Of a DNA stretch of 64,000 nucleotides, positions 1 through 64,000 are shown in pieces. Where the stretch lies: contig JBHLNR010000002.1 in assembly GCA_048941385.1 (NCBI GenBank), positions 1,506-65,505 on the forward strand, in the 5' to 3' direction. The position numbers and the translations under genes are program-made. The notes below the pieces were generated by a model. The model ran no database searches and was not told where the DNA came from. It was given only the letters and a program-made list of their open reading frames with translations. Positions within the stretch are counted from its first letter, which is position 1. Each line of letters opens with the position of its first letter. The stretch is from Promethearchaeota archaeon. GTDB taxonomy: Archaea > Asgardarchaeota > Lokiarchaeia > Sigyniarchaeales > SOKP01.

Positions 1-49
1 ACAACAAATAGATTCTGAGGAGCAGGCGACCAAAAAAGTTTCAATAAAC

Positions 50-841
50 GTGTGGTATAGACACATGTTAATAATGGTTTATCCTTTATCTTCATCATTA
101 ATTATTTCCAGTATTCTCACAGATATAAATCTCTATATACTTGTTATTGGACTAGTACCAGGTCTAATTATAATGTGGGTAATAGGATACATTACATTGG
201 TAAGGAGTGTGACTCCTTTTGCAGAACAAGGAGAAAGGGATCTTAGGCGGGCATTTCATAATATACTACCAATTCTTATCGCTCCAATTGTAGATTTTAT
301 TGGAAGAACATTCTTTAATTTCTCAGTTCCAGAATTATTTCTTCTTTTCGGACTTATTTTTAGCATTTGGTTGGCATTAAGGTTTAGTAGAATGAACTTC
401 TCTAATATAAATGCCATATCAAAAAAAATGAAGATCTGGCGATTTCCATTGATTATATTTTCAATGTTTTTATTTTTAGAAGTATTTGTCGTTTCAGGTG
501 CTCCTGAAGAAATTGCCAGTATAGATTTATCTGTTTTTCTATTAATATTGATTGGTTTCTTTCTTGGTTTTGCTACAGGACGAATTCAACTCCCAATCTC
601 CATCTTAATTCCCATTTATTTAGCACAATTTACAGTACTTATCATGCCACTCTTGGATTTTATCTTTATTTATACATCAATTTCCTTAGGATACCTGATT
701 ACTCCGCTTCATCCCTGTGTTGCCTATAGTACTGAATATTTTGAAACAGATTTTATTAAAGTCGTAAAAATCTTGGGTATACCGATTTTTCTCTCTTTTA
801 TAGTATTGCTTGGATTATACAGTATTTTGTTTTTATTTTAA
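50..841 (+). CDS. Polytopic integral membrane protein. The 5' end may be truncated by the window.
   Basis: The 263-aa ORF is almost entirely hydrophobic segments (several predicted TM helices). The same frame is open from nt 2 with no stop, so the gene may start upstream of the window. Confidence 0.5.
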   Translation: MWYRHMLIMVYPLSSSLIISSILTDINLYILVIGLVPGLIIMWVIGYITLVRSVTPFAEQGERDLRRAFHNILPILIAPIVDFIGRTFFNFSVPELFLLFGLIFSIWLALRFSRMNFSNINAISKKMKIWRFPLIIFSMFLFLEVFVVSGAPEEIASIDLSVFLLILIGFFLGFATGRIQLPISILIPIYLAQFTVLIMPLLDFIFIYTSISLGYLITPLHPCVAYSTEYFETDFIKVVKILGIPIFLSFIVLLGLYSILFLF

Positions 842-1390
842 AGGTACACTTTTTTTTTCAAATCTTTTGAGACGAAATAAAAATCCTGGAAGCCATAATA
901 TTATTCCTAATAAGGCACCTAATAAAAAAGTAAGAGGATCTCCCCATAAAAATATTTTATATATAGCAGTCAAAAAGAATACTACCACACCAATTAAAAA
1001 CCTTAATATATGTTGAAACCTATTTTGAACTGCTTGAAACAAAAGAAAAAATGAAATTAAAATTGCATGTCCACTGAATGGAATAGCTATGATGTATCTA
1101 ACGAAAGAAACTAATCCAATAACACCGCATTCAGTAAGTAATAAGAGGTATTCTCCTCGTTTGTGTTTTTCATTCCACATCCAAAAACCTTCTCCTAATA
1201 AAATCCCATATGGAAGGAATATTGGAATCATATACAAAGGAGGGGTAACAATATCCAAAGTTTCAGTTGGAGTAGAAACTAAAGGATATCCTCTAATAGA
1301 GAAAAAAATAATTGAAAGGATTGTTAAAATTATACCTGAGCCATAAACGATAACTATTTCCCTGATAGAAGGTTGCAAATTGGTTAACAT
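833..1390 (-). CDS. Integral membrane protein, function unknown
   Basis: The 185-aa ORF has about 5 hydrophobic helices. It is convergent with the previous gene and overlaps it slightly. Confidence 0.45.
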   Translation of the reverse strand: MLTNLQPSIREIVIVYGSGIILTILSIIFFSIRGYPLVSTPTETLDIVTPPLYMIPIFLPYGILLGEGFWMWNEKHKRGEYLLLLTECGVIGLVSFVRYIIAIPFSGHAILISFFLLFQAVQNRFQHILRFLIGVVVFFLTAIYKIFLWGDPLTFLLGALLGIILWLPGFLFRLKRFEKKSVPLK

Positions 1391-1427
1391 GTTAATCTAA
1401 TTTTAAAACATCTTACTTTTCTATGTA

Positions 1428-1769
1428 CTAGGTCATCTGTTTAAACAAGGCTCGAAATTCTTCCCTAACAGCTGTCAATCCTAAGTTTTCAAGTAAATTG
1501 ATAGATTTTTTACTAAGTGAATAGAAGGATCGAGGTTCAGAGCGTTTATATTCTACTTTTTTCTCATTTTTGATAAAATTATTATCTTTTAGCACTTTAA
1601 GATGATAATTTAAGCTATTTTCAGGAATTGAGGGCAATAAATCCCTCAGTTGACTGAATGAGAGAGACTTTTCGCTTGCTAATAAAGTTAATAAAATTTT
1701 ATACCGTGTTTTTTCCGATATTATTTCCAATTCTTTTCTCATATTTTCCAGTTTTTTTGGAGTTTCCAA
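1428..1769 (-). CDS. ArsR-like winged-helix transcriptional regulator
   Basis: 113 aa. The segment YKILLTLLASEKSLSFSQLRDLLPSIPENSLNYHLKVLKDNNFI is a typical ArsR/SmtB HTH plus wing pattern. Confidence 0.6.
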   Translation of the reverse strand: METPKKLENMRKELEIISEKTRYKILLTLLASEKSLSFSQLRDLLPSIPENSLNYHLKVLKDNNFIKNEKKVEYKRSEPRSFYSLSKKSINLLENLGLTAVREEFRALFKQMT

Positions 1770-1942
1770 ATCAATTACCTCTATTCATTTAAATGCGTTC
1801 ATTTCATTTAATTCCATGTTAAATATGGATAGGCGCATATTTAAATTTAACTCAAAAATAATTGAGTCAATCATTATTGGTATATAATAATTTATAGTAT
1901 AAATGAATTTCTAAATTACTTTATATAAATTGGGGGAAGAGA

Positions 1943-2434
1943 ATGGAAGTTTCACACGATAGTGCGTGGGATGATTTTTTAGATGAGTTTACAAATATCT
2001 TTTCTGTTTATGATTTGATAAAAAACAAAATCTTCATTTGTGGCTCATACAGCGAAAGTACATTCATTACTCTTCAAGAAGTACAAAAAATTGTAAATAA
2101 TATAGAGAATAACCTTGGGATTTTTGAAAAAGAATTTAGGCGTACTCATCTTGAGAATTTGATCTTGAAATTTGATCTTATCGCAAAATTCTCGAATGAA
2201 ATTCTTATGGTTATAGAGCACGATAAAGGAGGTCACATGATTGAAATGGGAATTATCCTCTCCTTTAAAGAATTTTTTGAAAAAACGAAAGTATTTGTAT
2301 TAAAAGATGTAGAAATTACTGAAGTGCTGAAAAGGGGAGGACTATTAACACCCTTCTTTAAGGAAGGTGAATCCTTATTTTATTTTGAAGATATTGAAAC
2401 CTTGAAAAATTGTGTGAGAAAGCTATATTCTTAA
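1943..2434 (+). CDS. Hypothetical protein
   Basis: Clean 163-aa ORF with GGGGGA purine-rich SD-like sequence just upstream. No motif recognised. Confidence 0.4.
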   Translation: MEVSHDSAWDDFLDEFTNIFSVYDLIKNKIFICGSYSESTFITLQEVQKIVNNIENNLGIFEKEFRRTHLENLILKFDLIAKFSNEILMVIEHDKGGHMIEMGIILSFKEFFEKTKVFVLKDVEITEVLKRGGLLTPFFKEGESLFYFEDIETLKNCVRKLYS

Positions 2435-2574
2435 AACTAGTAACCTTGAATAAAATTTCAAAAGAAAGCTTAAATAGAGTTAAATCTTAATTAAACATTG
2501 GTATAAAATCTAATGATAGCAAAATTAGGTTTAAATCAATAGATACCATAATTAAAATAAGGTGGAATGAAATA

Positions 2575-2958
2575 ATGAGAGATTTAACAGTAATTTTGAA
2601 AAATCAACCAGGTATGTTAGCAGATATGGGGGAAGCTTTAGGTAAAAATGGTATTAATATGGAAGGATTGTGTGGATTTCCTCAAAACGATGAAGGAATC
2701 ATTCATATTTTAGTAGAAGATGAAACTACGACCAAATGGGTTTTAGAGAATGAAGGATTTGAAGTAAGGGCCATTCGTGAAGTGCTTGTTTTGGACATCG
2801 GGAATATTGCAGGAAAACCCGGCACCGGAGGGAAGATGGCTCGAAGAATAGGTAAGGCAGGGGTGAATATAGATCTTATTTATTTAGCTGAGAATAACAG
2901 AATAGTAATTGGAGTTGATAATTTAGAAAAAGCTCGTGAAGCTTTAGACATAAAATAG
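2575..2958 (+). CDS. ACT-domain (amino-acid-binding) regulatory protein
   Basis: 127 aa. The opening LTVILKNQPGMLADMGEALGKNGINM is typical of ACT domains, and a second similar half is present (GKPGTGGKMARRIGKAGVNIDLIY). Confidence 0.55.
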   Translation: MRDLTVILKNQPGMLADMGEALGKNGINMEGLCGFPQNDEGIIHILVEDETTTKWVLENEGFEVRAIREVLVLDIGNIAGKPGTGGKMARRIGKAGVNIDLIYLAENNRIVIGVDNLEKAREALDIK

Positions 2959-3287
2959 ATACGGAAAAGTATGTAAATAATAATTTTATTCTCAATTTTA
3001 TTTTTTAATACATAAACAAAAGAATTTTTCTTGAATATGTCAAAGAGAAATTTAATGGACTTAATTCAAAAATAGATTTTACTAATAAAGTAATATCTAA
3101 AGCTATATTGTATCAGTTTCTTATATCAAATAAATCCAGTATAGATAAAAAGAAACCTATTGAGAAAATTTACAAGTTATAAAGATTAAAGATTAAGTGT
3201 ATCCCTTCGAGAAAAGAAAGATATAAATAAAATGAGTACCTTGTATGAGACTATAGAGACCATCTATTAATAAGAGGATAAAAACTA

Positions 3288-3677
3288 ATGGTAAGATGTA
3301 TATATTGTAAGAATGAGATTCCCCCGGGAGTAAGTAGCTGTCCCTATTGTCTGGACGAATCAAAGCCTAAGGAAGTGTCAACTTCAAAGAGTGGGGTGGT
3401 GTTAGGGATTCTGGGAGGGACTCTCTCAATACTTATTGGAGTGCTGTTGTTGGTATTATATCCTGAATTTCAAATATTCGGGAGTTTATTTTTGACAATT
3501 TTTCAAACTGTATTAATTTTGGGGGGTATTCTTGCGATTTCTGGATCAATCCTGCATTTATTGGCGAAGAATCTTATGATTGCAAAGCAGGCATGGATTT
3601 TTGTATTGTTAGGGGCAATCTTAGGGGGAGGTAATGTTTTCTCTATTTTTGCGGCAGTGAAACTAAAAAAAAGTTGA
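3288..3677 (+). CDS. Zinc-ribbon membrane protein
   Basis: N-terminal CxxC-x9-CxxC (CIYCKN...CPYC) followed by three hydrophobic helices. Confidence 0.5.
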   Translation: MVRCIYCKNEIPPGVSSCPYCLDESKPKEVSTSKSGVVLGILGGTLSILIGVLLLVLYPEFQIFGSLFLTIFQTVLILGGILAISGSILHLLAKNLMIAKQAWIFVLLGAILGGGNVFSIFAAVKLKKS

Positions 3678-3797
3678 TTCGGTGGGATTTTTTAAAATCT
3701 TGTTATGATATATGTGGAGAGTGGTTATAGAGGGTTAGGAGAACAAAGAAAAACTTGGTTAAAAAAAAATTGATGGAAATTAATCCTAATTAGATAC

Positions 3798-4118
3798 TTA
3801 TGCCGGTATTGCTAATCCTATTGATTCCATGGCTTCCATTGCTGTTGCCATAGTATCTATTCTACAATTCAACCCATCAACTTCCGCGTAGAGGTTTAAA
3901 ATGTTACCGGCCCGTTCATAAGCTCGTTCAAATTTACCTTCTACAACTTCAAAAACAGAGATACCTTTAATGCCATTTTTGGTTCTCATTAATCCTCCAG
4001 GGAGAATTGTTTTCATTATTGTCTCATCTTCAGGAAATTGTTCCATTACGTCAAGTGCTTTTTTTCCAACCTCCATTGATTTGCTTGCAGGAAACCATAC
4101 TGTTAATAATATATACAT
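3798..4118 (-). CDS. Hypothetical small soluble protein
   Basis: 106-aa ORF with no recognised motif. The overlapping + strand ORF 3970..4176 looks like a shadow. Confidence 0.4.
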   Translation of the reverse strand: MYILLTVWFPASKSMEVGKKALDVMEQFPEDETIMKTILPGGLMRTKNGIKGISVFEVVEGKFERAYERAGNILNLYAEVDGLNCRIDTMATAMEAMESIGLAIPA

Positions 4119-4253
4119 TTTTTCTTACCCTCCATATAAATTCTCTAACAAAATTGTAAATTTGTTAGCAAACTAAATATTGATAGTTTCCCCTTTAAAT
4201 TTTTACATTTCTTTTAAAAACTTTCAACCGTAAAAATATATAAAAACTAGTGG

Positions 4254-5750
4254 TTAACGTTGAATAAATTTCTGATATTCATGGAGTTTCTTCAATACAA
4301 CTGCAGCAATTTCAAGATTCCCCCCAAATACCATGATTTGATTTTCATCATATTTATCAAAAGTAGGATTGCCAAGACTTGGTGTTAATGAAATATATAG
4401 TATCTTTTTATCCGGATGCTCCTTACAGATTTTGATTTCTTCCTCAGCTATTTGATCAAATCCCCCACGTTGCCTAGATACCATTAATTCTTTCAATTTT
4501 TTACCAGCTTCGTTATCTGGCTTCAACAAATTTACTCTTTCGAGAAAAGTGGCGCCAGTCATCGTAAAGATTACATCAAAACAGTCAGAATTTACCATAA
4601 GGTCCATTACTTTATTGAAGGCAAAAGGGTTATTTGTAGCAACCATATCAATCGGATTATTTTGACTCCAATAGAAAGGGAGGTGTTCTGAAATATCTTT
4701 TATAAGTTTTGGTCCATTTGGCTCTAAATTTAAGTCAACTACATTTATTCCATGTTTTTCACATAAATCAGTTAAATGCACACCCATACCGCCTCCACCA
4801 CTTATAATACCTACTCGTAGAGGATCACTGTTGGGAAGTGGGAGAAGATATTGTGCTCCCTTGACTAAATAGATGAAATCAGTTACCTGTTCGGTATATA
4901 TTACACCAGTTTGTTTACAAACAGATTTGTATATATCTACTGAACCTGCGATTGAACCAGTATGACTATTAGCTGCTCTTGCACCAGTTTTAGTAATACC
5001 TGCTTTGAAAATAATAATGGGTTTTTTTTTCGTTGTTTCTGTACATAATTCCTTAAATCGTTTACCTGCCCGTAATCCTTCAGCAAATAGAGCTATTGTT
5101 TTTGTTCCCTTATCTTGAGCATAATATTGTAAATAATCTTCAAGAGTTAAAGATGCTTCATTCCCACTCGATACGAAATATCTTATCCCTTGCAACGCAC
5201 CGCATAGAATTGTACCCATTGTCCCTGATTGAGAAACTATAGAAACATTCCCAGGTTTTGGAAGCATAAACCCAAAACCTAAATGAATAGGAGAATTGTT
5301 ATCTTCTGAACTGTAGAACCCCATAGAATTTGGACCCACATAAATTAAACCTCCCTTTTCAGCTGTTTTTGCCAATTCCTTGTTTTCTTCTTGTCTTTCC
5401 TCAGTTTTTACTTCCCCAAATCCTGCTGTAATTATAGCCGCTGTCCTAACATCATTTTCTATAGCCTGTTTTACAGCATCTACCACTGCATTTGGGGGAA
5501 CCACAATTCCAACTAAATCAATCTTTTCGGGGCATTTATCGAGAGATGGAAAAACATCAAATCCTAATATCTTCCTATTTTGATATCTTGGACTTGGGTT
5601 TATTGGATAAATCTTTTTTGTAAATCCACACCCTAATAGATTGATTCCAACAAAAAAACCGATTTTTGGTTTATTAGTAGCTCCTATAATCGCAACGTTT
5701 TTAGGATTAAACATAGTTTTCATAAGATCTAATTTCTCTTCAACATCCAT
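4254..5750 (-). CDS. ADP-forming acyl-CoA synthetase, alpha-type subunit (CoA-binding plus succinyl-CoA-synthetase-alpha-like domains)
   Basis: Motifs present: NVAIIGATNKP (CoA-binding Rossmann), GPNSMG, SQSGTMG, and NSHTGSIAGS, which resembles the phosphohistidine loop of ACD/SCS alpha. No ATP-grasp beta subunit lies adjacent. Confidence 0.7.
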   Translation of the reverse strand: MDVEEKLDLMKTMFNPKNVAIIGATNKPKIGFFVGINLLGCGFTKKIYPINPSPRYQNRKILGFDVFPSLDKCPEKIDLVGIVVPPNAVVDAVKQAIENDVRTAAIITAGFGEVKTEERQEENKELAKTAEKGGLIYVGPNSMGFYSSEDNNSPIHLGFGFMLPKPGNVSIVSQSGTMGTILCGALQGIRYFVSSGNEASLTLEDYLQYYAQDKGTKTIALFAEGLRAGKRFKELCTETTKKKPIIIFKAGITKTGARAANSHTGSIAGSVDIYKSVCKQTGVIYTEQVTDFIYLVKGAQYLLPLPNSDPLRVGIISGGGGMGVHLTDLCEKHGINVVDLNLEPNGPKLIKDISEHLPFYWSQNNPIDMVATNNPFAFNKVMDLMVNSDCFDVIFTMTGATFLERVNLLKPDNEAGKKLKELMVSRQRGGFDQIAEEEIKICKEHPDKKILYISLTPSLGNPTFDKYDENQIMVFGGNLEIAAVVLKKLHEYQKFIQR

Positions 5751-6032
5751 TACACAATTCTCCTTTTATAAATATTGAATTTATAATTAAATATGTAAAA
5801 AGATTGATAATTAAAGAAGTAAATGATTATAATCCCTTTTTAGACTTATTTGAATAACTTGAGCACCCTAAATAGATTTCTGACCTAAAATAGTAAGGTG
5901 AACAAAATCAATAAATAATTAATATTCTAAATAATTTGAATAATAAATAGATAATGACTGTTTTGTAGTCTATTATCTCATTTTATACACAAAGATTATT
6001 TCTCTATTTAATATAAAAAAGAGGTACAAAAA

Positions 6033-7511
6033 ATGAGAACAAAAGAAGACTTTATGAAAGCAATAGGTAAAATGAAGAATAATATTTTCTTTAATGGTGA
6101 AAGGATTGATCGATTAGATGAAAGGCAGATGGATTGTATTAATACCATAGGAACTACTTATGATGTAGTTGATGATCCCGATTTTAAGGATTTAATCTTT
6201 GCTAAATCTCATTTAACTGGCGACATTATTAACCGTTTTACACATATACACCAAAATACTGAAGATCTTCATAAAAAGCAAGATTTAACTCGAAAAATCT
6301 GTCAAAAAGTCGGAGGTTGCATACAACGATGCATGGGATGTGATGGTACTAATGCTGTATATAATGTTAGTTATGAAGCAGACAAATCTAACAATGGAGA
6401 AACAAATTATCATGAGAATTTTAAAAAATGGTTGGAACGATTTCAAAAGGAAGATTTAATTGCCGCCTGTGCTCAGACTGATGTTAAAGGAAATCGGATA
6501 AAACGACCTGCCGATCAAGAAGACCCAGATATGTATGTCCACGTAGTAGAAAAACGGGATGACGGAATTATTGTTCGAGGTTGTAAGCTTCATATTTCCG
6601 AAGCTTCTGTATCTGATGAGATAATTGTCGTTCCAACAAGGGCATTAAGACCAGAGGATAAAGATTATGCTGTTGCATTTGCAGTTCCCGGAGATTATGA
6701 AGGAGTTAAACAAGTAGTCACTATTCACAACCTTCGTGAGAGAGAGCATTTTAAACGCGGTTTTATGCCTGGAGCAACTGATTCCTATATAATTTTTGAT
6801 GATGTATTTGTACCATGGGAAAGAGTTTTTCTTTGCGGTGAATATCAACATGCTGGAACTTTAGCTTTATTATTTGCTTTGTTCCATCGACATAGTTATT
6901 CAGGATGTAAACCTGCAATAGGAGATCTAGTCGTAGGAACTGCGGCTTTAGCAGCAGAATATAATAATATTCATAGAGCTTCCCATGTGAGGAGTAAACT
7001 AGCAGAGTTAATAATGGTCACGGAATTAGGTTATGCTGCGGGATATACTGCTTCCGATTTAGGTAAGCCAGAAGTATATATGCCTGGTGTTGGATTTATT
7101 CCCTATGGACCTGGAAGTTATATTCCAAATTCAATTTATTGTAATGTCGGAAGATGCTTATCAGGAGAAAATGTTTTTCGTGAAGCGGAAATTATTGTTG
7201 ATCTTTCAGGAGGTATTCCAGCAACTTTTCCGCATGAAAGAGATTTTGTCAATCCGGAGTTAAGGGAACAGCTTTATAAGTATATTACCAGAAATCCTAA
7301 TATTTCACCTGAAAACGCTGCTCAGTTCTGGCGATATGTTGGTGACGTCTATTGTTCAGCAACAGGAGGAGTTCACCTTTTTGGAGCCTATCATGGTGGG
7401 GGCTCACCTGTTATGGAAAGTATAGCAATTACTACTCAATATGATATTGAGTCCAGAAAAGATATGGTAAAAAAAATCGCAGGAATTAATGATGAATTAA
7501 ATAAATCCTAA
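6033..7511 (+). CDS. abfD: 4-hydroxybutyryl-CoA dehydratase / vinylacetyl-CoA isomerase-like protein (HpaB/AbfD family)
   Basis: 492 aa. CIQRCMGC (CxxxC near residue 100) and HRHSYSGC (His and Cys 7 apart near residue 290) match the spacing of the AbfD [4Fe-4S] ligands as I recall them. Confidence 0.65.
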   Translation: MRTKEDFMKAIGKMKNNIFFNGERIDRLDERQMDCINTIGTTYDVVDDPDFKDLIFAKSHLTGDIINRFTHIHQNTEDLHKKQDLTRKICQKVGGCIQRCMGCDGTNAVYNVSYEADKSNNGETNYHENFKKWLERFQKEDLIAACAQTDVKGNRIKRPADQEDPDMYVHVVEKRDDGIIVRGCKLHISEASVSDEIIVVPTRALRPEDKDYAVAFAVPGDYEGVKQVVTIHNLREREHFKRGFMPGATDSYIIFDDVFVPWERVFLCGEYQHAGTLALLFALFHRHSYSGCKPAIGDLVVGTAALAAEYNNIHRASHVRSKLAELIMVTELGYAAGYTASDLGKPEVYMPGVGFIPYGPGSYIPNSIYCNVGRCLSGENVFREAEIIVDLSGGIPATFPHERDFVNPELREQLYKYITRNPNISPENAAQFWRYVGDVYCSATGGVHLFGAYHGGGSPVMESIAITTQYDIESRKDMVKKIAGINDELNKS

Positions 7512-7569
7512 ATCCAGAAAATCTAAATTTCTATTTATTTTTAATTCTTTTTTTCTTTTGAATTATTAT

Positions 7570-7998
7570 TTAGAAAAAATCCCCAATTAAGTTTAAAAAG
7601 CCTTCCTGTTCTAAAAATCTCTTAACCTGTGTTCTATTAGAACAATATTCCTTTAATATTTCTTGTTGAAAAATAATTTGAAATTTAGTTTCACCCACCC
7701 TACGTAGTTCTTTTAATAAGGGGAATGCAATTTTAAAATCCATATATTTAGTACTATAATCGTTTTTAGACCATGAAAGTAGATTAGTTAGTAAATTTTG
7801 ATAAGTTACATTTATCAAATCCTTTTTTTTATTTCTATTAAGAGGACCTCTTGTAATCATTGGTACACCTTTAATGCAAATTACAATATTAATCTCCTCC
7901 TTAGAATGGTCACATTTTTCACATTTCAAAGAAATATATTCGTTAATTTCATCAAACTTCATGATGTAATGGTTGTTTTGCATAAGATCTTCTTTCAT
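7570..7998 (-). CDS. Hypothetical protein, paralogous to the N-terminal part of the 11441..12328 product
   Basis: 142 aa. It shares the block IAFPLLKELRRVGETKF..FQQEILKEY with LAFPLLKKLTEAGDRLAKGIFKEEIAKRF in the 295-aa protein. Confidence 0.45.
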   Translation of the reverse strand: MKEDLMQNNHYIMKFDEINEYISLKCEKCDHSKEEINIVICIKGVPMITRGPLNRNKKKDLINVTYQNLLTNLLSWSKNDYSTKYMDFKIAFPLLKELRRVGETKFQIIFQQEILKEYCSNRTQVKRFLEQEGFLNLIGDFF

Positions 7999-8185
7999 TA
8001 ACTTTAAGCTCTAATTTTACCAAAAACCTTCTATCTGGTCTTGAGGTTTATACCTAATTACAGAAAAGGGGTAAAAGTCTTAAACTTTTAGCTTATTAAT
8101 TAAAATGAATTAAAAATACAATAAAAATTATTATCAATGCAAAATTGATTAATCATTATTATATCAGACCTTAAAATATTAATAG

Positions 8186-8677
8186 GTGATAACTATCTCT
8201 TATAAACGAGGGAAATATTATGAGGAATTTCAAGAGGGAGAAACCTATACAACCTCAAGGAGAACCTTAAGAGAAGCAGATTTGCTTAACTTTTGTAATT
8301 TATGCTGGTTTAATTTATCCATGTTTTTTGATGAAATATATGCTGAACACCAAATGCCATATAAAGCTCCAGTTTTTCCCGGACCATTTATTATTCCTTT
8401 AGCAATTGGCCTCTATTTAAAAACAGGTATTTATGAAAAGACTGTTATTGCGATGCAAGGAATTCAAAACCTTAAATTTAAAACGTCTCTTAGAGTTGGA
8501 GATACAATGGAAGTTGATGTTACTATCCTCACTAAGAATGAATCAAAAACCTATTCCGACAGAGGCATACTTATCTCATTATTCACTGTTAACAAGGTTA
8601 ATGCTAATCTAACAAAACAATTTATAATGTCTTTTGAGATGACTCATATGTTAAAAAAAAGCAATTTCAACATGTAG
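8186..8677 (+). CDS. MaoC-like (R)-specific enoyl-CoA hydratase / hot-dog fold dehydratase
   Basis: 163 aa. The N-terminus FQEGETYTTSRRTLREADLLNFCNL and a later KFKTSLRVGDT block are typical of MaoC dehydratase domains. The predicted start is GTG. Confidence 0.6.
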   Translation: MITISYKRGKYYEEFQEGETYTTSRRTLREADLLNFCNLCWFNLSMFFDEIYAEHQMPYKAPVFPGPFIIPLAIGLYLKTGIYEKTVIAMQGIQNLKFKTSLRVGDTMEVDVTILTKNESKTYSDRGILISLFTVNKVNANLTKQFIMSFEMTHMLKKSNFNM

Positions 8678-8712
8678 AAAACCTTAATAAAAAAAGCAGA
8701 TATACTATTCTA

Positions 8713-8886
8713 ATGAAATATAAAACCACAGTTTCTTTTTTGTTGTTTATATACACTACTATATTATATATTATTAGCGCTTCAGTATGTCATGTTACTA
8801 GAGCACCAACTTGTTATGCTATAACTTTTTTATTATTGATTTTAATGTTTTGCTTTATGTTCCTTTCTATAATTCGACTACTTTAA
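8713..8886 (+). CDS. Possible 57-aa two-TM micro-protein (below the ORF-track cut-off)
   Basis: ATG at 8713 and TAA at 8884-8886, giving MKYKTTVSFLLFIYTTILYIISAS...FLLLILMFCFMFLSIIRLL. It lies in an otherwise empty 290-bp gap. A hydrophobic reading of T-rich DNA may be fortuitous. Confidence 0.2.
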   Translation: MKYKTTVSFLLFIYTTILYIISASVCHVTRAPTCYAITFLLLILMFCFMFLSIIRLL

Positions 8887-8968
8887 ATTATTCAAAAATC
8901 TTAAATAGCTTTTGAGTCTTTAGAAATCAACCACATTTTTTTTTTGAATAGGTTATAAGGTTTTAAAT

Positions 8969-9514
8969 ATGATTGTTGCATCACCCTATAATGGAACAAC
9001 TCCATCTATTCATCCTACCGCATTTATAGCTAAAGATGCGGTGATTGTTGGGGATGTAGAGATCGGTGCTTATGTGAATATATGGTTTGGTGCGAAATTA
9101 CGAGGGGACTGGGGAAAAATTATAGTGGGGGAAAACACAAGTATCCAGGAAAATTGTGTAATCCATTCCACTGTTGGTGGGATATGTAAAATAGGTAAGA
9201 ACGTAACGCTTGGGCATTTATCAATGGTACATGGCCCTGCAACTATCGGTAATCAAACGTTAATTGGAATTAATGCTTCCGTTCTGATGGATTCAAATAT
9301 TGGGACTGGTGTAGTACTTGCGGGGGGATCTGTCATCAGAGGTAAGGCAGAAGATAATTGTCTTTATGCTGGTGTACCAGCAAAAAAAAAGAAAGAATAC
9401 CCAAGTAGAAGAATGGGTGAATGGGGATCTAATCTTTATGTAGAAAATGGTCAAAAATTTAAAGAAGCAGGACTCGGGCATGAAATTCCAGACGAGTTCC
9501 TTATGAGAAAATAA
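8969..9514 (+). CDS. Gamma-class carbonic anhydrase-like / left-handed beta-helix (hexapeptide repeat) protein
   Basis: Repeated [LIV]G-x4 hexapeptides are present (VIVGDVEIGAYVNIWFGAKL, IGKNVTLGHLSMVHGPATIGN). The length of 181 aa is typical of the family. Confidence 0.7.
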   Translation: MIVASPYNGTTPSIHPTAFIAKDAVIVGDVEIGAYVNIWFGAKLRGDWGKIIVGENTSIQENCVIHSTVGGICKIGKNVTLGHLSMVHGPATIGNQTLIGINASVLMDSNIGTGVVLAGGSVIRGKAEDNCLYAGVPAKKKKEYPSRRMGEWGSNLYVENGQKFKEAGLGHEIPDEFLMRK

Positions 9515-9569
9515 TATTTTGAAAAAGAAATATAATCTACTTCCTAAAGAAAAGTTAACTTCATTATTC

Positions 9570-10850
9570 TTAGGTTCTATAATCTACACGAGGAAGATTT
9601 TTCATTTCATAAGGAAGAGAAGCATCATCAGGGATTGGATTAATATATAAATCTCTGAATTCGTTATGTTGCATTCTACAGAAAGGACTTCGATGATTGT
9701 AAGCCGGATGTTTTACCATTCTCATCCATATATGCTTTAATGGTTCTTTTCTAATATTTCCAAACGACAAAGGGGTGAAATCGCATGGTGAAATGTCTCC
9801 GTAAGCAGAAGCATAATATTGAATGTTAGCTGCTAGGCAACCTATACCTGAAAGGTACGCTTCCACAGAATTCTGCCAAGCCTGAGAAGAGAGTGGAGGA
9901 ACTACTTTATTCTTAAATATTTCAGCCGAAAAGTCATGAAGTTCTTCTCTTAATTCATATGTTAGCATCTCACTTGTATCTTTCAACATATTACCTGTAG
10001 GAACGCAATCGAAGTAGATTATATTGTGAAGACCAAGTTCAGTTGCTAGTTCATGCAGCTTTTTATATACTCCCCTTTCTGTTCCAGAACGGGTTGCATA
10101 AGATGAAAAGCAAGCAAAAATTCCTTTCGCTTTAACTTTTTTTAGACCTTCAATAGCAGTTTCAAATAATTTGGGCATTCCTCGTAGTTTATTATGTTCT
10201 TCTGGATTAGGAGAATCAATACTTAAGAATAATGAATATAGTTCCGCTTCTGCTAGCTTTTCAACATTTTCATCTGTAAGAAATTGCCCATTTGTAAACA
10301 TAACAGGCATGGCCTTTTTCTTATCAACATGCGCAATAAGCTCAAAAATATCCTCTCGCAACAAAGGTTCTCCTCCGGTAAATGCTATAATGGATACACC
10401 TAATTTTTGAGCGTCATCAATCAATTTTTTAGCTTCCTCAGTAGACAGTTCTTTCCTATCCTTTCGGAGATGTCTTCCAGCGCTACAATGAACACATTTA
10501 CATTGACAATCATATGTAACAGCAAATGTCATCGCAACAGGCAAAGGATACGGCATTAATTGAGATTTTATCAATCCTTTTAGAGCACGTATCATAGGAC
10601 GACTCCCTACTGGAGGTGCAAAGGTATTAGCAACCATTTTACCTTTCCAATGACCAATAGTTTCATAATTTTTGTAAAAATTAGCTTGTAAGAGCATCAC
10701 TAAAAGTAAACGATATATTTTCAATCTATCAAGTAGTGGATTGAGGAGCCCAGTTCCTGCAATTTGACCATTTTTAAGCTTCTTATAACTTATAAGTTTT
10801 TGACCAAATAATTTTAGAAAAATATGTTCTTTTTCCATAGAAAATCTCAC
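9570..10850 (-). CDS. Radical SAM protein with C-terminal SPASM/twitch-like domain
   Basis: Motifs: CQCKCVHC cluster motif, GGEPLL SAM-binding motif, and a C-terminal GDISPCDF..FGNIRKEPLKHIW SPASM-like signature. There is a ~100-aa N-terminal extension. Confidence 0.7.
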   Translation of the reverse strand: MRFSMEKEHIFLKLFGQKLISYKKLKNGQIAGTGLLNPLLDRLKIYRLLLVMLLQANFYKNYETIGHWKGKMVANTFAPPVGSRPMIRALKGLIKSQLMPYPLPVAMTFAVTYDCQCKCVHCSAGRHLRKDRKELSTEEAKKLIDDAQKLGVSIIAFTGGEPLLREDIFELIAHVDKKKAMPVMFTNGQFLTDENVEKLAEAELYSLFLSIDSPNPEEHNKLRGMPKLFETAIEGLKKVKAKGIFACFSSYATRSGTERGVYKKLHELATELGLHNIIYFDCVPTGNMLKDTSEMLTYELREELHDFSAEIFKNKVVPPLSSQAWQNSVEAYLSGIGCLAANIQYYASAYGDISPCDFTPLSFGNIRKEPLKHIWMRMVKHPAYNHRSPFCRMQHNEFRDLYINPIPDDASLPYEMKNLPRVDYRT

Positions 10851-11036
10851 TTAATAGAAGCTTATTTGTATTCCACTTAGTGAAAAATATTAATAAATCT
10901 TTCTAAACATAATCTTTTACAACTTAAATACTAATACTTTTAAGTCTGATATATCGGAAATTGAGATGTGATTCAAAATCTTTTAGATTTTCGTATAAAA
11001 AACACATTGAAAAGAACATTTTTTTATGAAAGATTT

Positions 11037-11255
11037 TCATTGGAATTTATGATTAAGAAACCTTATTGCTCGATGCGGGCAGATTTCTACACATTTCCCA
11101 CACCCATCGCATTTATCTACATTTATTTTCGCTAATGCTGAATTAAATCCAATCAATGAATGTGGAATGGCATATTTGGGACAGATTTCAACGCATATGC
11201 CACAACCAATACAATTCTTAAGATTTAGTTTAACTATAATTGACTCATTTGTCAT
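11037..11255 (-). CDS. 2x[4Fe-4S] ferredoxin
   Basis: Two CxxCxxCxxxCP motifs (CIGCGICVEICP and CDGCGKCVEICP) in 72 aa. Confidence 0.8.
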   Translation of the reverse strand: MTNESIIVKLNLKNCIGCGICVEICPKYAIPHSLIGFNSALAKINVDKCDGCGKCVEICPHRAIRFLNHKFQ

Positions 11256-11440
11256 AAATATTGAAAGTATTGTTTAGAACGCGAATATATTAATGATTGA
11301 TGTTATTAAGAGAATATATAGAATAAAAAATAAATTTATGGAAATTTATGTTAACTTATCGAATCAAAACGTTTAGTTTTTATAAAAAACGTTTATTTAT
11401 AAGTTGAAATAAAAAAGAATTATTACATTATTATAATAGA

Positions 11441-12328
11441 TCATTTATATAGTACAGTACCATAAGAAAATGCTTCTTCTAGGGAATAGGAGGAATGGTA
11501 ATAACCAGTATCAATAAATGTGAGTAAATCTTTGACGCATGGATAATTTTCATATAAATATGTTATAAAATGTTCAAAATAGATAAAAAACCTGCCATAA
11601 GGAATATTATAATTGTTAAATTCTTTATAGTTCAAATGAAGTAAGACTACTTTAATAAATTGCTCTTTGTTTTCTATAGAAAATCTTTCGCTTATTTCTA
11701 TGAGGAGCGTTTTATTAAACTTTAAATCTATATATAAAATTAAATCCAGTAACTCTCTGATTGTCCTAAAATTGGTAAAACGAGAAAAAATTAGTTTCTC
11801 TAATTGAATTAATATATTATCAATGAGGCATAGACTTGATTGTTCAAATAAGCTTTCTAATTCTATTTCTTCCAAAAAATCTAGATAGTTGTTATACAGA
11901 AGATATTGAACATTACTTAAACTACCCTTATCAAATCTTTTTGCGATTTCTTCTTTAAATATTCCTTTTGCTAACCTATCCCCTGCTTCTGTAAGCTTTT
12001 TAAGTAATGGAAAAGCTAAATTACTATGAAGAAGACAAGGATTATAATTATTTTCGTACCATGTCTGTAAATTAGAGCAATGTCCCCAAAATTCAATTTC
12101 TGATGGAATTTTTATTTCATTACGTTTTGAATATTCATGAGAACCATGGAGTTTCTCAAGAGCCTCATCAATGGATTTAATGTTATTTAGGTTCATCAGT
12201 TCCTCCATAGACATCTGTAATAAAAGATGTTTGCATTGAATAAACAATTGATTATTTACATATATATTTGTAGTACCGTTTTCTAATCTAAGCTCAAGAT
12301 AATCGTTTATAGAAAATTTTACCATCAA
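11441..12328 (-). CDS. Hypothetical protein (family shared with the 7570..7998 product)
   Basis: 295-aa ORF containing the shared AFPLLK..L...G.....F..EI.K block. No catalytic motif recognised. Confidence 0.45.
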   Translation of the reverse strand: MMVKFSINDYLELRLENGTTNIYVNNQLFIQCKHLLLQMSMEELMNLNNIKSIDEALEKLHGSHEYSKRNEIKIPSEIEFWGHCSNLQTWYENNYNPCLLHSNLAFPLLKKLTEAGDRLAKGIFKEEIAKRFDKGSLSNVQYLLYNNYLDFLEEIELESLFEQSSLCLIDNILIQLEKLIFSRFTNFRTIRELLDLILYIDLKFNKTLLIEISERFSIENKEQFIKVVLLHLNYKEFNNYNIPYGRFFIYFEHFITYLYENYPCVKDLLTFIDTGYYHSSYSLEEAFSYGTVLYK

Positions 12329-12408
12329 GGTTTTTTGGATTGCTTATGTTTTAATTCTTTGTATTTATGAACGATGTTTAATTAATAAAGATCAGATTTG
12401 TTAGGGAA

Positions 12409-12813
12409 GTGAAAAGCATTATGGAGGAACTTAAAAAACAACTTTACTCGAGAATACCATTCTACTCAACACTAGGTCTTGAACTGCTAGAACTTGGTAA
12501 TGGTAGAGCTAGCTTTGAGATCACCATAAACAAAGATTTAACGCAGAATGGTATGATTCATGGTGGTGTTATCGCATCTTTAATTGATTCGTCATGTGCG
12601 TGTGCGGCATTCTCTTTAATATATCCTCAAGGTTACATAACAACCATTAATTTGCAAGTTGAATTTCTTAAACCTGTTTCTAAAGGTAAACTTTTAGCAA
12701 AAGCTAAAAGCATTAAGGCTGGAAAGAATATAATTTTCTGCAAAGCAAAAGTCTGGGATGAGAAAAATAACCTAATTAGCACAGGAAGCTCACAACTTCT
12801 CCGTGTGTCTTAG
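12409..12813 (+). CDS. PaaI-type hot-dog thioesterase
   Basis: 134 aa. NGMIHGGVIASLIDSS is the characteristic PaaI/4HBT motif. The predicted start is GTG. Confidence 0.7.
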   Translation: MKSIMEELKKQLYSRIPFYSTLGLELLELGNGRASFEITINKDLTQNGMIHGGVIASLIDSSCACAAFSLIYPQGYITTINLQVEFLKPVSKGKLLAKAKSIKAGKNIIFCKAKVWDEKNNLISTGSSQLLRVS

Positions 12814-12933
12814 ATTTCTAAAGTTCTGTAAAAAGGCTCTTATTGACTAACAAACTTTTTTTATGTTCCACTATTACGGAAAACAATTTTTATTGTACTT
12901 TTTTAAATTTGAAACAAAATAGTATATATTAAA

Positions 12934-13443
12934 ATGAAGAAGACGATTAAGGTTATTGTTTCTGGAGACGGAGGAGTAGGAAAAACTTCATTTCTTAACC
13001 GTTTGATTCATAATAATTTCGATCCCAATAGTGAATTGACCAAGGGTGTTGATTTCTTTTCAAAAGATGTCTCTATTAATGGATATGAATATAACTTTGT
13101 TATGTGGGATTTTGCCGGGCAGGATCAATTTAAAAAATTACTGTCTGATTTTGTAAATGGTTCTCTTGCTGCATTTATTCTATTTGATTTATCGCGATTC
13201 AATACTCTTGAGGGTGTTGAGGAGTGGATTACAACATTAAATCATTTCGGTAACATTCCTGCGTATATAATAGGTACAAAAAGCGATATAATAAATATGA
13301 ATGAAGCACACATTTTTGATGACTATATTTCAGAAATCATTAGAAATAATAAGAATATAATTGGATATTCAAAAATATCATCAAAAACAGGATTTAATGT
13401 AAAACAGGCTTTTTCTAATCTAATAAATAGTTTATCGAATTGA
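12934..13443 (+). CDS. Small Ras/Rab-like GTPase (minimal, 169 aa)
   Basis: G1 GDGGVGKTS, G3 WDFAGQ, G4 GTKSD, G5 SSKTG. There is no C-terminal Cys prenylation motif. Confidence 0.8.
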   Translation: MKKTIKVIVSGDGGVGKTSFLNRLIHNNFDPNSELTKGVDFFSKDVSINGYEYNFVMWDFAGQDQFKKLLSDFVNGSLAAFILFDLSRFNTLEGVEEWITTLNHFGNIPAYIIGTKSDIINMNEAHIFDDYISEIIRNNKNIIGYSKISSKTGFNVKQAFSNLINSLSN

Positions 13444-13459
13444 AAGAAAAAATCATTAG

Positions 13460-14503
13460 TTAAATTTTAACAACCCATCCAAATTCATCTTCAATTTCTA
13501 AACGCTGAATCCCTGTAAGAATTTCATATAAATTTGTGGTAATTTCACCTGGTTCTTTATTATTAAAAATCCTTTCTTTACCTTCTAAAGAAACCGAAGC
13601 TATAGGAGTGATAACAGCAGCGGTTCCTGAACAGAAAGCTTCAGTGCAACTCTCCTTAAATAATTCTTTATAAGATATATCTCTTTCTTCGACCTTTATT
13701 CCTAATTTTTTTGATGCCAATTCTAAAATAGCCTCTCTAGTGATTCCTTCAAGGATTGTCCCGGTTTTTCTAGGAGTAGCTAATTTACCATTTATTAAAC
13801 CAAAAAAATTAGCAGCTCCGACTTCTTCTATATATTCTAAATTCACAGCATCCAGGTATAAAATTTGAGCAAATCCTCTAGATTTTGCCTCTTTTGCGGG
13901 AAACATTGTACCAGCATAATTACATATAGTTTTTGTCGAACCAGTTCCTCCAGGTGCAGCTCGAGTATATGTTTTAGAAATCTCTAAATTAATACCCCTA
14001 AAACCTTCAGGGAAATAAGGACCAACGGGGGCTGTAAAAATGATTATCTTGAACTCTTTTGCTGGCTGGACTCCTAGCATTGGACCATTCCCGAATAACA
14101 TAGGGCGAATATATAAAGCCCCTCCACTATCATAAGGGGGGATGAATCCTTCATTTTCCCTCACCACATTTTTGATTGCTTCAATAAATTTCTCAATATC
14201 ATATTCAGGCATAAGCATTCTTTTTGCACTTTGATTAAACCTTTTTCCATTTTCTTCAGGTCTAAATAAAGTAATCTCTCCAGATTTAGCACGTAATGCT
14301 TTCATTCCTTCAAAAATTCCTTGACCATAATTTAATACACATGCTGCTGGAGAAATTTCAATATTGCCAAAAGGTATTAGTTCCCCTTCATCCCAACCAC
14401 CATCTTTATAATTAGAAACAAACATCGTCTTAGTTTCAATGAAATCAAAACCTAATGAGTAAAAGTCAATATCTTTAGGATCTACCATAATAATCAACTT
14501 CAA
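13460..14503 (-). CDS. ilvE: Branched-chain amino-acid aminotransferase (class IV PLP enzyme)
   Basis: 347 aa with NYGQGIFEGMKA, YIRP, GTGSTKTICNYA and EEVGAANFF blocks typical of BCAT. Confidence 0.8.
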   Translation of the reverse strand: MKLIIMVDPKDIDFYSLGFDFIETKTMFVSNYKDGGWDEGELIPFGNIEISPAACVLNYGQGIFEGMKALRAKSGEITLFRPEENGKRFNQSAKRMLMPEYDIEKFIEAIKNVVRENEGFIPPYDSGGALYIRPMLFGNGPMLGVQPAKEFKIIIFTAPVGPYFPEGFRGINLEISKTYTRAAPGGTGSTKTICNYAGTMFPAKEAKSRGFAQILYLDAVNLEYIEEVGAANFFGLINGKLATPRKTGTILEGITREAILELASKKLGIKVEERDISYKELFKESCTEAFCSGTAAVITPIASVSLEGKERIFNNKEPGEITTNLYEILTGIQRLEIEDEFGWVVKI

Positions 14504-14790
14504 ATTTAAATTTGTAAAAAGAATATGAAAGGTCTATAAAAAATCTTTTCAACAAAAAATTAATTATGATACAAATTAAATATTTTTTTTTAATTTTTTA
14601 CCTATACTAATAGATTGGGAAATACATAATACCCATATAATTCATTCAATTATTAGTAAAATGACAGTAAACCGTTTTATAGATATAAATAAAATTATAA
14701 ATTCGTATTTATAGTTATAATATATAAAAGCTTGAACATTTTTGAACATTTGAAAAAAATTTAATATGAACCATAGACAGGAGACATGTA

Positions 14791-16464
14791 ATGGCAGAAG
14801 AGTATGACTATCTTTTTAAATCGATTGTAGTAGGAGATGGCGGTGTTGGAAAGACAGCTCTCACACTTCGATTCTCAAAGGGGTTCTTTACAGAAGATTA
14901 TAAAATGACAATTGGAGTAGATTTTCATGTAAAAACGATTAATATTGATTCTAATGAAGGACCAATTCGAGCAAAGCTGCAAATATGGGATACAGGGGGT
15001 CAAGAACGTTTTAGCTCAATTAGACCTATGTATTACCGGGGATCATTAGGGGCATTATTAATATTTGATTTAACAAACTCTGCTAGTTTTGAACATTTGC
15101 CCCAATGGATTGAAGAAGTCAGAGCAAATGTGAAAATTGAGATTCCCTTGCTATTAGTTGGAAATAAAAGCGATTTAGTGGATCAAAGAGCAGTATCTTT
15201 AAACGAAATAAATTCTTTTACTCGAAACTTTAATTTATTTTATATGGAAACTTCCGCTAAAACAGGAGAGGGCGTTGGTGATTGTTTTTACATTCTTGCT
15301 TGCTTAATGATTGGATCTGGTGTCCCTGATCAGCTTATAGCTAATAATGTTGTTTTTAGCCCTGGTATGATTCCAATTACAGCTGCTGAAACACCTGTAG
15401 CAAGTTCAGTTCAAGTACAACCCGATTTTGATTTTTCTGCTCCACCAGTTCCAGAACCAGTATCTTCATTTGAACCAGAACCTGAGTTTGAATTTGAAGC
15501 CCCTCCAGTTCCAGAACCGTCTCCTATAAAAACCTCTACACCTATTCCTACTTTTGAACCTGAATTTGAGCCAGAGATACCAGTTCCAGAACCAGAAATA
15601 GAAAGAAGAATATCATCTTCAGGAGATTTTGATTTTAAGACGCCTGAAGAAATATTAGCCGGACACCCATCCGAAGAGGTTCCTAGTACTAGTTCACCTT
15701 CTTTTCAAGGATCCTCTTTTTCTAGAAGTGAAGAACAATATAAACCAAAGGCTATCCCTTTTGCATCAAACGTTCCCGTCCCAGCACCGACCCCGGAAGG
15801 ATTTCAAATTTCTCAAAATGTTCCCTCGGTAGACAAGCAACCGGAATCTACAGTACCCTTTACTACGTTGGGTCAAGAACCTCAAACTAGATCAGATTCC
15901 TTAGTAGATTACATGCCTGAACCAATGGTTTCGAAGAAGGAAAGGAAAAAACTCGAAAAACAGAAGAAAAAAGAAGAAAAAGAGAAAAAAATTCAGGAAG
16001 AACAAGAAAAACAACAAAAATTACTAGAAGAAATGAAAAGCACAAAAAAAGAAAAGAAAGAGAAGTCTAAAAAAGAAAAAAAAGAGAAAGTAGAGTACAT
16101 TGAACCAAGTCCGACTATTCCAGTACCATCTACAGAATCTAGAACTGAACCAACTAGCGCCCCTTCTCTTTTTCAAACACTTACTCAGAAGGGAGAAGAA
16201 ACAGTAACCAGTCAATCCTCAGCCTTTGTACCATTTAGTGAAACAAAAAAAACTCAAATCCAAGAAGAGAGTAAATTAAGAATAATTCCAGATGCTACTG
16301 ATATAAACAAAAAACCTAGTGGTTTTACACCACTCCAACCAGCAACAACAACTAAAGATATTGCTCCTAAATCAAATGGAAAAGAACTTATTGTGTGTAA
16401 AAATTGTGGTGCCGTACTTTCATCTGATTATGCCTTTTGTAACAAATGTGGCACACGTTTATAA
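14791..16464 (+). CDS. Rab-like small GTPase with a ~380-aa low-complexity extension (P/E-rich, then K/E-rich) and a C-terminal zinc ribbon
   Basis: G1 GDGGVGKTA, switch I YKMTIGVDF, G3 WDTGGQERF, YYRGSLGALLIFD, G4 GNKSD, G5 ETSAKTG. These are followed by APPVPEP repeats, a KEKKEKK tract and a terminal CKNCG...CNKCG. Confidence 0.85.
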   Translation: MAEEYDYLFKSIVVGDGGVGKTALTLRFSKGFFTEDYKMTIGVDFHVKTINIDSNEGPIRAKLQIWDTGGQERFSSIRPMYYRGSLGALLIFDLTNSASFEHLPQWIEEVRANVKIEIPLLLVGNKSDLVDQRAVSLNEINSFTRNFNLFYMETSAKTGEGVGDCFYILACLMIGSGVPDQLIANNVVFSPGMIPITAAETPVASSVQVQPDFDFSAPPVPEPVSSFEPEPEFEFEAPPVPEPSPIKTSTPIPTFEPEFEPEIPVPEPEIERRISSSGDFDFKTPEEILAGHPSEEVPSTSSPSFQGSSFSRSEEQYKPKAIPFASNVPVPAPTPEGFQISQNVPSVDKQPESTVPFTTLGQEPQTRSDSLVDYMPEPMVSKKERKKLEKQKKKEEKEKKIQEEQEKQQKLLEEMKSTKKEKKEKSKKEKKEKVEYIEPSPTIPVPSTESRTEPTSAPSLFQTLTQKGEETVTSQSSAFVPFSETKKTQIQEESKLRIIPDATDINKKPSGFTPLQPATTTKDIAPKSNGKELIVCKNCGAVLSSDYAFCNKCGTRL

Positions 16465-16467
16465 TTA

Positions 16468-16475
16468 TTTTTTTT
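16468..16475 (+). terminator. Oligo-T tract between convergent genes (archaeal terminator-like)
   Basis: A T8 run begins 4 nt after the GTPase stop codon, inside the 55-bp gap between convergent genes. Confidence 0.3.
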
Positions 16476-16519
16476 ATATACCTTTCAAATGAGCTAAGAT
16501 AGATCTTATTTAGTATCTT

Positions 16520-17299
16520 CTATAGCTCCTTTCCGCAAATTGGGCACGTGCTCCACATTTTTTTTATTTTTGAATTACAATAGCCGCACACTTTTAAATC
16601 TGGATCAATCTTAGTTTGGGGTGTGCCAAAAATCGTCGCTCCTTGAGGTGATTGGTGAATAGAATTGGTATATTTCTGAGGTGTAAGTGATTCTTGAGGG
16701 ATTTTTGTAGATTGAACAAGCATATCTTTAGTCACATGAGATTGGGGCCTTTGAGGTTCATAAGTATCTTTAGAGTATCTTTGAGGTTCAATAGGGGATT
16801 CGATTAGTTGTTCTTTAAATGCTGCTCTCTCGCTTTCTGACGGTTTTTCTTCAGGTTCTCCTATGGAAACACCTACTTTATAATAATAATATTTATTATC
16901 ATTATTCTCTATGATTTTTTCCCCATTCTCCAAGTAAACTTCAATATAATAAATTATAATTGAACCTGCAGGGATATCATCTATCTCAGCAATAAAATAA
17001 TCCATTTTTTTTTCCATTGTCATTTGGTACCATGATTTCCCTTGATCGGCACTAAATATTAAATTCACATATAAGATTGCCTTATTAAAATCCTCTTCGG
17101 TTATCTTTACTACAATTTTTATTTTTTTCCTATGATCTTCTAGGGATGGAGAAAATGCTTTTGCTTCCATTTCATCCCACGCTGCTCCACATTTTGGGCA
17201 ATTTGTAAACCAATTAGGGTATTCGAAATTACATTTTGAACAACTTTTAGTAAAGTAACGTGTTGTTTTTATTCCTAGTGCCTTTTTTTCTTTTCCCAT
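16520..17299 (-). CDS. Protein with a zinc ribbon at each end, a central beta-rich domain and a P/Q/S-rich linker
   Basis: N-terminal CSKCN...CPKCG and C-terminal CGYCN...CPICG. The middle has an alternating beta-strand pattern (IIIYYIEVYLENGEKI..YYYYKV). Confidence 0.5.
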   Translation of the reverse strand: MGKEKKALGIKTTRYFTKSCSKCNFEYPNWFTNCPKCGAAWDEMEAKAFSPSLEDHRKKIKIVVKITEEDFNKAILYVNLIFSADQGKSWYQMTMEKKMDYFIAEIDDIPAGSIIIYYIEVYLENGEKIIENNDNKYYYYKVGVSIGEPEEKPSESERAAFKEQLIESPIEPQRYSKDTYEPQRPQSHVTKDMLVQSTKIPQESLTPQKYTNSIHQSPQGATIFGTPQTKIDPDLKVCGYCNSKIKKMWSTCPICGKEL

Positions 17300-17487
17300 A
17301 TCAGTATGTCAGACTTTATGAAATAAAACTACAAAATAAATTTTTACTAAGTATATAATAATAAATAGTACTAAATATATTTTTTTATAGATCTTCTAAA
17401 TTAGAGCAGTAGAATCGATTTAAAACCTAATTAGATTTGAGACAATATAAAGAATTCAAATAGAAGCAATATTAAGAAAATTTTATT

Positions 17488-18651
17488 TCAACTTGTAATT
17501 TTCTCTAAATCATCACAAAAGTTTTTCAAGTGAATTTTCTGTACATGAGGCATAATCACTACCCTTATCAGGTTGAAATCTTCGAATTTACCTGTCATCC
17601 AATTTCTCATACGCAATTGTTCATCTATTGTACAAATACTTTCACCATTTTCGGTAGTGATACCTACCACATTCATAACAGGATCAGTCGCTATTTTGAC
17701 ACCAGGGATCTCGTCTATTCTCTTTATCAAATAATTAGAATTATCCATACATTGTTGAATAATTTGATTAAATCCTTTAATACCTAAAGACTTTACTATT
17801 GCCCAGAATGCAATAACAGTTCCACCTGGTCTTGTTCCTACAATATGAAGATGTTTGAAATTTCCTCCCGCCAAATAAGGAATTTCAAATCCAATTTTCT
17901 CTAAAATTGATTTATCTTTGAGAAAAATTCCACCAGAAGGAATTATACCCATTCCCATTTTGTGAGGATCTGCACAAATCGAATCAACCTGTTTGACTGA
18001 AAAATCCCAGGGTGGAGTCTTGAAATTTAGATTTTTTAAAAATGGCAATACAAATCCACCAAAAGCAGCATCTACATGGAAAAATATATTTCTTCCAGCA
18101 ATTATTTTACCAATCTCTTCAATTGGATCAACTAAGCCTAAAGAAGTAGTTCCAGCAATCCCTACTACCCCACAGGTGTTTTTGTTTACTAATGATTCAA
18201 AATGATCAAAATCAAGTTTAAAATCTTTTTTCAAACGAGCTTTTCGAAGTTTTATACCAAGTAAATCTGCTGCTTTATCAAATGAAACATGAGCAGATAC
18301 AGGTAGCACAACTTCAGGTTTCTTAATATCAGGCCTTAATTTTTTAGCTATTCTTAAAGCAATTAAATTTGCTTCTGAACCTCCTGTAGTAAAAGTACCA
18401 ATTATATTTTCTCCTCCAAAAAGCTCGCCAATCTCTTTCGCTAATTCTTCTTCTAAAGCTACTGTTCCTAAAAATAACCCAGGATCACCCAAATTTTTCG
18501 ATACATATTTCATGTAGATTTCGACTCCCAAATCAAGTGGATTTGTGCACATAGAACCTAATATTGATCCAGAGTTATATGATTTATCGATTTTTAATTT
18601 TTCTTCTAACAATCTGAGTATTTCTTCTTTTTCTAATCCTTCTTTCAACAT
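17488..18651 (-). CDS. mfnA: PLP-dependent L-tyrosine/L-aspartate decarboxylase (MfnA family)
   Basis: 387 aa with TGGSEANL, HVDAAFGG and DPHKMG (PLP lysine) motifs of group II decarboxylases. The size matches archaeal MfnA. Confidence 0.75.
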   Translation of the reverse strand: MLKEGLEKEEILRLLEEKLKIDKSYNSGSILGSMCTNPLDLGVEIYMKYVSKNLGDPGLFLGTVALEEELAKEIGELFGGENIIGTFTTGGSEANLIALRIAKKLRPDIKKPEVVLPVSAHVSFDKAADLLGIKLRKARLKKDFKLDFDHFESLVNKNTCGVVGIAGTTSLGLVDPIEEIGKIIAGRNIFFHVDAAFGGFVLPFLKNLNFKTPPWDFSVKQVDSICADPHKMGMGIIPSGGIFLKDKSILEKIGFEIPYLAGGNFKHLHIVGTRPGGTVIAFWAIVKSLGIKGFNQIIQQCMDNSNYLIKRIDEIPGVKIATDPVMNVVGITTENGESICTIDEQLRMRNWMTGKFEDFNLIRVVIMPHVQKIHLKNFCDDLEKITS

Positions 18652-18763
18652 AAGTTATAACTATAACATCCTAATCCAGTTATTATGTTTTATGAAATAT
18701 TAAGTATTGATCAATTAAAATCTTTCAATTAGGCACAGTACTCTTTCATTCTAAAGATATAAA

Positions 18764-19090
18764 TTAATCTGATGGTAAGAACCGTGTTGAATCTCTCTTG
18801 GAATATTTTTCAATAATATAATCAAAATTTTCCCCCAAATCAATTTTATAATAATTAGCGATGCAAATTATAGAAAATAGAAGATCAGCTAATTCTTCTC
18901 CAAGATTTGAATTTTTTCTAATGGGTTTCTTTGGTTTATATCCTTCAATAGAATTTATTTCTCTCGCTACTTCACCTAATTCTTCGATTACGGCACTCAC
19001 CATTGATAGAGGAGCCCAATATCCACCATGTTTAAGGATAAAATTATCAACAATTTTTTGCATTTCTCTAAATGAATCCTTTATTTCCAT
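18764..19090 (-). CDS. MazG-like nucleotide pyrophosphohydrolase domain protein
   Basis: 108 aa. EELGEVAREI ... EELADLLFSIICIANYYKIDL is the paired EExxE/ExxD MazG signature. Confidence 0.7.
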   Translation of the reverse strand: MEIKDSFREMQKIVDNFILKHGGYWAPLSMVSAVIEELGEVAREINSIEGYKPKKPIRKNSNLGEELADLLFSIICIANYYKIDLGENFDYIIEKYSKRDSTRFLPSD

Positions 19091-19132
19091 ATATCAAATA
19101 ATGCACAAGGATATTTAAAAAATAAAAAAAAA

Positions 19133-21268
19133 TTAATGAAAAAGATATTCTCGTTTACGAGATTCCCATTCAGCTTTTTTACCAGGATTATACCTATTAA
19201 CCTCACTGTAATATCCTGTAACTCTTGAATAAACTTTCACATCTCCAGAATGACATCGCGGACATGTCCATTGTCCACCACGACTCATTTTCCGACATGA
19301 TGGGCAGTATGTAAAATCTGTAGTATAAGCGAAATAGGCTGTATTTGTATTAAGACAAATATTTTTAGTAAGTTCCCATAAACCCATAATGTCTGGATTT
19401 TGTTCTCCAAGCCAAATGTGAGTAATAACTCCTCCATTTACGATAGGATGATAATCTGCTTGTAATTGTATTCTTTTTGTTAAAGATATATCTGCATCAT
19501 AACGAATGTGATCAGAATTAGTATAATATACAGAATTTCCAGATGATTGAAGAATCGCTTTTTTTGGAAAATGTTTGAGATCTAGTCGTGCTAATCTACC
19601 AGAAGTCGATTCTGCGGGTTGTTGCCAAAGCGAATAATATTTTTTATCTCTTTCTGTCATACTGTTACACTTAGCAACCATATAACTTAATACTTTTTTT
19701 CCTAAATTATATGAAGTCTCATTTTCGTGTAGTTCATACCCGGTTAAACTTTTTACAGCCTCATTTAATCCAGTATATCCTATTGAGAGATTTTGATCAT
19801 TAATATTAAAAATTGGTTTTCCCTTTATTTTACCACTACATAGGGGTAAGTGACCGGTTTTTAGCCGTTTCTCTATTAAACTCCACTTTTTTCTCAGAAT
19901 CTGTGCTGATAGTTCCATTTTTTTTTCTAAAATTGTAAAGTAGTCATCTTCATTTTTAGATAGATAAGCATATCTAGGTAAATTTAAACTAACACTTTGT
20001 AGTGAACCAATTGTGACATAATTTTCCCACACATTAGCGCTTTTTCTTTTATCTGGATCAAGGATACATTGTTCAATTATTTGATTTCCACTTAAAAATT
20101 TTCTACAACATTGGCTATGGATTTCATCTGGCATCCAATCAGGACACATATTTAAAAAATATGGAGTACCCATTGTTGCTACTTCTTCTATTAATTTTAA
20201 ATAGGATGGTTCAAAATCTTTTAGCCATTCTTTCTTAATCTTTATTTCATGTTTTGGGAAAGCAAAGAGTTTTCCATTATGATCACCTTGAATGTATACA
20301 TCAGTTAGAGCATCAAAAAGTTTAAGGCACTCTTCTTTGTAATCTCCATAAGTTCCTAATGTTTTTCCATGTGGTCCAACTGCGTGAATATCACATAAGC
20401 CATCAGGCACAGTTGGGGTACATGATATAGAGGTAAATGGGACCTGTCCGCCTCTCGCGGCAAAAATTTGATTAGTTTCATAGATTAAACATTGCATTGA
20501 TTGTTCTATTTCCCTATCTGAAACCGCACGCGCATAAGGTGCCAAAAAAGTAGTTATATAGTCATATCCCTGACCACCACTAAATTCACCTTGAATGATA
20601 CCTAACCACTTAGCCAAATGTGTAACTGCGACTCGCAAACTACCTGCTGGTCCTGATTTACTGCAATGAGCCCAACTATCTACGGGGGGTAGTCCATATT
20701 CAAGAATCATTCGTGGATCCCATTCTTGACAAAAAGGACGTAAATCAAAATAGCGAAGCATATGAATATGAATATCCCCAAATAAATGAGCATGCGCTTC
20801 TTCTGAATCTAGAATACGTAATAAGGCATATTCATCAGAGATCCTATTTGCTGCCCAATGATGAATACTCTCTGGATTCATATCTTGATTTGCATTTTCA
20901 TCAACACCATATTCTAATATAGCTTCATAATCCATCAACGGCATCCCAATTCTAGTGTATATTTTCCGCTCTTCCTCAAAATGTTCTTCTGATAAGATTG
21001 AGCATACAATCTCTCTTATATGAGGGCCTGAAAGAAATTTGATTCCAGAAGAGATAATCCTTCTTACCACAAGTTCTGTGATTCTATCAGCAGATTTTTG
21101 ATCCAGACCAGTTTCCCTAATAAGGCTATTTTCAATTTTAATAGGATCAAATGGTACAACATCACCTTCAGTTCTAAAGACTTGAGGTAGTAGCTTTGTT
21201 AAGTAGTTTCTACTTACTTTTTCATTATCTTTATTACTTATAGTTTTAGGATCTGATAACAATACCAC
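19133..21268 (-). CDS. nrdD: Anaerobic (class III) ribonucleoside-triphosphate reductase
   Basis: 711 aa. It has an N-terminal ATP-cone-like region, a C-terminal CPSC...CPRC zinc site, and the RVTGYY glycyl-radical motif near the C-terminus. Confidence 0.85.
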   Translation of the reverse strand: MVLLSDPKTISNKDNEKVSRNYLTKLLPQVFRTEGDVVPFDPIKIENSLIRETGLDQKSADRITELVVRRIISSGIKFLSGPHIREIVCSILSEEHFEEERKIYTRIGMPLMDYEAILEYGVDENANQDMNPESIHHWAANRISDEYALLRILDSEEAHAHLFGDIHIHMLRYFDLRPFCQEWDPRMILEYGLPPVDSWAHCSKSGPAGSLRVAVTHLAKWLGIIQGEFSGGQGYDYITTFLAPYARAVSDREIEQSMQCLIYETNQIFAARGGQVPFTSISCTPTVPDGLCDIHAVGPHGKTLGTYGDYKEECLKLFDALTDVYIQGDHNGKLFAFPKHEIKIKKEWLKDFEPSYLKLIEEVATMGTPYFLNMCPDWMPDEIHSQCCRKFLSGNQIIEQCILDPDKRKSANVWENYVTIGSLQSVSLNLPRYAYLSKNEDDYFTILEKKMELSAQILRKKWSLIEKRLKTGHLPLCSGKIKGKPIFNINDQNLSIGYTGLNEAVKSLTGYELHENETSYNLGKKVLSYMVAKCNSMTERDKKYYSLWQQPAESTSGRLARLDLKHFPKKAILQSSGNSVYYTNSDHIRYDADISLTKRIQLQADYHPIVNGGVITHIWLGEQNPDIMGLWELTKNICLNTNTAYFAYTTDFTYCPSCRKMSRGGQWTCPRCHSGDVKVYSRVTGYYSEVNRYNPGKKAEWESRKREYLFH

Positions 21269-21695
21269 AGTATTACATCTCTTTTGTCAAATTCTAATAT
21301 TCTTCAACAATAAAGAACTATAATCTAATGAAGGTAAAAGCACAAAATTTTGTCGGTGGCGTGATCTGAAATAAGAGCATTATTAATTCTTTATTATCGT
21401 AAATATTTTACCTCTTTTGATATAAAAATTTATTTATTTCTCCAATTTAAAGTTATTTTATTAATGGTTTATGTGCAATTTCTTATCTTGTTTAGTTAAA
21501 CCCTATTAAAATTCATAATTATTTGGAGTCTAACTGATTTCTAATTTATTATCTTGGTGTTTGTTAATTTTATAAAATTATGTCGAAGAGATTGTAGTTC
21601 CTCTGAAATTCAGCATTAATAAAATACATTAAAATTAGTGTTGTTCCTATTTAAACAAAAAATTTATCAAATTCCAAAACTAAGATGAATTTATC

Positions 21696-22025
21696 ATGAT
21701 AAAAAATATTATGAGTAAAACTAATGTCCAAGCAGTTAAAGTTTTTGAAGGAGTTTATCGAAAAACCCTAATATATAATAAAAATCTTATGTTATGTCAC
21801 TTTACACTCGAAAAAGGAGCGAATATCCCCATACATACTCATATAGAACACCAAATTGGTTATATAATAAAGGGAAAATTAAAATTTCTTACAGAGGACG
21901 AAGATTTTATAGCGAATGAAGGTGATAGTTATATTTTTGATTCAAATGAAAAACATGGTGCTATGATTTTAGAAGATTCCGAAGTGATCGATGTTTTTAA
22001 TCCCGCTAGAGAGGACTATAAATGA
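21696..22025 (+). CDS. Cupin-domain protein
   Basis: 109 aa with the HTHIEHQIGYIIKGK ... GDSYIFDSNEKHG two-motif cupin pattern. Confidence 0.65.
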   Translation: MIKNIMSKTNVQAVKVFEGVYRKTLIYNKNLMLCHFTLEKGANIPIHTHIEHQIGYIIKGKLKFLTEDEDFIANEGDSYIFDSNEKHGAMILEDSEVIDVFNPAREDYK

Positions 22026-22082
22026 TAAATTAAAAAATAGCTGCATCATGTGCTATCATATAGAGCAAAAAGAAGCAAAATA

Positions 22083-22436
22083 TTACCACTGATATGCTGC
22101 TACAGCAAAAATAGCAAACATTGATAACAAGAGTTCTCCTATTAACCAATCAAACAGAACTTCTCTTTTTTTTGTCCTATCATTTTTGATCTTTGAGGCT
22201 AAACCAAAGCTCACAGCTGAATTGGTTCCAGTAAAGATTATTAGGCTGAAAGTCATAGCATTTAAATTTAAATCGATCATCTTTAAAACCGTATCAAGTA
22301 AAACCCAACCCCCCATAAAAGCACCTAAAGCGAATAAGAACATCCAACCGGAAAATTGAATGATTTTTTCAAGTTTAATATCGAATTCTGAAAGGCCCTT
22401 CTGAGGTTCTATCTTTTTTTCCCTAATTTTCGACAT
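22083..22436 (-). CDS. Small membrane protein
   Basis: 117 aa with three hydrophobic helices. Confidence 0.4.
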   Translation of the reverse strand: MSKIREKKIEPQKGLSEFDIKLEKIIQFSGWMFLFALGAFMGGWVLLDTVLKMIDLNLNAMTFSLIIFTGTNSAVSFGLASKIKNDRTKKREVLFDWLIGELLLSMFAIFAVAAYQW

Positions 22437-22523
22437 TTCTTATCAAATAAGCTTCTTTTTGAATATTAAAATTTTATAATTCTTAACCTTTATTATTTCT
22501 TATTTTTAAAAAAAGTACATCCA

Positions 22524-23012
22524 TTAAGGTCTATTTTTTAGAAAGAGAATTGCCTTAGCGATATCCCCATTGCATTCTATCAACACAGTTTCCGCTTCTT
22601 CTTTATCCACGTTTGCTTGAGCAGCCACTAACATGATATCGTTTTCTGTTATGGTTGGTTTAAGTTGTGTCTCCTCTATCAATTGGTCTTCATCAAATTT
22701 AGTTTCAGAAACAGTTGAAATGTTTTCCGAAGAAACTTCTTCTGCTTGTCCTATTATTTGATATATTTCTTGGCCTGCTTGTTTCATTAATACAACCTCA
22801 GGTTGTTCTAATACTAATGTTTTCTCTGGTCCTTCAATTATAACTCTTGTCGCATCAATTTGATCCATCTCTATGCCTTGTTGTTGCATTTTTCTGCGCA
22901 TTTGTCTAGTTCCAAATTGAGCTCCTTCTCTCTTAACTGCTGGTTGCGGTCGTTTAGGTTTATTTTTTATTTTATCTTGCATCTCTTTTGGTAGTTTTAC
23001 CAAAATCTTCAC
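22524..23012 (-). CDS. nac: Nascent polypeptide-associated complex protein (NAC domain plus C-terminal UBA)
   Basis: The RQMRRKMQQQGIEMDQIDATRVIIEG...VLEQPEVV NAC beta-barrel signature is present, with a C-terminal DIMLVAAQANVDKEEAETVLIECNGDIAKAILFL UBA-like domain. Confidence 0.75.
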   Translation of the reverse strand: MKILVKLPKEMQDKIKNKPKRPQPAVKREGAQFGTRQMRRKMQQQGIEMDQIDATRVIIEGPEKTLVLEQPEVVLMKQAGQEIYQIIGQAEEVSSENISTVSETKFDEDQLIEETQLKPTITENDIMLVAAQANVDKEEAETVLIECNGDIAKAILFLKNRP

Positions 23013-23054
23013 TTTAAAATGTGTTTTTTATGTAATTATATAATAATATGCAAA

Positions 23055-23546
23055 TTAAATTTTTGATTTATAAATTCCTTTTCGAACATTTACCGCGACC
23101 CCACTTGAAAATGACTTTACATAGGGTATAGGTAATTTCAATCTTCCAATTGCTAATAATTTATCATTTTGATTAACTACAATTACTTCATCTAATGGTC
23201 TTAAGTTCTCATCAATATCAACTACATGTTTACAGAACACATTTCTACCTTTCTCTATAAACTCCGAGATTTCATTTAAAACTACCACTCTCATCTTTGG
23301 ACTGATAAAATGTTTAATTATAAGTTTTGCAGAATAAAGGCTTAATGTAAAAAATCCATTATTAGGTCTTAAAGTAAGCATTAAATTACCAGAATGAAAA
23401 ATATATCTTATTTTATTTGTAGAGCGGGATCTTTTAAGATGAATATTCTGGATATCACTAAAAAGTATATCGGTTATCTCATTGCCAAATTGATAATCTG
23501 AAATTGCTTTAACTTGTCTTATCCCTAATAAAAAAATTTGATTCAT
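23055..23546 (-). CDS. PUA-domain RNA-binding protein
   Basis: 163 aa. The C-terminal VVVNQNDKLLAIGRLKLP....GVAVNVRKG pattern is typical of PUA domains. Confidence 0.5.
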   Translation of the reverse strand: MNQIFLLGIRQVKAISDYQFGNEITDILFSDIQNIHLKRSRSTNKIRYIFHSGNLMLTLRPNNGFFTLSLYSAKLIIKHFISPKMRVVVLNEISEFIEKGRNVFCKHVVDIDENLRPLDEVIVVNQNDKLLAIGRLKLPIPYVKSFSSGVAVNVRKGIYKSKI

Positions 23547-23616
23547 ATCTAATAGAAAAATTGGTTATACTGAAAAAAAAGCAAAGAAAAAATAAATAAT
23601 TTATATTGTATACTTT

Positions 23617-24825
23617 TTAAGAGTATAATCTAGATTCAATACATTTATCTCTAACCTTATTCATAACCTTATCGACGGCATCAATAAAATCTTTGCTGCT
23701 AATTATCTCAGCGTCCTTTCTAATAGCAAACATACCTGCTTCTGTACAGATTGCCTTTATATCCGCTCCAGTTGCACCCTCTGTTAATTGTACCAACCTA
23801 TTGAAATCTACTTTTTCTTCTATATGCAATCTTCTAGTATGAATCTTAAATATAGCTTTCCTTGCTTCATCATCAGGAATAGGAAAATCTATCATACGAT
23901 CGAATCTACCAGGTCTTAGTAAAGCAGGATCTAAAATATCAACCCTATTTGTAGCTCCAATTATTTTCACATCACCTCTTTGTTCAAAACCGTCTAATTC
24001 ACTGAGTAACTGCATTAACGTTCTTTGAACCTCTCTATCTCCGGACGTTGCTATTTTTAATCTTTGGGAACCAATTGCATCTAATTCATCAATAAATAAT
24101 ATAGTAGGAGCTTTTTCTTTTGCTAAATTAAAAATTTCTCTAACTAATCGAGCACCTTCGCCAATAAATTTTTGTACTAGTTCAGATCCAATAATTCTAA
24201 TGAAAGTTGCTTCCGTTTCATGAGCGACTGCTTTTGCTAATAATGTTTTACCTGTACCTGGAGGTCCAAATAATAACACACCTTTAGGAGGTTCGATTCC
24301 TATTTTTTCGAATAACTGAGGTTTCTTTAATGGTAATTCAACAGTTTCTCTAACTTCTTGTAGTTGTTCTTCTAATCCTCCAACGTCAACATAAGAAATA
24401 TCAGGAATTGAATCAATTACTTCCATTCCTTTTACAAATGGGTCTAATTTTGTTGGCAAAACTTCCATTATTGCGAATGTTCTCTGATTTAGGGCAACTC
24501 TCATTCCAGGTACTAATTTTTCATTCTTTACTTTTCTACTTGCATTAACAACAAAACTTGGGCCTGTAGAGCTCTTTACAATGGCCCTTCCTTTATCATC
24601 TATGAAATCTATAATTGTTGCAGAGACTAATGGTGGTTCTCTTAGTCTATCAATTTCATTTCTTAAGCTGTGTAGTTCTTGTTCTAATCTTAATCTCTCT
24701 GCATCTAATAATTGCTTTTCTGTTTCTAGATTTCTTAATCTTTTCTCGAGATGTCTAGTATAAGTTATCAGATATTCGCCATCTTTAGTTTCTTCTCTCT
24801 TTCTCTTATCCTTAGTCGTCGTCAA
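23617..24825 (-). CDS. pan: Proteasome-activating nucleotidase (AAA+ ATPase)
   Basis: N-terminal coiled coil, OB region, Walker A GPPGTGKT, Walker B ILFIDELD, second region of homology, and a C-terminal hydrophobic-Tyr-X-like tail (RLYS). Confidence 0.9.
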
Positions 24826-25066
24826 AAATTATACTCCTTGTTTTCTCTAATTTCTATTATTCTTAAGAAAGTGCTTTAATTTAATAATAAACATTTATTC
24901 ATTTAAATTTAAGGTTATCACTTTATTATTACTTTAAAATCTCGTTTTTTAAAAAATTTATAGATTATAAAATATAATGGGGAAAAACCGTAAATTATAA
25001 GAGTTCTCAAATACCTTCTATATATGAAAGAGGATTCTATCAAATACTAAAACTCGAGTTGAATCA

Positions 25067-25615
25067 ATGCCAAAACCCAGTTATAATGAGTTAGATAAAG
25101 AATGCCCAATATGCGGAGGAGTTATTTGGGGAAGGGGTCAAAGAGTTTTATTAGAGGGTGCTAAAATCACTGTTTGTGATAATTGTGCGCAACATGGGAA
25201 GAAGATCTATAAACCCACCCCCAATGTTCAATACAAGAAGACAAGTCAAAAAAAACCTCAATCGACCCCAAATAAACAAAGATTAAAACCTCAGGATGTC
25301 GAAGAGTTAGAAATTGTTCTAGATTATGCCAAACGGATTAGAAATGTAAGAAATAGTCTGAAATTGAATCAGGATCAATTTGCTCAGAAATTAAATGAGA
25401 AACCATCTTTACTTAGAAGAATTGAAGCCGGAAAAGTTGAACCTACAATTAAGCTTGCCAAAAAAATACAGAAAATATATAGTATTCAGCTAATAAAGAA
25501 GCCTGATGAGACTGAATTTAATCTCCAAGAAACAAAATTTATGAAACGATCAGCTGGTAGTTCCTTAGGAGATATTGCATTTATAAAAAGAAAAAGTAAA
25601 GATTCAGAATCTTAA
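25067..25615 (+). CDS. Archaeal multiprotein bridging factor 1 (zinc ribbon plus Cro/C1-type HTH)
   Basis: CPICGG...CDNCAQHG at the N-terminus. The HTH segment is LKLNQDQFAQKLNEKPSLLRRIEAGKVEPTIKLAKKIQKIY. Confidence 0.8.
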   Translation: MPKPSYNELDKECPICGGVIWGRGQRVLLEGAKITVCDNCAQHGKKIYKPTPNVQYKKTSQKKPQSTPNKQRLKPQDVEELEIVLDYAKRIRNVRNSLKLNQDQFAQKLNEKPSLLRRIEAGKVEPTIKLAKKIQKIYSIQLIKKPDETEFNLQETKFMKRSAGSSLGDIAFIKRKSKDSES

Positions 25616-25676
25616 TCCAAAAAATTTATTAAAAATTACACTAGATTTATGAATTTGAATTTCTATAAAGGCGTCA

Positions 25677-27704
25677 TCATTTACTTTTTCTAATTTGTAT
25701 CTTTGTTGAATTATAAGCACCAGAGAGTCCAGATTCTTCAGGAATATCGGGAGTAAAAAGATTAACATTGGATTTTTTATTGTAGGGTGATGATGCTCCA
25801 GAGTAGATTAGAGCAATCCCTGATTTTAACGTTTTGAGTTCAGCTAATTTATAATTTGCAGATCCATATTCATTAGAAACTTCCAAAAAATCATTTACTT
25901 TAATATTAACTTTCTTAATATCCTCTGGGTTTAAAAATATTTTACCAAAATCATCATAATATGCAGAATTTAATTGACCTAATTGAGAGTGTAGGAAATA
26001 AGGATGAGAGGGTGAAATTAGAATGAATTCATTTAGTTTACGTTTAAGTCTCTGATTTAATTCATTTTCACCGAAACTAAAATTTATATTTTGTATCTGG
26101 ATTTTATGATTTTGAGTAGGAAAATGAAGATTACTAAAAGGAATTTGAGATTGTTCATACAATAAATAATATCCTTTAGAAATAAGGGCTTTATGTATGT
26201 TTGTTGCTAGCATCTCTAATCCTTTAATAAATATATGTTCATCAGATTCTTTACAAATCGGAGATTTATTAAAACCAATTTTATAAGCTAATTGCTGAAA
26301 AAACTCATAATTTGACATACAATCCGAATAAGGACACGGGCCACCTACATTTAATGATAAGCTTGGAATATAATATGGGGCGATAATGTCATTCACTTCT
26401 AAATCAAATTTAGCTGGTATAACGATATCAGCATAATTTGTAGTTTCATTCAAGAATAAATCCAATACTACCACAAATAAATCTTTATCTGAGAGAGCCT
26501 CTCTTAATAAATTTTGATTAGGTAAAGAACTAACTGGATTAAAATTATAGATAAAAATTAATTTATAATCCTCATTAGATAATGCATTGCCAAGATTTAT
26601 CAAAGGTATTTCTCTTAAAGGGGCGTATTTTTTAGATTGAGTGATATAATCTAAAAGTGGCTCTTCTAGAGGTTTTATAAAATCACTTTGAGAATATATT
26701 ATCCCTGTTCCCGGTTTTACAATATTGCCAAGTAAGATTTGGACTAATGCAATAGTTTGGAGGATTCTTCCGCCAAAAAAATCTTTCTGTACACCATATC
26801 CAATCATAAACAGGGTATGATGCTTGTACTCAATTAATAAATTAATGAGTTTCTGAAATGTTTTAGCTTCGATCCCAATTTTAATCAATAATTCATTTTC
26901 ATCAAAAGAATCGAATTTTGAAAAAATCGAGGAATAGGAATCTACATATTCTTTTAGAAATTCAACATCACAGACTTTTTGTTTAATAAGTTGATTTATA
27001 ATGATCTTAACTAATAGATGTTCGGTACCAGGATAAATTTGTAGAAAGCAATTAGATTTTCTCGCAATTTGAGTTTTTCGAGAATCAATTACCACTAACT
27101 TAGTTTTATTTTTTATTGCCTGCTTAACTAAAAAATACGCATGAATATTACTTTCCGAAAGGTTACTTCCCCAAATTACAATTAAATGAGTTTCTGGGTT
27201 AGTTATTTGAAATGGATTCGTTATTGAATAGGTTCCAAATATCTTTGATAATCCTTCACAACCACCTTCATTACACAATCCTCCACTGGTAATTGTAGCT
27301 CCAATCTTATTGAAAAACCTCATGGGTGAATACATAGATATCAATCCAGAATTTCCTGCATAGAATGCTCCAATAATTGAGTTTTGTTCTTCATTTTCAA
27401 TTAGATCAGTTAATTTCTTCGCAATGATATCTATTGCTTCTTGAGATGAAATAATCTTAAATTTGTTCTCTGGTTTCGATACAGTCCTAATTAATGGCTT
27501 TTTTATACGATTTGGATGATATAATAATTTTTGTCTATTTTTATATTTAGAGCAAAAAAAGCCATTGGTAAAAGGATGTTCTTTCAGAGGTTTTGTATAT
27601 AATAATTTTTGTTCTAAAGCATTATCATTCCAAATTCCTTGAAATACGCAAGATCCATAACAGTCTTTTGTACATGTTCCAAACCTGATTATTTTTTCCA
27701 TCAA
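25677..27704 (-). CDS. Molybdopterin (bis-MGD) oxidoreductase family protein
   Basis: 675 aa. N-terminal CTKDCYGSC...C Fe-S motif, followed by MopB-like blocks and a C-terminal beta-barrel-like domain. The substrate cannot be assigned. Confidence 0.7.
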   Translation of the reverse strand: MMEKIIRFGTCTKDCYGSCVFQGIWNDNALEQKLLYTKPLKEHPFTNGFFCSKYKNRQKLLYHPNRIKKPLIRTVSKPENKFKIISSQEAIDIIAKKLTDLIENEEQNSIIGAFYAGNSGLISMYSPMRFFNKIGATITSGGLCNEGGCEGLSKIFGTYSITNPFQITNPETHLIVIWGSNLSESNIHAYFLVKQAIKNKTKLVVIDSRKTQIARKSNCFLQIYPGTEHLLVKIIINQLIKQKVCDVEFLKEYVDSYSSIFSKFDSFDENELLIKIGIEAKTFQKLINLLIEYKHHTLFMIGYGVQKDFFGGRILQTIALVQILLGNIVKPGTGIIYSQSDFIKPLEEPLLDYITQSKKYAPLREIPLINLGNALSNEDYKLIFIYNFNPVSSLPNQNLLREALSDKDLFVVVLDLFLNETTNYADIVIPAKFDLEVNDIIAPYYIPSLSLNVGGPCPYSDCMSNYEFFQQLAYKIGFNKSPICKESDEHIFIKGLEMLATNIHKALISKGYYLLYEQSQIPFSNLHFPTQNHKIQIQNINFSFGENELNQRLKRKLNEFILISPSHPYFLHSQLGQLNSAYYDDFGKIFLNPEDIKKVNIKVNDFLEVSNEYGSANYKLAELKTLKSGIALIYSGASSPYNKKSNVNLFTPDIPEESGLSGAYNSTKIQIRKSK

Positions 27705-27775
27705 AAAATCCTAATTTATAATTATTTTAAAGATATTGACAGAAATACCAAATTTTGTTTTATCTAGCGAATTTT

Positions 27776-28279
27776 TCAATCAATTGAAATCTTGAAATTC
27801 TGATTTAACGCTATCTTATTTTTTAGTAATTCAATGATTTTTTGATTATCCTGAGCTTCTAAAGGATTACCACAATCAGGACACCTAAAGTTAAGTTCAA
27901 AAGCTTCATCAAAATTGTATTTAATATTAATATTCTGACAGGTCTTACAAAAGAAAAAATAATTTTTCTCTTCAAAATTTAATCTCTCTCTTAATTTACT
28001 TTCTACTAATTTTTTCTTCTCAATTAGGATTTCTTCTAATAAATCGAATTCATGCCACCAATAGTAAATAAACCATCCCGTAGATTTATCTCGTATTCGC
28101 CTGAATTGAGCTAGTTTTTCTGAATATAACTTATAAAGCGTTTTTCGTACTGTATTCAACTTTAAAATCTCAGTATCATCAGGTTCGAAGTCAATTTCCT
28201 TATCTTTAATCTCGCGCTTTATATTTTCAGTAATATCCTCATCAGTTATATCCCGAGATTCAGATTTTAGGAGTTCCAT
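27776..28279 (-). CDS. tfe: Transcription factor E (TFE-alpha / TFIIE-alpha homologue)
   Basis: A winged-helix region (LNTVRKTLYKLYSEKLAQFRRIRDKSTGWFIYYW) is followed by the zinc ribbon CKTC...CPDCG. Confidence 0.7.
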   Translation of the reverse strand: MELLKSESRDITDEDITENIKREIKDKEIDFEPDDTEILKLNTVRKTLYKLYSEKLAQFRRIRDKSTGWFIYYWWHEFDLLEEILIEKKKLVESKLRERLNFEEKNYFFFCKTCQNINIKYNFDEAFELNFRCPDCGNPLEAQDNQKIIELLKNKIALNQNFKISID

Positions 28280-28451
28280 TCCAACATAAACTCCGATATC
28301 TCCCGCAATTATATAGAGAAATGATTTTAAAAAAGGATTTAAATCTTTAATACAGCTCTACCTTGTTTAAATTTAGTATTAAGTTGATAATTAATTATTT
28401 ATTATAAGAATTAAGTTTTTTTAAAAAAATAAAAAACTTAGAACTCATAAT

Positions 28452-29237
28452 TTAAACAACAATATTATATTGCTTTTCGATAATTTCACCATCAATATCT
28501 ATCGATCGAAATAATTTGGCTTTTCTTATTGCTAATATTCTTTTTAGTCCCCAATTATCAACGTCTTCAGGTAAATCGATATTAATAATCTTATAATTGT
28601 TTGAAACAATAATATTCTTCCATTTCTCCGGAAGCTCGGATTTGAAATCAGGTAAAATAAGATCTATAATCTTTTTTAAGTTCTGTTCAGTGCTATTCAT
28701 AACACCAGTACAAAACTGTATCCTTTTATTTACATCATCTTCCTCTACCTTCTTTTTTGAAGGTTGTGGGATAGTTTTTTTAGTAGTTACCTTACACGTT
28801 GGATTTATATTAAAAGAAATTAGATAATAACTAGTTTTCCTAAAAGCTTCAATACTTTCAAGCAGCGTGTCTTTATTGGTTTTGCTTACAATATTCGCCT
28901 TATAATTCTTCGTCTGCCCCGTCGATTTTTTCAAAGTCCAATCAAAACCTAGATCAGTAATCAAATCGCTAATATCACTGCCAGATATTAGTACCCCTTT
29001 AATTTCAATTTCCTCTTGAGTAATTGTATTTGCTACAGTTTCAAGAATTACATCTTCATATTCGTGACTACCTTTTAAAGTTATTCGAGTTCCTGATCTA
29101 GTCATTTTCAGTGCTGGACCAATAAATTCTCCTTTTGAATATCTATAGAAATGACGATGAACATCTATATGTTCTACAGCAGGATCTTCTAATATTGGAG
29201 ACTCTGTTATTTTTTTTAGAAAATGCATATATATCAT
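28452..29237 (-). CDS. Hypothetical protein
   Basis: 261-aa ORF downstream of and co-directional with tfe. No motif recognised. Confidence 0.45.
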   Translation of the reverse strand: MIYMHFLKKITESPILEDPAVEHIDVHRHFYRYSKGEFIGPALKMTRSGTRITLKGSHEYEDVILETVANTITQEEIEIKGVLISGSDISDLITDLGFDWTLKKSTGQTKNYKANIVSKTNKDTLLESIEAFRKTSYYLISFNINPTCKVTTKKTIPQPSKKKVEEDDVNKRIQFCTGVMNSTEQNLKKIIDLILPDFKSELPEKWKNIIVSNNYKIINIDLPEDVDNWGLKRILAIRKAKLFRSIDIDGEIIEKQYNIVV

Positions 29238-29381
29238 ACCAAAATTTTTCTTAATAATTAAATGGATAGTATTTAATAAATATCAAAAAATCAGTATTTT
29301 AAATTTTTTTCATCAATAAATTAAAAAAAAATCCATCACAACTTACAAATACTAGTTAGAAAAAAAATAGGTCTTCTTTAA

Positions 29382-29582
29382 ATGGCACAAATTCCTTCAT
29401 TGCTATTATGGGCGTTAGCGTGGCTTTTTTTATTCATTGGATTAACTGCTTTAGCAGTTTTGGTAATCTATACACGGTATGGTAGAGAAAAATCAGTTCA
29501 ATTATCGGTAATTAGCATAATTGTCGCATCGGTATTCCTAGGATTCTCCATTCACTTCTTTTTGTTGAATTGGGGAATTTAA
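29382..29582 (+). CDS. Small two-TM membrane protein
   Basis: 66 aa with two hydrophobic helices. Confidence 0.35.
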   Translation: MAQIPSLLLWALAWLFLFIGLTALAVLVIYTRYGREKSVQLSVISIIVASVFLGFSIHFFLLNWGI

Positions 29583-29706
29583 GGTATGAATACAAGAAGC
29601 TTTAAAATCATTTTACTTATAATTTGAGAACTCAACCTTTAAAAAAGAAGAACTCTAATATTTTTATTACTATAATTTAAAAAAATACATTACATAGGTC
29701 ACAAAA

Positions 29707-30150
29707 ATGCTATTTCAAGATGCCGAACCATTTGTATTTGTGTTATGGTTAATACTTGCAACCATTATAGTAGCACTAATAATTTTTATTGTCGTTATAC
29801 TTTTAGAGTCTAAAACTAAAGCCACAGATAAAAAGTTTATGATAATAATATTAGCATTTCTAATAGTCTTAGTACTCCCAATTGTAGTAAATGCCATTAC
29901 AGCGGTTTTAGCCGCAATAGGAGACGCGTTAGCCAGTATTAGAGATACACCAAACTATCTAATATTATTAGGCCCAGTTATTGGATTTCTATTATTGCTA
30001 TTACTAACGAAATATCTAATTGATATACCTTGGGACAAAGCTGTCTGGATATCTTTACTGATACTATTTCTGTTGTATATATTATTCACCATAATACCTG
30101 AATTATATACATTCATTTATGAGTATCAATATGATTTTACTACAACCTAA
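29707..30150 (+). CDS. Membrane protein (about 4 TM)
   Basis: 147 aa, strongly hydrophobic. It ends 11 nt from the convergent rpoB stop codon. Confidence 0.45.
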   Translation: MLFQDAEPFVFVLWLILATIIVALIIFIVVILLESKTKATDKKFMIIILAFLIVLVLPIVVNAITAVLAAIGDALASIRDTPNYLILLGPVIGFLLLLLLTKYLIDIPWDKAVWISLLILFLLYILFTIIPELYTFIYEYQYDFTTT

Positions 30151-30161
30151 ATAATTTTTTT

Positions 30162-33100
30162 TTATATTTTTTCTTTTAATTTAAGCCGTGGTGCTAATCC
30201 TAAACTCATCATTTCTTGCAACAATAATTTGAAGGCATATGAACAAACAACTTTCGATATTACTGTGCCTTCTCCACATACGGGGCAATAACGCTTATCA
30301 CGATTTCGATCATATACAGCTAGAAGTCCGCATTTTTCACATACTAAAATAACTGTTCTATCTGATTCGTCTAATAACCTTTCCTTCAGTAATAACGCCG
30401 ATCCATGTCCTACAAGACAATCTCGTTCCATCTCGCCAAAACGTAGACCACCTTCTCTTGCTCTGCCTTCTGTTGGCTGTCTCGTCAAAATTTGAACTGG
30501 TCCACGAGCTCTAGCATGTAGTTTATCCGCTACTAAATGATACAGTTTTTGGTAATAAATTGGAGCACAATAGATACCTGCTTCATATTTCTCCCCTGTA
30601 AAACCATTATACATAACTTCTCTACCATTGAATTCAAAGCCAGAATTTACTAATTGTTCCTGAAGGTCAGTTATATCTATCCATTCAAAAGCAGTCGCAT
30701 CACTTAACTTTCCATTAACACAGGCAATTTTACCACTTATTCCTTCAAATAATTGACCTAGAGTCATCCTTGATGGCATTGCATGTGGATTTACTATAAT
30801 GTCAGGAATTACACCTGAAGAAGTAAAGGGCATATCAGATTGTTCAACTACTAATCCAAGAACGCCTTTCTGACCATGTCTAGAAGAAAATTTATCTCCT
30901 AATTCTGGAATTCTTAGATCTCTTACTTTTATTTTTACTAATTTATTTCCATCTACTGTTTCAGAAATAATTACGGTGTCTACTATTCCTTTTTCATTAT
31001 GCCTCATATTTTTTGAGGTCTCACGCCGATTTGGTTGCATCAATTCAAATTCTTCATAAGATTTAATAAATCTTGGAGGAGAGGTTCTTCCAATAAGAAC
31101 ATCACCACCATTCACTTGAGTTTCTGGTTCTATTATCCCGTCTTCTTCTGATAATAGCCGATAAGATTCGGCAGATTTAAAACCTCTAACTCCCCTTTCT
31201 GGAATCTCAAATTTATCAACTTCTCCTCCCGGATACTTCCTTTCTTCAGCATCATAAGTTCTAAAGAAATGACTTCGAGCAAGACCTCTTTCAATAGATG
31301 CTTTATTAATAATGATTGCGTCTTCAATATTGAACCCTTCAAAACTCATCATTCCAATAATAAAATTTTGTCCTGCTGGTCGTTTATTAATTCCTATTAT
31401 CTCCATTGGGCTTGTTTTTACTAAGGGTTGCTGAGGATAATGTAATGTATGACCTCTAGTGTCAAGTCTAAGATGCATATTCGCAGCCCATAAACCTAAT
31501 GCCTGTTTTACCATCCCTGCCTCATAAGTATTTCTTGGTGATTGATTATGCTCCGGAAAAGGAATAATTGATGCACAAATTCCGAGAATTGCAGCTGGGG
31601 AAATTTCTAAATGGGTATGTTCACTAGTTAAATCATCTTCAAACATAGCAATGTAGGCGTTTTCTTCTTCTTCAGCATCCAAATATTCAATTACACCCTT
31701 TTGAACTAGATCAGACCATATGTATTTATTTTGCCTTAACTTCTCGATATCTTCTTTCATAATCAAAGGTTTTTTATTTTTCAACACAAAAAGTGGTCTT
31801 GTTGCTCTCCCAGCATCGCAATTAATTTGTATTTCTCTGGAGTCATGATAGTACCCAACGTTTACATGCTGACCTATTTCCCCTTTTCTTCTTTTATCTC
31901 TAAGTTGCCTAATAAAAGGATTGTATTGTTGATGAATCCCTACTAATTTTCCATTAAGAAATACCTTTACTTTGTCCCCTCTTACATTTTTTACTTCATT
32001 TATGGGAATAACTCCTAGATCGAACAATATGTTTTCAATTATTCTCTCATCAGCCCCAACTGAAATTATGGAAGCTAATCCAAGATTTTTAACTAAACCA
32101 CAATTTGGTCCCTCTGGAGTTTCTGCTGGACAAATCTTTCCCCACTGTGTTGGATGTAAATCTCTAGCTTCAAAATGGGGTTGACTACGGCTCAAAGGTG
32201 AGATGACTCTTCTCAGATGGCTCAATGTTCCAACATGATTCTGTCTATTCAACAATTGACTCACACCTGCTTTTCCTCCAACCCAATTTCCAGTAGCTAA
32301 GGCATGCCTAATTCGCTCTGTAATAACATCTGCTCTAACTGCTGTCTTTATATTTGGTGCTCTACCTCGAACTGCTGTTCTCTCAAGCTGATACTTAATA
32401 TCTTTAACGAGGTTTAAAAATGCAACTCTAAATAAACCTGTAAATAACTCACCGGCTAATTTTAACCGTTTATTTGAATAATGATCTTTATCATCCGGTT
32501 CTCTTAAACCTAGTGCAAGTTCCATTACTTTTTGTGCCATTTGGCCTAAGTAGTATGCTTTTTTGATTCTATCTTCTTCAGCATTTCCTATATGCGGTAA
32601 TAAATATCGATCCAAAACTTGGAGAGCTCTTCTAATACGATAATCTTTAGTTTGCCCGATAGCGACTCTTTTTCCGATATAATCAAGCGCATTTTGTTGG
32701 GATTTCTCTGGGTCTTTTAATACTTGAATCTCAGAAGCTACATCTATGACAGGGATCAATTCTTTTTGAATCTCTTCATTTTCAGATATAGCTTCAAAAA
32801 TTTCTCTATCTGAATGTAAACCTAAAGCTCGCATAAGAATTGCTAAAGGGATTTTACCAGGAACAGAAGGAAATGAAACCCTTAGATTACCATCCTTTTT
32901 CCTTTCGATTGTAACGGGAGCACGGAAACCACTTCTCGTTGAAAATACTTTTGCTTGATGGGTTGCGCTTGAACTTCTACTAGCTTCCTCTGCGAGTATT
33001 CTGTTAGGTGCTAAATCCTCTTGAGTCACCAAAACTCGTTCAGTTCCATTTATAATAAAATAACCGCCAGGATCTAACGGATCTTCTCCTCTATTAATTA

Positions 33101-33533
33101 ATTCCTGTTCAGACAGGCTCTCTAAGGGACACCGACAGCTTTTTAACATTATCGGAATTTTTCCGATATAGATATCTAATGTTTCTTCTGCCTCTTCTCT
33201 CTGGGTACGTTCATCAATGGTAATCGGAGTCATTTCTAAAGTAATATCTGCGGCATAGCTTAATTCTCTTATTCTTGCTTCAATAGGAGTTATTTCCATT
33301 GTAGCTCCATCAGCTTCTCTAACTTTTGGCATTCCAACTTTAATTTTACCAAATTTTATTTTGAAACCAGGGATATCAGGTATTACTTCACCAGACTCAT
33401 CAACTATAGATTGCATTTCATTTTCAATGAAATCATTGTAAGAATCCAAATGCTGACGAACAAGTCCCTTTTCATCAAAAAGGCTTTTTAAAACAACCCA
33501 TTTATCTTCATTAGATAATTTTTCAGTACTCAA
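30162..33533 (-). CDS. rpoB: DNA-directed RNA polymerase subunit B (unsplit)
   Basis: 1123 aa with conserved Rpb2-type blocks (GLVKNL, FSSRHGQKG, RFGEMERD) and a C-terminal zinc-binding CEKCG...CPVCG. Confidence 0.95.
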   Translation of the reverse strand: MSTEKLSNEDKWVVLKSLFDEKGLVRQHLDSYNDFIENEMQSIVDESGEVIPDIPGFKIKFGKIKVGMPKVREADGATMEITPIEARIRELSYAADITLEMTPITIDERTQREEAEETLDIYIGKIPIMLKSCRCPLESLSEQELINRGEDPLDPGGYFIINGTERVLVTQEDLAPNRILAEEASRSSSATHQAKVFSTRSGFRAPVTIERKKDGNLRVSFPSVPGKIPLAILMRALGLHSDREIFEAISENEEIQKELIPVIDVASEIQVLKDPEKSQQNALDYIGKRVAIGQTKDYRIRRALQVLDRYLLPHIGNAEEDRIKKAYYLGQMAQKVMELALGLREPDDKDHYSNKRLKLAGELFTGLFRVAFLNLVKDIKYQLERTAVRGRAPNIKTAVRADVITERIRHALATGNWVGGKAGVSQLLNRQNHVGTLSHLRRVISPLSRSQPHFEARDLHPTQWGKICPAETPEGPNCGLVKNLGLASIISVGADERIIENILFDLGVIPINEVKNVRGDKVKVFLNGKLVGIHQQYNPFIRQLRDKRRKGEIGQHVNVGYYHDSREIQINCDAGRATRPLFVLKNKKPLIMKEDIEKLRQNKYIWSDLVQKGVIEYLDAEEEENAYIAMFEDDLTSEHTHLEISPAAILGICASIIPFPEHNQSPRNTYEAGMVKQALGLWAANMHLRLDTRGHTLHYPQQPLVKTSPMEIIGINKRPAGQNFIIGMMSFEGFNIEDAIIINKASIERGLARSHFFRTYDAEERKYPGGEVDKFEIPERGVRGFKSAESYRLLSEEDGIIEPETQVNGGDVLIGRTSPPRFIKSYEEFELMQPNRRETSKNMRHNEKGIVDTVIISETVDGNKLVKIKVRDLRIPELGDKFSSRHGQKGVLGLVVEQSDMPFTSSGVIPDIIVNPHAMPSRMTLGQLFEGISGKIACVNGKLSDATAFEWIDITDLQEQLVNSGFEFNGREVMYNGFTGEKYEAGIYCAPIYYQKLYHLVADKLHARARGPVQILTRQPTEGRAREGGLRFGEMERDCLVGHGSALLLKERLLDESDRTVILVCEKCGLLAVYDRNRDKRYCPVCGEGTVISKVVCSYAFKLLLQEMMSLGLAPRLKLKEKI

Positions 33534-33580
33534 AATTTATCATATCCTACAAAATATTATCTTTAATAAATAAAATTATT

Positions 33581-33838
33581 TTACGCTTTTTCCTTTTTTA
33601 CATAACGATAGTAATCTATAGAGCTAACTGTTGTATGTGAGTCTCGGATTATTCTTACGATATCTCCCTCTTTTGCTCCAATAGCAATCGCAACTGGGTC
33701 TTTTTCAAATATCTGAGGCAAATCGGTTACTTCTATTTTATATTTCTCTAAGAGTTCTTGAGTTTCTTCTTTAGTTAAAAGAAGATGTGGGGGAACAAAT
33801 TTATGTAATAAGACATCAATTCTCTTTTTCTTAGTCAA
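33581..33838 (-). CDS. rpoH: DNA-directed RNA polymerase subunit H (Rpb5 C-terminal domain homologue)
   Basis: 85 aa with HKFVPPHLLLTKEETQELLEKYKI...LPQIFEKDPVA...GDIVRIIR. It sits immediately upstream of rpoB, as in other archaea. Confidence 0.85.
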   Translation of the reverse strand: MTKKKRIDVLLHKFVPPHLLLTKEETQELLEKYKIEVTDLPQIFEKDPVAIAIGAKEGDIVRIIRDSHTTVSSIDYYRYVKKEKA

Positions 33839-33945
33839 GGAAAAATCCTCTTAAATACCAATTAATAATATAAGAAATCAAACATTTCTAAAAAATTTTA
33901 CCAATTTTCCTCATTTTTTAATAAATTCTAATAGTTAAAAATATA

Positions 33946-34581
33946 TTATGTCCCTTGAAAATACCTAAAAACCCAATAACCACTTCTTTTACAGATTATT
34001 TCAATAGTATTATTTGGATAATTTTGATTGATATAGTCTAAAATATATGGTGCTCCCATTTTCTTCCTAATTACAAATTGAAATGAACCTTGTGGTTTCA
34101 TATAATAAGGGATAATATCGAATAAATTCAAAAATTCCTTTCTGCCTTGTCGTAGAGGAGGATTCATAAATATTCCGTCAAATTTTAAATTCTTTTCTTT
34201 TATCGGTTCAAAATAATTTCCCTGCAGAGCTAGTGCATTTTTTTTGTTATTCTTTAGATTCAATTTGATATTTTCCTTAGTACACCAAATTGCTCGCTTA
34301 TTAATATCTATTAAATAAACTACGCTATTTGGTGATTCATAACTTAAAACAATACCAATAGGACCATATCCGCATCCTAAATCAAGAAAAACACTAGGTT
34401 CCTTGGATATGATCATGTGTTCAATCAATACTTTGGTACCTAAATCTATTTTACCAAAAGAAAATACTCCTGTAATAGTTTTAAAAATATATAGATGTCT
34501 CCTTAAACTCTCTGAAATAGTATGAATTTTAACTCTTACGTCAGGAACTTCATCAAAATAATGTTGGTTATTGTTATCCAT
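33946..34581 (-). CDS. Class I SAM-dependent methyltransferase (RsmC/MJ0882-like, NPPxxxG type)
   Basis: SAM motif I VFLDLGCGYGPIGI and the catalytic FMNPPLRQG motif typical of exocyclic-N methyltransferases. Confidence 0.7.
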   Translation of the reverse strand: MDNNNQHYFDEVPDVRVKIHTISESLRRHLYIFKTITGVFSFGKIDLGTKVLIEHMIISKEPSVFLDLGCGYGPIGIVLSYESPNSVVYLIDINKRAIWCTKENIKLNLKNNKKNALALQGNYFEPIKEKNLKFDGIFMNPPLRQGRKEFLNLFDIIPYYMKPQGSFQFVIRKKMGAPYILDYINQNYPNNTIEIICKRSGYWVFRYFQGT

Positions 34582-34607
34582 GACAAAAAACAGCTTTAAT
34601 ATCTTCT

Positions 34608-35612
34608 CTATTTTTTTTCATCCCATCGAGGATATAATCCTCGCCTCATAAAAACCTTATCTGTTTTCACTAATATCCCTGATTTGGCTTTGTAAATCTG
34701 CATAGCATTTTTCAAAGAAGTACCAAATCCAATTAATTCTTTTTTTAATGTCATTAAAGCAACTATCATATCAGGCTTTATTCTAGCGTCTATATAACAT
34801 ATACCTGCTGAAGCTAAATCTGCACCATGGCAAATAGCATCAACAGCCGTATCTCTAATATAAATTTTAGGTAGATGGGAAACCATCTTTTCCATTGGAA
34901 ATACAATTTCCCTCAAATACGTTTCATCGTTCTCCAATTGATAAATTGTATAAGCGTCCTTCAAATTTTGGAGTGTAATTAGTTTTTCATTCTCGTTGAA
35001 ATTCCCAACCCTTGTTCTTCGTAACTCTAACATATGAGCACCTGAACAGAGAGCTTCTCCAATATCAAAACAAAACTTACGGATATAAGTCCCGGCTTCG
35101 CATCCTATCCTAAATAAAACATGATTATTATTTACTTCAATAATTTTACTATAATATATCTCTCTTATCCTGAGTTTTCTAGATACTGATGATTTTAAGG
35201 GAGGCCTTTGGTATATCTTGCCATTGAATAGTTTAAATACTTTTTCGATTCTTGTTAGTTTTTCAGGGGAATGTAAATAAAGTACACCTACATATTCTTT
35301 ACCAGCATTCAATAATGAAGATAAAGCTCTTGTAGCTCTTCCAAGGGCACAAGGCAACACTCCTGTAACTTTTGGATCCAAAGTTCCTCCATGTCCTGCA
35401 TTTGAAATTCCTAATACTTTACGAACCCACGAAACTACCTCATGACTAGTTGGACCACTTGGTTTATCTAAATTAATTACTCCATATTGTAAAAGGTCAG
35501 TAATTTCTCTGCTTTCTGGTTCACATCCATAATTCGGATTGCTAGTATCTTGTGATTTAACTAACAACTGCTCAGGTTCATCTGAAGGTAATTTCAATTC
35601 CGGGAGTTCCAT
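34608..35612 (-). CDS. cbf5: H/ACA RNP pseudouridine synthase Cbf5 (TruB family plus PUA)
   Basis: INLDKPSGPTSHEVV and GHGGTLDPKVTGVLP (catalytic Asp) motifs, with a C-terminal PUA domain. Confidence 0.9.
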   Translation of the reverse strand: MELPELKLPSDEPEQLLVKSQDTSNPNYGCEPESREITDLLQYGVINLDKPSGPTSHEVVSWVRKVLGISNAGHGGTLDPKVTGVLPCALGRATRALSSLLNAGKEYVGVLYLHSPEKLTRIEKVFKLFNGKIYQRPPLKSSVSRKLRIREIYYSKIIEVNNNHVLFRIGCEAGTYIRKFCFDIGEALCSGAHMLELRRTRVGNFNENEKLITLQNLKDAYTIYQLENDETYLREIVFPMEKMVSHLPKIYIRDTAVDAICHGADLASAGICYIDARIKPDMIVALMTLKKELIGFGTSLKNAMQIYKAKSGILVKTDKVFMRRGLYPRWDEKK

Positions 35613-35715
35613 TTTAAAATACAGAAAGAGAAATCTTTATTATTTATAAACTTGGACATTTCATAAATATTTCTTTTAAATTAAGTCTGTTTATGTAAAA
35701 TAGTTAATTGTTGAT

Positions 35716-35819
35716 CGGGCTATAGGGGAATTGAACCCCTGACCTTCCTTTTTATAAGAGATCATCTTATAAATTTCAGGTTAAAAGCCTGTTGCGCTAC
35801 CTGCCTGCGCCAATAGCCC
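35716..35819 (-). tRNA. tRNA-Lys (anticodon UUU) with a ~30-nt intron 3' of the anticodon stem (non-canonical position)
   Basis: Reverse complement folds as GGGCTAT-TG-GCGC..GCGC-A-ACAGG-CTTTTAA-CCTGA-[intron]-AGGTC-AGGGG-TTCAATT-CCCCT-ATAGCCC-G. The intron holds a perfect 9-bp hairpin, TTTATAAGA/TCTTATAAA. Confidence 0.85.
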
Positions 35820-35843
35820 ACAACTATTTTTCTTTGCTCAGAG

Positions 35844-35851
35844 ATATAAAA
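35844..35851 (-). promoter_or_regulatory. TATA box for tRNA-Lys
   Basis: On the minus strand, TTTTATAT lies 25-32 nt upstream of the tRNA 5' end, the canonical archaeal spacing. Confidence 0.4.
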
Positions 35852-35955
35852 GGTATATGCAATAAATCAATTATAATTTAAAAATTTTATTTTATATAGT
35901 GCCTTTCCCTTACATTTTAAATGTTTTATTGACCAGAATTCACAACTCAAGCTTT

Positions 35956-36999
35956 TTAATTGAAATGTTCAAACCCCTTACTTTTTAATTCAATTCTCTC
36001 ATTCTCCTTTAAGATATAAACAGACTCTTCAGAAATCACTTTACCAACTTTAAAAAGATCTCCACCTTTTGATTGAATTATTTTTTTTGCTTTAGAAAAA
36101 TCGTTCGGGTTCATTGTGAATAAATGGATATATTCTTCGCCCCCATTAAAAACAAGATCTTCTAACGGTGCATTATACTCTTGAGAATATTTAAATGCCT
36201 CTTGATCAATTAAATATTCATTAAAATCAATTTCAAATCCTATATTTGGATTGGATATCATCAAATCCAGTAAAGATTTTGATAATCCATCTGAAGAATC
36301 AATACTTGAAGTCGCTAACTTTCTTTCAGAAAAGAATAAGGCTTCTATCCCTGAAACTTCAGGTTCTAATACGCTTTTTACAGATCTTGTATAATTGGGA
36401 ATTTTATCTATTGCAACGTTTTTATTTAAGAGGATATCAAATCCAACTCCTGTCAATCCAAATCTTTTGTTAATAACTAAAATATTTTCTGCTTTAATCC
36501 CTTTTCTTAAAATTATTTCTGAAGGATGCTTGAAACCAAATACAGTTGGGGCTATGACAATTTCTTTGGTTTCATTGATATCTCCCCCAATAAGTTTGAG
36601 ATTGAATTTTGAAGAGGTATCAATTATACCAGTTATAATATCTATGAAATCTGCTTTTGCAAGTGTCTTAGGTAAACCTAGAGATAAAATAATTCCCTTC
36701 GGTTGAACTCCTTTGACTAGTAAGTCACTGATATTCATAATAACAGATTTCTTGCCGATTTGATATGAATTCATCTGTAGCGGGATATCGGTGGAAGATA
36801 CAAGCATATCTGAATTTAGAACCAAATTCTCATGAGATTCTATCTCTAGAAGATCAAAAAAAAAAGCATCATCTCTTATTAAAGGTTTTCTCGTCTTTTT
36901 TTTAACCAATTGTTCAATAATTTTTATTAATTTTACTTCTCCGAGGTTCCCTATTTGAGGATTATCACTCATTAGAAAAATTTTATAATTTTTTAACAA
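35956..36999 (-). CDS. thiL: Thiamine-monophosphate kinase-like (PurM/AIR-synthase superfamily)
   Basis: The N-terminal GE.KLIKII...DDAFFF...SSTD and ISDLLVKGVQPKG blocks match the ThiL/PurM fold. At 347 aa the size fits ThiL better than HypE or SelD. Confidence 0.6.
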   Translation of the reverse strand: MLKNYKIFLMSDNPQIGNLGEVKLIKIIEQLVKKKTRKPLIRDDAFFFDLLEIESHENLVLNSDMLVSSTDIPLQMNSYQIGKKSVIMNISDLLVKGVQPKGIILSLGLPKTLAKADFIDIITGIIDTSSKFNLKLIGGDINETKEIVIAPTVFGFKHPSEIILRKGIKAENILVINKRFGLTGVGFDILLNKNVAIDKIPNYTRSVKSVLEPEVSGIEALFFSERKLATSSIDSSDGLSKSLLDLMISNPNIGFEIDFNEYLIDQEAFKYSQEYNAPLEDLVFNGGEEYIHLFTMNPNDFSKAKKIIQSKGGDLFKVGKVISEESVYILKENERIELKSKGFEHFN

Positions 37000-37040
37000 C
37001 TATTATTTCTGAATAAACTTATATTTTTAAAAATTACTAT

Positions 37041-37142
37041 GCCTCTGTGGCTTAGTGGTAGAGCTATTGATTCGTAATCAATTGATCACATAATTCAATT
37101 AATCAGATGATTCGGTCGGGGGTTCAATTCCCCCCAGAGGCT
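37041..37142 (+). tRNA. tRNA-Thr (anticodon CGU) with a ~30-nt intron 3' of the anticodon stem (non-canonical position)
   Basis: Folds as GCCTCTG-TG-GCTT-AGTGGTA-GAGC-T-ATTGA-TTCGTAA-TCAAT-[~30 nt]-CGGTC-GGGGG-TTCAATT-CCCCC-CAGAGGC-T. Confidence 0.85.
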
Positions 37143-37146
37143 CTTA

Positions 37147-38160
37147 TTATACTTCCTCAGTGAAAAAATATTGCTTAATTATTTGTAAGGCAAGCATTTT
37201 GAATGCATCATTTATGTTTTCCCCTGTTTTTGCTGAAGTTTCGATATATGAAAGATTTAATTTTTTCGCTAACTCTTCTCCCGTTTCAGTTGAAATTATT
37301 CTCTTTTCTGTTAGATCTATTTTATTCCCTACTAATATTAAAGAAATTGCTGGTGATACCTCCATTATTTCATTGAACCAATCTTCAATTTTATCAAAAG
37401 TATCTTTACGGGTTACATCATATACTAAAATGCCTGCTTCGGCATTTGATAGATATGATTGCCTTACGCGCTTAAATTGTGCTTGACCTGCTAAATCCCA
37501 AAGAACAAATCTTACTTTCGAATCCAAACCTTCAAAATCACATTCTTTTTTCATTATTGAGGTCCCGATTGTAGATTTATAATCCGTTTGAAATGAATTT
37601 TCAACAAAACGATGAACCATGCTAGTTTTTCCTACTCCTCCTTCCCCCCCTAAAATCAATTTATATGCATATTCTCCCGATTTAATTTTTATTTTTTGAA
37701 GTGTATCCACTTTCCTTTCAATTTTTTGAAGATTTTGATCTAAAATGAGTTTGGGAATTACAGGACTTACGGGCCTCCCGTCAAATATTCGAGCTATCTT
37801 CTCAGCTGTTAAATAAGCATATGGAAAAATAGGATCGACCATAGCAATCGAGTCTAATACAGTAACAAAAATAGCTTCAGGCCCAGCTTCGCAAAAAATA
37901 ATGCGCTGTTCTTCTGTATCAAATGTACCTGTTCCAAAAGCACCTGAACTAAACTCTTCTGTAATTCTGGTTAAAACGGGTTCTACTAATGCACTAACGC
38001 CACCAATTACATCTTCCTCTACCTCTGATTCCGATTCTCCCTTTACTGCAGCCATTACTAATCCCTCTCTATTCACGATAATAGCCGCTATCAAATTTGT
38101 ACCCACTTCCTGCCTATACCACTTTAACAATGCTTCTAATTTGTTTCGATCAACCGACAT
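37147..38160 (-). CDS. Roadblock/LC7 domain fused to a Rab/Ras-like small GTPase
   Basis: The N-terminal ~125 aa resemble Roadblock/MglB (IAAIIVNREGLVMAAV...AIFVTVLD). The C-terminal half carries G1 GGEGGVGKTS, YKSTIGTS, G3 WDLAGQ, G4 GNKIDL and G5 ETSAKTG. Confidence 0.8.
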   Translation of the reverse strand: MSVDRNKLEALLKWYRQEVGTNLIAAIIVNREGLVMAAVKGESESEVEEDVIGGVSALVEPVLTRITEEFSSGAFGTGTFDTEEQRIIFCEAGPEAIFVTVLDSIAMVDPIFPYAYLTAEKIARIFDGRPVSPVIPKLILDQNLQKIERKVDTLQKIKIKSGEYAYKLILGGEGGVGKTSMVHRFVENSFQTDYKSTIGTSIMKKECDFEGLDSKVRFVLWDLAGQAQFKRVRQSYLSNAEAGILVYDVTRKDTFDKIEDWFNEIMEVSPAISLILVGNKIDLTEKRIISTETGEELAKKLNLSYIETSAKTGENINDAFKMLALQIIKQYFFTEEV

Positions 38161-38411
38161 GACATTATAAACCTTTGAAAAACTAAATGTAGTATAACCT
38201 AACTAAAATCTCATGATTTAATATAATATGTTTATCTTAAAAATTTATAGAAAACGATAATTGAATTTGACCTTCAATTGGAATTCATCATTTATAATGA
38301 AAATTAACGATAATAAAGGAAAAAGATTTTAAAAATTGGATACATTATCTGAATTCAACATTATTTATAGTATGTGTTCTTGATATTTCAAAAAAAAAAA
38401 GCCCAAATAAA

Positions 38412-38563
38412 GCAGGAGTTGCCAAGCCTGGTCTAAGTTCTGTTTTGTATATTGAACAGGCGATCACCGGCGCTAGACTGAGGCTCTAGTGACATAGGTC
38501 TTCGTGGGTTCGAATATTGAACAAAGGTCATATCGACCTCATTCGAAAATCCCACCTCCTGCA
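38412..38563 (+). tRNA. tRNA-Leu (anticodon GAG) interrupted by two introns (D-arm ~32 nt, T-loop 35 nt)
   Basis: Folds as GCAGGAG-TT-GCCAAGCCTGGTCTAAG-[intron 1]-GC-G-CTAGA-CTGAGGC-TCTAG-TGACATAGGTCTTC-GTGGG-TTCGAA[intron 2]T-CCCAC-CTCCTGC-A. Removing both inserts gives an 85-nt class II tRNA. Confidence 0.8.
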
Positions 38564-38676
38564 AATTTAAGGTTCCTCTTATACATTTTCTTGTTGTAAT
38601 ATTGAGAAAGATCAGTCTTAATATCCTACTTATTTAATAATGACCGATAAATAAAAAACTTAAAATAATGATCTAG

Positions 38677-39879
38677 TTGGTGATTTTTATTACAAGCTTG
38701 TTATTAAGTAAAGAATTAGAAGCCAAAAAGCATGTCGAGTCATTAGCTTTTAGAAGATCAGCTTCAAGTACCGGAGAAACAAAAGCTATAGATTATATAG
38801 AGAACGAACTGAAAAAAGATAACATAGACTCTCAACGTGAATATTTCCATTGGACTGGACCTACTAGACTTTTAATGAGAACCAGCTATTTAATTATTAT
38901 TACTTATCTCCTTTTATCACGTTTATTCTTGGTTATAGTTGTCTATTTTGTTATAAAACATTTGTTTGAAAGAACACGAAAAATGACCCTAATTAAAAAA
39001 GAATCATCAAAAAATATCTATACAAAAATACCTGCTAAAAGTATAGAACCAAATAGACCAATTATAATATTTTCTGCTCATTATGATTCTGTTTCAGCAA
39101 ACATTCCATATAGGCTTCAAGTATTTATGTTTTTCATATATCGATTGGTAATCGCGTTTTATATAATAATCATTATAGTTTTTTCTATATGGCTTACGCT
39201 TGATATACTAGTAATTTTTAATCTCCCCACTAATATCATAACAATTGTAGCTCTAGTCTCCTTATTCGGAATAGTTATTTCACTACCGATTCTATACCTT
39301 GTATTTAATGAAAAACCTTCCTCATGCTCGATTGATAATGCTAGTGGAGTTGCGATATTAATTGAGCTAGTAAAATTATTTAACAAGAACCCACTAGAAA
39401 ATTATGATTTATTTTTTATCTGGACGGGTGCTGAAGAGTGGGGTCTAAAGGGTTCAAAAAAATTCTGTTCTGAACATTTTAATACATTGAAAAGAGAATA
39501 TAATTTGAATAATTCTATAAATATCAATATAGACATGGTAGGGACTTATATTGGATTATTAGATAAAGCGGGATTTCCATTAAGAAAAGGAATGAATAAG
39601 GATTATAATGATCTTTTTGAGGCAACAGCAAAGTCATTGAATATCCCAATAACTAGGTATAATAAGATTATAGAGCCAAAAAGTGATCATATAATATTTC
39701 GACGATATGCTAGGAGGTCAAGAAAAAGGCTACAAACAATCTTTTTTCATTCAGATAAAGATTCTAAGTATATACACTCACTAAGAGACACGCCTGATAA
39801 AGTATTACCTGAAAATTTAAATGGGTGCTTGGGAATATGTTACCAAGCTGTAAGAACTATCGATCTTGGAATAGAGTAA
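38677..39879 (+). CDS. Membrane-embedded M28-family zinc aminopeptidase
   Basis: SAHYDSV, DNASGVAILIEL, GAEEWGLKGSKKF, NIDMVG and SDHIIF correspond to the M28 metal-ligand blocks. Several TM helices are inserted between the first two blocks. The start (TTG) is uncertain. Confidence 0.7.
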   Translation: MVIFITSLLLSKELEAKKHVESLAFRRSASSTGETKAIDYIENELKKDNIDSQREYFHWTGPTRLLMRTSYLIIITYLLLSRLFLVIVVYFVIKHLFERTRKMTLIKKESSKNIYTKIPAKSIEPNRPIIIFSAHYDSVSANIPYRLQVFMFFIYRLVIAFYIIIIIVFSIWLTLDILVIFNLPTNIITIVALVSLFGIVISLPILYLVFNEKPSSCSIDNASGVAILIELVKLFNKNPLENYDLFFIWTGAEEWGLKGSKKFCSEHFNTLKREYNLNNSININIDMVGTYIGLLDKAGFPLRKGMNKDYNDLFEATAKSLNIPITRYNKIIEPKSDHIIFRRYARRSRKRLQTIFFHSDKDSKYIHSLRDTPDKVLPENLNGCLGICYQAVRTIDLGIE

Positions 39880-39880
39880 A

Positions 39881-42800
39881 TTAAAAGAAATCTCCTAGTT
39901 TGTATTGTTTAATTTTAGGATTGTTAGTTAGACTTTCTACATATTCTTCAATTAAGCCCATCCTTTGAACAGTATATTCATCTAATTTAAAATCTTCACA
40001 TAACTTTAATGCTCTTGAGATGTATTTTTCAATTCCCCCCCGATTTACAGTTAAAATTATTCTATTTCCGCATTTAGGGCATTTCCCTGCACTTGAAAGA
40101 GGAGGTCTTCTATACTTAGAATTACATTTTACACATCTAAATGTTTGTATACTAAACTTTCTTAGGTTTCCCAAAATATCTGGATTAAAATGGGTGGAAA
40201 GTATTTTTTCCGCGACTTTTTTCGCGTCAACTGCTTTAATTAGTTTTGCTAAATGTAATTGAGCGTCTATTTTTTCATCCATAGATTCATATAATTTATA
40301 TGCTGTAGTTTTAGGGCCTTCATTTACATTTCTGGTAGGGATATTAAAGCCAATGTTTTCATATTGATCCGCGGTACCTAAACGACTACTAACTAAATTC
40401 ATTATCTCTTCTATCTTTGAAGGAGAAGTATACTGTTCAGTAGCCAAATAAAATTCTAAGGGATACTGAAATGAAGTATCAACATTATGAGCTTCTGGTT
40501 CAATTTCATTTGGATCTAATAGAGTGCCTATCACTAGAGTTGCATCCATTCTCCCACCTATTTTATTTGGTAAATAATGTCGTGAAAAATTTAATAATGG
40601 ATCCAATAGAAGCATTATACCATCTTCGTCACCATCACAATTCCGTCTTTTTGAGCTATGCCAGAATGGATGAGCATAGATAGACCTAGCAGGAGTAAAT
40701 CCAATTATCCTTCCAATTATTCCTGCACTTGTATGTGGTGCTAAACCAACTACAAGATGACCAATTAAGCCTTTTGGGTCATCAACGTTATAGAAATGAC
40801 TCATATCATAAAAATATTCTAACTCGTCATCTAAGAACTTTGCAACTTTAACAAAATATTGACCACAATCATGTGAAAGTATCACATCTTGAACCTTAAG
40901 TTCAATAATTTGGTCATCAGAATGTAGTGGTTCTCCCTTATAATCGTATTTATATCCTAATTCTTTAAGTTTTTTAATGGAAGTTCCAATTTCTTCTGGT
41001 TTAAAATGTGTTAAAGGGATATCGGTAGCATCATATCTGATTTCAGCAGTCTTATAAACTAATACGTTATTTTTAGCTCTTAAAATTCCTTTTTCTAACG
41101 GTTCTGGAACTTTAAACTGATTAGTTAACCCATAAATACCCTTTAATTTCTTTGGTAATGGAATCTTTAAAGAACGCAAAATCGAATTTACGTGGTTTTT
41201 AAGATTAAAAATTGCCTCACTAGAAGCTTTTAACAGTCCATTACATTGAGGGCATCTTTCTTCATTTTTCGGTTCGCTCGGAGGGTATAATTTTTTACAT
41301 TTTTCACAAATTGATCCTAATTCGGTATGTGTGGAACATTTTGGACATATATTAAATATACTTATTGTACCACATTTTGGGCATTTCTTTCTACATATGT
41401 CTATTTTTATTTTTTGCAGTTCAAGTGCTTTTTCTACAGACCTCGAACTTCCAACTTTATCACTTAAGGGAAATAGTGTATGAACGCCCTTCATACTTTT
41501 TCTCTCAGATTTTTCTGGTCTACCCATCCGAGATCCTATGAAATGGGGTGCTTTATTCTTAATAACTATCGAAGAAATTTTAAAAAAGGCGGAAAAAATA
41601 TTATCCTCTTTTTCAAATTTTATTTCTTTTTTATTTCCAAGGTTAAATATCTCAGTATAAATAAGGTTCCTACTCTTGCGGAATAAAATCCTATCTCCCC
41701 TTATTTTATGAACAATGAATGCTTTTTCTAGAATTTTTTTAATGTCCTCCTCATAGTTTAAAACTAACTTCTTTTCTGTCGGAGAAAACCCATCCATGAA
41801 AGCATTTCTTAAAATAAAGAGTTCTTGGATTGTAAGATTTCCCCAGAAGTCTGTAAAAATAGGATGTAAAGGGATTTGATACACTCTAGATATTTTTATT
41901 GCTTCCTCAGCTGTAGGTTTAAATTTAAAAGGATTTTCTGCTAATTCCTGCAACCTGGGATCAGAGTTTTCTTTATCTTTAAGAGCTTTCTTTAATTCCA
42001 GTGCCCACCATTCTTCTACATATCCAGATGGTATCAATTTGTGGTTGTTCTCAGTAAATTCCCCAAATCCAAAAAGAATATCTCCTAAGAATAAGACTTC
42101 ATCTATCTCAGAAAATACTTTTTTCGCCATTTTATATGAAATAACTCTTATCACATTCCCATTTTTTAATTTTACAATAGGTGGTTCAATAGAACTTACA
42201 GGACAAATACTTGTGCTCTTGCCAGGTCTTTCAATTCTAAGCTGTGTACCAATTGCTACGAAATCATCTAAAATTCCCATCGCTGCCGGATGCATACCTC
42301 CAGCAGCCAAACCAGTATTTCGAGAACGCCCATATCTTATTCTATGGCCTCCTGTCTCTGAAGGATGACTAAAAACAGGTCTTCCTGCAATAATATCGGC
42401 AACGTATTTAAAATTAGGTGCAATATATGTAATACTTTCTTTCTTCTTATTTCCACTATCAAATGACCCTTCCTTAGATTCTTCTTTTTGAGCTATTTTT
42501 TTCAAATCATCAAGCCAATCCCATCCTTCTAAATTCATAGATTTTGCAATTTTCAACAGTTTGGGGGCTTTTAATAAAATTCCATCGTTTAATACCAAGC
42601 AAGCTCCACCTCTAATGTTATTTGTCTCAATTCTGGGTAAATCTCTAAAAGCAGATACTTCTTCAACCTCAGTCGAATCCCCATTAATTTCAATTGGTAA
42701 ATTTTTCACAGCATATCTAATCTCACGATTAGAAGAGGGGTACTGGAGATGAACATTTCTGTCATAAAGCTTTACCTCTTCTACATATCTTCCTATTTCT

Positions 42801-43336
42801 GCTTCAGTAGCTTCATATTTCGGAATATTTGATTTCCTTCTAACATAATCAGCAATTAGTACACATAAAGCCGCAGTTGTCCCCCCAGCAGCTCTTATTG
42901 GTCCAGCAAAAAATAAAGATAAATACTTTTTTCCAGATTGATCTGTCCGAATTAAAATTTTGGAAATCCCCTCAAGCGGAGCGCTAACTACTCCCATTGT
43001 TTTTATGGCTAATCCTGCTCTTATAGCTCTTTCTACGCGTTCTTCTAGAGAATCAATATTTCCAATTTTTTTATCTAATATGTCAGTAACAACCTTAAAA
43101 ACAATTTCATCATCATTTAATCCATTTTTTTTTAAATCTCTTATGACTTCAGCTATCCCATCTGGACCAACTAATTTTTCAACTCTTCCTGCAAGATCCT
43201 TTGCTTGTGGGCATTCTACGTATTTTTCTGGATCATATCCTTTTCTGCGTGCTTCTTCTGCAATAGAATAACAGTGATCTACTTGATTTTGAATTGAAGT
43301 GAAATATTCTTCTATTTCTTTGTTCATTTCTGTCAT
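39881..43336 (-). CDS. polD2: DNA polymerase D (Pol II) large catalytic subunit DP2
   Basis: 1151 aa, archaeal PolD size without an intein. It has multiple Cys4 zinc modules (CPKCG..CPKC, CEKC..CPQC, CVKC..CPKCG) and sits divergent from the DP1 gene. Confidence 0.95.
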   Translation of the reverse strand: MTEMNKEIEEYFTSIQNQVDHCYSIAEEARRKGYDPEKYVECPQAKDLAGRVEKLVGPDGIAEVIRDLKKNGLNDDEIVFKVVTDILDKKIGNIDSLEERVERAIRAGLAIKTMGVVSAPLEGISKILIRTDQSGKKYLSLFFAGPIRAAGGTTAALCVLIADYVRRKSNIPKYEATEAEIGRYVEEVKLYDRNVHLQYPSSNREIRYAVKNLPIEINGDSTEVEEVSAFRDLPRIETNNIRGGACLVLNDGILLKAPKLLKIAKSMNLEGWDWLDDLKKIAQKEESKEGSFDSGNKKKESITYIAPNFKYVADIIAGRPVFSHPSETGGHRIRYGRSRNTGLAAGGMHPAAMGILDDFVAIGTQLRIERPGKSTSICPVSSIEPPIVKLKNGNVIRVISYKMAKKVFSEIDEVLFLGDILFGFGEFTENNHKLIPSGYVEEWWALELKKALKDKENSDPRLQELAENPFKFKPTAEEAIKISRVYQIPLHPIFTDFWGNLTIQELFILRNAFMDGFSPTEKKLVLNYEEDIKKILEKAFIVHKIRGDRILFRKSRNLIYTEIFNLGNKKEIKFEKEDNIFSAFFKISSIVIKNKAPHFIGSRMGRPEKSERKSMKGVHTLFPLSDKVGSSRSVEKALELQKIKIDICRKKCPKCGTISIFNICPKCSTHTELGSICEKCKKLYPPSEPKNEERCPQCNGLLKASSEAIFNLKNHVNSILRSLKIPLPKKLKGIYGLTNQFKVPEPLEKGILRAKNNVLVYKTAEIRYDATDIPLTHFKPEEIGTSIKKLKELGYKYDYKGEPLHSDDQIIELKVQDVILSHDCGQYFVKVAKFLDDELEYFYDMSHFYNVDDPKGLIGHLVVGLAPHTSAGIIGRIIGFTPARSIYAHPFWHSSKRRNCDGDEDGIMLLLDPLLNFSRHYLPNKIGGRMDATLVIGTLLDPNEIEPEAHNVDTSFQYPLEFYLATEQYTSPSKIEEIMNLVSSRLGTADQYENIGFNIPTRNVNEGPKTTAYKLYESMDEKIDAQLHLAKLIKAVDAKKVAEKILSTHFNPDILGNLRKFSIQTFRCVKCNSKYRRPPLSSAGKCPKCGNRIILTVNRGGIEKYISRALKLCEDFKLDEYTVQRMGLIEEYVESLTNNPKIKQYKLGDFF

Positions 43337-43563
43337 GAGGTACCCTTTCTAAAAATTAGACATTAATTCTAAGCAATAATTTATAGATATTATAATAGAT
43401 ATTTCCTAACATAAATTAAATTCATTTATTAATCTGCTATTTTATTTATAAAGGGGATGAGAATGTTAATTTTTGACACTCTTTTGAATTAAAAGGAACT
43501 AATGTTTTTCCTTTAATAAAAAATGATTTAATTTTATTATGCAATATTTAATTAATTTCAATC

Positions 43564-45357
43564 TTGGAATGGGGTACCGTGAAAACTGAGAATATTGAAG
43601 TAAAAAAGACGATCGTAAAAAAATTAGTGAATTCAGGTATTAATATAACTCCTTCTCTTCTAGACTTTATATTAGATCTCGAAGATCCTCTTACTAAAAT
43701 AAATCTAATAATTAAAGATACATCCTTTATAGCAAGTTTTAGAAGTCATTTAACAGAAAACATTTTGGAAATGACTTCTAATGAAGAAATAAAGAAAATA
43801 ATGAAAAGAAAATTCCTTAAACAAGAAATTCGCTCAAATGAGGATAATTTAAAAGTGCAACATGAATTAGATAAACCTCAAGATAGTATTTCTGAAAAAA
43901 TTATCTCTTATTCCTCAGAAAGTACTGAAACTCCAGTTAAAAAAGCTAATCGCAACAAATCGAAAAAATTTCCCTCTATATTACAGGAATATAGCAGTTA
44001 TTCTACTCAAGAGGAACTAAACAAAAAACCCAAGGAAAAATTACTAGAAGGAACTAATTCTACCCTTACATTTAAAGCTATAGCGAAGGATTATGCTTCA
44101 CAATATGAAATTCTTAAAGATCCTACTGGAAAGTTGTATACTAATGGAGAATATAAGGATTTTTATGATCTAACCTTGGATAAGTTCAATAAACTTAGGA
44201 ATTTAATGAGGAAAAGAACAGAAGTTCACAATGCTGATAACATCAATAATATATTAAGATTGTCCAATAGAGTAGAGGTATCTGCGATTGGTCTTGTAAA
44301 TGAGATTAGAATGACTAAAAACGGATTTTATTTAATTACTTTAGAGGATCTTACTGGCCTAATCAATATAATAATTAGAAAAGATACGGAAAATCAAGAT
44401 AATGTAAAAATAGCCGAAAGAACTCTCAGTGATCAAATGCTGTATATAGAAGGTACTTATAATCCTGGTGATAAGGGTAAACCAGGTGTAATCTATGGGA
44501 ATTATATCTCAAAGATTGATACCCCACGAGATTTTGAACCAAATAAATCTAACGATCCATTATCTATAGTCTTAATTTCTGATACTCATATAGGTAGTAA
44601 AGAATTTGAAGCTAAAATATGGAAAAGATTCGTGGAATTTTTAAATGGAAAAATAGGGAATAAATCTCAGAGAGAAAGAGCTGGTAGAATTAAATATTTA
44701 GTAATAAATGGAGATCTGGTCGATGGAATTGGAGTATATCCATCACAAGAAAATGATCTTCTCATCTCTAATATATATGAGCAGTTTGGTAAAGCAGCAG
44801 AACTTCTTTCCGAAGTTCCAGAATATATTAAAATCCTTTATAGCTCAGGAAATCACGAACCAGTAAGAAATGCAATTCCTAGACCTGCTGTTCCAAAAAA
44901 ATACTCAAAAGACCTTATTGATATAGGAGTAACATGCCTAGGAAATCCCTCTCTTATTAAAACTCATGATGTAAATACACTAATTTTCCATGGCGATAGT
45001 ATTCTTGACTTGAATATGCTAATTCCGGGAATGGAAAATACTAAATCCGCTGAGACTATGAAAGAATTCTTAAAATGTAGGCATTTGGCCCCGGTCTATG
45101 GTAAAAAAACCCAGATTGCTCCCACTAATAAGGATTGGCTTGTAATTGATAAAATTCCAGATATTTTCCACACAGGTCATATCCACATTAATGATATGGA
45201 TACTTATAATAATGTAATATTGGTTAATTCAGGATGTTTTCAAAGTCAAACCGAATTTATGAATTCTTTGGGTATACACCCTACACCAGGAATTTTATCT
45301 ATTGTTGACTTAGATACCTTAAGAGGAACTCAACTAGACTTGAAAAGCAGTATGTAA
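43564..45357 (+). CDS. polD1: DNA polymerase D small subunit DP1 (Mre11-like phosphodiesterase/exonuclease)
   Basis: The C-terminal calcineurin-like PDE motifs are present (LISDTHIGS, INGDLVDG, GNHE, FHGD, GHIH), preceded by an OB-like region. The start (TTG 43564 versus GTG 43579) is uncertain. Confidence 0.9.
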   Translation: MEWGTVKTENIEVKKTIVKKLVNSGINITPSLLDFILDLEDPLTKINLIIKDTSFIASFRSHLTENILEMTSNEEIKKIMKRKFLKQEIRSNEDNLKVQHELDKPQDSISEKIISYSSESTETPVKKANRNKSKKFPSILQEYSSYSTQEELNKKPKEKLLEGTNSTLTFKAIAKDYASQYEILKDPTGKLYTNGEYKDFYDLTLDKFNKLRNLMRKRTEVHNADNINNILRLSNRVEVSAIGLVNEIRMTKNGFYLITLEDLTGLINIIIRKDTENQDNVKIAERTLSDQMLYIEGTYNPGDKGKPGVIYGNYISKIDTPRDFEPNKSNDPLSIVLISDTHIGSKEFEAKIWKRFVEFLNGKIGNKSQRERAGRIKYLVINGDLVDGIGVYPSQENDLLISNIYEQFGKAAELLSEVPEYIKILYSSGNHEPVRNAIPRPAVPKKYSKDLIDIGVTCLGNPSLIKTHDVNTLIFHGDSILDLNMLIPGMENTKSAETMKEFLKCRHLAPVYGKKTQIAPTNKDWLVIDKIPDIFHTGHIHINDMDTYNNVILVNSGCFQSQTEFMNSLGIHPTPGILSIVDLDTLRGTQLDLKSSM

Positions 45358-45396
45358 CAAATCAAATTAATAATATATAAAACATGATAATATACT

Positions 45397-46080
45397 ATGA
45401 ACTTAGCAATTCCTCGCGAAAATAATACAGAGTTACTAGTATATCTTTGGAAAATTATAGATTTACCAAACATTAAATTGAATGACCTATTATATAGAAT
45501 TTCATACGAGCTCTTTCTACTCCCTCCGGATAGGGGTAAAGATTTTATTAAAAACTGCCTTAAAGACAATTTGTTAACTGAGGATGACAATGGGAATCTT
45601 AGTTTATCCCCTTCTTTAAACGAGAGACTAATAAAATGGCAAAAAAGAAGAAAAAAAGAAATTTTGAAAAAAATGGAATCTGTTGAGAAGAAAGATCGAC
45701 TAGCCACTAGTATTGAACATGATCAAAAATCTAGCTTTAGTATTTTTATAAAATCTTTTGCTGAAAAAGGGACAATAAATAGAGCTGTAAATATATCAAA
45801 CAACGCGTTTGAGATAAAAGAGTTTGATAAGGAAAGAAATATTATAAAATCATCAGTTGTAGGTTCTAAGGAAGAATCCTATCACTTAGAGATCAATCTA
45901 GAAAATAAATTATTATTACATAATTGCCATGATTTTATAACAAGAAAGAGTAAGGTCAAACATTTTTGTAAACATCTAGTAAAATTCTTCTTACTTTTAA
46001 GAGAGAAATTTCCAATAACAGCAGAAACACTCATTAAGGATTTAGGAGACCATATAGACAAATGGGAATTTAGTTCCTAA
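45397..46080 (+). CDS. Hypothetical protein with a C-terminal SWIM-like zinc-finger motif
   Basis: 227 aa. HNCHDF-x10-FCKHLVKF resembles the SWIM signature CxCxDF...CKHI, with His replacing the first Cys. It lies between DP1 and the convergent cdc6. Confidence 0.5.
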   Translation: MNLAIPRENNTELLVYLWKIIDLPNIKLNDLLYRISYELFLLPPDRGKDFIKNCLKDNLLTEDDNGNLSLSPSLNERLIKWQKRRKKEILKKMESVEKKDRLATSIEHDQKSSFSIFIKSFAEKGTINRAVNISNNAFEIKEFDKERNIIKSSVVGSKEESYHLEINLENKLLLHNCHDFITRKSKVKHFCKHLVKFFLLLREKFPITAETLIKDLGDHIDKWEFSS

Positions 46081-47384
46081 ATTAGTTTCTTAAAGATATT
46101 GTTTTTTAATTTAACTTTATCAGTTTGCAATAATATTGGTTTATGATTTAATATTCCTTGAATTTTATCAATCTCATAAAGCGCTTTTTCAATAATATCT
46201 ATTCCAATATCAAATTTAATAATTTTAGTTCTCCCGTAGTGTCCCATTGATTTAACTTCTGCGATAATTATCCCTGCTAATGCTAACTCGTTTATATAAT
46301 CGCTAATCCTCCTTTTTGTTAATTGACGGACACCAGGAATCAATCCTTTTATTTCAGAATGAACTTCATAGATATCACCTGAAATAATTATATGATCCAG
46401 ATTAAATTTTGAGATTAGATAGATTGAAGTTAAAATCAATTGAGCTTGAAGTGGTAACCCTTTAATAAATTCCATGATATAATCTTTTTCTATATCTTCT
46501 TGAGCTTTTTCAACATACTTTGACGTCACAATTTTGCTTTGAGCTCTTTCGGCTAATTCTCCTGCCTTCCTTAGTAGTTGTAATGCTTTTCTAGCATCTC
46601 CATGTTCTTTTGCGGCTATTGCTGCACATAGAGGAATAACATCTTCCTTTAATACATGTTCATGAAAAGTAATTTTAGCTCTCTCATTTAGGATATCTCT
46701 AAGCTCACTTGCATCATATGATGGAAAAACAATATGTTCTTCTCCTAAACTAGATAAAATTCTTGGATCCAAACTATTTCTAAACTTTAATTTGTTAGAG
46801 ATCCCTATAATACTAGTTTTGCAGTTATCTAAATTCTCATTTAATCGAGTTAAATCATATAATATTTCGTTTCCACCTTTTTTGTCTACTAAAATATCTA
46901 TCTCATCTAGTACGAGGAAGCATATAGAATCCCTTACTTTAGAATCAAGCAGACCAAGTAGTTTCTTGAATATTATATCTTTAGGAAGACCCGTTGGAGG
47001 AATTTTCTCTTCCCTTGAGATTGTATTATAAATATGTGCTAAAATACGATATGGGGTGGAAACTACATTACAGTTGATATATATCCACCATGGTTTAATC
47101 TCTGAAGTTTGTTGTGCTAATTTTTGACTTACATATCGTATTGTAGCAGTTTTTCCTGTTCCAGTTTGACCATAACATAAGAAACTTGGGGGTGCGTCTC
47201 CTAATAAGGCACAAGCAGTTTTTTCTGCAATATCTTTCATCTGAACATCGCGGTGAGGTAATATTTCAGGAATATAAGATGGTTCTAATGCATTTCGATT
47301 GTTGAAAATTTTTGGGCCTTTAAGGTAATTCTTGTAGAATTTATCAATATTAAATTGATAATTATCATCATGATTCTTCAACAA
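46077..47384 (-). CDS. cdc6: Orc1/Cdc6 replication initiator (AAA+ plus winged helix)
   Basis: Walker A GQTGTGKT, Walker B LVLDEID, sensor blocks GISN and GDARKALQLL, and a C-terminal winged-helix domain. Confidence 0.9.
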   Translation of the reverse strand: MLKNHDDNYQFNIDKFYKNYLKGPKIFNNRNALEPSYIPEILPHRDVQMKDIAEKTACALLGDAPPSFLCYGQTGTGKTATIRYVSQKLAQQTSEIKPWWIYINCNVVSTPYRILAHIYNTISREEKIPPTGLPKDIIFKKLLGLLDSKVRDSICFLVLDEIDILVDKKGGNEILYDLTRLNENLDNCKTSIIGISNKLKFRNSLDPRILSSLGEEHIVFPSYDASELRDILNERAKITFHEHVLKEDVIPLCAAIAAKEHGDARKALQLLRKAGELAERAQSKIVTSKYVEKAQEDIEKDYIMEFIKGLPLQAQLILTSIYLISKFNLDHIIISGDIYEVHSEIKGLIPGVRQLTKRRISDYINELALAGIIIAEVKSMGHYGRTKIIKFDIGIDIIEKALYEIDKIQGILNHKPILLQTDKVKLKNNIFKKLI

Positions 47385-47708
47385 TTATAGCACCGTCTAT
47401 TCATTTAAATTAGTGAACTTTTTTCCACTCGAAATATCGTATTATACAATATTTCTATTGCATTTATAAACTTAATTGTTAATCTTTAATTTAATAGAAA
47501 AATGTTAAAGCTTTAATATTTGATTTTGAATAATCTTTTTAATAAGTTATATATTTATTGTCGGTACTTTAAAAGAATATTATTTATGAAGCAATATTTA
47601 TTAAGATCTAGTTAATAAAATTTGCTTAATAAAAATTTAATTTAAACATTAATTTGGTTAATTATTTAATTTAATATTAAAGTCTTTCACAGAGGATAGT
47701 TACAACTT
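47385..47708. other. Candidate replication origin region (extremely AT-rich gap upstream of cdc6 with one ORB-like element)
   Basis: A 324-bp non-coding gap lies immediately 5' of cdc6. TTCCACTCGAAAT at 47423-47435 resembles the mini-ORB core TTCCAGTGGAAAT as I recall it. I found only one copy. Confidence 0.3.
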
Positions 47709-48479
47709 TTGGTAACACCAGATACAACAGTAGAAAGAGAAAAGAGAAATAAGAGGATCGCATTTATATTAGCTTTAATATTCACGGGTTTAATCCTTGT
47801 TGATTTTCTCGTTATTTCCGTATACTTTTCATGGGCAGATTGGGTTAGTTTACTAATTTTTTCATTATTATTGATAGTACCAGCTTATATTTCTAATGCT
47901 TCAATGGTTATCACGGGTGGAGGCCGACCAATTGATGGAGGAAAAGTTTTTAAGGATGGTAGAAGAATATTGGGAGATCATAAAACTGTAAATGGATTAA
48001 AAGGACCATTATATGTAGGTATTCCTCTTTCATTTATCATATATCTAATATTTATAGTACTTTGGGCCCCGATAAAAGAGACAATAATTCAAGCGTCAAG
48101 TGAGGGGCAGTATGTACTTTATAATGATATTAACACCTTTCAGTATTACTTTATTGGGGGTCAAATTCCCTTGAATTTTTTTGTCTTATTAGTTAGAATT
48201 GTACTTGCTTCTTATGGTGCTGTTTTAGGAGATTTAGTTGGTTCTTTTTTAAAAAGAAGATTTGATATTAAGAGTGGCGCACCTTTTTGGATTATTGATC
48301 AATTGGATTTTGCATTAATGGCATTATTATTTGTTACAATACCCGGATTTATCTGGCCAACAGTATTTCTATTGCCTGATATTCATATCTTTATATTTTT
48401 ACTTATAATAACACCAGCAGTAAGTATTATTGCCAATACTGTTGCATATATAGTAGGGTTAAAGTCTGTACCCTACTAA
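47709..48479 (+). CDS. carS: CDP-archaeol synthase-like membrane protein
   Basis: GGRPIDGGKVFKDGRRILGDHKTVNGL matches the CarS signature (P-x-D-x-G...DG-x-R-x-LGD-x-KT-x-xG), and a later GDLVGSFLKRR block is also present. At 256 aa it is longer than the typical ~180 aa. The start is TTG. Confidence 0.6.
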   Translation: MVTPDTTVEREKRNKRIAFILALIFTGLILVDFLVISVYFSWADWVSLLIFSLLLIVPAYISNASMVITGGGRPIDGGKVFKDGRRILGDHKTVNGLKGPLYVGIPLSFIIYLIFIVLWAPIKETIIQASSEGQYVLYNDINTFQYYFIGGQIPLNFFVLLVRIVLASYGAVLGDLVGSFLKRRFDIKSGAPFWIIDQLDFALMALLFVTIPGFIWPTVFLLPDIHIFIFLLIITPAVSIIANTVAYIVGLKSVPY

Positions 48480-48484
48480 AAAAT

Positions 48485-48988
48485 TTAACCCAAAACTTTA
48501 CACTTAATTTCCAATGGTGTTATTTTATTTTCGAGAATAATATAGTTCCGACATAATTCATTAAGACATTTTATGTATTCTCCTTTTCGTCCAATAGCAA
48601 TACCTCTATCCCTGTAATTCAAAAAATACAATGAAATTTCTCTTTCACCTGACGAATCATCATTTTCTATTCTGATATCATGAATATATAAATCTGGAAA
48701 GAAACTAAATAGCAAATTAATGAAAATGTTATCAACTCTTATAATTAACACCTTTTTGGGCGCAATCTCCCTTCTCATAGAGTCTAAATATATTTTGGAA
48801 GTAAAGTATCTGTCTTTTTTTACAAAAAAGAAGATGAATTTGTTAATTACTACTATAAATTCAGGAAATATTCCTTTAGTTTTGTTGTAGAAGTAGTGAC
48901 TTAACTTAAGTTCAAAATTAGAATATTTTCTTACAAATGAAAGCATTTGATAGAAATATAAATCATCTATGATAGTGTAAAAACCCAT
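48485..48988 (-). CDS. Hypothetical protein with a possible KH-like GxxG motif
   Basis: 167 aa. IAIGRKGEYIKCLNEL resembles a KH-domain GxxG loop, but the rest is unrecognised. Confidence 0.3.
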   Translation of the reverse strand: MGFYTIIDDLYFYQMLSFVRKYSNFELKLSHYFYNKTKGIFPEFIVVINKFIFFFVKKDRYFTSKIYLDSMRREIAPKKVLIIRVDNIFINLLFSFFPDLYIHDIRIENDDSSGEREISLYFLNYRDRGIAIGRKGEYIKCLNELCRNYIILENKITPLEIKCKVLG

Positions 48989-49107
48989 AATTAATTTTCT
49001 TTAATATTCATTTTAAATTAAACGAATAATTCCACAATTTAATTATAGTTTGAATTCATTAAAACTTACTAAAGTGGAAAAAATGCATTTTTAGGTCTAT
49101 ATTAAAT

Positions 49108-49545
49108 ATGAAGGAAGCTGGATTCGAATTTAAAGAACATACAGCAGATGTTAGAGTCAAAAGTTGGGGAAAAACTCTTGAAGAAGCATTTTCACAAGCT
49201 GCATTAAGTTTAATGGCTACAATCACTCCAAATTTGAGTAAAATTTCTCAAGAAGTTATGAAGCAGATCGAAATTGAAGCTGAAGATAAATTTGCGCTTT
49301 GTTTTGATTTTTTGTCAGAGTTTCTTTATATATTTGATGTAGAAGAATTAGTGTTTAGTTATATATCTGTACAATCAATTGAAAAAGTTGAAAATAAATA
49401 TAAATTATATGCAGCTGTAAAGGGTGAAAAATTCAATAAAAACAAGCATGAAATCGGGACAGAAGTGAAAGCAATGACCTATGCCGATATGAACATTATT
49501 CAAAAAAAAAAAAGAGTAGAAATTGAGATTGTATTTGATATTTAG
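49108..49545 (+). CDS. Archease (RtcB activator)
   Basis: 145 aa with FEFKEHTADVRVKSWGKTLEEAF at the N-terminus and VKAMTY near the C-terminus. It is divergent from and adjacent to rtcB. Confidence 0.85.
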   Translation: MKEAGFEFKEHTADVRVKSWGKTLEEAFSQAALSLMATITPNLSKISQEVMKQIEIEAEDKFALCFDFLSEFLYIFDVEELVFSYISVQSIEKVENKYKLYAAVKGEKFNKNKHEIGTEVKAMTYADMNIIQKKKRVEIEIVFDI

Positions 49546-49560
49546 GAATTTTTTTATTTA

Positions 49561-51051
49561 TTATCCTTTCACAACTCCAACGGGAACAAGTCTTACTACT
49601 TTTTCAACAATACCTAGATCATGACTAACTTGTACGACTTGATCTATATCTTTGTAAGCACCAGGACTTTCTTCAGCTAATACTTTCATAGAAGCACTTT
49701 TGACTAAAATTCCTTTCTTACCTAAATCCTCTTGAATCTTAGTGCCCCAATATTTTTTAATAGCTTTTGATCTAGACATAACTCTGCCAGATCCATGGGC
49801 AGTTGACCCAAAAGATAAATCCATTGCTCTTGGTTTACCTACACATAAATATGATGCGGATCCCATGGTTCCAGGAATTAAAGCCGGTTGACCAATATTT
49901 TTATAATCTTGTGGCAAGACAGGATGGTTTGGTGGAAAAGCTCTTGTTGCTCCTTTTCGATGTACGTTTAATTTCATTTTTTTACCATTCACTTCGTGTT
50001 CTTCGATTTTAAGAATATTATGGCAAACACCATAAATCATGTGGAAATCTAATGCATCAACATCCTTTTTAAATGTATTTTGGAAAGACTCTCTTAACCA
50101 ATGAGTTATTAATTGACGATTAGTAAATCCAAAATTAGCAGCACACGCCATTTGTTGTAAATAATTCTGTGCTTCGGGAGTATCTGCCGGTACACAAGCC
50201 AGTTCTCTATCTGGTACTTTTATTTTATATTGCTTCATTGCCTGTTCGATGTTTCGTAAACTATCAGTGCAAACTTGATGACCTAAAGCCCGACTTCCTG
50301 TATGAACCATTACAGTAATTTGATTCTTGTCAAGTATTCCTAGCTTTTTAGCAATTTCGGTATTATATATTTGATCTACTTTTTGGATCTCCAGAAAATG
50401 GTTACCACTACCTAAAGAACCAAGTTGTTTAATTGCTCTTTGCTTTGCTTTTTGAGAAACTAAGCTAGCTTCTGCATTCTTTAAACACCCATTTTCTTCT
50501 AAGTGTTTGAGGTCTTCCTCAATTGCATACCCATTCTCTAAAGCCCAGTTCACTCCATTATTGAGTACTTTATCCAAATCTGAATAACTAATATTTAGTT
50601 TACCTTTTGAGCCTAAGCCTGAAGGTATATTACCAAAGATTTTATTTAATAAATTTGGAAGTACATTTTTAATATCGTTAAGAAATAGATTTGTTCTTAA
50701 TAAACGAACCCCACAATTAATGTCATACCCCACTCCTCCGGGTGATATCATTCCTGTCTCAGCATCTGTTCCAGCAACCCCACCAATGCAAAATCCATAT
50801 CCCTGATGGGCGTCTGATAATGCGATTGCGTGTTTCTGTATTCCTGGGAGGCAAGCTACATTTGCAATTTGATCTAATGTGCGATCCTGTTTTATTTTCT
50901 CCAAAATATAATTATTGGCATAGATCTTAACAGGAACTCTCATCTGGAATTTTTCTATATTCCCTTGAATCCGTGTCATCAAAGTTTTAGGAGGAATCTC
51001 ATAGATGTTCTCCTCAACTTTATTCACATTCATCTTAAAATTATAAGTCAA
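49561..51051 (-). CDS. rtcB: RtcB 3'-phosphate RNA ligase (tRNA splicing ligase)
   Basis: 496 aa with the metal/GMP-His blocks DAHQGYGF, GGVGYDINCG, SGNHF, HTGSR and HGSGR. No intein is present. Confidence 0.95.
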   Translation of the reverse strand: MTYNFKMNVNKVEENIYEIPPKTLMTRIQGNIEKFQMRVPVKIYANNYILEKIKQDRTLDQIANVACLPGIQKHAIALSDAHQGYGFCIGGVAGTDAETGMISPGGVGYDINCGVRLLRTNLFLNDIKNVLPNLLNKIFGNIPSGLGSKGKLNISYSDLDKVLNNGVNWALENGYAIEEDLKHLEENGCLKNAEASLVSQKAKQRAIKQLGSLGSGNHFLEIQKVDQIYNTEIAKKLGILDKNQITVMVHTGSRALGHQVCTDSLRNIEQAMKQYKIKVPDRELACVPADTPEAQNYLQQMACAANFGFTNRQLITHWLRESFQNTFKKDVDALDFHMIYGVCHNILKIEEHEVNGKKMKLNVHRKGATRAFPPNHPVLPQDYKNIGQPALIPGTMGSASYLCVGKPRAMDLSFGSTAHGSGRVMSRSKAIKKYWGTKIQEDLGKKGILVKSASMKVLAEESPGAYKDIDQVVQVSHDLGIVEKVVRLVPVGVVKG

Positions 51052-51195
51052 TCAATTTTCAAAAATATTTTCATTTATTGGAATAATGTTAGAATATTCA
51101 TCCATGAATTAAAATCCTAAATTAATTCTTGTTTTTTTAGAACTGTCTTTCTTAATCAAAAATGAGTAAATTGAATGTAAAAGAAGAAACTTAAA

Positions 51196-51921
51196 TCATT
51201 TAATTTCTACAAACGAAAGCAGTTCTAATTTATCTAGATTATTCATTATTTTTTGAATTTCAGATTCAGGGCGTCCAGATTCCTCTGCAATGTCTGAAAT
51301 TGTATGAAATCCATCAGCTAAATGTGCAATATCAAATTCTTCCTCATCTAATACCCCCTGTGCTACAACTTGTTTCGGTAACCGCTTTTCCGTCCATTCA
51401 GGCTTGACATCTTTCACTTCACGTAAATCCTCTTCTGAGAGTATTAATCCTTTCTTGGCAATTTGCTTCTGAGATTTCAAGAAATCTTTTTTGAATATTT
51501 TTAAAATGGGTATCTTTAATTGGATCTCGGCAACTTTGCCAGTCTTTAAAATTTCATCTATTACGTTTTCAAAATCCCGAAAAATTCGCACATCTCCTGA
51601 CCACCCTTCAAGTTTATCCCCAAATTTAGCAACAAACCGGTCAATTATATCAGTTAACGCCTTATGTGTGATTTTAGCATCATCATTTTTATCGGCCGCA
51701 GCAGTACATAGTACACCTTCTTTAAAAACAAGTAATAAATAAAATACTTGCATATCGATAACCTTCAATTCACCAGAACCCTTCGAAAACTCAACACTAA
51801 AGTCTTTAAGTGCGGTGAGAAAACCACTTACTAAATCTTGATTAAACTCTATACTTCCATATTTCCTATGGATTAAACAAATTCCTGTATATTGATGAAT
51901 CAAGTAAAAATTATGTAACAA
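51196..51921 (-). CDS. Longin / sigma-adaptin-like (SNARE-like fold) domain protein with a C-terminal winged-helix-like tail
   Basis: The N-terminal ~130 aa follow the longin/AP-sigma pattern: FYLIHQYTGICL..KYG, LVSGFLTALKDFS, FYLLLVF, then a long helix ending FENVIDEILKTGKV. This call is by eye. Confidence 0.45.
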   Translation of the reverse strand: MLHNFYLIHQYTGICLIHRKYGSIEFNQDLVSGFLTALKDFSVEFSKGSGELKVIDMQVFYLLLVFKEGVLCTAAADKNDDAKITHKALTDIIDRFVAKFGDKLEGWSGDVRIFRDFENVIDEILKTGKVAEIQLKIPILKIFKKDFLKSQKQIAKKGLILSEEDLREVKDVKPEWTEKRLPKQVVAQGVLDEEEFDIAHLADGFHTISDIAEESGRPESEIQKIMNNLDKLELLSFVEIK

Positions 51922-52225
51922 AATGAATACCTCAACAATATAACTTTATTATTATATTTAATAAGAATATGATAATTTAAATCTCTTTATAAGCTACAAA
52001 AAAATGAACTTTATTTAATTAGATCATAAAGAGATTGAATCTTGAAAGATCTAATCATCTCCTGTTTTGAATACTTTTTGTCCTTTTCAAGATTATTATA
52101 TGATTTCAATATAAGATTAGAATAAAATTTTAAAAGAAATTTTACGTTAAGAATGAAATAAATCTTAAATAAATTGGCATCAAGTAATGCATTAGTCAGA
52201 ACTATAAATAAAAGAGGGATATAAA

Positions 52226-52540
52226 ATGAACTATTATCTTTTTTTAGTTACGGTCCCAAATAATAAAGAGGGACAAAGAATAGCAAGAATTTTAGTAGAA
52301 AGCAAAATTGTAGCTTGTGTAAACATTATCAAAAATATATCTTCAATATATCGATGGAAAGGAGAAATTGAAGAAGATACTGAGCATTTACTATTGATCA
52401 AAACTACAGAAGAAAAGAGCGAATTATTAATTGAAAAAATAAGAGAAGCTCATTCGTATGAAAATCCTGAATGCATTGGTTTTAAAATTGAAAAAGGATC
52501 TGAAAAATATTTAAATTGGATTAAAGACATTGTTGATTGA
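52226..52540 (+). CDS. cutA: CutA divalent-cation tolerance protein
   Basis: 104 aa. VACVNI..I.SIYRWKGEIEEDTEHLLLIKT is the CutA1 signature. Confidence 0.85.
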   Translation: MNYYLFLVTVPNNKEGQRIARILVESKIVACVNIIKNISSIYRWKGEIEEDTEHLLLIKTTEEKSELLIEKIREAHSYENPECIGFKIEKGSEKYLNWIKDIVD

Positions 52541-52563
52541 ATAAAAAATAACTAACTTTAATT

Positions 52564-53394
52564 ATGTTATATAATGCTTTTCAAGTTGATTGGATTTTTG
52601 TCGATACAGTGATAATTATTTTATTATTCTTATTACTATTAGCTGTAAAAATTTTCAAATCAACGCATCGATGGCGGTTAAGTTTCTCTAACGAGGCATT
52701 AGAATCTCATTCTTTTCCAAAACCATTTGGGAACAGTGAAAGTAATAATATCAAAGTAAAACACTGTAATCTAGTAAGAAATTCCTCTCTATGTAAACAA
52801 TATGAAAATTATCCTTTAGTTCTAATCATACGAAAAAAATTCAAGAAGCATCTGGCAAAAATTTTAACAGAGGGTTTAAGTAGCTACGGTTTTAATATCA
52901 TTAATTTGAAGCTTCAGATTAAATTTGATTTAAGTCTCAATAATGCTTATGATGTGATAAAATTTCTATTATCACGAATAATAGATAATTTCAAAAATCA
53001 GGATCTAATCAGGAATTCAGATTATATAGTATTAAATTTATCAAGATCTGTTAATCCTAATAGAGAAGGAGTATCAGATCCAAATGAGATAGGATATATA
53101 GCAGTTAATCCAAGGATCAATAAATATAATATTGGAAGTTTAAAAGAGATTTTTCTAAACCAATTACAATATCCTCAATTATTTTATATTTTTAGCAAAC
53201 GCAACTTCTTTATTTTGAAAAATAATGATTTGAAATATGTTAATAACGAAATTGGTGGAAATATCATAAATATGGCTAATTTAATAACACTGGAAAAAGC
53301 CAGTAGAGGTTTTAAATATTATGAAACAATTTTATTGGGCATCATTATTGATATTATTGAAAATAAATTAGTTAAATCTACTAACCACACTTGA
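52564..53394 (+). CDS. Hypothetical N-terminally membrane-anchored protein
   Basis: 276 aa with one N-terminal TM helix. It is the first gene of a co-directional, closely spaced four-gene string. Confidence 0.4.
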   Translation: MLYNAFQVDWIFVDTVIIILLFLLLLAVKIFKSTHRWRLSFSNEALESHSFPKPFGNSESNNIKVKHCNLVRNSSLCKQYENYPLVLIIRKKFKKHLAKILTEGLSSYGFNIINLKLQIKFDLSLNNAYDVIKFLLSRIIDNFKNQDLIRNSDYIVLNLSRSVNPNREGVSDPNEIGYIAVNPRINKYNIGSLKEIFLNQLQYPQLFYIFSKRNFFILKNNDLKYVNNEIGGNIINMANLITLEKASRGFKYYETILLGIIIDIIENKLVKSTNHT

Positions 53395-53397
53395 TTC

Positions 53398-54105
53398 ATG
53401 AAAGAAGCTAAGATATTAAGGGATCATCATCATATTGTAAAATATTCCGAAGATCAATGGGCCATATTAAAACAAAAAAGAGCGAATGCTATAAAACTAT
53501 TAGAAATATTCGTTAAAGAAGGGTTTAAACCAATCGTTTATGGGAGTGTTGCTCGCGGGGATGTGCATAAATCTAGTGATATCGACATCATCTTTATTCA
53601 AACAATTCCCTCATTCCAAATTGAATATATCCTAAATAAAAATGGTTATGATAACTATTTTAGAGAAATTATTATGGCAACACCCCTAGATTCAATCAAA
53701 TTATACATTCATTTAAGTGAACTTGAGAGTATTACGGTTCCTCTTTCAAAGCTTGATAGAAATGTTTATGAATTCTATAATTTTGGGGGTAGTATATCCT
53801 TAAACGATCTCAAATCAGAACACCGAGTAACAGGTATAGATAAAAGACTTGTATTAATTAGGCCTAATAAGTATGGGCATGAAGAAACTTCTATCATTGG
53901 AAATGAAGCTCTTGCTGCTAAAGAAGTGGGTGTCAGTATCGACGCTGTAAATGAGCGTAAGAGAGTATTACTTAGAAGAGAACAACACGGAAGAACAGGA
54001 GTCTTCCTAAAAAGGAATCTCCAAATGCATGAATCCACAGAGGAAGTATTGAAAAATCTTGCTAAAAGAAAGGCTATTGTAAGAAAAAAGTTACTAAAAT
54101 CATGA
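53398..54105 (+). CDS. Pol-beta-superfamily nucleotidyltransferase domain protein
   Basis: YGSVARGDVHKSSDIDI is the GS-x9-DxD minimal NTase motif. Its stop overlaps the next gene's start (ATGA at 54102-54105). Confidence 0.65.
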   Translation: MKEAKILRDHHHIVKYSEDQWAILKQKRANAIKLLEIFVKEGFKPIVYGSVARGDVHKSSDIDIIFIQTIPSFQIEYILNKNGYDNYFREIIMATPLDSIKLYIHLSELESITVPLSKLDRNVYEFYNFGGSISLNDLKSEHRVTGIDKRLVLIRPNKYGHEETSIIGNEALAAKEVGVSIDAVNERKRVLLRREQHGRTGVFLKRNLQMHESTEEVLKNLAKRKAIVRKKLLKS

Positions 54106-55253
54106 AAAAAGCAAAATTAATTACTACAAAAGAAGAAAATGTCTTTATAAAAGGAAGAGGTCTTCCTAAAGGCTGTAAGCTATGTTTAAAAGGTCAAAAA
54201 GCAGTCTTATTTTTAAATGGGATTTGTCAAAAGCCTAATTATTGCTCTTGGTATTGCCCTATTTCATCAGAAAGGAGAGGAAAAGATGCAACCTTCGCAA
54301 ATGAGATTGAAATTACTTCAAAAGAGGATTTGTTAGAAGAGATTAATAAGATAGATGCTAAAGGAATGAGTATTACTGGTGGTGAACCTCTTTCTGAATT
54401 AAATTTGGAGAAAACTCTTGAATATATTAAATATATTAAAGCTAAAAAAAGCCACAGGTTTCATATCCATCTTTACACCAATGGTATTACCTTTAATGAA
54501 GCAATCGCTAGTAAACTGGCTATAGCAGGATTAGATGAGATTAGATTTCACGCGTCTAAAGATTATTGGTCTAATATTGAATTCACTTTGAATAAGGGTA
54601 TAATAGTTGGATCAGAAGTCCCTGTCATTCCTAATAAAGAGAATCTTAAAGAGCTTCATGAATTAATCCTCCATCTGGACAGGATTGGAGTAGACTTTAT
54701 CAATTTAAATGAATTTGAATATTGCTTTCCTAATAGTGAATCTTTAAAGACAAGGGGATTTCAATTAAAAAAAGGATCTATAGCATCAGTGGTAAATAGT
54801 CATGAAACTGCAATTGAGACAATAAAAGAATTAGGGAATAAGGTATCTATCAAAATGCACTTCTGCCCTATTCGTTCAAAAGACTATTATCAGTTAAGAA
54901 ATAGATACATTAGACGAGCTAAAAATGTAAAATTACCTTTTGAGGTGATTTCTGAGGAAGGGCTTCTAATCTTTGCCCAGGTTGAAGGGATTGAGGAGGA
55001 TGTAGAGAAGTTAAAAAGGTTTTTATTAACAGAAATGAAGGTTGATGAAAATCTTCTATTATTAGAGGAAGAAACCTTAAAAATGCCTTTTTATCTCGCA
55101 ATAGATGACCAAATTATATCTATAATTGACAAATTACGACTAAAAGCATATATAATTGAAATGACTCCATTTAGAAAGAAAAAGTATCAGCAGATAACAG
55201 AAAAAACTCCCTTAAAATTATTTAAAGAGGAATTTGGATTAAATGAAGATTGA
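54102..55253 (+). CDS. Radical SAM domain protein (non-standard Cys spacing)
   Basis: The ITGGEPLSE SAM-binding motif and TIM-barrel-like pattern are present. The Cys cluster is CQKPNYCSWYC, not CxxxCxxC. It overlaps both neighbours. Confidence 0.55.
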   Translation: MKKAKLITTKEENVFIKGRGLPKGCKLCLKGQKAVLFLNGICQKPNYCSWYCPISSERRGKDATFANEIEITSKEDLLEEINKIDAKGMSITGGEPLSELNLEKTLEYIKYIKAKKSHRFHIHLYTNGITFNEAIASKLAIAGLDEIRFHASKDYWSNIEFTLNKGIIVGSEVPVIPNKENLKELHELILHLDRIGVDFINLNEFEYCFPNSESLKTRGFQLKKGSIASVVNSHETAIETIKELGNKVSIKMHFCPIRSKDYYQLRNRYIRRAKNVKLPFEVISEEGLLIFAQVEGIEEDVEKLKRFLLTEMKVDENLLLLEEETLKMPFYLAIDDQIISIIDKLRLKAYIIEMTPFRKKKYQQITEKTPLKLFKEEFGLNED

Positions 55254-55692
55254 AGATGTTACCTTTACGGATTTAAAAAATATTATGATCCTTGAAATTG
55301 AATTATTCGGAGAAAATGCATTTACTAGGCAATTAATGGAAGAATTAATACGCCACAACACCTTTTTTTTAAAGCTAGTTGATGATACAAGCAAAAATGA
55401 AATAATTGGGTTTATTATTGCTATTCGAGATAAAATCGATAGGATCAATATTATTAATTTCCTCATAGACCCAAACTTTCAAAACAAAGGATATGGAGCA
55501 CTTCTACTGCAAAACATCATTGAAAGAATAAAACAAATAAAAGAGGTTAAAAAAGTAGTTTTAAATGTTCAAGTAAGTAATACAGCAGCAATTAAATTGT
55601 ATGAGAAATTTAATTTCAAAAAAAATCCTAATGAACTTACTAATTATTATCCATCTGGGGAAAACGCGTATTTCATGGAATTAGAAATCTGA
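55243..55692 (+). CDS. rimI: GNAT N-acetyltransferase (RimI / Ard1-like protein N-terminal acetyltransferase)
   Basis: 149 aa with the acetyl-CoA motif A QNKGYGALLLQ and the beta-bulge region VVLNVQVSNTAAIKLYEKFNF. Confidence 0.8.
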   Translation: MKIEDVTFTDLKNIMILEIELFGENAFTRQLMEELIRHNTFFLKLVDDTSKNEIIGFIIAIRDKIDRINIINFLIDPNFQNKGYGALLLQNIIERIKQIKEVKKVVLNVQVSNTAAIKLYEKFNFKKNPNELTNYYPSGENAYFMELEI

Positions 55693-55770
55693 GTTTTACT
55701 TTACTAAGAATTTATAAATAAATTCTATTATAATATGGATAAATATCAATATTAATTATTTCAAATCAAT

Positions 55771-55778
55771 TTTAAATA
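55771..55778 (+). promoter_or_regulatory. TATA-like box upstream of the 51-codon ORF
   Basis: TTTAAATA is centred about 22 nt upstream of the GTG at 55796, which would imply a leaderless or very short-leader transcript. Confidence 0.25.
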
Positions 55779-55795
55779 AAAGGGGTTGATAATAA

Positions 55796-55951
55796 GTGGC
55801 ACCTATTGATAAAGATCTTCAAGATGAAATTAAGAAAGGCGTTTCACTCACTAAAGTTGATGAAGCTGATCTTCGCAGGAGGGAAGAAGAAAAGAAGAAA
55901 CGCATGGAAGAATTAGAAAAAGTAAAAGCAGCTTTAGGACAAAAAGAATAA
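55796..55951 (+). CDS. Unannotated 51-aa ORF with a WH2-like (actin-monomer-binding) motif
   Basis: GTG start directly after an in-frame TAA, with AGGGG 11-15 nt upstream and T-runs downstream. The product is VAPIDKDLQDEIKKGVSLTKVDEADLRRREEEKKKRMEELEKVKAALGQKE. Confidence 0.35.
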   Translation: MAPIDKDLQDEIKKGVSLTKVDEADLRRREEEKKKRMEELEKVKAALGQKE

Positions 55952-55971
55952 GCTTTACTAGTTAAATCCGG

Positions 55972-55994
55972 TTATTTTTTATCTATTTTTATTT
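55972..55994 (+). terminator. Oligo-T terminator-like tracts after the 51-codon ORF
   Basis: TTATTTTTTATCTATTTTTATTT lies 20-45 nt after the stop codon. Confidence 0.25.
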
Positions 55995-56082
55995 CTATTG
56001 TTTTAAATCAATCTCATTTTAAATTAAATTAAGCTTATCTAAGATTTTAGATTAATTTTAATTAGCAATTAATTGGAGATAG

Positions 56083-57165
56083 TTGTATTATTTGAAAATA
56101 CTAAAAATCGATCAGAAACTAAGAGAGATAATTGTAAAGCCCGAAAATCTTAATGATTTATGGACTCTTTATAATATTATAAGTGAGGGAGATGAGGTCT
56201 CTGCTCGTACACAGAGAAGGGTAATATTAAAAGAAGGTTCCACGGGTGAAAGAAAAGTAATGAATTTGAAATTAAAAGTTGAATCAATTTCTTTTCATGA
56301 GTTTTCAAATCGATTAAGAGTAAAAGGAAAGATTCTAGAAGGACCTGATGATTTTATCAGCTATGGTTCGTACCATACTTTTAACATTGAACCATTACTA
56401 AAAATCAGGATAATCAAAGAAAAATGGTCAAATTATGAAATAAAACGACTCAAGGAAAGTTCAAAGTTTGAAAAGAACTTTATTATTTTAATTATAGCAA
56501 TAGAAACAGGTCTAGCAACAATTAGTCTTGTTACTAACTTTAGTCATAAAAGGATTGCGACTATTAAATCACACGTACCAGGAAAGAGATACCAACAAAC
56601 TTATCGCAATAAGGCACTACTAGAATTCTATGAAGGAATAGGGAATATAGTAAAGGAAAATATTAAAGCTCATAATGTGAATATAATAATTATTTGCGGT
56701 CCAGGGAATATAAAAGATTATTTTATTGATTATTTAAGAGAAAATCTTGATCCAGGTTATTCACCGAGAATAGAAAGCTGTCATGCAAGTTCAGGGACAG
56801 AAAGTGCAATTCTAGAGACCTTAAAATCTAAAAAGTTAGCAAAATTAAAAAAAGAAGTTAAAGCTTTACAGGAAACCGAATTGATTGAAAATGTTCTTTC
56901 CCAATTCGCCCTTGATGCAGATCTTATTGTAATAGGATTAGATGAGGTTTTTGAAGCTTCTGAAAGGGGGGCAATTGAACAACTCCTTATAGCTGATACA
57001 ATGATTCGGGGAACGTCAAAGGATCATAAGTTAAAAATTGAAGAGATAATAACTAACGTGGAGAATACAGGAGGCTTCATAACCATTATGAGTACTGAAA
57101 ATGTTGCTGGAGAACAATTGGTAAATTTAGGATCATTAGTTGGGATTTTACGATATAAATTATAG
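56083..57165 (+). CDS. pelA: Pelota (Dom34 homologue, ribosome rescue / no-go decay)
   Basis: 360 aa with the N-terminal VKPENLNDLWTLYNIISEGDEVSARTQRRV Sm-like domain and eRF1-like domains 2 and 3. The start is TTG. Confidence 0.9.
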   Translation: MYYLKILKIDQKLREIIVKPENLNDLWTLYNIISEGDEVSARTQRRVILKEGSTGERKVMNLKLKVESISFHEFSNRLRVKGKILEGPDDFISYGSYHTFNIEPLLKIRIIKEKWSNYEIKRLKESSKFEKNFIILIIAIETGLATISLVTNFSHKRIATIKSHVPGKRYQQTYRNKALLEFYEGIGNIVKENIKAHNVNIIIICGPGNIKDYFIDYLRENLDPGYSPRIESCHASSGTESAILETLKSKKLAKLKKEVKALQETELIENVLSQFALDADLIVIGLDEVFEASERGAIEQLLIADTMIRGTSKDHKLKIEEIITNVENTGGFITIMSTENVAGEQLVNLGSLVGILRYKL

Positions 57166-57174
57166 TTATTTGCC

Positions 57175-58209
57175 ATGGAAACTGAATTAATATATGTAAA
57201 TAAAAAATCGGGAATACCGCTTTATGGGATAGATTATATTGGAATAATTGACAGGGGAACTAATATCATAGAACTAAAACCATTGACACTATGCAATCTA
57301 AAATGTAAATATTGTTTTGTAAGTGCTGGTGCTTATGACAATAATTTTATAGTAGACCATAATTATTTAATCGAGAATCTAGACACAATCATAGAAAATA
57401 AAGGAAGACACAATATCGAAATCCATATAGCTCCATATGGGGAAATTCTACTTTATCCTAAAATTATTGAATTAATTGATAATCTATGGAAAATTAAAGG
57501 AATAGAAATAATTTCCATACAATCTAATGGATTGCTCCTTAATCAGGAGATCATTAAAAAGCTCGAAGAAGTAGGTCTAACACGCATCAATATTAGCCTT
57601 AATTCTTTAGATCAAGAGAAGTCATACTATTTATCTAACTCAAAGAGTTTTAATATTGAATCTCTTCTAAAAAATATAAGATCCCTTCTAAACACCAAAA
57701 TCAATATCTTAATTGCTCCTGTTTGGTTTCCAGGAGAAAATGACGAAGATATCGAGGATATTATTAAATTTGTAATTGATTTAAGAGATCAGGGTTATTC
57801 AGAAAAAAAAATTCAGATTGGTATTCAAAAATATTTAATTTATAAAACTGGAAGAAAACTAAAAAAAATAAGGCCAAAAAGCTGGGATTATTTCTATAAA
57901 CAATTATCCAAATTAGAAAAAAAATATAAGATAAAACTAAAACTTGGCCCTAAAGATTTCGATATTCATAAACGGAAAAATGTCGTTACTTTAGATGTTA
58001 AAAAGAATGAATTAATAAAACTGACAATTGTTTCTAAGGGTCGATGGAAAAATGAATTTATTGGAAAAATTGATGAAAATTATGGAATAAAAGTACTTGT
58101 CAATGAACCATCAATCACATCTGAAAATATTATTGGTAAGACCATTACCGCAAGAATAATAAAAGCAAACTATAAAGATAATATTTTAACCGCCGTGTTT
58201 CCAATATAA
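57175..58209 (+). CDS. Radical SAM protein
   Basis: Canonical CNLKCKYC (CxxxCxxC) near the N-terminus. It starts 9 nt after the pelota stop codon. Confidence 0.7.
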   Translation: METELIYVNKKSGIPLYGIDYIGIIDRGTNIIELKPLTLCNLKCKYCFVSAGAYDNNFIVDHNYLIENLDTIIENKGRHNIEIHIAPYGEILLYPKIIELIDNLWKIKGIEIISIQSNGLLLNQEIIKKLEEVGLTRINISLNSLDQEKSYYLSNSKSFNIESLLKNIRSLLNTKINILIAPVWFPGENDEDIEDIIKFVIDLRDQGYSEKKIQIGIQKYLIYKTGRKLKKIRPKSWDYFYKQLSKLEKKYKIKLKLGPKDFDIHKRKNVVTLDVKKNELIKLTIVSKGRWKNEFIGKIDENYGIKVLVNEPSITSENIIGKTITARIIKANYKDNILTAVFPI

Positions 58210-58303
58210 ACTTAAATATTAAAAATGCTATATAAATCAAAATAAATTATCTTATAAGATTCATTTCATAGATTTTAAAAAATTATTGAGAGATTAAACT
58301 AAT

Positions 58304-58927
58304 ATGAGTCCAATTATCACGCATGAGGACGAGCTTATTCTCGCCAAGTCTGAGAAAGAATTGGCTTCTCAGCTGAAAAAACTGTCTAGAGCACAAAGTT
58401 CCTTAATTAATTCCCAAATAAAGTATGCAGAAGATATTTCAAAAGCAAATGTTACAAGAGAAATGTTAAATCGAACTTTTAGAGACGTTCTAAAACAAAT
58501 GCAAACACTTGCCCGAGAACATAGATCTAACATCAAGGATGAAGAAGTGAAGTTATATCAAGAAATTATTAGGGAAAATGATGACTATATTAAAGGTAAT
58601 AACACTTATTTAAACGCAGTTAAAGATTTAGCAGTGCAAAAAGAATATTTAGTTGCGAAAAAAGATGAATTTGTAGATGCGTTATCTGATTTAGCAAGTA
58701 AACGATCTGTGGTAATTAAAAAAGCCTTAGATGTTGAAAAAGCAAAAAATAAATTAATTGATGGCGATAAATTAAATATTCTTGACCAAGAATTGAATGA
58801 TGTCCAAAGAGATTTCGATAGAGCTCGAGATATATTTCTTAAGAAAATCCATCAATTTAAAGAGGTTAGAGACGAAATAAATGCCTTATGGCTTAAGTTA
58901 AAAGAAACTATTAAGGAATTAAGCTAA
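58304..58927 (+). CDS. All-alpha coiled-coil protein, function unknown
   Basis: 207 aa with a heptad-like K/E/L-rich sequence throughout. No enzymatic motif recognised. Confidence 0.5.
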   Translation: MSPIITHEDELILAKSEKELASQLKKLSRAQSSLINSQIKYAEDISKANVTREMLNRTFRDVLKQMQTLAREHRSNIKDEEVKLYQEIIRENDDYIKGNNTYLNAVKDLAVQKEYLVAKKDEFVDALSDLASKRSVVIKKALDVEKAKNKLIDGDKLNILDQELNDVQRDFDRARDIFLKKIHQFKEVRDEINALWLKLKETIKELS

Positions 58928-59057
58928 AATAAAAATATTATTCTTTTTTTCTAATAATATCAAAACTTCCTTCCTATGCTTAGACTTAAATTTATTAAAT
59001 AAAAATCTATATAATTAATAGATAGATTATAATTGAAATTATAAAAATTGTAGAAAA

Positions 59058-59528
59058 ATGTGTGCAGAAGAATTCGCTTCGTTTATGGATAGTACAAGAA
59101 AAGCACCGATGGAAGAAAAACTAAATGCGTTTGGTGAAATTGTTGAAAAAATAATGCAAATTGTTTTAAAAATACCCGATCTAGTAGACCAAAGCTTGCA
59201 AGGTATTAATTCAAAGGTTTCCAATTTGCAAAATCAAATTAATGCTGTAAGTGGTGATATTAGAGCGTTAAAATCAGGTTCTGGAATAACATCAGCAGCC
59301 TCTGCACCTTCAGCAGCTACATCTGCACCGGGAGGTCCGCCTGGAGGACCACCTAGAAGTGTTCCACCTCCCCCTGGTGCTCCGCCTGGAGGACCACCTG
59401 GAGGACCACCTGGAGGACCACCTGGAGGATCTGGCCCTGCTAGACCCGCAAGTCCTGTATCTCTTAGAGGTGCAATAATGGGTGAGCTTAAACAACTGTT
59501 CGCCAAGCGGAAGGAACAATCTGGTTAA
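59058..59528 (+). CDS. Coiled-coil / polyproline / C-terminal amphipathic (WH2-like) helix protein
   Basis: 156 aa. An N-terminal helical region is followed by APGGPPGGPPRSVPPPPGAPPGGPPGGPPGGPPGG and then SLRGAIMGELKQLFAKRKEQSG at the C-terminus. Confidence 0.6.
   Translation: MCAEEFASFMDSTRKAPMEEKLNAFGEIVEKIMQIVLKIPDLVDQSLQGINSKVSNLQNQINAVSGDIRALKSGSGITSAASAPSAATSAPGGPPGGPPRSVPPPPGAPPGGPPGGPPGGPPGGSGPARPASPVSLRGAIMGELKQLFAKRKEQSG
59329..59432 (+). repeat. GC-rich tandem 12-nt coding repeat (CCTGGAGGACCA, encoding PGGP)
   Basis: About 3.5 perfect tandem units lie at 59385-59432, with a related copy at 59337-59354. This is the only strongly GC-rich patch in this part of the window, and all six frames are locally open. 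Confidence 0.8.
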
Positions 59529-59678
59529 GAAATCCATCAATACTTCAAAACCGAAGAATCTAATTGTTTGTTTAGAAAATTCCACTTTTTTTTAAATCAT
59601 TACAGATTTGTTAAAATCCAAATCTCTTCTATATTAAAAATGAGATAAAAATTTCAAATTAGGTTATAAATATTTAAC

Positions 59679-60269
59679 TCAAAATTCTAGAAAACCTGGA
59701 TCATCAAAGATATCTTCTATTTTTCTTTCTTTCTTTATTTTTGTATCGCTTTCAGCGAATAATGATTCTTCATCAGTTTTTACTCCCCTTTCAAGTTCAT
59801 CCGTTTCAAGTCTCAAAAGTGCGTCTTTCTCAAGTTTTTTATAATGTTCACTTCTCATTTTCCACTCATTTACCTCATCCAGGTTGACATCTTCTTCTTC
59901 TAGTAGTACTGCAGCTTTTGTTTTACAAAGATCTGATAAAATTGAGTAAGATAACGCAAGTTCACCCCATTCATTCTCTTCTTTTAATTTTTGAATTCGC
60001 TTCTCTAAACGTTGGAGCTCTTGATCGGCGTAATATATATCTATAAAATCTCCAAAAGCATCAACTGGTTCTGAGATAGAATTTACTAATACTTCCTTTG
60101 TCAAACCGCAGTTTCCACATTTTACTGTTGCAAAAGCACCTTTCTTCTTAATATCTGTGACTTTTACAGATTTTTCACCACACTCAGGGCAGGTAAAAAT
60201 TTTAGGTACTCTTTTAACTCTTTTTGGAGTAACTTGTTTTCTTTTCCGACGTCCCATATATAATATCAC
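59679..60269 (-). CDS. elf1: Transcription elongation factor Elf1 homologue with a ~110-aa acidic coiled-coil C-terminal extension
   Basis: Basic N-terminus MGRRKRK..PKRVKRVPKIFTCPECGEKSV...VKCGNCGL...EPVDAFGDFIDIYY matches the Elf1 zinc-ribbon core (CPxC...CxxCG...PIDVYSDWID) as I recall it. Confidence 0.7.
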   Translation of the reverse strand: MILYMGRRKRKQVTPKRVKRVPKIFTCPECGEKSVKVTDIKKKGAFATVKCGNCGLTKEVLVNSISEPVDAFGDFIDIYYADQELQRLEKRIQKLKEENEWGELALSYSILSDLCKTKAAVLLEEEDVNLDEVNEWKMRSEHYKKLEKDALLRLETDELERGVKTDEESLFAESDTKIKKERKIEDIFDDPGFLEF

Positions 60270-60385
60270 TAATAGATTTGAAATTATTAATAAGAATAAA
60301 AGCTAAATTTCTAAATTATTAAATAGAAGCAAGAACTAAAAATTTTTGCTTTTCTATTAACTGGATTTAGAAAAATTTTTTAGGA

Positions 60386-61561
60386 ATGGTTAATTACTTC
60401 AAATACTCTTTTTCACTAAAATGTTTTCAGAGTTTAAAAATAAGTGAGTGGATTTTAGGTATGGAGCATAAAGCCTTAACAATGGAAGATGACGCAAAAT
60501 TAATAGATACCATCATGGACGACATTGATATGAGATATATAGTGCTTTTCCTATACGTAATTAGAAATGATTTACTTAAGGATTTAGCTGATACTGAACT
60601 CATAGAATCTTACAACCGTATTTTATTATTAGACGAGATTTATAAAAGTAATATTGTCAAATTCTGGGAGGAAGAATTTATTGAAATTTATATTGACTTA
60701 GGATTGATTAAGAATATTCGCAGTATGAGAGAATTTAAACAAAAAGAGGATGACTTTATAGTAAAAATAGGAGAAGAAACAATAACAATTGAACACGACA
60801 CAATCTCTGTTCCGGATGATACCTTGTTCTTGATAATAAATAAGAAGTTTAAATTTTTAACGAGAAGAAATTTTAATCTAGCACTCACAAGATTAAAGGG
60901 GGTAAGATGTGAAAAGAGTAACGTTGTACACTCATTAATATACGAAATTGGAGAACATGACTATACATTAGCAAATGATTTATATTATATTTTAGATCAG
61001 TTTGGAAATATCTATCAAGTAATTAAAATAGAGATAACTATTGAAGGATTTTATCAGAGATTTAAGGAAATTGAAGAGAAGGTCAATGAATTCATAAATA
61101 TATTCGACCCGATTTTTAATACAAAACCCGCGTTAAAGAAAATTAATAATGCAATTGAAGAAAATAAAGATATTATTAACTATTTAAAAGATGAGAATGT
61201 TGAATTGTCAGATAAGTTCAATTTCGATAACATAAATAAACAAGAGCCCATTTATACTGATTGGCTTTCTAAATTAGACTATTTACTAAAAACTAGGCAT
61301 CAATTAAATGAAATAGAAAAAAAAATCCTTGAATTAAAAAACTATTATTCAGGGAAGGATAAAAAATTCAAATATCTTGAATTCATTGAAAAGGTTACCT
61401 ATAATGAAGAAGATATACTAAATAATATTCAAAAAATACTAGTTGATCTTAGAAAAGAAGTAATGAGTATTAACGATCAAATGACAGAATTAACTAAGAA
61501 AGATATAAAATTATTAAATTTGGATTTTGAAAGATTCATAATCACTAACAGCGAAGATTAA
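60386..61561 (+). CDS. Hypothetical protein (first gene of an uncharacterised operon)
   Basis: 391-aa ORF with a coiled-coil-like C-terminal third. No motif recognised. The true start may be an internal Met (MEHKALT). Confidence 0.5.
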   Translation: MVNYFKYSFSLKCFQSLKISEWILGMEHKALTMEDDAKLIDTIMDDIDMRYIVLFLYVIRNDLLKDLADTELIESYNRILLLDEIYKSNIVKFWEEEFIEIYIDLGLIKNIRSMREFKQKEDDFIVKIGEETITIEHDTISVPDDTLFLIINKKFKFLTRRNFNLALTRLKGVRCEKSNVVHSLIYEIGEHDYTLANDLYYILDQFGNIYQVIKIEITIEGFYQRFKEIEEKVNEFINIFDPIFNTKPALKKINNAIEENKDIINYLKDENVELSDKFNFDNINKQEPIYTDWLSKLDYLLKTRHQLNEIEKKILELKNYYSGKDKKFKYLEFIEKVTYNEEDILNNIQKILVDLRKEVMSINDQMTELTKKDIKLLNLDFERFIITNSED

Positions 61562-61563
61562 CC

Positions 61564-62526
61564 TTGAAGTGTCCTTCATGTAATATAGAAATGGAATCAT
61601 TGGTTGCGGGAATTTTTCAATGCCCTCAATGTAGAAAGATAGTTAAAGAGAAGGGAAAAGAAAGTGCAGCCGAAAAATCAAAAATAGAGGAAGGTGAATT
61701 TCAAGACGGTGAGTATTATCATAAAAATGCCAGTTTAAATAAACAATATGAGGTTTGTGAAAAAGGCATTACAATTAGTAAAACAGAAAATCGGCTCTTT
61801 GCAGCTTTAATTTGCCATAGTGGTTATCTGAAAGAAGAAAAATACGTAAGGTTGTCCTGGTGGAAAAATTTGCAACATGCCGGTATGTTAAAAGTCTACG
61901 ATAAAGAGGTTCTTAACAATACTATTATTGCTTTAGAGAAAATCGATGAAACTTTTGATGAAATTTGGAATTGGAGTGGAAATTATGGAAAAAAAGAAAC
62001 AAAATCAAAGGAAGATTTAGAAAAAGAAAAAATGCTAGAAATTATCAAATATAGGATTATCGAAAATAAAACCTGCCCAAAATGTGGGAAGAAGATGGAC
62101 AAAATGAAGTCGCATTATGAGTGTCAACATTGTGGAGAAATAGTAATATTAGAAGGATATAATCAACCAATCTTCAATATCCCATCAAACGAACTTGATC
62201 TAGGATTTCATGGAAATTTCCCTATTAACTTCTACTTCCCCGTAAGTGGGATAACAGTAAAATGGCTGATGGGAGAATGGAAAGCTTTAGTAGTAATTTA
62301 CTCAAAAGATAATCCCAACAGAAAATGGCTAAGATTTTACTGGTGGGTACGAGATCTTAGCAATATTTTAAGGTATGGACAAAGAGAAATGGGGGAAGGT
62401 ACTCAAATGGGGTGGAAAACCCAAAAAGGTGTATCCTCTCCGAATATTTATGACAAAAAGGTAATAAAACCCTTAATTAGTGCTCTGAAAAAAATTTCAA
62501 AAGAATTAAACTGGGAATTAAATTAA
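61564..62526 (+). CDS. Hypothetical protein with an internal duplication: two zinc-ribbon plus WW-containing-domain modules
   Basis: CPSC..CPQC and CPKC..CQHC ribbons are each followed by a K[YW][VL]R[LF]xWW ... YDK.V......AL.KI......NW domain. The TTG start is 3 nt after the upstream stop. Confidence 0.55.
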   Translation: MKCPSCNIEMESLVAGIFQCPQCRKIVKEKGKESAAEKSKIEEGEFQDGEYYHKNASLNKQYEVCEKGITISKTENRLFAALICHSGYLKEEKYVRLSWWKNLQHAGMLKVYDKEVLNNTIIALEKIDETFDEIWNWSGNYGKKETKSKEDLEKEKMLEIIKYRIIENKTCPKCGKKMDKMKSHYECQHCGEIVILEGYNQPIFNIPSNELDLGFHGNFPINFYFPVSGITVKWLMGEWKALVVIYSKDNPNRKWLRFYWWVRDLSNILRYGQREMGEGTQMGWKTQKGVSSPNIYDKKVIKPLISALKKISKELNWELN

Positions 62527-62547
62527 TATAAAAATCGAGAAAAAACA

Positions 62548-63687
62548 ATGGGAGAAATTCAAGATACTACCTGGAAAACAATACTGAGTGATTTTGAAAA
62601 TGGCCTCGAAAAAGCCATTGAAGAATTACAAAAACGAGATGTAGAAAACATTCCAGGTGCTAAAGAGGCACTCATTCAAAGACTTAATGATATGAAACTT
62701 CACTTTCCAAGAAATGATGGGGAAATCTTTATACAATCAATAAATGAGAAAATACAAAACGCATTTTTCCCTAATACTAAAAATTATTCTGAAGCATTTG
62801 AAAAAATTCTAAAATCAAGAACTCATGAGCAAGATTTCATAATAAATGAATTACTGAATGGATTTGTAACTTCCAAAGCTAAAGTTATCGCCTCCGACTC
62901 TCAAGGACCAATAATAGATAGAATGGTGGAAGCATTCAGTAAAAGAAATGATTTTCATATTGTTGATCATCAATTTTTCGCAATGTTTGGCAACCCAAAT
63001 AAACCTAGGCATTACATTCAAAAGCAACTTGAAGAATTAGTGAAAATGTTTGGGCTTATATCAAAAGAACTTGTAATTGAAAAAGATGTAAGAAGGAGCG
63101 AGGAAAAAGTATATACATTTTATACCTTCCCGCCTGAAATAATAAAAATTCTTGAAGAAAAATATCTGATTATAGATGAGGAATTAGGGTATGCTTATGT
63201 CTCAGAAGAATTTGATAGAAATGTGTTTATGTGCATGTTTTTAGCTAATGTTGCCATCTATCGTGATGATCTCGATAAAATAGGAGGATCATATACAATT
63301 AATGGTATTTCAGCTATTTTTGCTTTAATATTGTTATTAAGTTTCATGCCTAAATTATCTGTAGATGAGACAAATCCGATTTTAAATGACCCCACTTTTA
63401 AAGCAGAGAATATGAGTGTTATTCCGAAATCATGGATGATAAAACAAGTTTTAGAACCTTTATTTGAACCCCTCATTAAAATTGTGGCATATAGAGTAGG
63501 GGGAGGTTTATGGTTCTCAAAAATAGTGGATTCTGAAATCAATAAAAGAATCCATAATCAGATAAGATTTCTCCTTAAGGATGTAAATAAATGGATTTTA
63601 GGGAATTTATGTAGAGTAGAGATACCAATTTTTGTAGAAATCTCCAACATCTTCACTGAGGTTTTAGTAGGATATGATGAGGAGTGA
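62548..63687 (+). CDS. Hypothetical protein
   Basis: 379-aa ORF, 21 nt after the previous gene. It has one hydrophobic segment (ISAIFALILLLSF). No motif recognised. Confidence 0.5.
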   Translation: MGEIQDTTWKTILSDFENGLEKAIEELQKRDVENIPGAKEALIQRLNDMKLHFPRNDGEIFIQSINEKIQNAFFPNTKNYSEAFEKILKSRTHEQDFIINELLNGFVTSKAKVIASDSQGPIIDRMVEAFSKRNDFHIVDHQFFAMFGNPNKPRHYIQKQLEELVKMFGLISKELVIEKDVRRSEEKVYTFYTFPPEIIKILEEKYLIIDEELGYAYVSEEFDRNVFMCMFLANVAIYRDDLDKIGGSYTINGISAIFALILLLSFMPKLSVDETNPILNDPTFKAENMSVIPKSWMIKQVLEPLFEPLIKIVAYRVGGGLWFSKIVDSEINKRIHNQIRFLLKDVNKWILGNLCRVEIPIFVEISNIFTEVLVGYDEE

Positions 63688-63709
63688 AATAAGGAGGAGG
63701 TGAGTAAAC

Positions 63710-64000
63710 ATGAGCTATAAGAAAAAATCAACGAGGACGGTAAAACCTGGAAGAAAAAGAGAAAAATGGACTGATATTCTTCCCAGATATCTAACATTCA
63801 TAAGTCATATGCGCCCTATTCTAAGAGAAACTCGGAGAATAATTATTGATTTAGATCCTGATCTACTTCTTGACACCGAAATACTAGATAAAATCCGTCA
63901 GGAGGAAGAAAAAAGAAATATACGCAAGGTTAGAGCCCTCTCAGAATTCTCGGCTATGTATAGATCAAATGTCTATGAGATAATTAAAGATTTTATTATA
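63710..64000 (+). CDS. Hypothetical protein, 3' truncated by the window end
   Basis: ATG at 63710 is preceded by a strong SD-like AAGGAGGAGGTGA. The frame is open to nt 64000 (97 codons). The N-terminus is basic (MSYKKKSTRTVKPGRKREK). Confidence 0.45.
   Translation, partial: MSYKKKSTRTVKPGRKREKWTDILPRYLTFISHMRPILRETRRIIIDLDPDLLLDTEILDKIRQEEEKRNIRKVRALSEFSAMYRSNVYEIIKDFII

Follow-up and report, generated by a model that had tools for sequence, protein, structure and literature searches.

A conserved 51-residue Asgard micro-protein as a putative WH2-like actin-monomer binder

In this work we have examined a short open reading frame (ORF) from a Promethearchaeota archaeon, which lies between a GNAT gene and pelota in a 64,000-nucleotide stretch of DNA that is referred to below as the window. 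The ORF is a genuine gene under strong constraint, and the best explanation of our data is that it encodes a cytosolic 6-kDa micro-protein, the stand-alone form of an Asgard-specific module of about 45 residues which also occurs in profilin fusions, LRR fusions and tandem arrays. We lean, at somewhat better than an even chance, towards the view that the protein is a WH2-like binder of actin monomers and the stand-alone module of an Asgard actin-regulatory family, a reading taken from sequence comparison. Given its profilin fusions and tandem arrays, the module is probably an archaeal regulator of actin that has not been described before.

The coding sequence occupies positions 55796-55951 of the forward strand, from a GTG start directly preceded by an in-frame TAA (55793-55795) to a TAA stop at 55949-55951. 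Its product of 51 residues, M/VAPIDKDLQDEIKKGVSLTKVDEADLRRREEEKKKRMEELEKVKAALGQKE, has a mass of 5.95 kDa and a net charge of 0. The ORF sits inside the 390 nt that separate GNAT (55243-55692) from pelota (56083-57165), and the identities of both neighbours were confirmed by Pfam. Checked against the sequence, the coordinates, the preceding TAA, the upstream AGGGG, the motif position, the 390-nt gap and the downstream T-runs given in the original prediction were all accurate. Its description of the ORF as unannotated was mistaken, as homologues appear under the name 'hypothetical protein' in many MAGs at NCBI and JGI. Scans of the 51-aa protein against Pfam and NCBIfam gave nothing meaningful. 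Homologues number more than 150; they are about 50 aa long, with E values down to 1e-21, and every homologue with an organism name belongs to an Asgard MAG (Promethearchaeota, Loki-, Thor-, Hod-, Hermod-, Heimdall- or Sigynarchaeota); the sources of the named homologues are thus actin-bearing Asgard archaea. In all 25 syntenic loci the reading frame is unbroken, and ATG, GTG and TTG interchange among them at one fixed start position. For the ORF, pN/pS is 0.18 and the median dN/dS is 0.11, and for each of the invariant residues G15, R29, R36, L40 and G48 there are 4-6 different codons in use. Its identity of 66-90% compares with 38-69% for GNAT and 58-84% for pelota. That the ORF is real and selected, as had been proposed, is borne out by its conservation in relatives, by its frame and motif positions and by the purifying pattern of substitution (dN/dS about 0.11-0.18).

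The gene carries conserved expression signals on both sides. A block at 55706-55736, AAACTTATAAATAAATTCTATTATAAT, is near-invariant in an alignment of 14 diverged loci, whereas the flanking intergenic DNA varies. This forward-strand BRE/TATA promoter block, AAGAATTTATAAATAAATTCTATTATAATAT, has its TATA core at 55711-55720. In all 18 loci it starts 81-89 nt ahead of the start codon; given the spacing usual in archaea between TATA box and TSS, transcription of the ORF would begin at about 55738-55743, which predicts a leader of roughly 55 nt. The earlier assignment of a TATA box to TTTAAATA (55771-55778) was wrong, since that element lies just 4 nt before the Shine-Dalgarno (SD) sequence and cannot be the promoter of a transcript which uses the latter. 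The SD-like element itself (55782-55785, forward strand) lies 11-14 nt before the start and reads GGGG here, within AGGGG at 55781-55785, and GGTG in most relatives; aaaGGTGtt or aaaGGGGtt is kept at the same distance from the start in 13 of 18 loci. Downstream, oligo-T tracts at 55972-56004 of the same strand (T6 at 55975-55980, T5 at 55986-55990) form a putative archaeal intrinsic terminator, and a T-run of at least five is found within about 50 nt of the stop codon in all 18 loci. A scan for hairpin terminators of the bacterial type found none, as expected for archaea, to which the bacterial models (sigma-70 promoter, hairpin terminator) do not apply. The best explanation is that the ORF forms its own monocistronic transcription unit.

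Could the neighbouring genes indicate what the protein does? The order GNAT-ORF-pelota is fixed in 24 closely syntenic loci. The orthologues labelled Hod- or Sigynarchaeota lie in an unrelated neighbourhood with opposite-strand genes on both sides, and linkage to translation or ribosome rescue does not hold across the family, being absent in these orthologues and in the paralogue contexts. We have rejected the pelota/GNAT neighbourhood as a functional clue because the adjacency is lineage-specific. No actin, profilin or gelsolin gene adjoins any family member examined, and the contexts of four multi-domain paralogues (P0124, P0144, P0153 and P0166) contained no cytoskeletal neighbours. A gene of 128-131 aa downstream of the Hod/Sigyn orthologues was considered as a profilin; it is weakly longin-like and not a profilin.

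The part of the protein which resembles WH2 comprises residues 4-22 (55805-55861, forward strand), that is, a helix, IDKDLQDEIKK, capped by G15 and followed by the extended stretch V-S-L18-T-K20-V21-D22. The motif runs from L8 to V21 (55817-55858), and its spacing, L-x3-I-x2-G-x2-L-x-K-V, is identical and free of gaps between the family and N-WASP, MIM and WAVE. In the AF2 model (mean pLDDT 88.7) residues 6-14 are helical and residues 15-22 are not (pLDDT 85-87). The helix bears a hydrophobic stripe, I4-L8-I12, conserved as I/V4-L/M8-I12, with a hydrophobic moment of 0.57. As in WH2, an amphipathic N-terminal helix of about three turns is thus followed at fixed spacing by an extended LKK[TV]-type motif. 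I12, K14, G15, L18 and K20 are invariant in the close family and L/M8 and V21 are invariant or nearly so; the WH2-like positions (L/M8, I12, G15, L18, K20, V21) are therefore conserved as proposed, and the AF2 layout is WH2-like. Position 19 is variable (T, Q, E, S, D or K), the first K of LKKV not being conserved in the stand-alone family, and canonical LKKV is seen in divergent members. Similarly, where WH2 has the second leucine of the canonical 'LL', stand-alone members carry a polar residue (Q, K or E) and array modules a hydrophobic one. Foldseek found 0 matches of the 51-aa model in the PDB, which is uninformative because the peptide is so small and helical.

How far does the resemblance exceed chance? 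In six-frame translation the window contains the bare motif L...I..G..L.KV once, where 0.015 occurrences are expected. The motif alone is not significant, because about one chance match is expected per 4-5 Mb genome, and its significance derives from the conservation of the ORF. A Pfam search for WH2 did not bear out the assignment: neither the 51-aa protein nor any of 37 family members reached the curated gathering threshold of PF02205 (23.1 bits), the 51-aa protein having no match even at E<=10 and two of the 37 members being touched below threshold (best E=0.007). The profile of the family against the PDB ranked an N-WASP structure with three WH2 repeats first (E=1.2e-4), Spire-DDD second (6.6e-3) and N-WASP 2vcp fourth. 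The N-WASP and Spire WH2 peptides, which were crystallised with actin, all aligned on profile positions 6-23, and the MIM WH2 peptide likewise aligned to the WH2-like half; a control with the reversed profile gave one match, at E=5.7. De-novo TIM barrels were also among the PDB profile matches, and single WH2 repeats scored about 9-14 bits against 15 bits for the unrelated aEF-1beta (1gh8; 21 residues, E=0.07-0.19), which we took as a chance match and as a yardstick of noise. In a shuffle test, which is biased in that most of its WH2 peptides had been found by the same profile, 0-1 of 2000 shuffles reached the scores of N-WASP V1/V2, MIM and WIP with the broad family profile A2, and 8 of 2000 reached that of the partial Spire-D. 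With profile A1, WAVE1 was the best-scoring WH2 (17.7 bits), WASP scored 8.2 bits and no shuffle reached either. Beyond composition, the profile similarity to verified WH2 peptides is supportive but weak: WH2 peptides beat their own shuffles, but single-repeat scores lie at the level of noise set by aEF-1beta. Using hhalign against a WH2 alignment, we obtained P values of 4e-5 to 4e-4 with the family alignments and of 2e-4 to 8e-4 with an independent alignment of the fusion modules, whereas the reversed control gave 0.2-0.25; the hhalign probabilities, 24-70%, are not proof of homology. A WH2 resemblance that is specific to residue order recurs in three independent alignments. Among other candidates, DUF3006 (10 of 37 members), NPM1-C and the H-NS N-terminal domain are sub-threshold Pfam matches of the composition type, and the resemblances to RPEL and TMA7, which were also considered, have a different spacing or no Pfam/PDB match.

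The strongest evidence for the WH2/actin reading is independent of the motif and lies in profilin fusions, LRR fusions and tandem repeats. Three paralogues from outside the window (P0144, P0153 and P0170) have an N-terminal profilin domain followed by 1-4 modules. A profile of this domain matched 5zza_P (5.2e-13), 5yed_A (8e-12), 5zzb_A (2.3e-11), 7pbh_A 'Profilin' (5.8e-11) and also 5yee in the PDB, with nothing but Asgard profilins below E=0.3, which identifies the fusion partner as an Asgard profilin. Pfam Profilin gave E=2.5e-4 and 1.5e-3 on the fusion proteins, below the gathering score. The AF2 model of P0153, computed without an alignment, has a pLDDT of 43, and the profilin assignment rests on the PDB profile search; a homologue search with P0153 returned only P0153 itself. 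In three other proteins (P0124, P0165 and P0167) 4-10 modules with ΦΦxxI starts follow one another in tandem, with a repeat period of 46-50 aa that includes a helical spacer. The module is combined with LRRs in P0166 and P0169, and some modules are fused to RHH-like DNA-binding or Zn-ribbon domains. A profile built from fusion and array modules only retrieves the stand-alone family at E=3e-11; since the stand-alone and fusion-module profiles find each other, the homology of the modules holds in both directions. A module-only profile search for further fusion partners, limited by its word index, returned stand-alone proteins only. The family profile also matches P0163, a tandem 'LKKT..SVDKS' repeat protein, at E=9e-5 library-wide; the sole PDB matches of P0163 are WH2 peptides of N-WASP and WIP, and PF02205 gives E=0.2. 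Like WH2, the module therefore occurs, among the paralogues, in tandem arrays and in combination with an actin-regulatory domain. Tandem arrays and LRR fusions are characteristic of WH2 proteins from eukaryotes and bacteria; to our knowledge no direct profilin-WH2 fusion is known in eukaryotes. Neither the profilin fusion nor the tandem arrays were known to the author of the original prediction.

The best-conserved part of the 51-aa protein is the C-terminal helix, which is absent from WH2 domains. This long charged helix (residues 23-50; 55862-55945, forward strand; AF2 pLDDT 94-95) has an ER/K-like composition and carries the most conserved signature of the family, namely R29, E32, K33, K35, R36-M37-E38-E39-L40, K42, K44 and G48 (R-x6-RMEEL or EKxKRxEEL). 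Three of these residues, R36, E39 and L40, do not vary in the broad family, and the sole invariant residue in fusion and array modules is the R of 'KR', G15 not being invariant there. The WH2 reading of the original prediction is thus partly upheld: the motif positions, the PDB ranking, hhalign and the AF2 layout support it, but PF02205, the single-repeat scores and this non-WH2 helix speak against it.

Is it possible that the protein is a generic adaptor with no link to actin, either an ER/K single alpha-helix or a coiled-coil dimerisation module? Its stand-alone role could then lie, for example, in translation or ribosome rescue beside pelota, or in chaperoning nucleic acids or proteins. The K/E-rich composition, with the E3K3R pattern that characterises ER/K helices, accords with such an adaptor, as do the fixed gene order of the 24 loci, the existence of RHH-like and Zn-ribbon fusions and the weak matches to aEF-1beta, DUF3006 (10 of 37 members) and the H-NS N-terminal coiled coil. 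However, the Pfam alternatives are far below threshold, and the reversed profile, identical in composition, has no real match (E=5.7). A mere spacer would not show a mean column identity of 83% in the 51-aa family, invariant G15, L18, K20 and R36-L40 and a dN/dS of 0.11. The adjacency to pelota and GNAT is lineage-specific, the gene has its own promoter and terminator, and a fusion to profilin would be hard to explain, and we regard an adaptor of this kind as unlikely.

Another explanation is that the module works in the actin/profilin pathway but makes no WH2-type contact with actin, binding instead profilin or some other cytoskeletal component, and that the WH2-like spacing has arisen by convergence in a short amphipathic helix with a turn behind it. 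As a ligand of profilin it could stand in for poly-proline ligands, which Loki profilins do not use. The profilin fusion points to a functional linkage but does not say what the ligand is; conservation is highest in the C-terminal helix, and the WH2 statistics are marginal. Such convergence fits poorly, however, with an order-specific resemblance that appears in three independent alignments, and the tandem arrays and LRR fusions have counterparts among known WH2 proteins. We consider this explanation unlikely. That the ORF is not a gene, being a chance ORF with a chance motif in AT-rich intergenic DNA, is a view to which the non-ATG start and the expected frequency of the bare motif (about once per 4-5 Mb of six-frame translation) might lend something, but it is already refuted by the homologues (more than 150), the 25 intact loci, the dN/dS of 0.11 with 4-6 synonymous codons at invariant residues, the conserved promoter, SD and terminator and a conservation which outdoes that of the flanking genes.

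If the 51-aa protein is a WH2-like binder of actin monomers, how would it act? Our data show that the gene is real and selected, how the module is built, that its likeness to WH2 is specific and that it is fused to profilin; actin binding, the binding site and a sequestering or nucleating activity are what we infer for the module. WH2 domains occupy the cleft of the actin monomer between subdomains 1 and 3; a like placement of the module may be supposed, with indirect support from its fusion to Asgard profilin. Its LxKV segment would run up the face of subdomain 1, as do eukaryotic WH2 and the LKKT-like linker of Asgard gelsolin. The long helix may make further contacts in the direction of subdomains 2 and 4, and the stand-alone protein would then serve as a thymosin-like sequesterer or buffer of monomers; alternatively, the helix may be a rigid spacer. 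The multi-module paralogues (arrays of up to about 10 modules, profilin with 1-4, LRR plus module) would line up several actin monomers and would then be candidates for nucleation or elongation of filaments, in analogy to Spire, Cobl, VopL and leiomodin.

We know of no nucleator and no dedicated monomer-buffering peptide in Asgard archaea. Profilins and gelsolins are the only actin regulators described for them (J Cell Sci review PMC12050087), and the Asgard literature that we searched contained no WH2-type protein of the stand-alone kind. A WH2-like module that occurs as a micro-protein, in arrays and in profilin fusions would add a third class of regulator, and its family would supply concrete candidates for nucleation and sequestration. 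WH2-type recognition of actin, or a striking convergence on it, would date to before eukaryogenesis. Perhaps Asgard archaea possess a whole WH2-type toolkit for monomer binding, comprising a ubiquitous 6-kDa buffer (the 51-aa protein), arrays that nucleate lokiactin and profilin-WH2 fusions, which is homologous to and older than eukaryotic WH2; we offer this as a tentative and rather doubtful possibility. If it is true, templated actin nucleation would be older than eukaryogenesis and would precede Arp2/3 activators and formins. Micro-proteins that fall under the usual ORF cut-offs can rank among the best-conserved genes in these genomes.

Compared with known systems, the module shares with WH2 of WASP and WAVE (PF02205) an amphipathic helix of about three turns, a Gly, an L-x-K-V and then acidic residues, and both are found in tandem arrays and adjoining other actin-binding domains. 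Unlike WH2, the Asgard module is archaeal, stays below the PF02205 threshold, does not, in its stand-alone form, conserve the second residue of 'LL' or the first K of LKKV and extends to about 45 aa with an obligatory conserved C-terminal helix (EKxKRxEEL). The beta-thymosins (thymosin-beta4, ciboulot, actobindin; PF01290) are likewise stand-alone, highly charged and highly conserved peptides of 5-6 kDa, in which an N-terminal helix that enters the actin cleft and a C-terminal helix flank an LKKT-type motif, as helices 6-14 and 23-50 flank LTKV here. This likeness of a stand-alone peptide of about 5 kDa with flanking helices is an architectural analogy only. Thymosin-beta4 scored 2.6-4.0 bits, a score reached by 110-140 of 2000 shuffles, and Pfam Thymosin matched neither the 51-aa protein nor family members. 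The spacing from helix to LKKT is off by one residue, and the C-terminal helix of thymosin-beta4 has about 10 residues and follows a long linker, whereas here 28 residues follow directly after LxKVD. The label 'thymosin-like', which the original prediction had used, therefore applies to size only, because thymosin-beta4 does not match. In view of the shared size, charge and helix-motif-helix build, a beta-thymosin is still a plausible functional analogue (G-actin buffer).

The sole WH2-like element described so far in Asgard archaea is the linker of two-domain gelsolins, which is LKKT-like (LRRV, LKHV, LVDV, LKDV) and runs up the face of actin in crystals (PMC9433394; bioRxiv 10.1101/2025.11.30.690169). 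It shows that actin in this lineage is contacted on the corresponding surface, which makes the proposed binding feasible. The gelsolin linker is a four-residue motif between two gelsolin domains and has no preceding WH2 helix, whereas the present family is an autonomous unit of helix, LxKV and helix that lacks a gelsolin domain. Lastly, the arrays and fusions of the Asgard paralogues, which lie outside the window, recall Spire, Cordon-bleu, VopL/VopF and leiomodin (LRR and WH2), although the sequences show no relationship beyond the short motif. Tandem-WH2 nucleators have short flexible linkers, whereas the Asgard arrays repeat every 46-50 aa with a helical spacer.

The ORF at 55796-55951 (+) is unambiguously a gene. 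It occupies part of the 390 nt that separate a GNAT acetyltransferase gene (55243-55692) from the pelota gene (56083-57165), both confirmed by Pfam, and the window sequence agrees with the original prediction on the GTG start at 55796 directly after an in-frame TAA, the AGGGG 11-15 nt upstream, the T-tracts after the TAA stop and the 51-codon product with its proposed WH2 motif, L8-V21 (nt 55817-55858). Alone, this motif is not significant, because the bare pattern L...I..G..L.KV, found once in the six-frame translation of the window against 0.015 expected per window, would occur by chance about once per 4-5 Mb genome. A homology search returned at least 150 homologues of 48-51 aa with 70-96% identity (E down to 1e-21), labelled 'hypothetical protein' and matching no Pfam domain; those with a name all derive from Asgard MAGs, and 39 aligned members have a mean column identity of 83%. 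Across 24 fetched loci the genes keep one order, RtcB-x-CutA1-x-NTP-transferase-radical SAM-GNAT-ORF-pelota-radical SAM-x-x-Elf1, and the small protein, at 66-90% identity, exceeds both GNAT (38-69%) and pelota (58-84%) in conservation. The ORF is intact in 25/25 loci, with a fixed start position at which the codon swaps among ATG, GTG and TTG. Purifying selection is evident from a Nei-Gojobori pN/pS of 0.18 and a median dN/dS of 0.11, and invariant residues are encoded by several synonymous codons (G15 4, R29 6, R36 5, L40 4, G48 4).

The small gene also forms a full transcription unit of its own. Its BRE/TATA block, AAACTTATAAATAAATTCTATTATAAT (window 55706-55736), is nearly invariant and precedes the start by 81-89 nt in 18/18 loci, a Shine-Dalgarno sequence (GGTG/GGGG) is found at -14 in 13/18, and oligo-T runs follow the stop in 18/18. 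The promoter box originally proposed, TTTAAATA (55771-55778), has to be abandoned: judged by the usual archaeal distance from TATA box to transcription start, it cannot drive a transcript containing the Shine-Dalgarno sequence, because it lies merely 4 nt from it. The preceding NTP-transferase-like (53398-54105), radical SAM (54102-55253) and GNAT genes overlap end to start by 4 and 11 nt, which suggests a translationally coupled operon that stops immediately ahead of the promoter of the small gene. On the other side, the mechanical pelota ORF from TTG 56083 encodes 360 aa against 357 aa in called orthologues, and translation may in fact begin three codons later, with the TTG at 56092.

When 1.84 billion representatives were searched exhaustively with a family profile, 53 matches at E <= 1e-3 emerged, mostly proteins of 47-60 aa. 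In the broad family, G15, L18, R36, E39 and L40 are invariant. The matches include divergent stand-alone members with a canonical LKKV (for example ELKNAIKGGAALKKVDE... and LMNEIQQGVKLKKVD...), and some are found in MAGs labelled Hodarchaeota and Sigynarchaeota. There the neighbourhood is entirely different, with MoxR-AAA/VWA upstream and a longin-like gene and BtpA downstream, both flanking genes being on the opposite strand; the pelota/GNAT adjacency is therefore lineage-specific and uninformative on function. The gene just downstream in two of these loci, convergent, conserved and unannotated (128-131 aa; L026:7178-7564 (-) and L028:7259-7654 (-)), is weakly longin-like (Fuz_longin_1 E=0.012; Sybindin E=0.089) and has Arf/Roc-type GTPase genes nearby. 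Two observations concern MAG labels. Locus L021 (DATKTW010000134.1, 1-16153) was binned into a MAG whose label, 'Candidatus Nanopelagicaceae bacterium', refers to an actinobacterial family; it has the full Asgard order RtcB...GNAT-small ORF-pelota...Elf1 and is almost certainly a mis-binned Asgard contig. Nine loci (L001-L008 and L019; GCA_0488xxxxx/0489xxxxx, JBHL*) with Heimdall-, Thor-, Hermod- and Hodarchaeota labels have a 12-gene order and gene lengths identical to those of the window, with protein identities of 55-90%; either the phylum labels are unreliable or the gene block is extraordinarily stable.

How far does the resemblance to WH2 go? Pfam WH2 did not match the window protein at E <= 10 and touched only 2/37 family members, both under threshold. 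Profile searches of the PDB gave another picture. Among six matches of the close-family profile were an N-WASP 3xWH2 construct (E=1.8e-3) and a MIM WH2 peptide (E=0.62), and with the broad-family profile N-WASP (1.2e-4) led the ranking, followed by Spire-DDD (6.6e-3), with N-WASP 2vcp in fourth place, all gap-free at profile positions 6-23; a reversed-sequence control profile of identical composition matched one entry at E=5.7 and no WH2 chain. The broad-family profile scores of N-WASP V1/V2, MIM and WIP were reached by 0-1/2000 of their own shuffles and that of a partial Spire-D by 8/2000, the test peptides being WH2 sequences displayed by the PDB searches and thus mostly selected by the same profile. 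For the V regions of WAVE1 (17.7 bits against family profile A1) and WASP, 0/2000 shuffles reached the real score, whereas 110-140/2000 did so for thymosin-beta4; the spacing is therefore of WASP/WAVE and not of beta-thymosin type, and the 'thymosin-like' label fits the protein in size alone. In hhalign comparisons with a small WH2 alignment, the family reached P = 4e-5 to 4e-4 (probability 34-70%) and an independent alignment of fusion modules 2e-4 to 8e-4, compared with 0.2-0.25 (0.2-0.3%) for the reversed control. Single WH2 repeats score 9-14 bits each, where a chance match to the unrelated fold aEF-1beta reaches 15 bits. Judged from sequence, the N-terminal half appears specifically WH2-like, in weak support of the original reading, whereas it does not rank formally as a WH2-family member. 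The family profile also matched, library-wide, P0163 (E=9e-5), whose only PDB matches are N-WASP and WIP WH2 peptides. This 169-aa protein from short metagenomic contigs (L034:256-765, L035:17-526) has three '..EIKKGxxLKKTxSVDKSxP..' repeats resembling actobindin/beta-thymosin-type WH2 repeats, with a weak Pfam WH2 match (E=0.2).

The strongest evidence comes from multi-module and multi-domain relatives, found by the same profile search and belonging to Asgard MAGs wherever the source is named. P0124 (497 aa, about 9-10 modules), P0165 and P0167 are tandem arrays with a period of 46-50 aa and module starts such as LLGEI, LMDEI, IMSEI and VLDEI. P0144, P0153, P0170 and the fragment P0159 combine a profilin-like domain, 1-4 modules and a small C-terminal domain. 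P0166 and P0169 have an LRR and a module followed by an RHH-like or Zn-ribbon segment, and P0173 has an RHH-like domain and a module. A profile of embedded modules alone, built with no stand-alone sequence, retrieved the stand-alone family among 5.8 billion proteins (E = 3e-11 to 3e-7), so the homology is reciprocal. The window itself contains one module only, and no profilin was found in it. Nearly the whole Pfam Profilin model aligned to P0144 (E=2.5e-4) and P0153 (E=1.5e-3), under the gathering score, and a profile of the N-terminal domains of three fusion proteins matched PDB chains 5zza_P (5.2e-13), 5yed_A/5yee (8e-12), 5zzb_A (2.3e-11) and 7pbh_A (5.8e-11), the last named 'Profilin' by its depositors, and beyond these four chains nothing below E=0.3. 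We take these entries to be the profilins of Loki, Odin and Heimdall archaea whose crystal structures come from Akil & Robinson 2018 and Survery et al. 2021. The fusion occurs in three clusters with <50% mutual identity, across NCBI, JGI, ENA and Logan assemblies, and is therefore not an assembly artefact. Independently of the motif, it appears to tie the module to actin-monomer biology. The conserved C-terminal domain of about 50 aa (..ITIKAKFxTDYIYDDFQLLKxKxxIExLIKKEF..; e.g. L025:8001-9164, L031:8001-8909) has no Pfam match and a predicted beta-alpha-beta layout. In the group of P0166, P0169 and P0173 (L033:188-1465), the RHH-like segment that follows LRR and module is DUF6290/NikA-like. 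Could the LRR/RHH fusions link actin-monomer sensing to DNA binding, by analogy with MRTF/RPEL, or could they count against an exclusive actin role of the module?

AF2 with the family alignment (pLDDT 88.7) predicts two helices, helix 1 at residues 6-14 and helix 2 (28 residues) at 23-50, joined by a non-helical segment at 15-22 (GVSLTKVD); Foldseek returned zero matches for this very small model. Helix 1 is amphipathic (hydrophobic moment 0.57; I4, L8, I12 stripe), and helix 2 is of the charged ER/K type with a narrow hydrophobic face (M37, L40, V43, L47). We propose that the module consists of a WH2-like unit for binding actin monomers and a conserved helix that extends it. Involvement of some kind in the actin/profilin system is probable, and actin binding through the WH2-like half is somewhat favoured. 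The proposed binding mode draws on WH2-actin structures and on Asgard gelsolins, whose LKKT-like linker lies on the face of actin in crystal structures (PMC9433394). LxKV would run along subdomain 1, and helix 2 might either reach towards the pointed face for extra contacts, so that the protein would sequester or buffer monomers like a thymosin, or act as a rigid spacer. Helix 2 (about 4.2 nm) and the 8 residues of the extended segment would together approximate one long-pitch actin subunit spacing (5.5 nm), and arrays could therefore, speculatively, align monomers in the manner of Spire, Cobl and VopL. On the actin monomer, the sites of profilin and of WH2 domains overlap on the barbed face; a profilin with n modules would thus hold n+1 monomers, a nucleator geometry. 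A generic charged-helix adaptor or translation-linked micro-protein, to which the composition and the local pelota synteny would point, is unlikely: this synteny is lineage-specific, individual sites are very strongly conserved, the reversed-profile control was negative, and the profilin fusions also speak against it. Still less likely is another ligand in the same pathway, for example a module that binds profilin. That the ORF is not a gene is refuted, its remaining probability being negligible.

The original interpretation of an actin-monomer binder thus finds partial support, and the case for it has grown considerably through conservation, selection, profilin fusions and tandem arrays; actin binding is the inferred function of the small protein. 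Full-text searches of the literature on WH2 or thymosin in Asgard archaea or Lokiarchaeota and on lokiactin nucleation and monomers found neither a stand-alone WH2-type protein nor an Asgard actin nucleator described. The sole WH2-like element reported there is a 4-residue motif in Asgard gelsolin linkers. In recent sources, the Asgard actin regulators are profilins and gelsolins. The likeness of the module to WH2 may reflect either homology or convergence. Because it fails the Pfam membership test and has an obligatory second helix foreign to the WH2 family, we class it as a WH2-like module and not as a member of that family.

Follow-up and report, generated by a model that had tools for sequence, protein, structure and literature searches.

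The window analysed here is a 64,000-nucleotide stretch of DNA from an archaeon of the Promethearchaeota. Near one end it carries a gene for a 156-aa protein, flanked by a predicted BAR-domain-like gene upstream and a convergent zinc-ribbon gene downstream, with a conserved micro-ORF about 3 kb away in the same syntenic block.

55796..55951, plus strand: conserved micro-ORF of 51 aa with the WH2-like motif L8xxxI12KKG15VxL18xK20V21 (profile against the PDB, scoring of WH2 peptides)
58304..58927, plus strand: upstream partner gene for a 207-aa all-helical protein, predicted to be BAR-domain-like (AF2 and Foldseek)
59058..59528, plus strand: coding sequence of the 156-aa protein, ATG start, stop codon included (ORF list and sequence)
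59058..59282, plus strand: conserved N-terminal helical domain, aa 1-75, with helix 2-15 and long helix 18-74 (AF2 and alignment)
59283..59453, plus strand: disordered Ala/Ser/Gly/Pro linker, aa 76-132 (AF2 pLDDT <50, variable length in homologues)
59325-59435, plus strand: Pro/Gly tract, aa 90-126, with APGGPPGGPPRSVPPPPGAPPGGPPGGPPGGPPGG at aa 90-124 (translation)
59385..59429, plus strand: perfect 12-nt tandem repeat CCTGGAGGACCA in 3.8 copies, encoding GGPP units (Tandem Repeats Finder, 100% matches, score 90)
59454..59525, plus strand: C-terminal helix, aa 133-156 (AF2 helix 133-155, pLDDT 65-79)
59466-59513, plus strand: helix core motif R137-K152, RGAIMGELKQLFAKRK (alignment of 45 diverse members)
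59679..60269, minus strand: convergent downstream neighbour, Elf1-type zinc-ribbon protein of 196 aa (Pfam Zn_ribbon_Elf1, E=1.2e-18)

The plus-strand ORF at 59058-59528 is a genuine gene whose product is the one given in the preliminary description, as the translation is identical over all 156 aa and homologues are widespread. A search with the protein found 196 of them, all of about 135-190 aa, and the M(C)AEEF start is kept among them. The preliminary description had proposed mapping orthologues across Asgard genomes; relatives are encoded in at least 125 species-level genomes, of which only one is labelled as something other than Promethearchaeota/Asgard or unclassified archaeon. Alignment A1 was used for this genome scan, the diverse alignment A3 being too variable. 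By sequence comparison, the protein belongs to an uncharacterised family found, among the sequences compared, only in Asgard archaea. Three parts are common to all full-length members, namely an N-terminal helical heptad domain, a Pro-rich linker and a terminal helix. This layout is retained down to 19-30% identity, so the three-part organisation first described is real and conserved far past close relatives. More distant relatives exist beyond the Asgard species genomes counted above. Read by eye, the DNA has an AT-rich TTATAATT some 27 nt before the ATG at 59058, and runs of T behind the stop codon of this gene and behind that of its upstream gene.

An AF2 monomer model, built on a 29-sequence alignment, gives two N-terminal helices (2-15 and 18-74), with a pLDDT of about 90 over aa 20-70 of the long one. 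The pTM of the model is 0.30, so the placement of one helix against another carries no confidence. Foldseek returned 0 matches to it, which is expected because the model consists of a single long helix plus disorder. The long helix, together with a clean a/d heptad read from the sequence (L47, I50, V54, L57, I61, V64, I68, L71), bears out the helical, heptad-like N-terminus noted at the outset. The close family has 16 invariant columns in this domain, and a profile of it matched 98 proteins among 1.84e9 representatives. Its best PDB and Pfam likenesses, all sub-threshold, belong nearly without exception to coiled coils that trimerise, such as Lpp, sigma-1, trimeric autotransporter adhesins, spike HR and P10/PEP_C. 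The second half of the domain is probably a heptad coiled coil forming a parallel trimer, the trimer assignment being based on these sub-threshold similarities beside an AF2 model of the monomer only. Among the 29 full-length members, weak Pfam matches recur to Baculo_PEP_C (22 members, best E=5.9e-5) and NPV_P10 (9 members); the PEP_C match reaches 16.8 bits against a gathering cut-off of 38 and covers the heptad region only. An assignment of the domain to HSPC300/BRICK1 or another WAVE-complex subunit was considered and rejected, since BRICK1 comes up at E=0.48 in a crowd of generic coiled coils, a noise-level match.

The coiled coil is followed by a flexible arm, with AF2 disorder at aa 76-127. 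Linker length varies across homologues while the Pro run is retained, and a conserved RPASP segment stands directly before the C-terminal helix. In the 120 close homologues listed, PPPP occurs in 112, PPPPP in 100 and [GASLI]PPPPP in 95; several distant members have two to three GAPPPPPG units each. The Pro/Gly tract has 67.6% G+C against 31% for the window, where only 2 of 175 stop-to-stop ORFs hold a PPPP. Because the 12-nt tandem repeat is perfect over its 3.8 copies, the GGPP part of the tract is a recent slippage expansion; its GPPGG units are thus not ancient, though the Pro tract at that position is. Examples of the polyproline peptide are GAPPPPPGAPP from homologues and SVPPPPGAPPGGPP from the window protein. 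A profilin-type tract has at least five prolines after G/A/S/L/I, usually repeated, whereas the longest run in the window protein is PPPP, as VPPPPG plus the GPPGG repeats. The likeness to profilin-binding tracts that was originally proposed for this protein is seen at the family level, in the [GASLI]PPPPP runs of most listed homologues, and in part in the window protein itself. Weak binding of VASP polyproline is reported for the profilins of Heimdall and Thor, for which no native ligand is known (PMC8410842). Loki and Odin profilins are reported not to bind it, according to work cited in the same article (PMC8410842).

The C-terminal helix is, judged from the alignments, the most conserved element of the whole family. 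The segment SLRGAIMGELKQLFAKRKEQSG covers aa 135-156 (nt 59460-59525), matching the coordinates first given for it, and the family motif of the helix is [RK]xx[ILV][MIL]xEL[KR]x[LM]F. Across 45 diverse members E143 is the sole invariant column, L144 exceeds 90%, and R/K, I, M, K, L and F are strongly preferred, six positions besides E143 being close to invariant. The preliminary description had tied its actin reading to conservation of this helix in orthologues, and with E143 and L144 that conservation is clear. The motif is at the C-end in all 120 homologues listed (of the 196 found), and when the six-frame ORFs of 95 loci and of the window, 658,000 aa together, were scanned with its regex, family members alone matched. 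Only the close subfamily keeps the RGA of RGAIM (G in 18 of 45, A in 24 of 45). In the paralogues P0199 and P0213 the motif is internal, with LRR or GTPase domains after it. The helix has a hydrophobic face (L136/I140/M141/L144/L147/F148) followed by a KRK tail, a best 11-mer hydrophobic moment of 0.45-0.9 and a net tail charge that ranges across members from -2 to +5 with a median of +2. The tails of MinD and FtsA have moments in the same range, a measure that cannot separate protein-docking helices from membrane helices. A specific protein contact fits better than lipid binding because of the invariant acidic residue and the spread of tail charge, and we infer that the helix docks protein rather than lipid. 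Two further readings of the helix were rejected by eye, an ESCRT-III MIM1 (Glu stands where MIM1 has Arg) and a PCNA PIP-box (there is no Qxx[ILM]xx[FY][FY]).

A WH2 pairs an N-terminal amphipathic helix with an LKK[TV]-type box, made up of Leu, a basic pair and Val or Thr, about 6 residues further on. The C-terminal helix was initially read as WH2-like, and its hydrophobic i, i+1, i+4 spacing is indeed WH2-like (I140-M141-x-x-L144, compared with LLxxI). The pattern [ILV][MILVN]xE[LI] occupies these positions in 45 of 45 members but is generic for amphipathic helices. None of the 45 diverse members has an LKK[VT]-type box after the helix, and none matches even a relaxed WH2 regex, against 13 of 23 in the family of the 51-aa ORF. 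The window protein continues after the helix with KQLFAKRKEQSG and then ends, its basic tail stopping 8 residues past the motif. E143 has no counterpart in WH2 and sits where WH2 varies. Pfam gave no WH2 or Thymosin match at E<=5 for 29 full-length members or at E<=10 for 45 C-terminal 30-mers, a search in which HMMER filters may hide weak matches. The terminal-helix profile retrieved no WH2 chain from the PDB and, run filter-free on five real WH2 peptides, scored them at -1.4 bits or lower, within their shuffles. With the box absent and the Pfam, PDB-profile and shuffle-scoring tests all negative, the WH2 identification fails. Class I nucleation-promoting factors of the WASP/WAVE type further possess a C helix and an acidic tail with a conserved Trp, which bind the Arp2/3 complex. 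The layout of such a factor, also proposed for this gene, is present in its Pro-rich-then-helix order but lacks the C region and the acidic Trp tail: the protein ends in a basic ...FAKRKEQSG, and its homologues have no acidic run or Trp there. As far as these comparisons go, the terminal helix is not a WH2 and the 156-aa protein is not a WASP/WAVE-type nucleation-promoting factor.

The WH2-like ORF noticed earlier at 55796 fared differently under the same tests. Of the 96 sequences searched, window included, 67 have it, in 60 distinct versions. Against the PDB, its profile ranks the tandem WH2 of N-WASP first (E=4.3e-4), and MIM WH2 and a second N-WASP chain are also among its only 8 matches. 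With this profile the five WH2 peptides reach 9-13 bits, and none of the 300 shuffles made of each peptide scores as high; Pfam's own WH2 model, on the other hand, leaves the ORF unreported. These results support the 51-aa ORF as a better fit to WH2 than the C-terminal helix of the 156-aa protein.

The 156-aa gene appears to form its own transcription unit. Among about 80 close loci, the 207-aa gene lies directly upstream wherever the locus reaches far enough in that direction; at L089/L090, which are distant and rearranged, it is still adjacent, but convergent. AF2 models the 207-aa protein at a pLDDT of 90.4 as three helices (7-71, 79-149 and 154-206) of 53-71 residues each. Its top Foldseek matches are nearly all BAR domains, comprising arfaptin (TM 0.63-0.72), SNX1/5, BIN2, IRSp53 and Lsp1, at E values of only 6e-3 to 8e-2; Pfam gives FCH alone, below threshold (E=0.0024). 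This neighbour is predicted from its modelled fold to be BAR-domain-like: the monomer model agrees with the three long antiparallel helices typical of that superfamily, whose members pair into crescent dimers on membranes. The Elf1 gene adjoins the 156-aa gene in the window, as it does at roughly every second close locus; at the others a gene of ~575 aa stands between them. At L091/L092 an Elf1 homologue stands directly upstream of the distant family member, while at L089, L094 and L095 Elf1 is not adjacent; in the last two the BAR-like gene is missing from the neighbouring position as well. The rest of the block is housekeeping (Pelota, radical SAM, GNAT, CutA, Elf1), and adjacency within the close group may simply be inherited. 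Pfam, PDB-sequence searches and NCBI names give no identity for the neighbours of 207, 391, 379 and ~575 aa.

In paralogues, the N-terminal domain recurs fused to gelsolin domains and Rab-like GTPases. P0138 matches the N-domain profile at E=2.5e-16 and the Loki 2DGel (7WHG) at E=9e-11, and its gene adjoins Arf/Ras genes. P0153 matches the Thor gelsolin 7C2F at 4.5e-4, and Ras-family domains are present in P0146, P0213 and P0163. The most elaborate order is that of P0219: Rab-like GTPase (E=2e-30), gelsolin, N-domain, gelsolin, Zn finger. Other fusions join the N-domain to LRR and Zn-ribbon modules, and actin is therefore not the only setting that the fusions suggest. Taken with the BAR-like neighbour, the gelsolin and Rab fusions point to actin and membranes as the likely context. 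The connection to actin first drawn for this gene is upheld by the gelsolin fusions of its paralogues; the terminal helix is not tied to actin directly, the WH2 tests being negative. A study of Asgard actin ascribes its regulation so far to profilins and gelsolins only, and in co-immunoprecipitation with Lokiactin an Arf GTPase was significantly enriched while BAR-domain proteins were detected, not significantly (bioRxiv 10.1101/2025.11.30.690169).

The reading we favour, at a probability of roughly 0.4, is that the 156-aa protein is an oligomeric adaptor of a new family, with flexible polyproline arms ending in a docking peptide, and that it most likely works where actin meets membranes. The N-terminal domain (aa 1-75) would form a parallel coiled-coil stalk, probably a trimer. 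Each chain would extend a flexible, PPII-prone Ala/Ser/Gly/Pro arm bearing, in most members, one to three [GAS]PPPPP runs, which would be natural candidate ligands of Asgard profilins. At the end of the arm, the helix of about 20 residues with the family motif may dock onto a conserved protein partner, either actin or a different part of the machinery, for which the BAR-like neighbour and small GTPases are candidates. The oligomer could in this way concentrate partners and hand them over, as the arms of Ena/VASP or formin FH1 do, with the actin-membrane interface as its most likely site of action. The oligomeric state and any profilin or actin role are inferred from sequence and context. A more specific version is unlikely in our estimate: polyproline arms on a trimeric coiled coil would recruit profilin-actin, the invariant terminal helix would bind actin by a non-WH2 contact, and the protein would work with the BAR-like protein and alongside the free-standing WH2 micro-protein.

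Other explanations turn chiefly on the partner of the terminal helix. Were the helix a divergent WH2 with G-actin as its ligand, the gene would encode a nucleation-promoting factor in the manner of WASP, WAVE or WIP, and profilin would bind to the Pro tract. The Pro-rich-then-helix order of WASP/WIP, the match of I140-M141-xx-L144 to the LLxxI of the WH2 helix, the gelsolin fusions of the N-domain and a family seemingly confined to Asgard archaea, to our knowledge the only prokaryotes with eukaryote-like actin, profilin and gelsolin, all favour this. We consider it very doubtful, given that the L[KR][KR][VT] box is absent throughout the diverse set, that tests positive for the 51-aa ORF are negative here, that an invariant Glu stands where WH2 is variable, and that both the central region and the acidic tail are missing; we also know of no complete Arp2/3 complex in Asgard archaea. 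A membrane-targeting amphipathic helix of the MinD/FtsA type, the alternative raised in the preliminary description, has a somewhat better, still low, chance of being correct; the helix would tether the coiled coil to the membrane for shaping with the BAR-like protein, and the Pro tract would be a mere spacer. Its C-terminal position behind a flexible linker, its hydrophobic face and KRK tail, its MinD/FtsA-range moment and positive median charge, and the BAR-like partner gene agree with such a role. Membrane-targeting helices usually conserve pattern and not residue identity, whereas E143 and the six near-invariant positions represent identity; moreover, some tails are neutral or acidic, the motif can be internal, with whole domains following it, and the conserved [GAS]PPPPP runs exceed what a spacer needs.

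Two proposals dispense with both actin and lipid. The helix may instead fold back on the N-domain, in cis or within the oligomer, as a six-helix bundle or autoinhibited form, making the protein a P10-like self-assembling structural or fibrous element. In line with this, the two conserved blocks stay together even before other domains (P0199, P0213), the weak Baculo_PEP_C and NPV_P10 matches recur, the PDB likenesses include HR1/HR2-type viral fusion coiled coils, and some N-C column pairs are high in a mutual-information scan (Neff about 54, phylogeny uncontrolled). The Pfam matches, however, lie far below gathering scores and within the heptad region, and the AF2 monomer places the helices without confidence; we regard this proposal as improbable. 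Rather unlikely, too, is docking onto a non-actin partner, which could be a GTPase or the neighbouring Elf1-like factor. The precedent is aP1 of the archaeal ribosomal stalk, in which a flexible hinge connects the helical base to an LxxLF helix at the C-terminus, and this helix recruits GTPases; L144-x-x-L147-F148 reproduces the LxxLF, and the two proteins agree in overall layout. Fusions of the N-domain to Ras/Rab-like GTPases, an Elf1 adjacency that survives in a distant genome and the presence of Pelota in the block also speak for it. Yet the stalk tail is acidic and at the extreme C-terminus where the tail here is basic, the fused GTPases are of Ras/Rab and not translational type, Elf1 adjacency is lost at three distant loci, and no sequence model joins the two families.

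Asgard actin still lacks a known nucleator or elongation factor, as well as a known native polyproline ligand, and whether profilin-polyproline regulation is older than eukaryotes is disputed, the profilin data being mixed (PMC8410842). The family offers concrete and abundant candidates, namely a small protein that should be easy to express, with [GAS]PPPPP runs and an invariant terminal peptide, its paralogues fused to gelsolin and Rab-like domains, and its BAR-like neighbour, and these make the question directly testable. If the protein were a membrane-coupled minimal actin-assembly factor, profilin-polyproline filament elongation and its coupling to curvature would predate eukaryotes. If the partner is not actin, the family would still be among the better conserved uncharacterised Asgard-specific proteins, with its N-domain as a reusable module.

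Several known systems resemble parts of this arrangement. Baculovirus P10/PEP_C (PF05531, PF04513) provides the sole recurrent Pfam similarities, and P10 likewise joins a coiled coil to a Pro-rich region with a basic tail; these proteins differ in being viral and in not sharing the C-terminal motif. Short conserved C-terminal helices behind a disordered linker on an oligomeric base are found in the MinD/FtsA tails, the aP1 tail and the FtsZ C-terminal peptide, but the 156-aa family conserves residue identity and not merely pattern, and its tail is basic, unlike that of aP1. WH2 (PF02205) proteins of the WASP/WAVE/WIP group share the Pro-rich segment before the helix and the hydrophobics at i, i+1 and i+4 after a basic residue. 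In Asgard two-domain gelsolins, WH2-like motifs (LKDV, LVDV, LRRV) have been described (PMC9433394; bioRxiv 10.1101/2025.11.30.690169). Such gelsolins occur in the same organisms and their domains are fused to the N-domain of this family, but their LKKT-like boxes lie between gelsolin domains, whereas the 156-aa protein has neither gelsolin domain nor box.

A BAR-like module paired with a Pro-rich module that ends in a helix recalls MIM/ABBA and IRSp53 (I-BAR, Pro-rich region, C-terminal WH2) and F-BAR/N-WASP; here the modules are on two adjacent genes, the BAR assignment is by predicted fold only and the helix is not a WH2. Ena/VASP proteins combine an EVH1 domain, profilin-binding polyproline, a WH2-like G-actin-binding motif, an F-actin-binding motif and a tetramerising coiled coil. 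No Pfam match to EVH1/WH1 or to the VASP tetramerisation domain was obtained for the window protein and 29 full-length members, no homology is detected, the coil is N-terminal and trimer-like, and there is no LKK[VT]/LRKV box. What the two would share is oligomerisation through a coiled coil and flexible arms that carry runs of the [GAS]PPPPP type and a short amphipathic helix, with a multivalent logic of capture and hand-over. By analogy, the layout of coiled coil, polyproline arm and invariant end helix resembles that of eukaryotic actin-assembly factors, and the 156-aa protein may be Ena/VASP- or FH1-like in its logic, yet a member of a new family.

The 156-aa protein is encoded by an ORF whose coordinates and translation, together with those of its Pro/Gly tract and C-terminal segment, match the preliminary description exactly and represent more than chance.

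Features of the locus
59058-59528, +: CDS of the 156-aa protein, ATG start, translation identical to that first quoted
aa 90-124 of this protein, +: Pro/Gly tract (translated ORF)
aa 135-156, nt 59460-59525, +: C-terminal segment SLRGAIMGELKQLFAKRKEQSG (translated ORF)
59385-59429, +: perfect 12-nt tandem repeat, 3.8 copies, inside part of the tract
59234-59506 and 59310-59585, antisense to the 156-aa gene: ORFs over the tract (ORF list)
58304-58927, +: 207-aa 'hypothetical protein', BAR-like (AF2 and Foldseek)
55796-55951, +: 51-aa micro-ORF with a WH2-like motif, between a GNAT gene and Pelota
59679-60269, -: Elf1-type zinc-ribbon gene, downstream of the 156-aa gene (Pfam)

The tract has a G+C content of 67.6%, compared with 31% in the window, and PPPP is present in only 2 of the window's 175 stop-to-stop ORFs. 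Because the 12-nt repeat is perfect, the individual GGPP units of the window allele are recent, unlike the Pro tract at this position of the protein, which is old. The antisense ORFs are read as by-products of tract composition. On inspection, promoter-like AT-rich sequence lies 5' of the gene and T-runs follow both it and the upstream gene, which suggests a separate transcription unit.

A homology search retrieved 196 proteins of ~135-190 aa from Asgard MAGs, all annotated 'hypothetical protein' (49-79% identity among the 120 listed), and in a scan with each species represented by one genome, 125 genomes encoded a relative, almost all of them labelled Promethearchaeota or a class thereof. The family is uncharacterised, and Asgard archaea are its only source seen in these searches; the literature searched contained no description of it or of any Asgard polyPro-helix protein. 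One 62-kb contig, submitted under the name 'Candidatus Nanopelagicaceae bacterium' (L078, DATKTW010000134.1), carries the entire Asgard block (51-aa ORF, BAR-like gene, 156-aa gene homologue, ~575-aa gene and Elf1) and is probably mis-binned. The Odin, Thor, Hod and Hermod labels of MAGs within one deposit series, which have common synteny at 50-65% identity, may be unreliable too.

Alignment of 29 members reveals two near-invariant blocks, N-terminal (M(C)AEEFxxFxxxxxKAPxEEKLNxFGDIVEKIMxIVLKIPDLVD) and C-terminal (RPxxPxSLRGAIMxELKxLFxKR), joined by a linker of variable length with Pro runs in every member. From this alignment, AF2 predicts a helix at residues 2-15, a long helix at 18-74 (pLDDT about 90), disorder at 76-127 and a C-terminal helix at 133-155 (pLDDT 65-79). 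A clean a/d heptad pattern runs through residues 47-71, and the Pfam and PDB similarities of the protein, every one sub-threshold, are nearly all to parallel trimeric coiled coils (Lpp, reovirus sigma-1, trimeric autotransporter adhesins, viral fusion HR regions and baculovirus P10/PEP_C), which points to a putative trimeric stalk in the N-terminal part. A profile of the N-domain only (aa 1-75) gave 98 matches among 1.84 billion representative proteins. About half are proteins of 110-180 aa in which, at 19-45% identity, all three parts are present: the N-domain, a Pro run (in many cases one PPPPP or PPPSP) and a helix close to the C-terminus. The three-part layout originally read from one ORF thus extends to distant relatives.

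By its profile matches, the N-domain is also a reusable module. P0138 matches both the N-domain profile (2.5e-16) and the Lokiarchaeota gelsolin 7WHG (9e-11), and its gene adjoins two Arf/Ras-family genes. In P0219, a longer member of the same 90% cluster, a Rab-like GTPase (2e-30 to Rab43/Rab8) is followed by a gelsolin domain, the N-domain, a second gelsolin domain and a Zn finger. Thor gelsolin 7C2F is matched by P0153 (4.5e-4). Ras-family domains occur in P0146, P0213 and P0163 and LRRs in P0196 and P0199. The fusions to gelsolin and Rab-like domains support the actin-linked context proposed earlier. P0219, P0138, P0153, P0220 and the product of L088 3762-4562 are Asgard multidomain proteins that unite a GTPase of the Rab-like type, gelsolin domains (one or two), the N-domain and a C-terminal zinc finger (FPYPYxFKPPEPPDD...CxxC).

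The C-terminal helix is clearly retained across orthologues, so its loss, which the preliminary description had named as a refuting case, does not occur. In 45 diverse members it follows the motif [RK]xx[ILV][MIL]xEL[KR]x[LM][FL]x[KR][RK], in which E143 is the one column invariant over the full length of the protein and L144 exceeds 90%. The likeness of RGAIMGELKQ to RGALLDQIRQ of WASP, on which a WH2 identity had been based, stands in the close subfamily but not family-wide, as 'RGA' is restricted to that subfamily (G in 18/45 and A in 24/45 diverse members); WH2 sequences, in turn, are variable at the position of the invariant Glu. No L-basic-basic-V/T box follows the helix in any of the 45 members, the protein simply ending there, and neither the 29 full-length members nor the 45 C-terminal 30-mers gave a Pfam WH2/Thymosin match. 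Searched against all PDB sequences, the helix profile returned 8 noise matches with no WH2-bearing chain among them. In filter-free scoring it gives five genuine WH2 peptides (N-WASP and MIM, from the alignments of the 51-aa-ORF profile to PDB) -1.4 bits or less, no better than shuffled versions of the same peptides. By every test applied to its sequence, the helix is not a WH2. A WCA-type nucleation-promoting factor is excluded since the 156-aa protein has no central or acidic region.

The same profile tests are positive for the 51-aa ORF, so the method can detect WH2-likeness at this locus, and the 156-aa protein is negative by it. A conserved copy of the ORF is present in 67 of the 96 sequences searched, counting the window (consensus MAPxDKELQxEIKKGVSLQKVDExELKKREEEKKKRMEELEKVKxALGxK), and its motif LQxEIKKGVSLxKV has exactly WH2 spacing. 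Its profile gave only 8 PDB matches, with an N-WASP tandem-WH2 chain on top (E=4.3e-4, three repeats in register) and the MIM WH2 as well as another N-WASP chain included; single WH2 chains reach only E=0.3-0.4. All five peptides score 9-13 bits, above all 300 shuffles of each. The Pfam WH2 model does not report the ORF, and in some lineages LxKV is replaced by LAPP or LNPV. The second WH2-like ORF of the preliminary description is upheld by the profile scores; for Asgard archaea, the literature searched yielded neither a free-standing WH2 protein nor a beta-thymosin-like one.

Runs of the type [GASLI]PPPPP or GAPPPPPG correspond to the classical consensus for profilin binding in FH1, VASP and WASP. 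Among the 120 close homologues listed, PPPPP is present in 100 and [GASLI]PPPPP in 95, and P0125, P0164, P0170 and P0184 have two or three GAPPPPPG units. The candidate profilin-type tract is thus seen at the level of the family; in the window's protein the longest run is PPPP. A VASP peptide is bound weakly by Heimdall LC3 profilin and a Thor profilin, while Loki and Odin profilins were reported not to bind it (as cited in PMC8410842).

Among ~80 close loci, the 207-aa gene lies directly upstream wherever the locus reaches far enough, and in a distant genome with rearranged gene order (L089/L090, 35% identity) it is still the neighbour, in convergent orientation. The AF2 model of its product (pLDDT 90.4) is built of three helices, each 53-71 residues long, and nearly all its Foldseek matches are BAR domains (arfaptin, TM 0.63-0.72; SNX1/5, BIN2, IRSp53, Lsp1, FCHO2), at E-values of only 6e-3 to 8e-2. 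Its 537 homologues, 79-92% identical among those listed, have no Pfam domain on record; by this identity it is more conserved than the 156-aa protein. A Lokiactin co-IP from L. ossiferum enriched an Arf GTPase, a profilin and five gelsolin-homology proteins, and detected two BAR-domain proteins, not significantly (bioRxiv 10.1101/2025.11.30.690169). Between the 156-aa gene and Elf1, about half of the close loci carry an unknown ~575-aa gene without a Pfam match (L001 8659-10410; L002 8567-10303; L086 8879-10600), which is absent from the window (59528-59679) and hence a presence/absence polymorphism in an otherwise rigid block. In L091/L092, a distant family member has an Elf1 homologue immediately in front of it. 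The other genes of the block are of the housekeeping type (CutA, nucleotidyltransferase, radical SAM enzymes, GNAT, Pelota).

The Elf1-type protein (window 59679-60269 (-); L091 7240-7857) carries an extra coiled-coil, acidic extension of ~115 aa with a conserved end (...IEDIFDDPGFLEF; IEDILGDTGFLEF in a distant genome) that looks like another tethered terminal motif. After Elf1, three conserved genes of unknown function (window 60386-63687 (+); products of 391, 320 and 379 aa, the second with two zinc ribbons) may form an uncharacterised system; in distant relatives their order is unchanged and a 423-438-aa gene comes next, then an AAA ATPase gene where the locus reaches far enough (L086/L087). 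Elsewhere (39881-47384), divergent genes for the large (39881-43336, -) and small (43564-45357, +) subunits of DNA polymerase D lie close to Orc1/Cdc6 (46077-47384, -), possibly a replication-origin neighbourhood.

The 156-aa protein may form an oligomeric coiled-coil stalk displaying flexible PPII arms, each ending in a highly specific docking helix. A protein partner is favoured over lipid, because the Glu is invariant and its neighbours nearly so, the tails differ in charge, some being acidic, and the motif is internal in some paralogues. A membrane-targeting helix acting with the BAR-like protein is rather improbable. Docking to a different partner, for example a GTPase or Elf1, would fit the Ras-family fusions and the Elf1 genes nearby but appears unlikely. 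Still less probable is a helix that folds back onto the N-domain or a P10-like self-assembly, for which the P10/PEP_C similarity is sub-threshold. A true divergent WH2 in a nucleation-promoting factor is very unlikely given the negative tests, its resemblance in the close subfamily notwithstanding. The tentative preference, at a probability of about 0.4, is for an oligomeric polyPro adaptor with a docking helix at the actin-membrane interface, profilin being a candidate reader of the Pro runs. This arena would be the likeliest because of the gelsolin/Rab-like fusions, the BAR-like partner gene, the nearby WH2-like micro-ORF and the profilin-type Pro runs. Layout, polyproline and actin-linked context are thus kept from the original interpretation, and the helix as WH2 is given up.

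The family is best classed as an oligomeric polyPro-plus-docking-helix adaptor type, outside the WH2, WASP and VASP families. With it, both the identity of native polyproline ligands in Asgard actin dynamics and the existence of an assembly factor become directly testable. The proposed tethered-peptide design of the 156-aa protein has parallels in Ena/VASP and formin FH1 arms, and likewise in the ribosomal stalk and in FtsZ tails.

Follow-up and report, generated by a model that had tools for sequence, protein, structure and literature searches.

The four tandem genes at the end of the 64,000-nt window (the whole stretch of DNA analysed here) make up the first half, on the promoter side, of an eight-gene operon, g1 to g8, that is single copy and inherited vertically. 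Our main reading, to which we give about even odds (a probability of roughly 0.5), is that this operon encodes one lineage-specific multi-subunit machine acting on nucleic acid, probably DNA, in which g2 would provide recognition, g5 the motor and g6-g8 a scaffold. Such a machine would be expected to bind nucleic acid, to assemble as a complex and to have a role in chromosome maintenance. No published description of the eight-gene operon was found in the literature searched.

Gene structure of the operon

The original prediction of four closely packed, co-directional ORFs of 391, 320, 379 and more than 97 aa agrees exactly with the list of open reading frames. All lie on the + strand at the window end: g1 (60386-61561, 391 aa, ATG), g2 (61564-62526, 320 aa, TTG), g3 (62548-63687, 379 aa, ATG) and the first 97 codons of g4 (63710-64000, ATG), which is open at the window end. 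They are separated by gaps of 2, 21 and 22 nt. The TTG start of g2 just past the g1 stop can be read directly, as g1 finishes with GAT TAA at 61561 and, after two further letters (CC), the TTG comes at 61564. From the TAA of g2, ending at 62526, 21 nt lead to the ATG of g3, while the TGA of g3 ends at 63687 and is followed by 22 nt, then by the ATG at 63710. This last spacer carries the strong Shine-Dalgarno-like sequence that had been pointed out, AAGGAGGAGGTGA (63691-63703, + strand). All four ORFs are kept as proteins in relatives, at 30-92 % identity, and for that reason are real genes beyond what chance would produce.

The annotated start of g1 is nevertheless probably too early. For 17 of 18 relatives the earliest possible start is at most four codons from the equivalent of Met26 in the window (60461), and a single relative, L035, has a longer upstream frame. 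Because the starts cluster in this way, codons 1-25 of the 391-aa ORF are probably untranslated, which would leave a g1 of about 366 aa (60461-61561, + strand). Upstream, an AT-rich intergenic region (60270-60460) separates g1 from a divergent, conserved neighbour on the - strand (59679-60257), which matches PF05129 (E 1.2e-18) and is therefore the Elf1-type zinc-ribbon transcription elongation factor it had been taken for. About 23 nt 5' of the ATG at 60461 lies the element TTTAAAAATA, possibly a TATA box for a transcript with a short leader or none at all.

The final 139 nt of the contig carrying the window (C1), on which g4 continues to the end (294 codons), equal the first 139 nt of the reverse-complemented contig C268 of the same genome with 3 mismatches. 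Contig C268 holds the rest of g4, which is about 433 aa long in relatives, followed by an AAA+ ATPase (g5), a charged linker protein (g6), a coiled-coil protein (g7) and a small protein (g8). The operon does, then, run past the window end as had been proposed.

Conservation and distribution

The gene order Elf1, g1-g8, Lsm is kept across two families (f1 and f2) of a single Asgard order, which the sources call Lokiarchaeia/Promethearchaeota. Rather than occurring independently and out of synteny, the outcome that would have spoken against a tightly coupled operon, g1-g4 share order and strand in 19 of the 23 loci retrieved; of the remaining four, three are truncated at the end of a contig or of the locus, and the fourth is a divergent variant. 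All eight genes were detected by BLAST in 12 of the 23 loci, with Elf1 adjacent in 18 and the Lsm-domain gene (PF14894, 4.2e-11; PF01423, 1.1e-4) in 17, both divergent or convergent relative to the operon and not co-directional with it.

A g3 profile found matches in 134 of 400 genomes of the phylum: 118 of 134 in f1, 13 of 14 in f2, two weak ones in f32 and none elsewhere, with one match in most genomes. The g1 profile gave a similar picture (f1 121/134, f2 10/14, f3 0/1, f4 0/4), and g2 is present in 34 of 41 relatives. Presence is coupled: among the 134 f1 genomes, 118 carry both g1 and g3, three g1 only, none g3 only and 13 neither. Several of these 13 are 90-100 % complete, and a contig break at Elf1 is seen for only one of them (G292), perhaps also for a second (G110). 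The g3 sequence diverges with taxonomic distance, from 84-89 % identity among nearer species of the genus (64 % for G012, the most divergent sampled) through 59-82 % for the family's other genera to 52-55 % for the second family. Outside the two families almost no comparable operon was found, and g3 matches just 39 clusters among 1.84 billion representatives. Among relatives the operon accepts insertions at three different junctions, and therefore coupling through a single transcript is not essential.

A Pur-alpha-like fold in g2

None of the four proteins had been assigned to a family in the original prediction. At the level of sequence this holds (g1, g3 and g4 have no Pfam or NCBIfam family at the curated cut-off), but the darkness does not extend to the fold of g2. 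The zinc ribbons and duplicated domain that had been noticed in this protein are borne out by alignment and by profile comparison of its two halves, which are homologous (hhalign probability 97.9 %, E 5.4e-13, 120 columns). Each ribbon is of the CxxC...CxxC type, the first at 61570-61632 (Cys3, Cys6, Cys20, Cys23) and the second at 62074-62133 (Cys171, Cys174, Cys187, Cys190), both on the + strand. Cys20, Cys23 and all four cysteines of the second are invariant in 22 sequences, with Cys3 and Cys6 conserved in at least 90 % of those aligned; the zinc-ribbon Pfam matches are all sub-threshold (best PF07191, E 3.1e-5, 24.3 bits against a cut-off of 25).

In its AF2 model (pLDDT 81.6, pTM 0.78), g2 is predicted to be a tandem of zinc ribbon plus beta-beta-beta-beta-alpha unit with a Pur-alpha, or type I PC4-like, fold. 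PUR-like repeat I (residues 63-130, 61750-61953, + strand) has four strands and a helix by DSSP and by alignment to 3k44_A, and includes the conserved strand Y-x-R-x-S-W-W-K. Repeat II (residues 224-314, 62233-62505, + strand), placed by DSSP, structural alignment and the homology of the halves, includes W-L-R-F-Y-W-W-x-R. With VIA-align, g2 matched the Drosophila Pur-alpha chain 3k44_A at Z 12.4 (rmsd 4.8 Å, 144 of 145 residues, 7 % identity), so that it spans nearly the whole domain of PUR repeats I-II (PDB 3k44, 5fgp, 8cht; PF04845). The next match had a Z of 6.5, and those that followed comprised Borrelia Pur-alpha and the remoter members of this fold class MRP1/2, Whirly and PC4/Sub1. Foldseek gave human PURA and Drosophila Pur-alpha a probability of 1.00 (E 2e-3, target TM 0.61-0.66).

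The fold is thus shared without sequence similarity. Structural alignments run at 6-8 % identity, and the Pfam PurA family (PF04845) matched neither g2 at E up to 1 nor a six-frame translation of its own genome at E up to 10. The review PMC7549692 allows for a convergent origin of the PUR/PC4-like fold. Unlike Pur-alpha, g2 has a Cys4 zinc ribbon before each repeat and a long linker with a helix that sets the repeats about 160 residues apart; it lacks a third (dimerising) PUR repeat and lies within an eight-gene operon. The same review describes the family as binding single-stranded DNA and RNA and as able to melt duplexes, and the conserved strands of g2 are, as in PUR repeats, rich in aromatic and basic residues. 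On the strength of the model, g2 is probably a binder of single-stranded DNA or RNA. It would act as the substrate-recognition subunit, a PUR/PC4-like domain built from one chain, each repeat with its own zinc ribbon, that may grip single-stranded or locally melted nucleic acid through its Trp/Arg-rich beta-sheets.

Since domains of this kind bind RNA as well as ssDNA (PMC7549692), the operon could instead encode an RNA-handling machine for RNP remodelling or for mRNA storage or localisation, with g2 on single-stranded RNA, as Pur-alpha is in mRNA-transport particles, and the AAA+ protein remodelling RNPs. The RNA-binding MRP1/2 is among the structural matches of g2 (Z 6.5, rmsd 4.8 Å, 123 residues aligned), and the Lsm-domain gene and Elf1 flank the operon. 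That adjacency is convergent or divergent, however, no RNA helicase, nuclease, KH, RRM or S1 domain was found in the operon proteins, and two genomes have this front module and AAA+ gene next to an SMC-like ATPase and MksE/Nse4-like proteins, which are DNA-handling parts. We therefore consider an RNA machine quite unlikely.

Proteins g1, g3 and g4

Under our main reading of a machine on DNA, g1 (a globular head with a coiled coil), g3 and g4 (helical, with a basic tail) would make up a lineage-specific adaptor module. In a 19-sequence alignment g1 has a mean column identity of 55 % and divides into a globular part at the N-terminus and a C-terminal half rich in heptads; the latter fits the coiled coil proposed earlier, as judged by a crude, uncalibrated heptad score of our own. 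No Pfam, NCBIfam or PDB sequence match was found for g1. The highly basic N-terminus of g4 was also seen, as a tail confined to family f1.

The best conserved subunit is g3, with an invariant IPKSW motif. Its model indicates a bundle of helices into which a winged-helix domain is inserted at about residues 100-230 (62845-63237, + strand; strands 171-179, 186-193, 207-210 and 215-218 plus helices). This insert matches generic winged helices only (Z 3.8-4.2), and neither sequence nor structure searches found a relative of g3 in known families. As had been noted, g3 has one strongly hydrophobic helix, at residues 248-265 (63289-63342, + strand, from alignment and model). This 18-residue helix, together with two genes upstream of Elf1 that are syntenic in some relatives too (one proline-rich, of 156 aa, the other for a coiled-coil protein) and with the WH2-like genes nearby, could speak for a membrane- or cytoskeleton-associated system. 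Yet the model places the helix inside the bundle at a pLDDT above 80, and particular residues of it are conserved, so that a core or interface helix appears more likely than a membrane span. In g1-g4 no signal peptide or further membrane span was seen, domain searches found no actin, tubulin, ESCRT or GTPase family match, and Elf1, on the other strand, stands between the WH2-like genes and the operon. An association with membrane or cytoskeleton is thus very improbable.

For the multi-subunit system of the original prediction, synteny and coupled presence argue in favour, while the structural side extends to one pair. Complex prediction for g3-g4 gave a median ipSAE of 0.42 (runs 0.42, 0.00 and 0.63) against 0.00 for the best of three controls, with runs agreeing in at least 22 % of contacts and partner pLDDT of at least 77. 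Among 157 solved complexes, 116 pass the mark it reached, and among 215 mismatched pairs 2 do so; only 18 of the 157 and both passing mismatches reach it at an ipSAE of 0.60 or under. This hints at physical contact between g3 and g4, the only pair with computational support.

The back half of the operon

The energy source of the machine would be g5, an intact classical AAA+ ATPase (PF00004, E 5.8e-26) which in sequence is closest, within the PDB, to VAT and Cdc48/p97 (1.4e-31). Like the classical clade, which includes Cdc48/p97/VAT and the IetA of IetAS, it has Walker A and B, sensor 1 and the arginine pair; the motifs GPPGTGKT (Walker A), ILFFDEID (Walker B), GATN and WRRF are intact. Unlike Cdc48/p97/VAT, it is a single AAA domain of about 369 aa with its own short N-terminal region, and its pore loop 1 (SPLLGD) lacks the usual aromatic residue. 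It comes without an IetS-type protease partner, a MIT domain or a Cdc48 N domain.

The scaffold would be formed by the charged linker g6, the long coiled-coil protein g7 and g8, which is probably a small winged-helix protein. This arrangement resembles SMC-kleisin-kite complexes, such as Smc5/6 with Nse1-Nse3-Nse4 and the archaeal 'SMC5/6-related' operons that a preprint (10.1101/2024.01.07.573240) describes, in that g7 has heptad-rich arms between non-heptad, globular ends (again by the crude heptad score), with a linker and a small protein beside it. The g8 profile is weakly similar to a small ORF behind a live 1153-aa SMC-like gene on contig C243 of the same genome (hhalign 46.8 %, E 2e-4, 99 columns, one of 36 comparisons). 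Unlike SMC proteins, g7 has no Walker A or B motif and no detectable sequence relation: SMC or ABC Pfam families occur in 0 of 16 g7 sequences, the profile of its C-terminal domain had no PDB match at E up to 10, and hhalign probabilities were 0.3 % against four SMC-like C-termini and under 20 % against two SMC-like proteins of variant and insert loci. No kleisin signal was found in g6. Moreover, the eight-gene operon always has a separate classical AAA+ protein plus g1-g4, which are not known from any SMC complex. In our main reading g7 would be SMC-like in nature.

Variant operons and SMC-like systems

In two relatives (G032 and G336), divergent g1 (hhalign 95.7 %, E 9e-9), g3 (24-25 % identity, E 1e-23), g4 (97.4 %) and AAA+ (40-44 %) genes sit 5' of a gene for an SMC-like ATPase. 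This 1057-1071-aa protein has AAA_23 (1.9e-17) and AAA_21 above cut-off and SMC_N (2.8e-7, 30.6 bits) below the Pfam cut-off of 40. It is followed by a 322-325-aa protein (MksE, E 6e-3) and a 313-aa protein (Nse4_C, E 1.3e-3), both sub-cut-off, so that at the place of g6-g8 stands a real SMC-like ATPase with weakly matching partners. In our main reading, a genuine SMC-like ATPase, joined by its MksE-like and Nse4-like partners, would here have taken the place of the scaffold.

The same protein also brings in anti-virus or anti-plasmid defence of the SMC-like kind (Lamassu, Wadjet, PARIS, MADS), with g2 sensing foreign DNA ends or single strands and the AAA+ protein as switch or effector. In PADLOC it matches mad3 (2.1e-17), LmuB (2.6e-17), AriA and JetC, with E values of 1e-11 to 2e-17; the best match of g5 is IetA (E 9.1e-59, 197.7 bits), ahead of TRIP13 (8.8e-19). 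Within the operon of G012 lies a defence island, comprising LmuB-like (5.1e-7), BrxP-like (1.9e-46) and cytosine methyltransferase (DrmMII, 8.8e-95) genes, and Smc5/6 also limits viral replication, according to the abstract of PMC9458440. Against this, the IetA match of g5 is limited to the generic AAA core, none of g1-g4 and g6-g8 hits a PADLOC model at E up to 0.01 except g7, with a weak coiled-coil match to JetC (E 1.7e-3), and domain searches of the eight proteins revealed neither a nuclease or protease nor a TIR, Sir2 or other effector domain. Defence systems are typically patchy and mobile, whereas this operon is single copy, diverges in sequence along taxonomy, and occurs in 118 of 134 and 13 of 14 genomes of the two families, always between the housekeeping genes Elf1 and Lsm. 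It thus differs from SMC-like defence systems in having eight genes without an effector nuclease, one fixed chromosomal site with near-universal presence, and, in its main type, no SMC-like ATPase at all. A defence function is accordingly rather unlikely. Since a canonical SMC and another live SMC-like operon are also present in the genome, the eight-gene system is additional to the SMC systems of its host.

An eight-gene operon split between two contigs

The four genes at the end of the window are the front half of a conserved, hitherto undescribed eight-gene system of Lokiarchaeia. The original prediction held a tightly coupled operon that runs off the window, and reading the junctions bears this out: g1 (60386-61561, 391 aa as listed), g2 (61564-62526, 320 aa, opening with the predicted TTG), g3 (62548-63687, 379 aa) and g4 (63710-64000, 97 aa, open at the window end), all on the + strand, lie 2, 21 and 22 nt apart, and the strong SD-like sequence claimed ahead of g4 is present as the motif AAGGAGGAGGTGA at 63691-63703 (+). 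The true length of the g1 product is probably 366 aa, since 17 of 18 aligned relatives start no more than four codons away from the counterpart of window Met26 (60461); an AT-rich TTTAAAAATA element about 23 nt ahead of this ATG is a putative promoter of the gene.

Extending the contig, as had been advised, led to the rest of the operon. The window covers positions 1506-65505 of contig C1, which ends at 66098, within g4. By tblastn of the relatives' proteins against the contigs of the same genome, the remainder was found on contig C268 (4949 bp), whose reverse strand carries the C-terminal 183 codons of g4, followed by g5, g6, g7 and g8. Once C268 is reverse-complemented, its first 139 nt match the last 139 nt of C1 over their full length but for 3 mismatches, and what separates the contigs looks like an assembly break arising from strain variation. 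Contigs of several relatives also stop at the g4 locus (L029, L031, L034-L036 and G292), which suggests strain-level variation at this site. No RNA data set listed contains window positions 60270-64000; 11 DNA-type runs from 5 studies contain this stretch wholly or partly, 4 of them with at least half of its words.

Conservation, distribution and insertions

We compared the ORFs of 23 loci from 23 other genomes with the reference proteins, and the order and strand of g1-g4 are kept in 19 of them, in line with the multi-gene system that had been proposed. The exceptions are three loci that meet a contig or locus end (L015, L031 and L035) and one divergent variant (L017). All eight genes are detected by BLAST in 12 of the 23 loci. 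Similar-sized ORFs occupy the g6 and g7 positions in the four loci of a second family, mostly too divergent for BLAST, which missed g7 in all four and found g6 weakly in two; in this family the operon genes abut or overlap (e.g. L018). As predicted for the window, where the gene upstream on the other strand is Elf1 (PF05129, E = 1.2e-18), an Elf1 gene adjoins the operon in 18 of the 23 loci, and in 17 of them g8 has an Lsm-domain gene next to it downstream.

The system is confined almost entirely to two families, f1 and f2, of one Asgard order. A g2 protein query matched in 34 of 41 relatives (f1 23/24, f2 10/11, f3 0/1, f4 0/4), and a g3 protein query in 71 of 301 genomes of the phylum, all of them f1 or f2. 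With a g3 profile that included distant members, 134 of 400 genomes had a match, mostly a single one per genome (f1 118/134, f2 13/14, two weak matches in f32 and none elsewhere). The g1 profile matched in 132 of the 154 genomes of the order (f1 121/134, f2 10/14). Phylogenetic profiling, another of the checks proposed, thus finds the two genes travelling together: the 13 f1 genomes that are without g1 are all without g3 as well, within f1, g1 occurs without g3 in three genomes and g3 never occurs without g1. Five of the genomes without a match also lack g4. At least some of these absences are assembly gaps, because the contig of G292 begins inside Elf1 and G110 retains a fragment of Elf1 only. 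Two single-contig genomes placed in the same genus, G006 and G023, have none of g1, g2, g3 and g4 and no Elf1 at E up to 1e-10, the g2 search in G006 giving a match at zinc-ribbon level only; either the region has been wholly lost from them or the assemblies are incomplete (90 % and 81 % completeness).

In larger collections the g3 profile found 39 clusters among 1.84 billion representative proteins, and the g2 profile found 336 proteins in a collection of 5.8 billion. The named g2 matches are 'hypothetical protein' of Lokiarchaeota/Promethearchaeota or of other Asgard-labelled MAGs, or are misnamed after their zinc ribbons, e.g. 'ribosomal protein L37AE'.

Insertions have occurred at three different junctions in three genomes. 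In L020 (G012:C7, 8391-15142) about 8 kb lies between g5 and g6. It encodes an LmuB-like SMC ATPase (E = 5.1e-7) and a protein resembling BrxP/PAPS reductase (1.9e-46), as well as a pair of small paralogous ORFs and a methyltransferase for cytosine (DrmMII, 8.8e-95); a second Elf1-like gene comes next. This looks like a defence island in the operon junction, and the 644-aa SMC-like ORF after g5 in this genome, which we had considered as a part of the system, was assigned to the island instead. In L023 (G069:C4, 2153-10985) about 8.8 kb with five ORFs on mixed strands (440, 130, 114, 1006 and 805 aa) separates g3 from g4, both flanks being intact. In G024 some 5 kb separates an intact g2 (85343) from g1 (C25:79246-80340) and a broken g2 fragment of 80 residues on its upstream side, and a 928-aa ORF on the other strand stands in between.

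A PUR-like fold in g2

The two zinc ribbons and the duplicated Trp-rich domain that had been claimed for g2 are both seen in the alignment, as two Cys4 ribbons and two Trp-rich blocks, and the halves of the protein are homologous by hhalign (97.9 % probability, E = 5.4e-13). The AF2 model (pLDDT 81.6, pTM 0.78) runs twice through a ribbon, four strands and a helix; DSSP places the strands of the first repeat at residues 63-73, 77-86, 93-101 and 104-111 with the helix at 114-130, and those of the second at 224-234, 238-247, 250-263 and 284-286 with the helix at 298-314. When this model was compared with 48,161 chains by VIA-align, the top match was Drosophila Pur-alpha (3k44_A; Z 12.4, rmsd 4.8 Å, 144 of 145 residues aligned, 7 % identity). 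The second match had a Z of 6.5, and the rows below it include MRP1/2, the Whirly protein PBF-2, PC4/Sub1, the T5 PC4 homologue and Borrelia Pur-alpha. The proposal to run Foldseek on the models was fruitful for this gene, as it returned human PURA and Drosophila Pur-alpha with a probability of 1.00 (E of 2e-3 and above); for g3 no PDB chain came up at E up to 1e-3. As modelled, g2 has the type I PC4-like/PUR fold, its match to the solved PUR I-II domain being well separated from those to other folds.

At the level of sequence the protein stands apart. Pfam and NCBIfam give g2 only zinc-ribbon matches just below threshold, and searches of PDB sequence profiles and of PHROGs likewise return zinc ribbons only. 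Since PF04845 (PurA) gives no match to g2 at E up to 1, g2 is PUR-like in fold and lies outside the PurA sequence family; nor does this family turn up at E up to 10 in a six-frame translation of the whole genome.

The arrangement of g2 is the type I PC4-like arrangement as laid out in the accessible text of PMC7549692, according to which members of this class bind single-stranded DNA and RNA and can destabilise duplexes. From its fold and its conserved Trp/Arg strands, g2 may be expected to bind single-stranded DNA or RNA as well. An RNA-handling machine would draw on this same range of ligands, and we consider it quite unlikely; our preferred reading is a machine that acts on nucleic acid, probably DNA, to which we give a probability of roughly 0.5.

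g1, g3 and g4

The original prediction could assign no family to g1, g3 and g4, and indeed none of them reaches a cut-off in Pfam or NCBIfam. The coiled coil it saw in g1 agrees with a C-terminal half that is heptad-rich by a crude, home-made score. Searches of PDB sequence profiles gave no match for g1 at E up to 1 or for g4 at E up to 5; in the ESM Atlas both proteins (g4 from residue 6) are present letter for letter, with neither a structure model nor a usable feature match. Among g1, g2, g3, g4, g6, g7 and g8, an all-against-all hhalign comparison of profiles revealed no paralogy, the best pair being g3-g4 at 24 % probability.

The model of g3 (pLDDT 75.1, pTM 0.77) shows a helical bundle into which a winged-helix-like domain is inserted at about residues 100-230, and a C-terminus that is conserved and modelled at low confidence. 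A wide VIA search of this model reached at best a Z of 4.9 and yielded only helical-bundle and generic winged-helix rows. Among the latter are Nse1-Nse3-Nse4 (7dg2_A; Z 4.2, rmsd 4.3 Å, 75 aligned), Smc5/6 (7qcd_E; Z 3.9, rmsd 5.9 Å, 100 aligned) and cohesin Scc1 (6qpq_D; Z 4.2, rmsd 3.7 Å, 76 aligned), which score no better than other winged helices, so that the model would mark g3 neither as a new fold nor as Nse-like.

Pairwise prediction of complexes, also proposed at the outset, gave a divided answer for g3 and g4: the median ipSAE is 0.42 against 0.00 for the best of three controls, and the three runs gave 0.42, 0.00 and 0.63, with a contact agreement of at least 22 % and a partner pLDDT of at least 77. 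Of 157 solved complexes 116 reached the mark, as did 2 of 215 mismatches; at an ipSAE of 0.60 or under, only 18 of the 157 did so, along with both of the passing mismatches. The models weakly support a contact between the g3 and g4 proteins.

The back half of the operon and its variants

By its sequence, g5 is a classical AAA+ ATPase: it matches PF00004 (E = 5.8e-26; 91.9 bits where 21.2 is the cut-off), its top PDB sequence matches are VAT and p97/Cdc48 (1.4e-31), and the copy of this genome has intact Walker A, Walker B, sensor 1 and arginine pair. Its pore loop 1 is without an aromatic residue. The g6 protein is rich in Lys and Glu and poorly conserved, and has no kleisin match in Pfam or by hhalign.

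In g7, globular ends flank long heptad arms (by a crude score), a layout that fits SMC proteins. Neither Walker A nor Walker B can be seen in 16 g7 sequences, and none of these matches SMC_N, AAA_23 or AAA_21; when the PDB was searched with a C-terminal-domain profile, no chain matched at E up to 10. By eye, g7 could be read as a degenerate SMC head, with LTTPEK in place of the signature motif and IIFSN in place of Walker B. The best hhalign path between g7 and SMC C-termini does pair these with the SMC motifs, but since its probability is only 0.3 % the pairing is no evidence, and statistically the reading is unsupported.

The g8 protein (169 aa) has no Pfam ScpB or MAGE match, and its PDB sequence profile finds four chance-level matches, mostly designed proteins. 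Pfam gave no consistent family over 18 g8 and 16 g7 sequences, only coiled-coil noise. In one complete genome the C-terminus of the g8 homologue (L016, G038:C1, 10410-11150) is extended by a tail of KKKTT-type repeats, about a dozen in number; the tail is short in L029 and absent in family f1. The g8 profile weakly matches (hhalign 46.8 %, E = 2e-4) a small ORF downstream of a live SMC-like gene (1153 aa) on contig C243 of the same genome as the window. There, a four-gene operon at 15851-21777 (- strand) encodes proteins of 417, 1153, 217 and 176 aa, the second of which is an SMC-like ATPase with Walker A present (SMC_N, E = 9.6e-18). This may be the SMC5/6-related SMC-kleisin-kite set of the genome, in which Pfam ScpB and MAGE match nowhere.

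We also considered an ESCRT-like composition, with Vps36-like zinc fingers and a PH domain, a Vps25-like g8 and a Vps4-like g5. We dropped the ESCRT reading because Snf7, EAP30, Vps25, Vps28 and MIT have no matches in the operon proteins, the fold of g2 is PUR-like and not PH, and the proteins treated in the accessible part of the ESCRT survey PMC10936438 are other than these. We hold a membrane or cytoskeleton system to be highly improbable.

The nucleic-acid machine that we prefer gains a further context from two variant operons, in G032 (L017) and G336 (L044). These have divergent homologues of g1 (hhalign 95.7 %), g3, g4 (97.4 %) and the AAA+ gene, followed by an SMC-like ATPase of 1057-1071 aa (AAA_23, 1.9e-17; SMC_N, 2.8e-7, below Pfam's cut-off) and by proteins of 322-325 aa, with a weak MksE match (E = 6e-3), and 313 aa, with a weak Nse4_C match (E = 1.3e-3), both below the curated cut-offs. 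In both genomes g2 adjoins the variant cluster. In a third arrangement, that of G334 (L045), a zinc-ribbon protein is added and the place of g7 is taken by a 678-aa protein. In these variants genomic context links the front module and the AAA+ gene with an SMC-type module.

Relation to known systems

That the operon is a defence system seems unlikely to us. Matches that speak for it include those of g5 to IetA (9.1e-59) and TRIP13 in PADLOC-DB 2.0, which run through the AAA core only; g1, g2, g3, g4, g6 and g8 match none of its models at E up to 0.01, and g7 has one weak coiled-coil match. Membership of a defence system in this database would thus not extend beyond a generic ATPase core. Two kinds of archaeal SMC-kleisin-kite operons have been described (10.1101/2024.01.07.573240), and in the accessible part of that report nothing resembles the eight-gene operon. 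A full-text literature search, covering main texts, found no description of the operon or of an Asgard PUR-like protein.

A more far-reaching reading would join these strands, and we hold it to be doubtful: a class of chromosome machine found only in Lokiarchaeia, in which a coiled-coil scaffold derived from SMC proteins, having lost its own ATPase, would be driven by a classical AAA+ enzyme, while a Pur-alpha-like subunit armed with zinc ribbons, together with g1, g3 and g4, for which no relatives are known, would aim it at single-stranded or melted DNA. The rare variants with a live SMC would then represent an evolutionary intermediate, and the eukaryotic PUR domain would have in g2 a relative or forerunner among archaea. 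We know of no earlier case of an SMC-like scaffold working with a separate AAA+ motor, and found none in the literature searched; if the SMC link is true, this would be the first.

Few Asgard archaea have been cultured; Lokiarchaeia belong to these few and are taken as models of the archaeon from which eukaryotes descend. In this lineage the operon stands out as eight genes that are near-universal and whose every product is called 'hypothetical' or misnamed after zinc ribbons. Being near-universal and lineage-specific, with one subunit of the eukaryotic Pur-alpha fold, and interchangeable in its genomic context with an SMC-type module, it offers a concrete, testable entry into the chromosome or nucleic-acid biology of Asgard archaea.

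Genes upstream of the operon

As listed, the Elf1 ORF at 59679-60269 (- strand) opens with a GTG, four codons ahead of the Met with which the conserved N-terminus of relatives (MGRRKRK) begins, and its true start is probably at 60257. Two genes lie upstream of Elf1, one for a protein of 156 aa that contains a proline-rich (GGPP)n stretch (59058-59528) and one for a 207-aa coiled-coil protein (58304-58927). The former recurs beside Elf1 in L014, L016 and L019 with 40-64 % identity, and the latter in L019.
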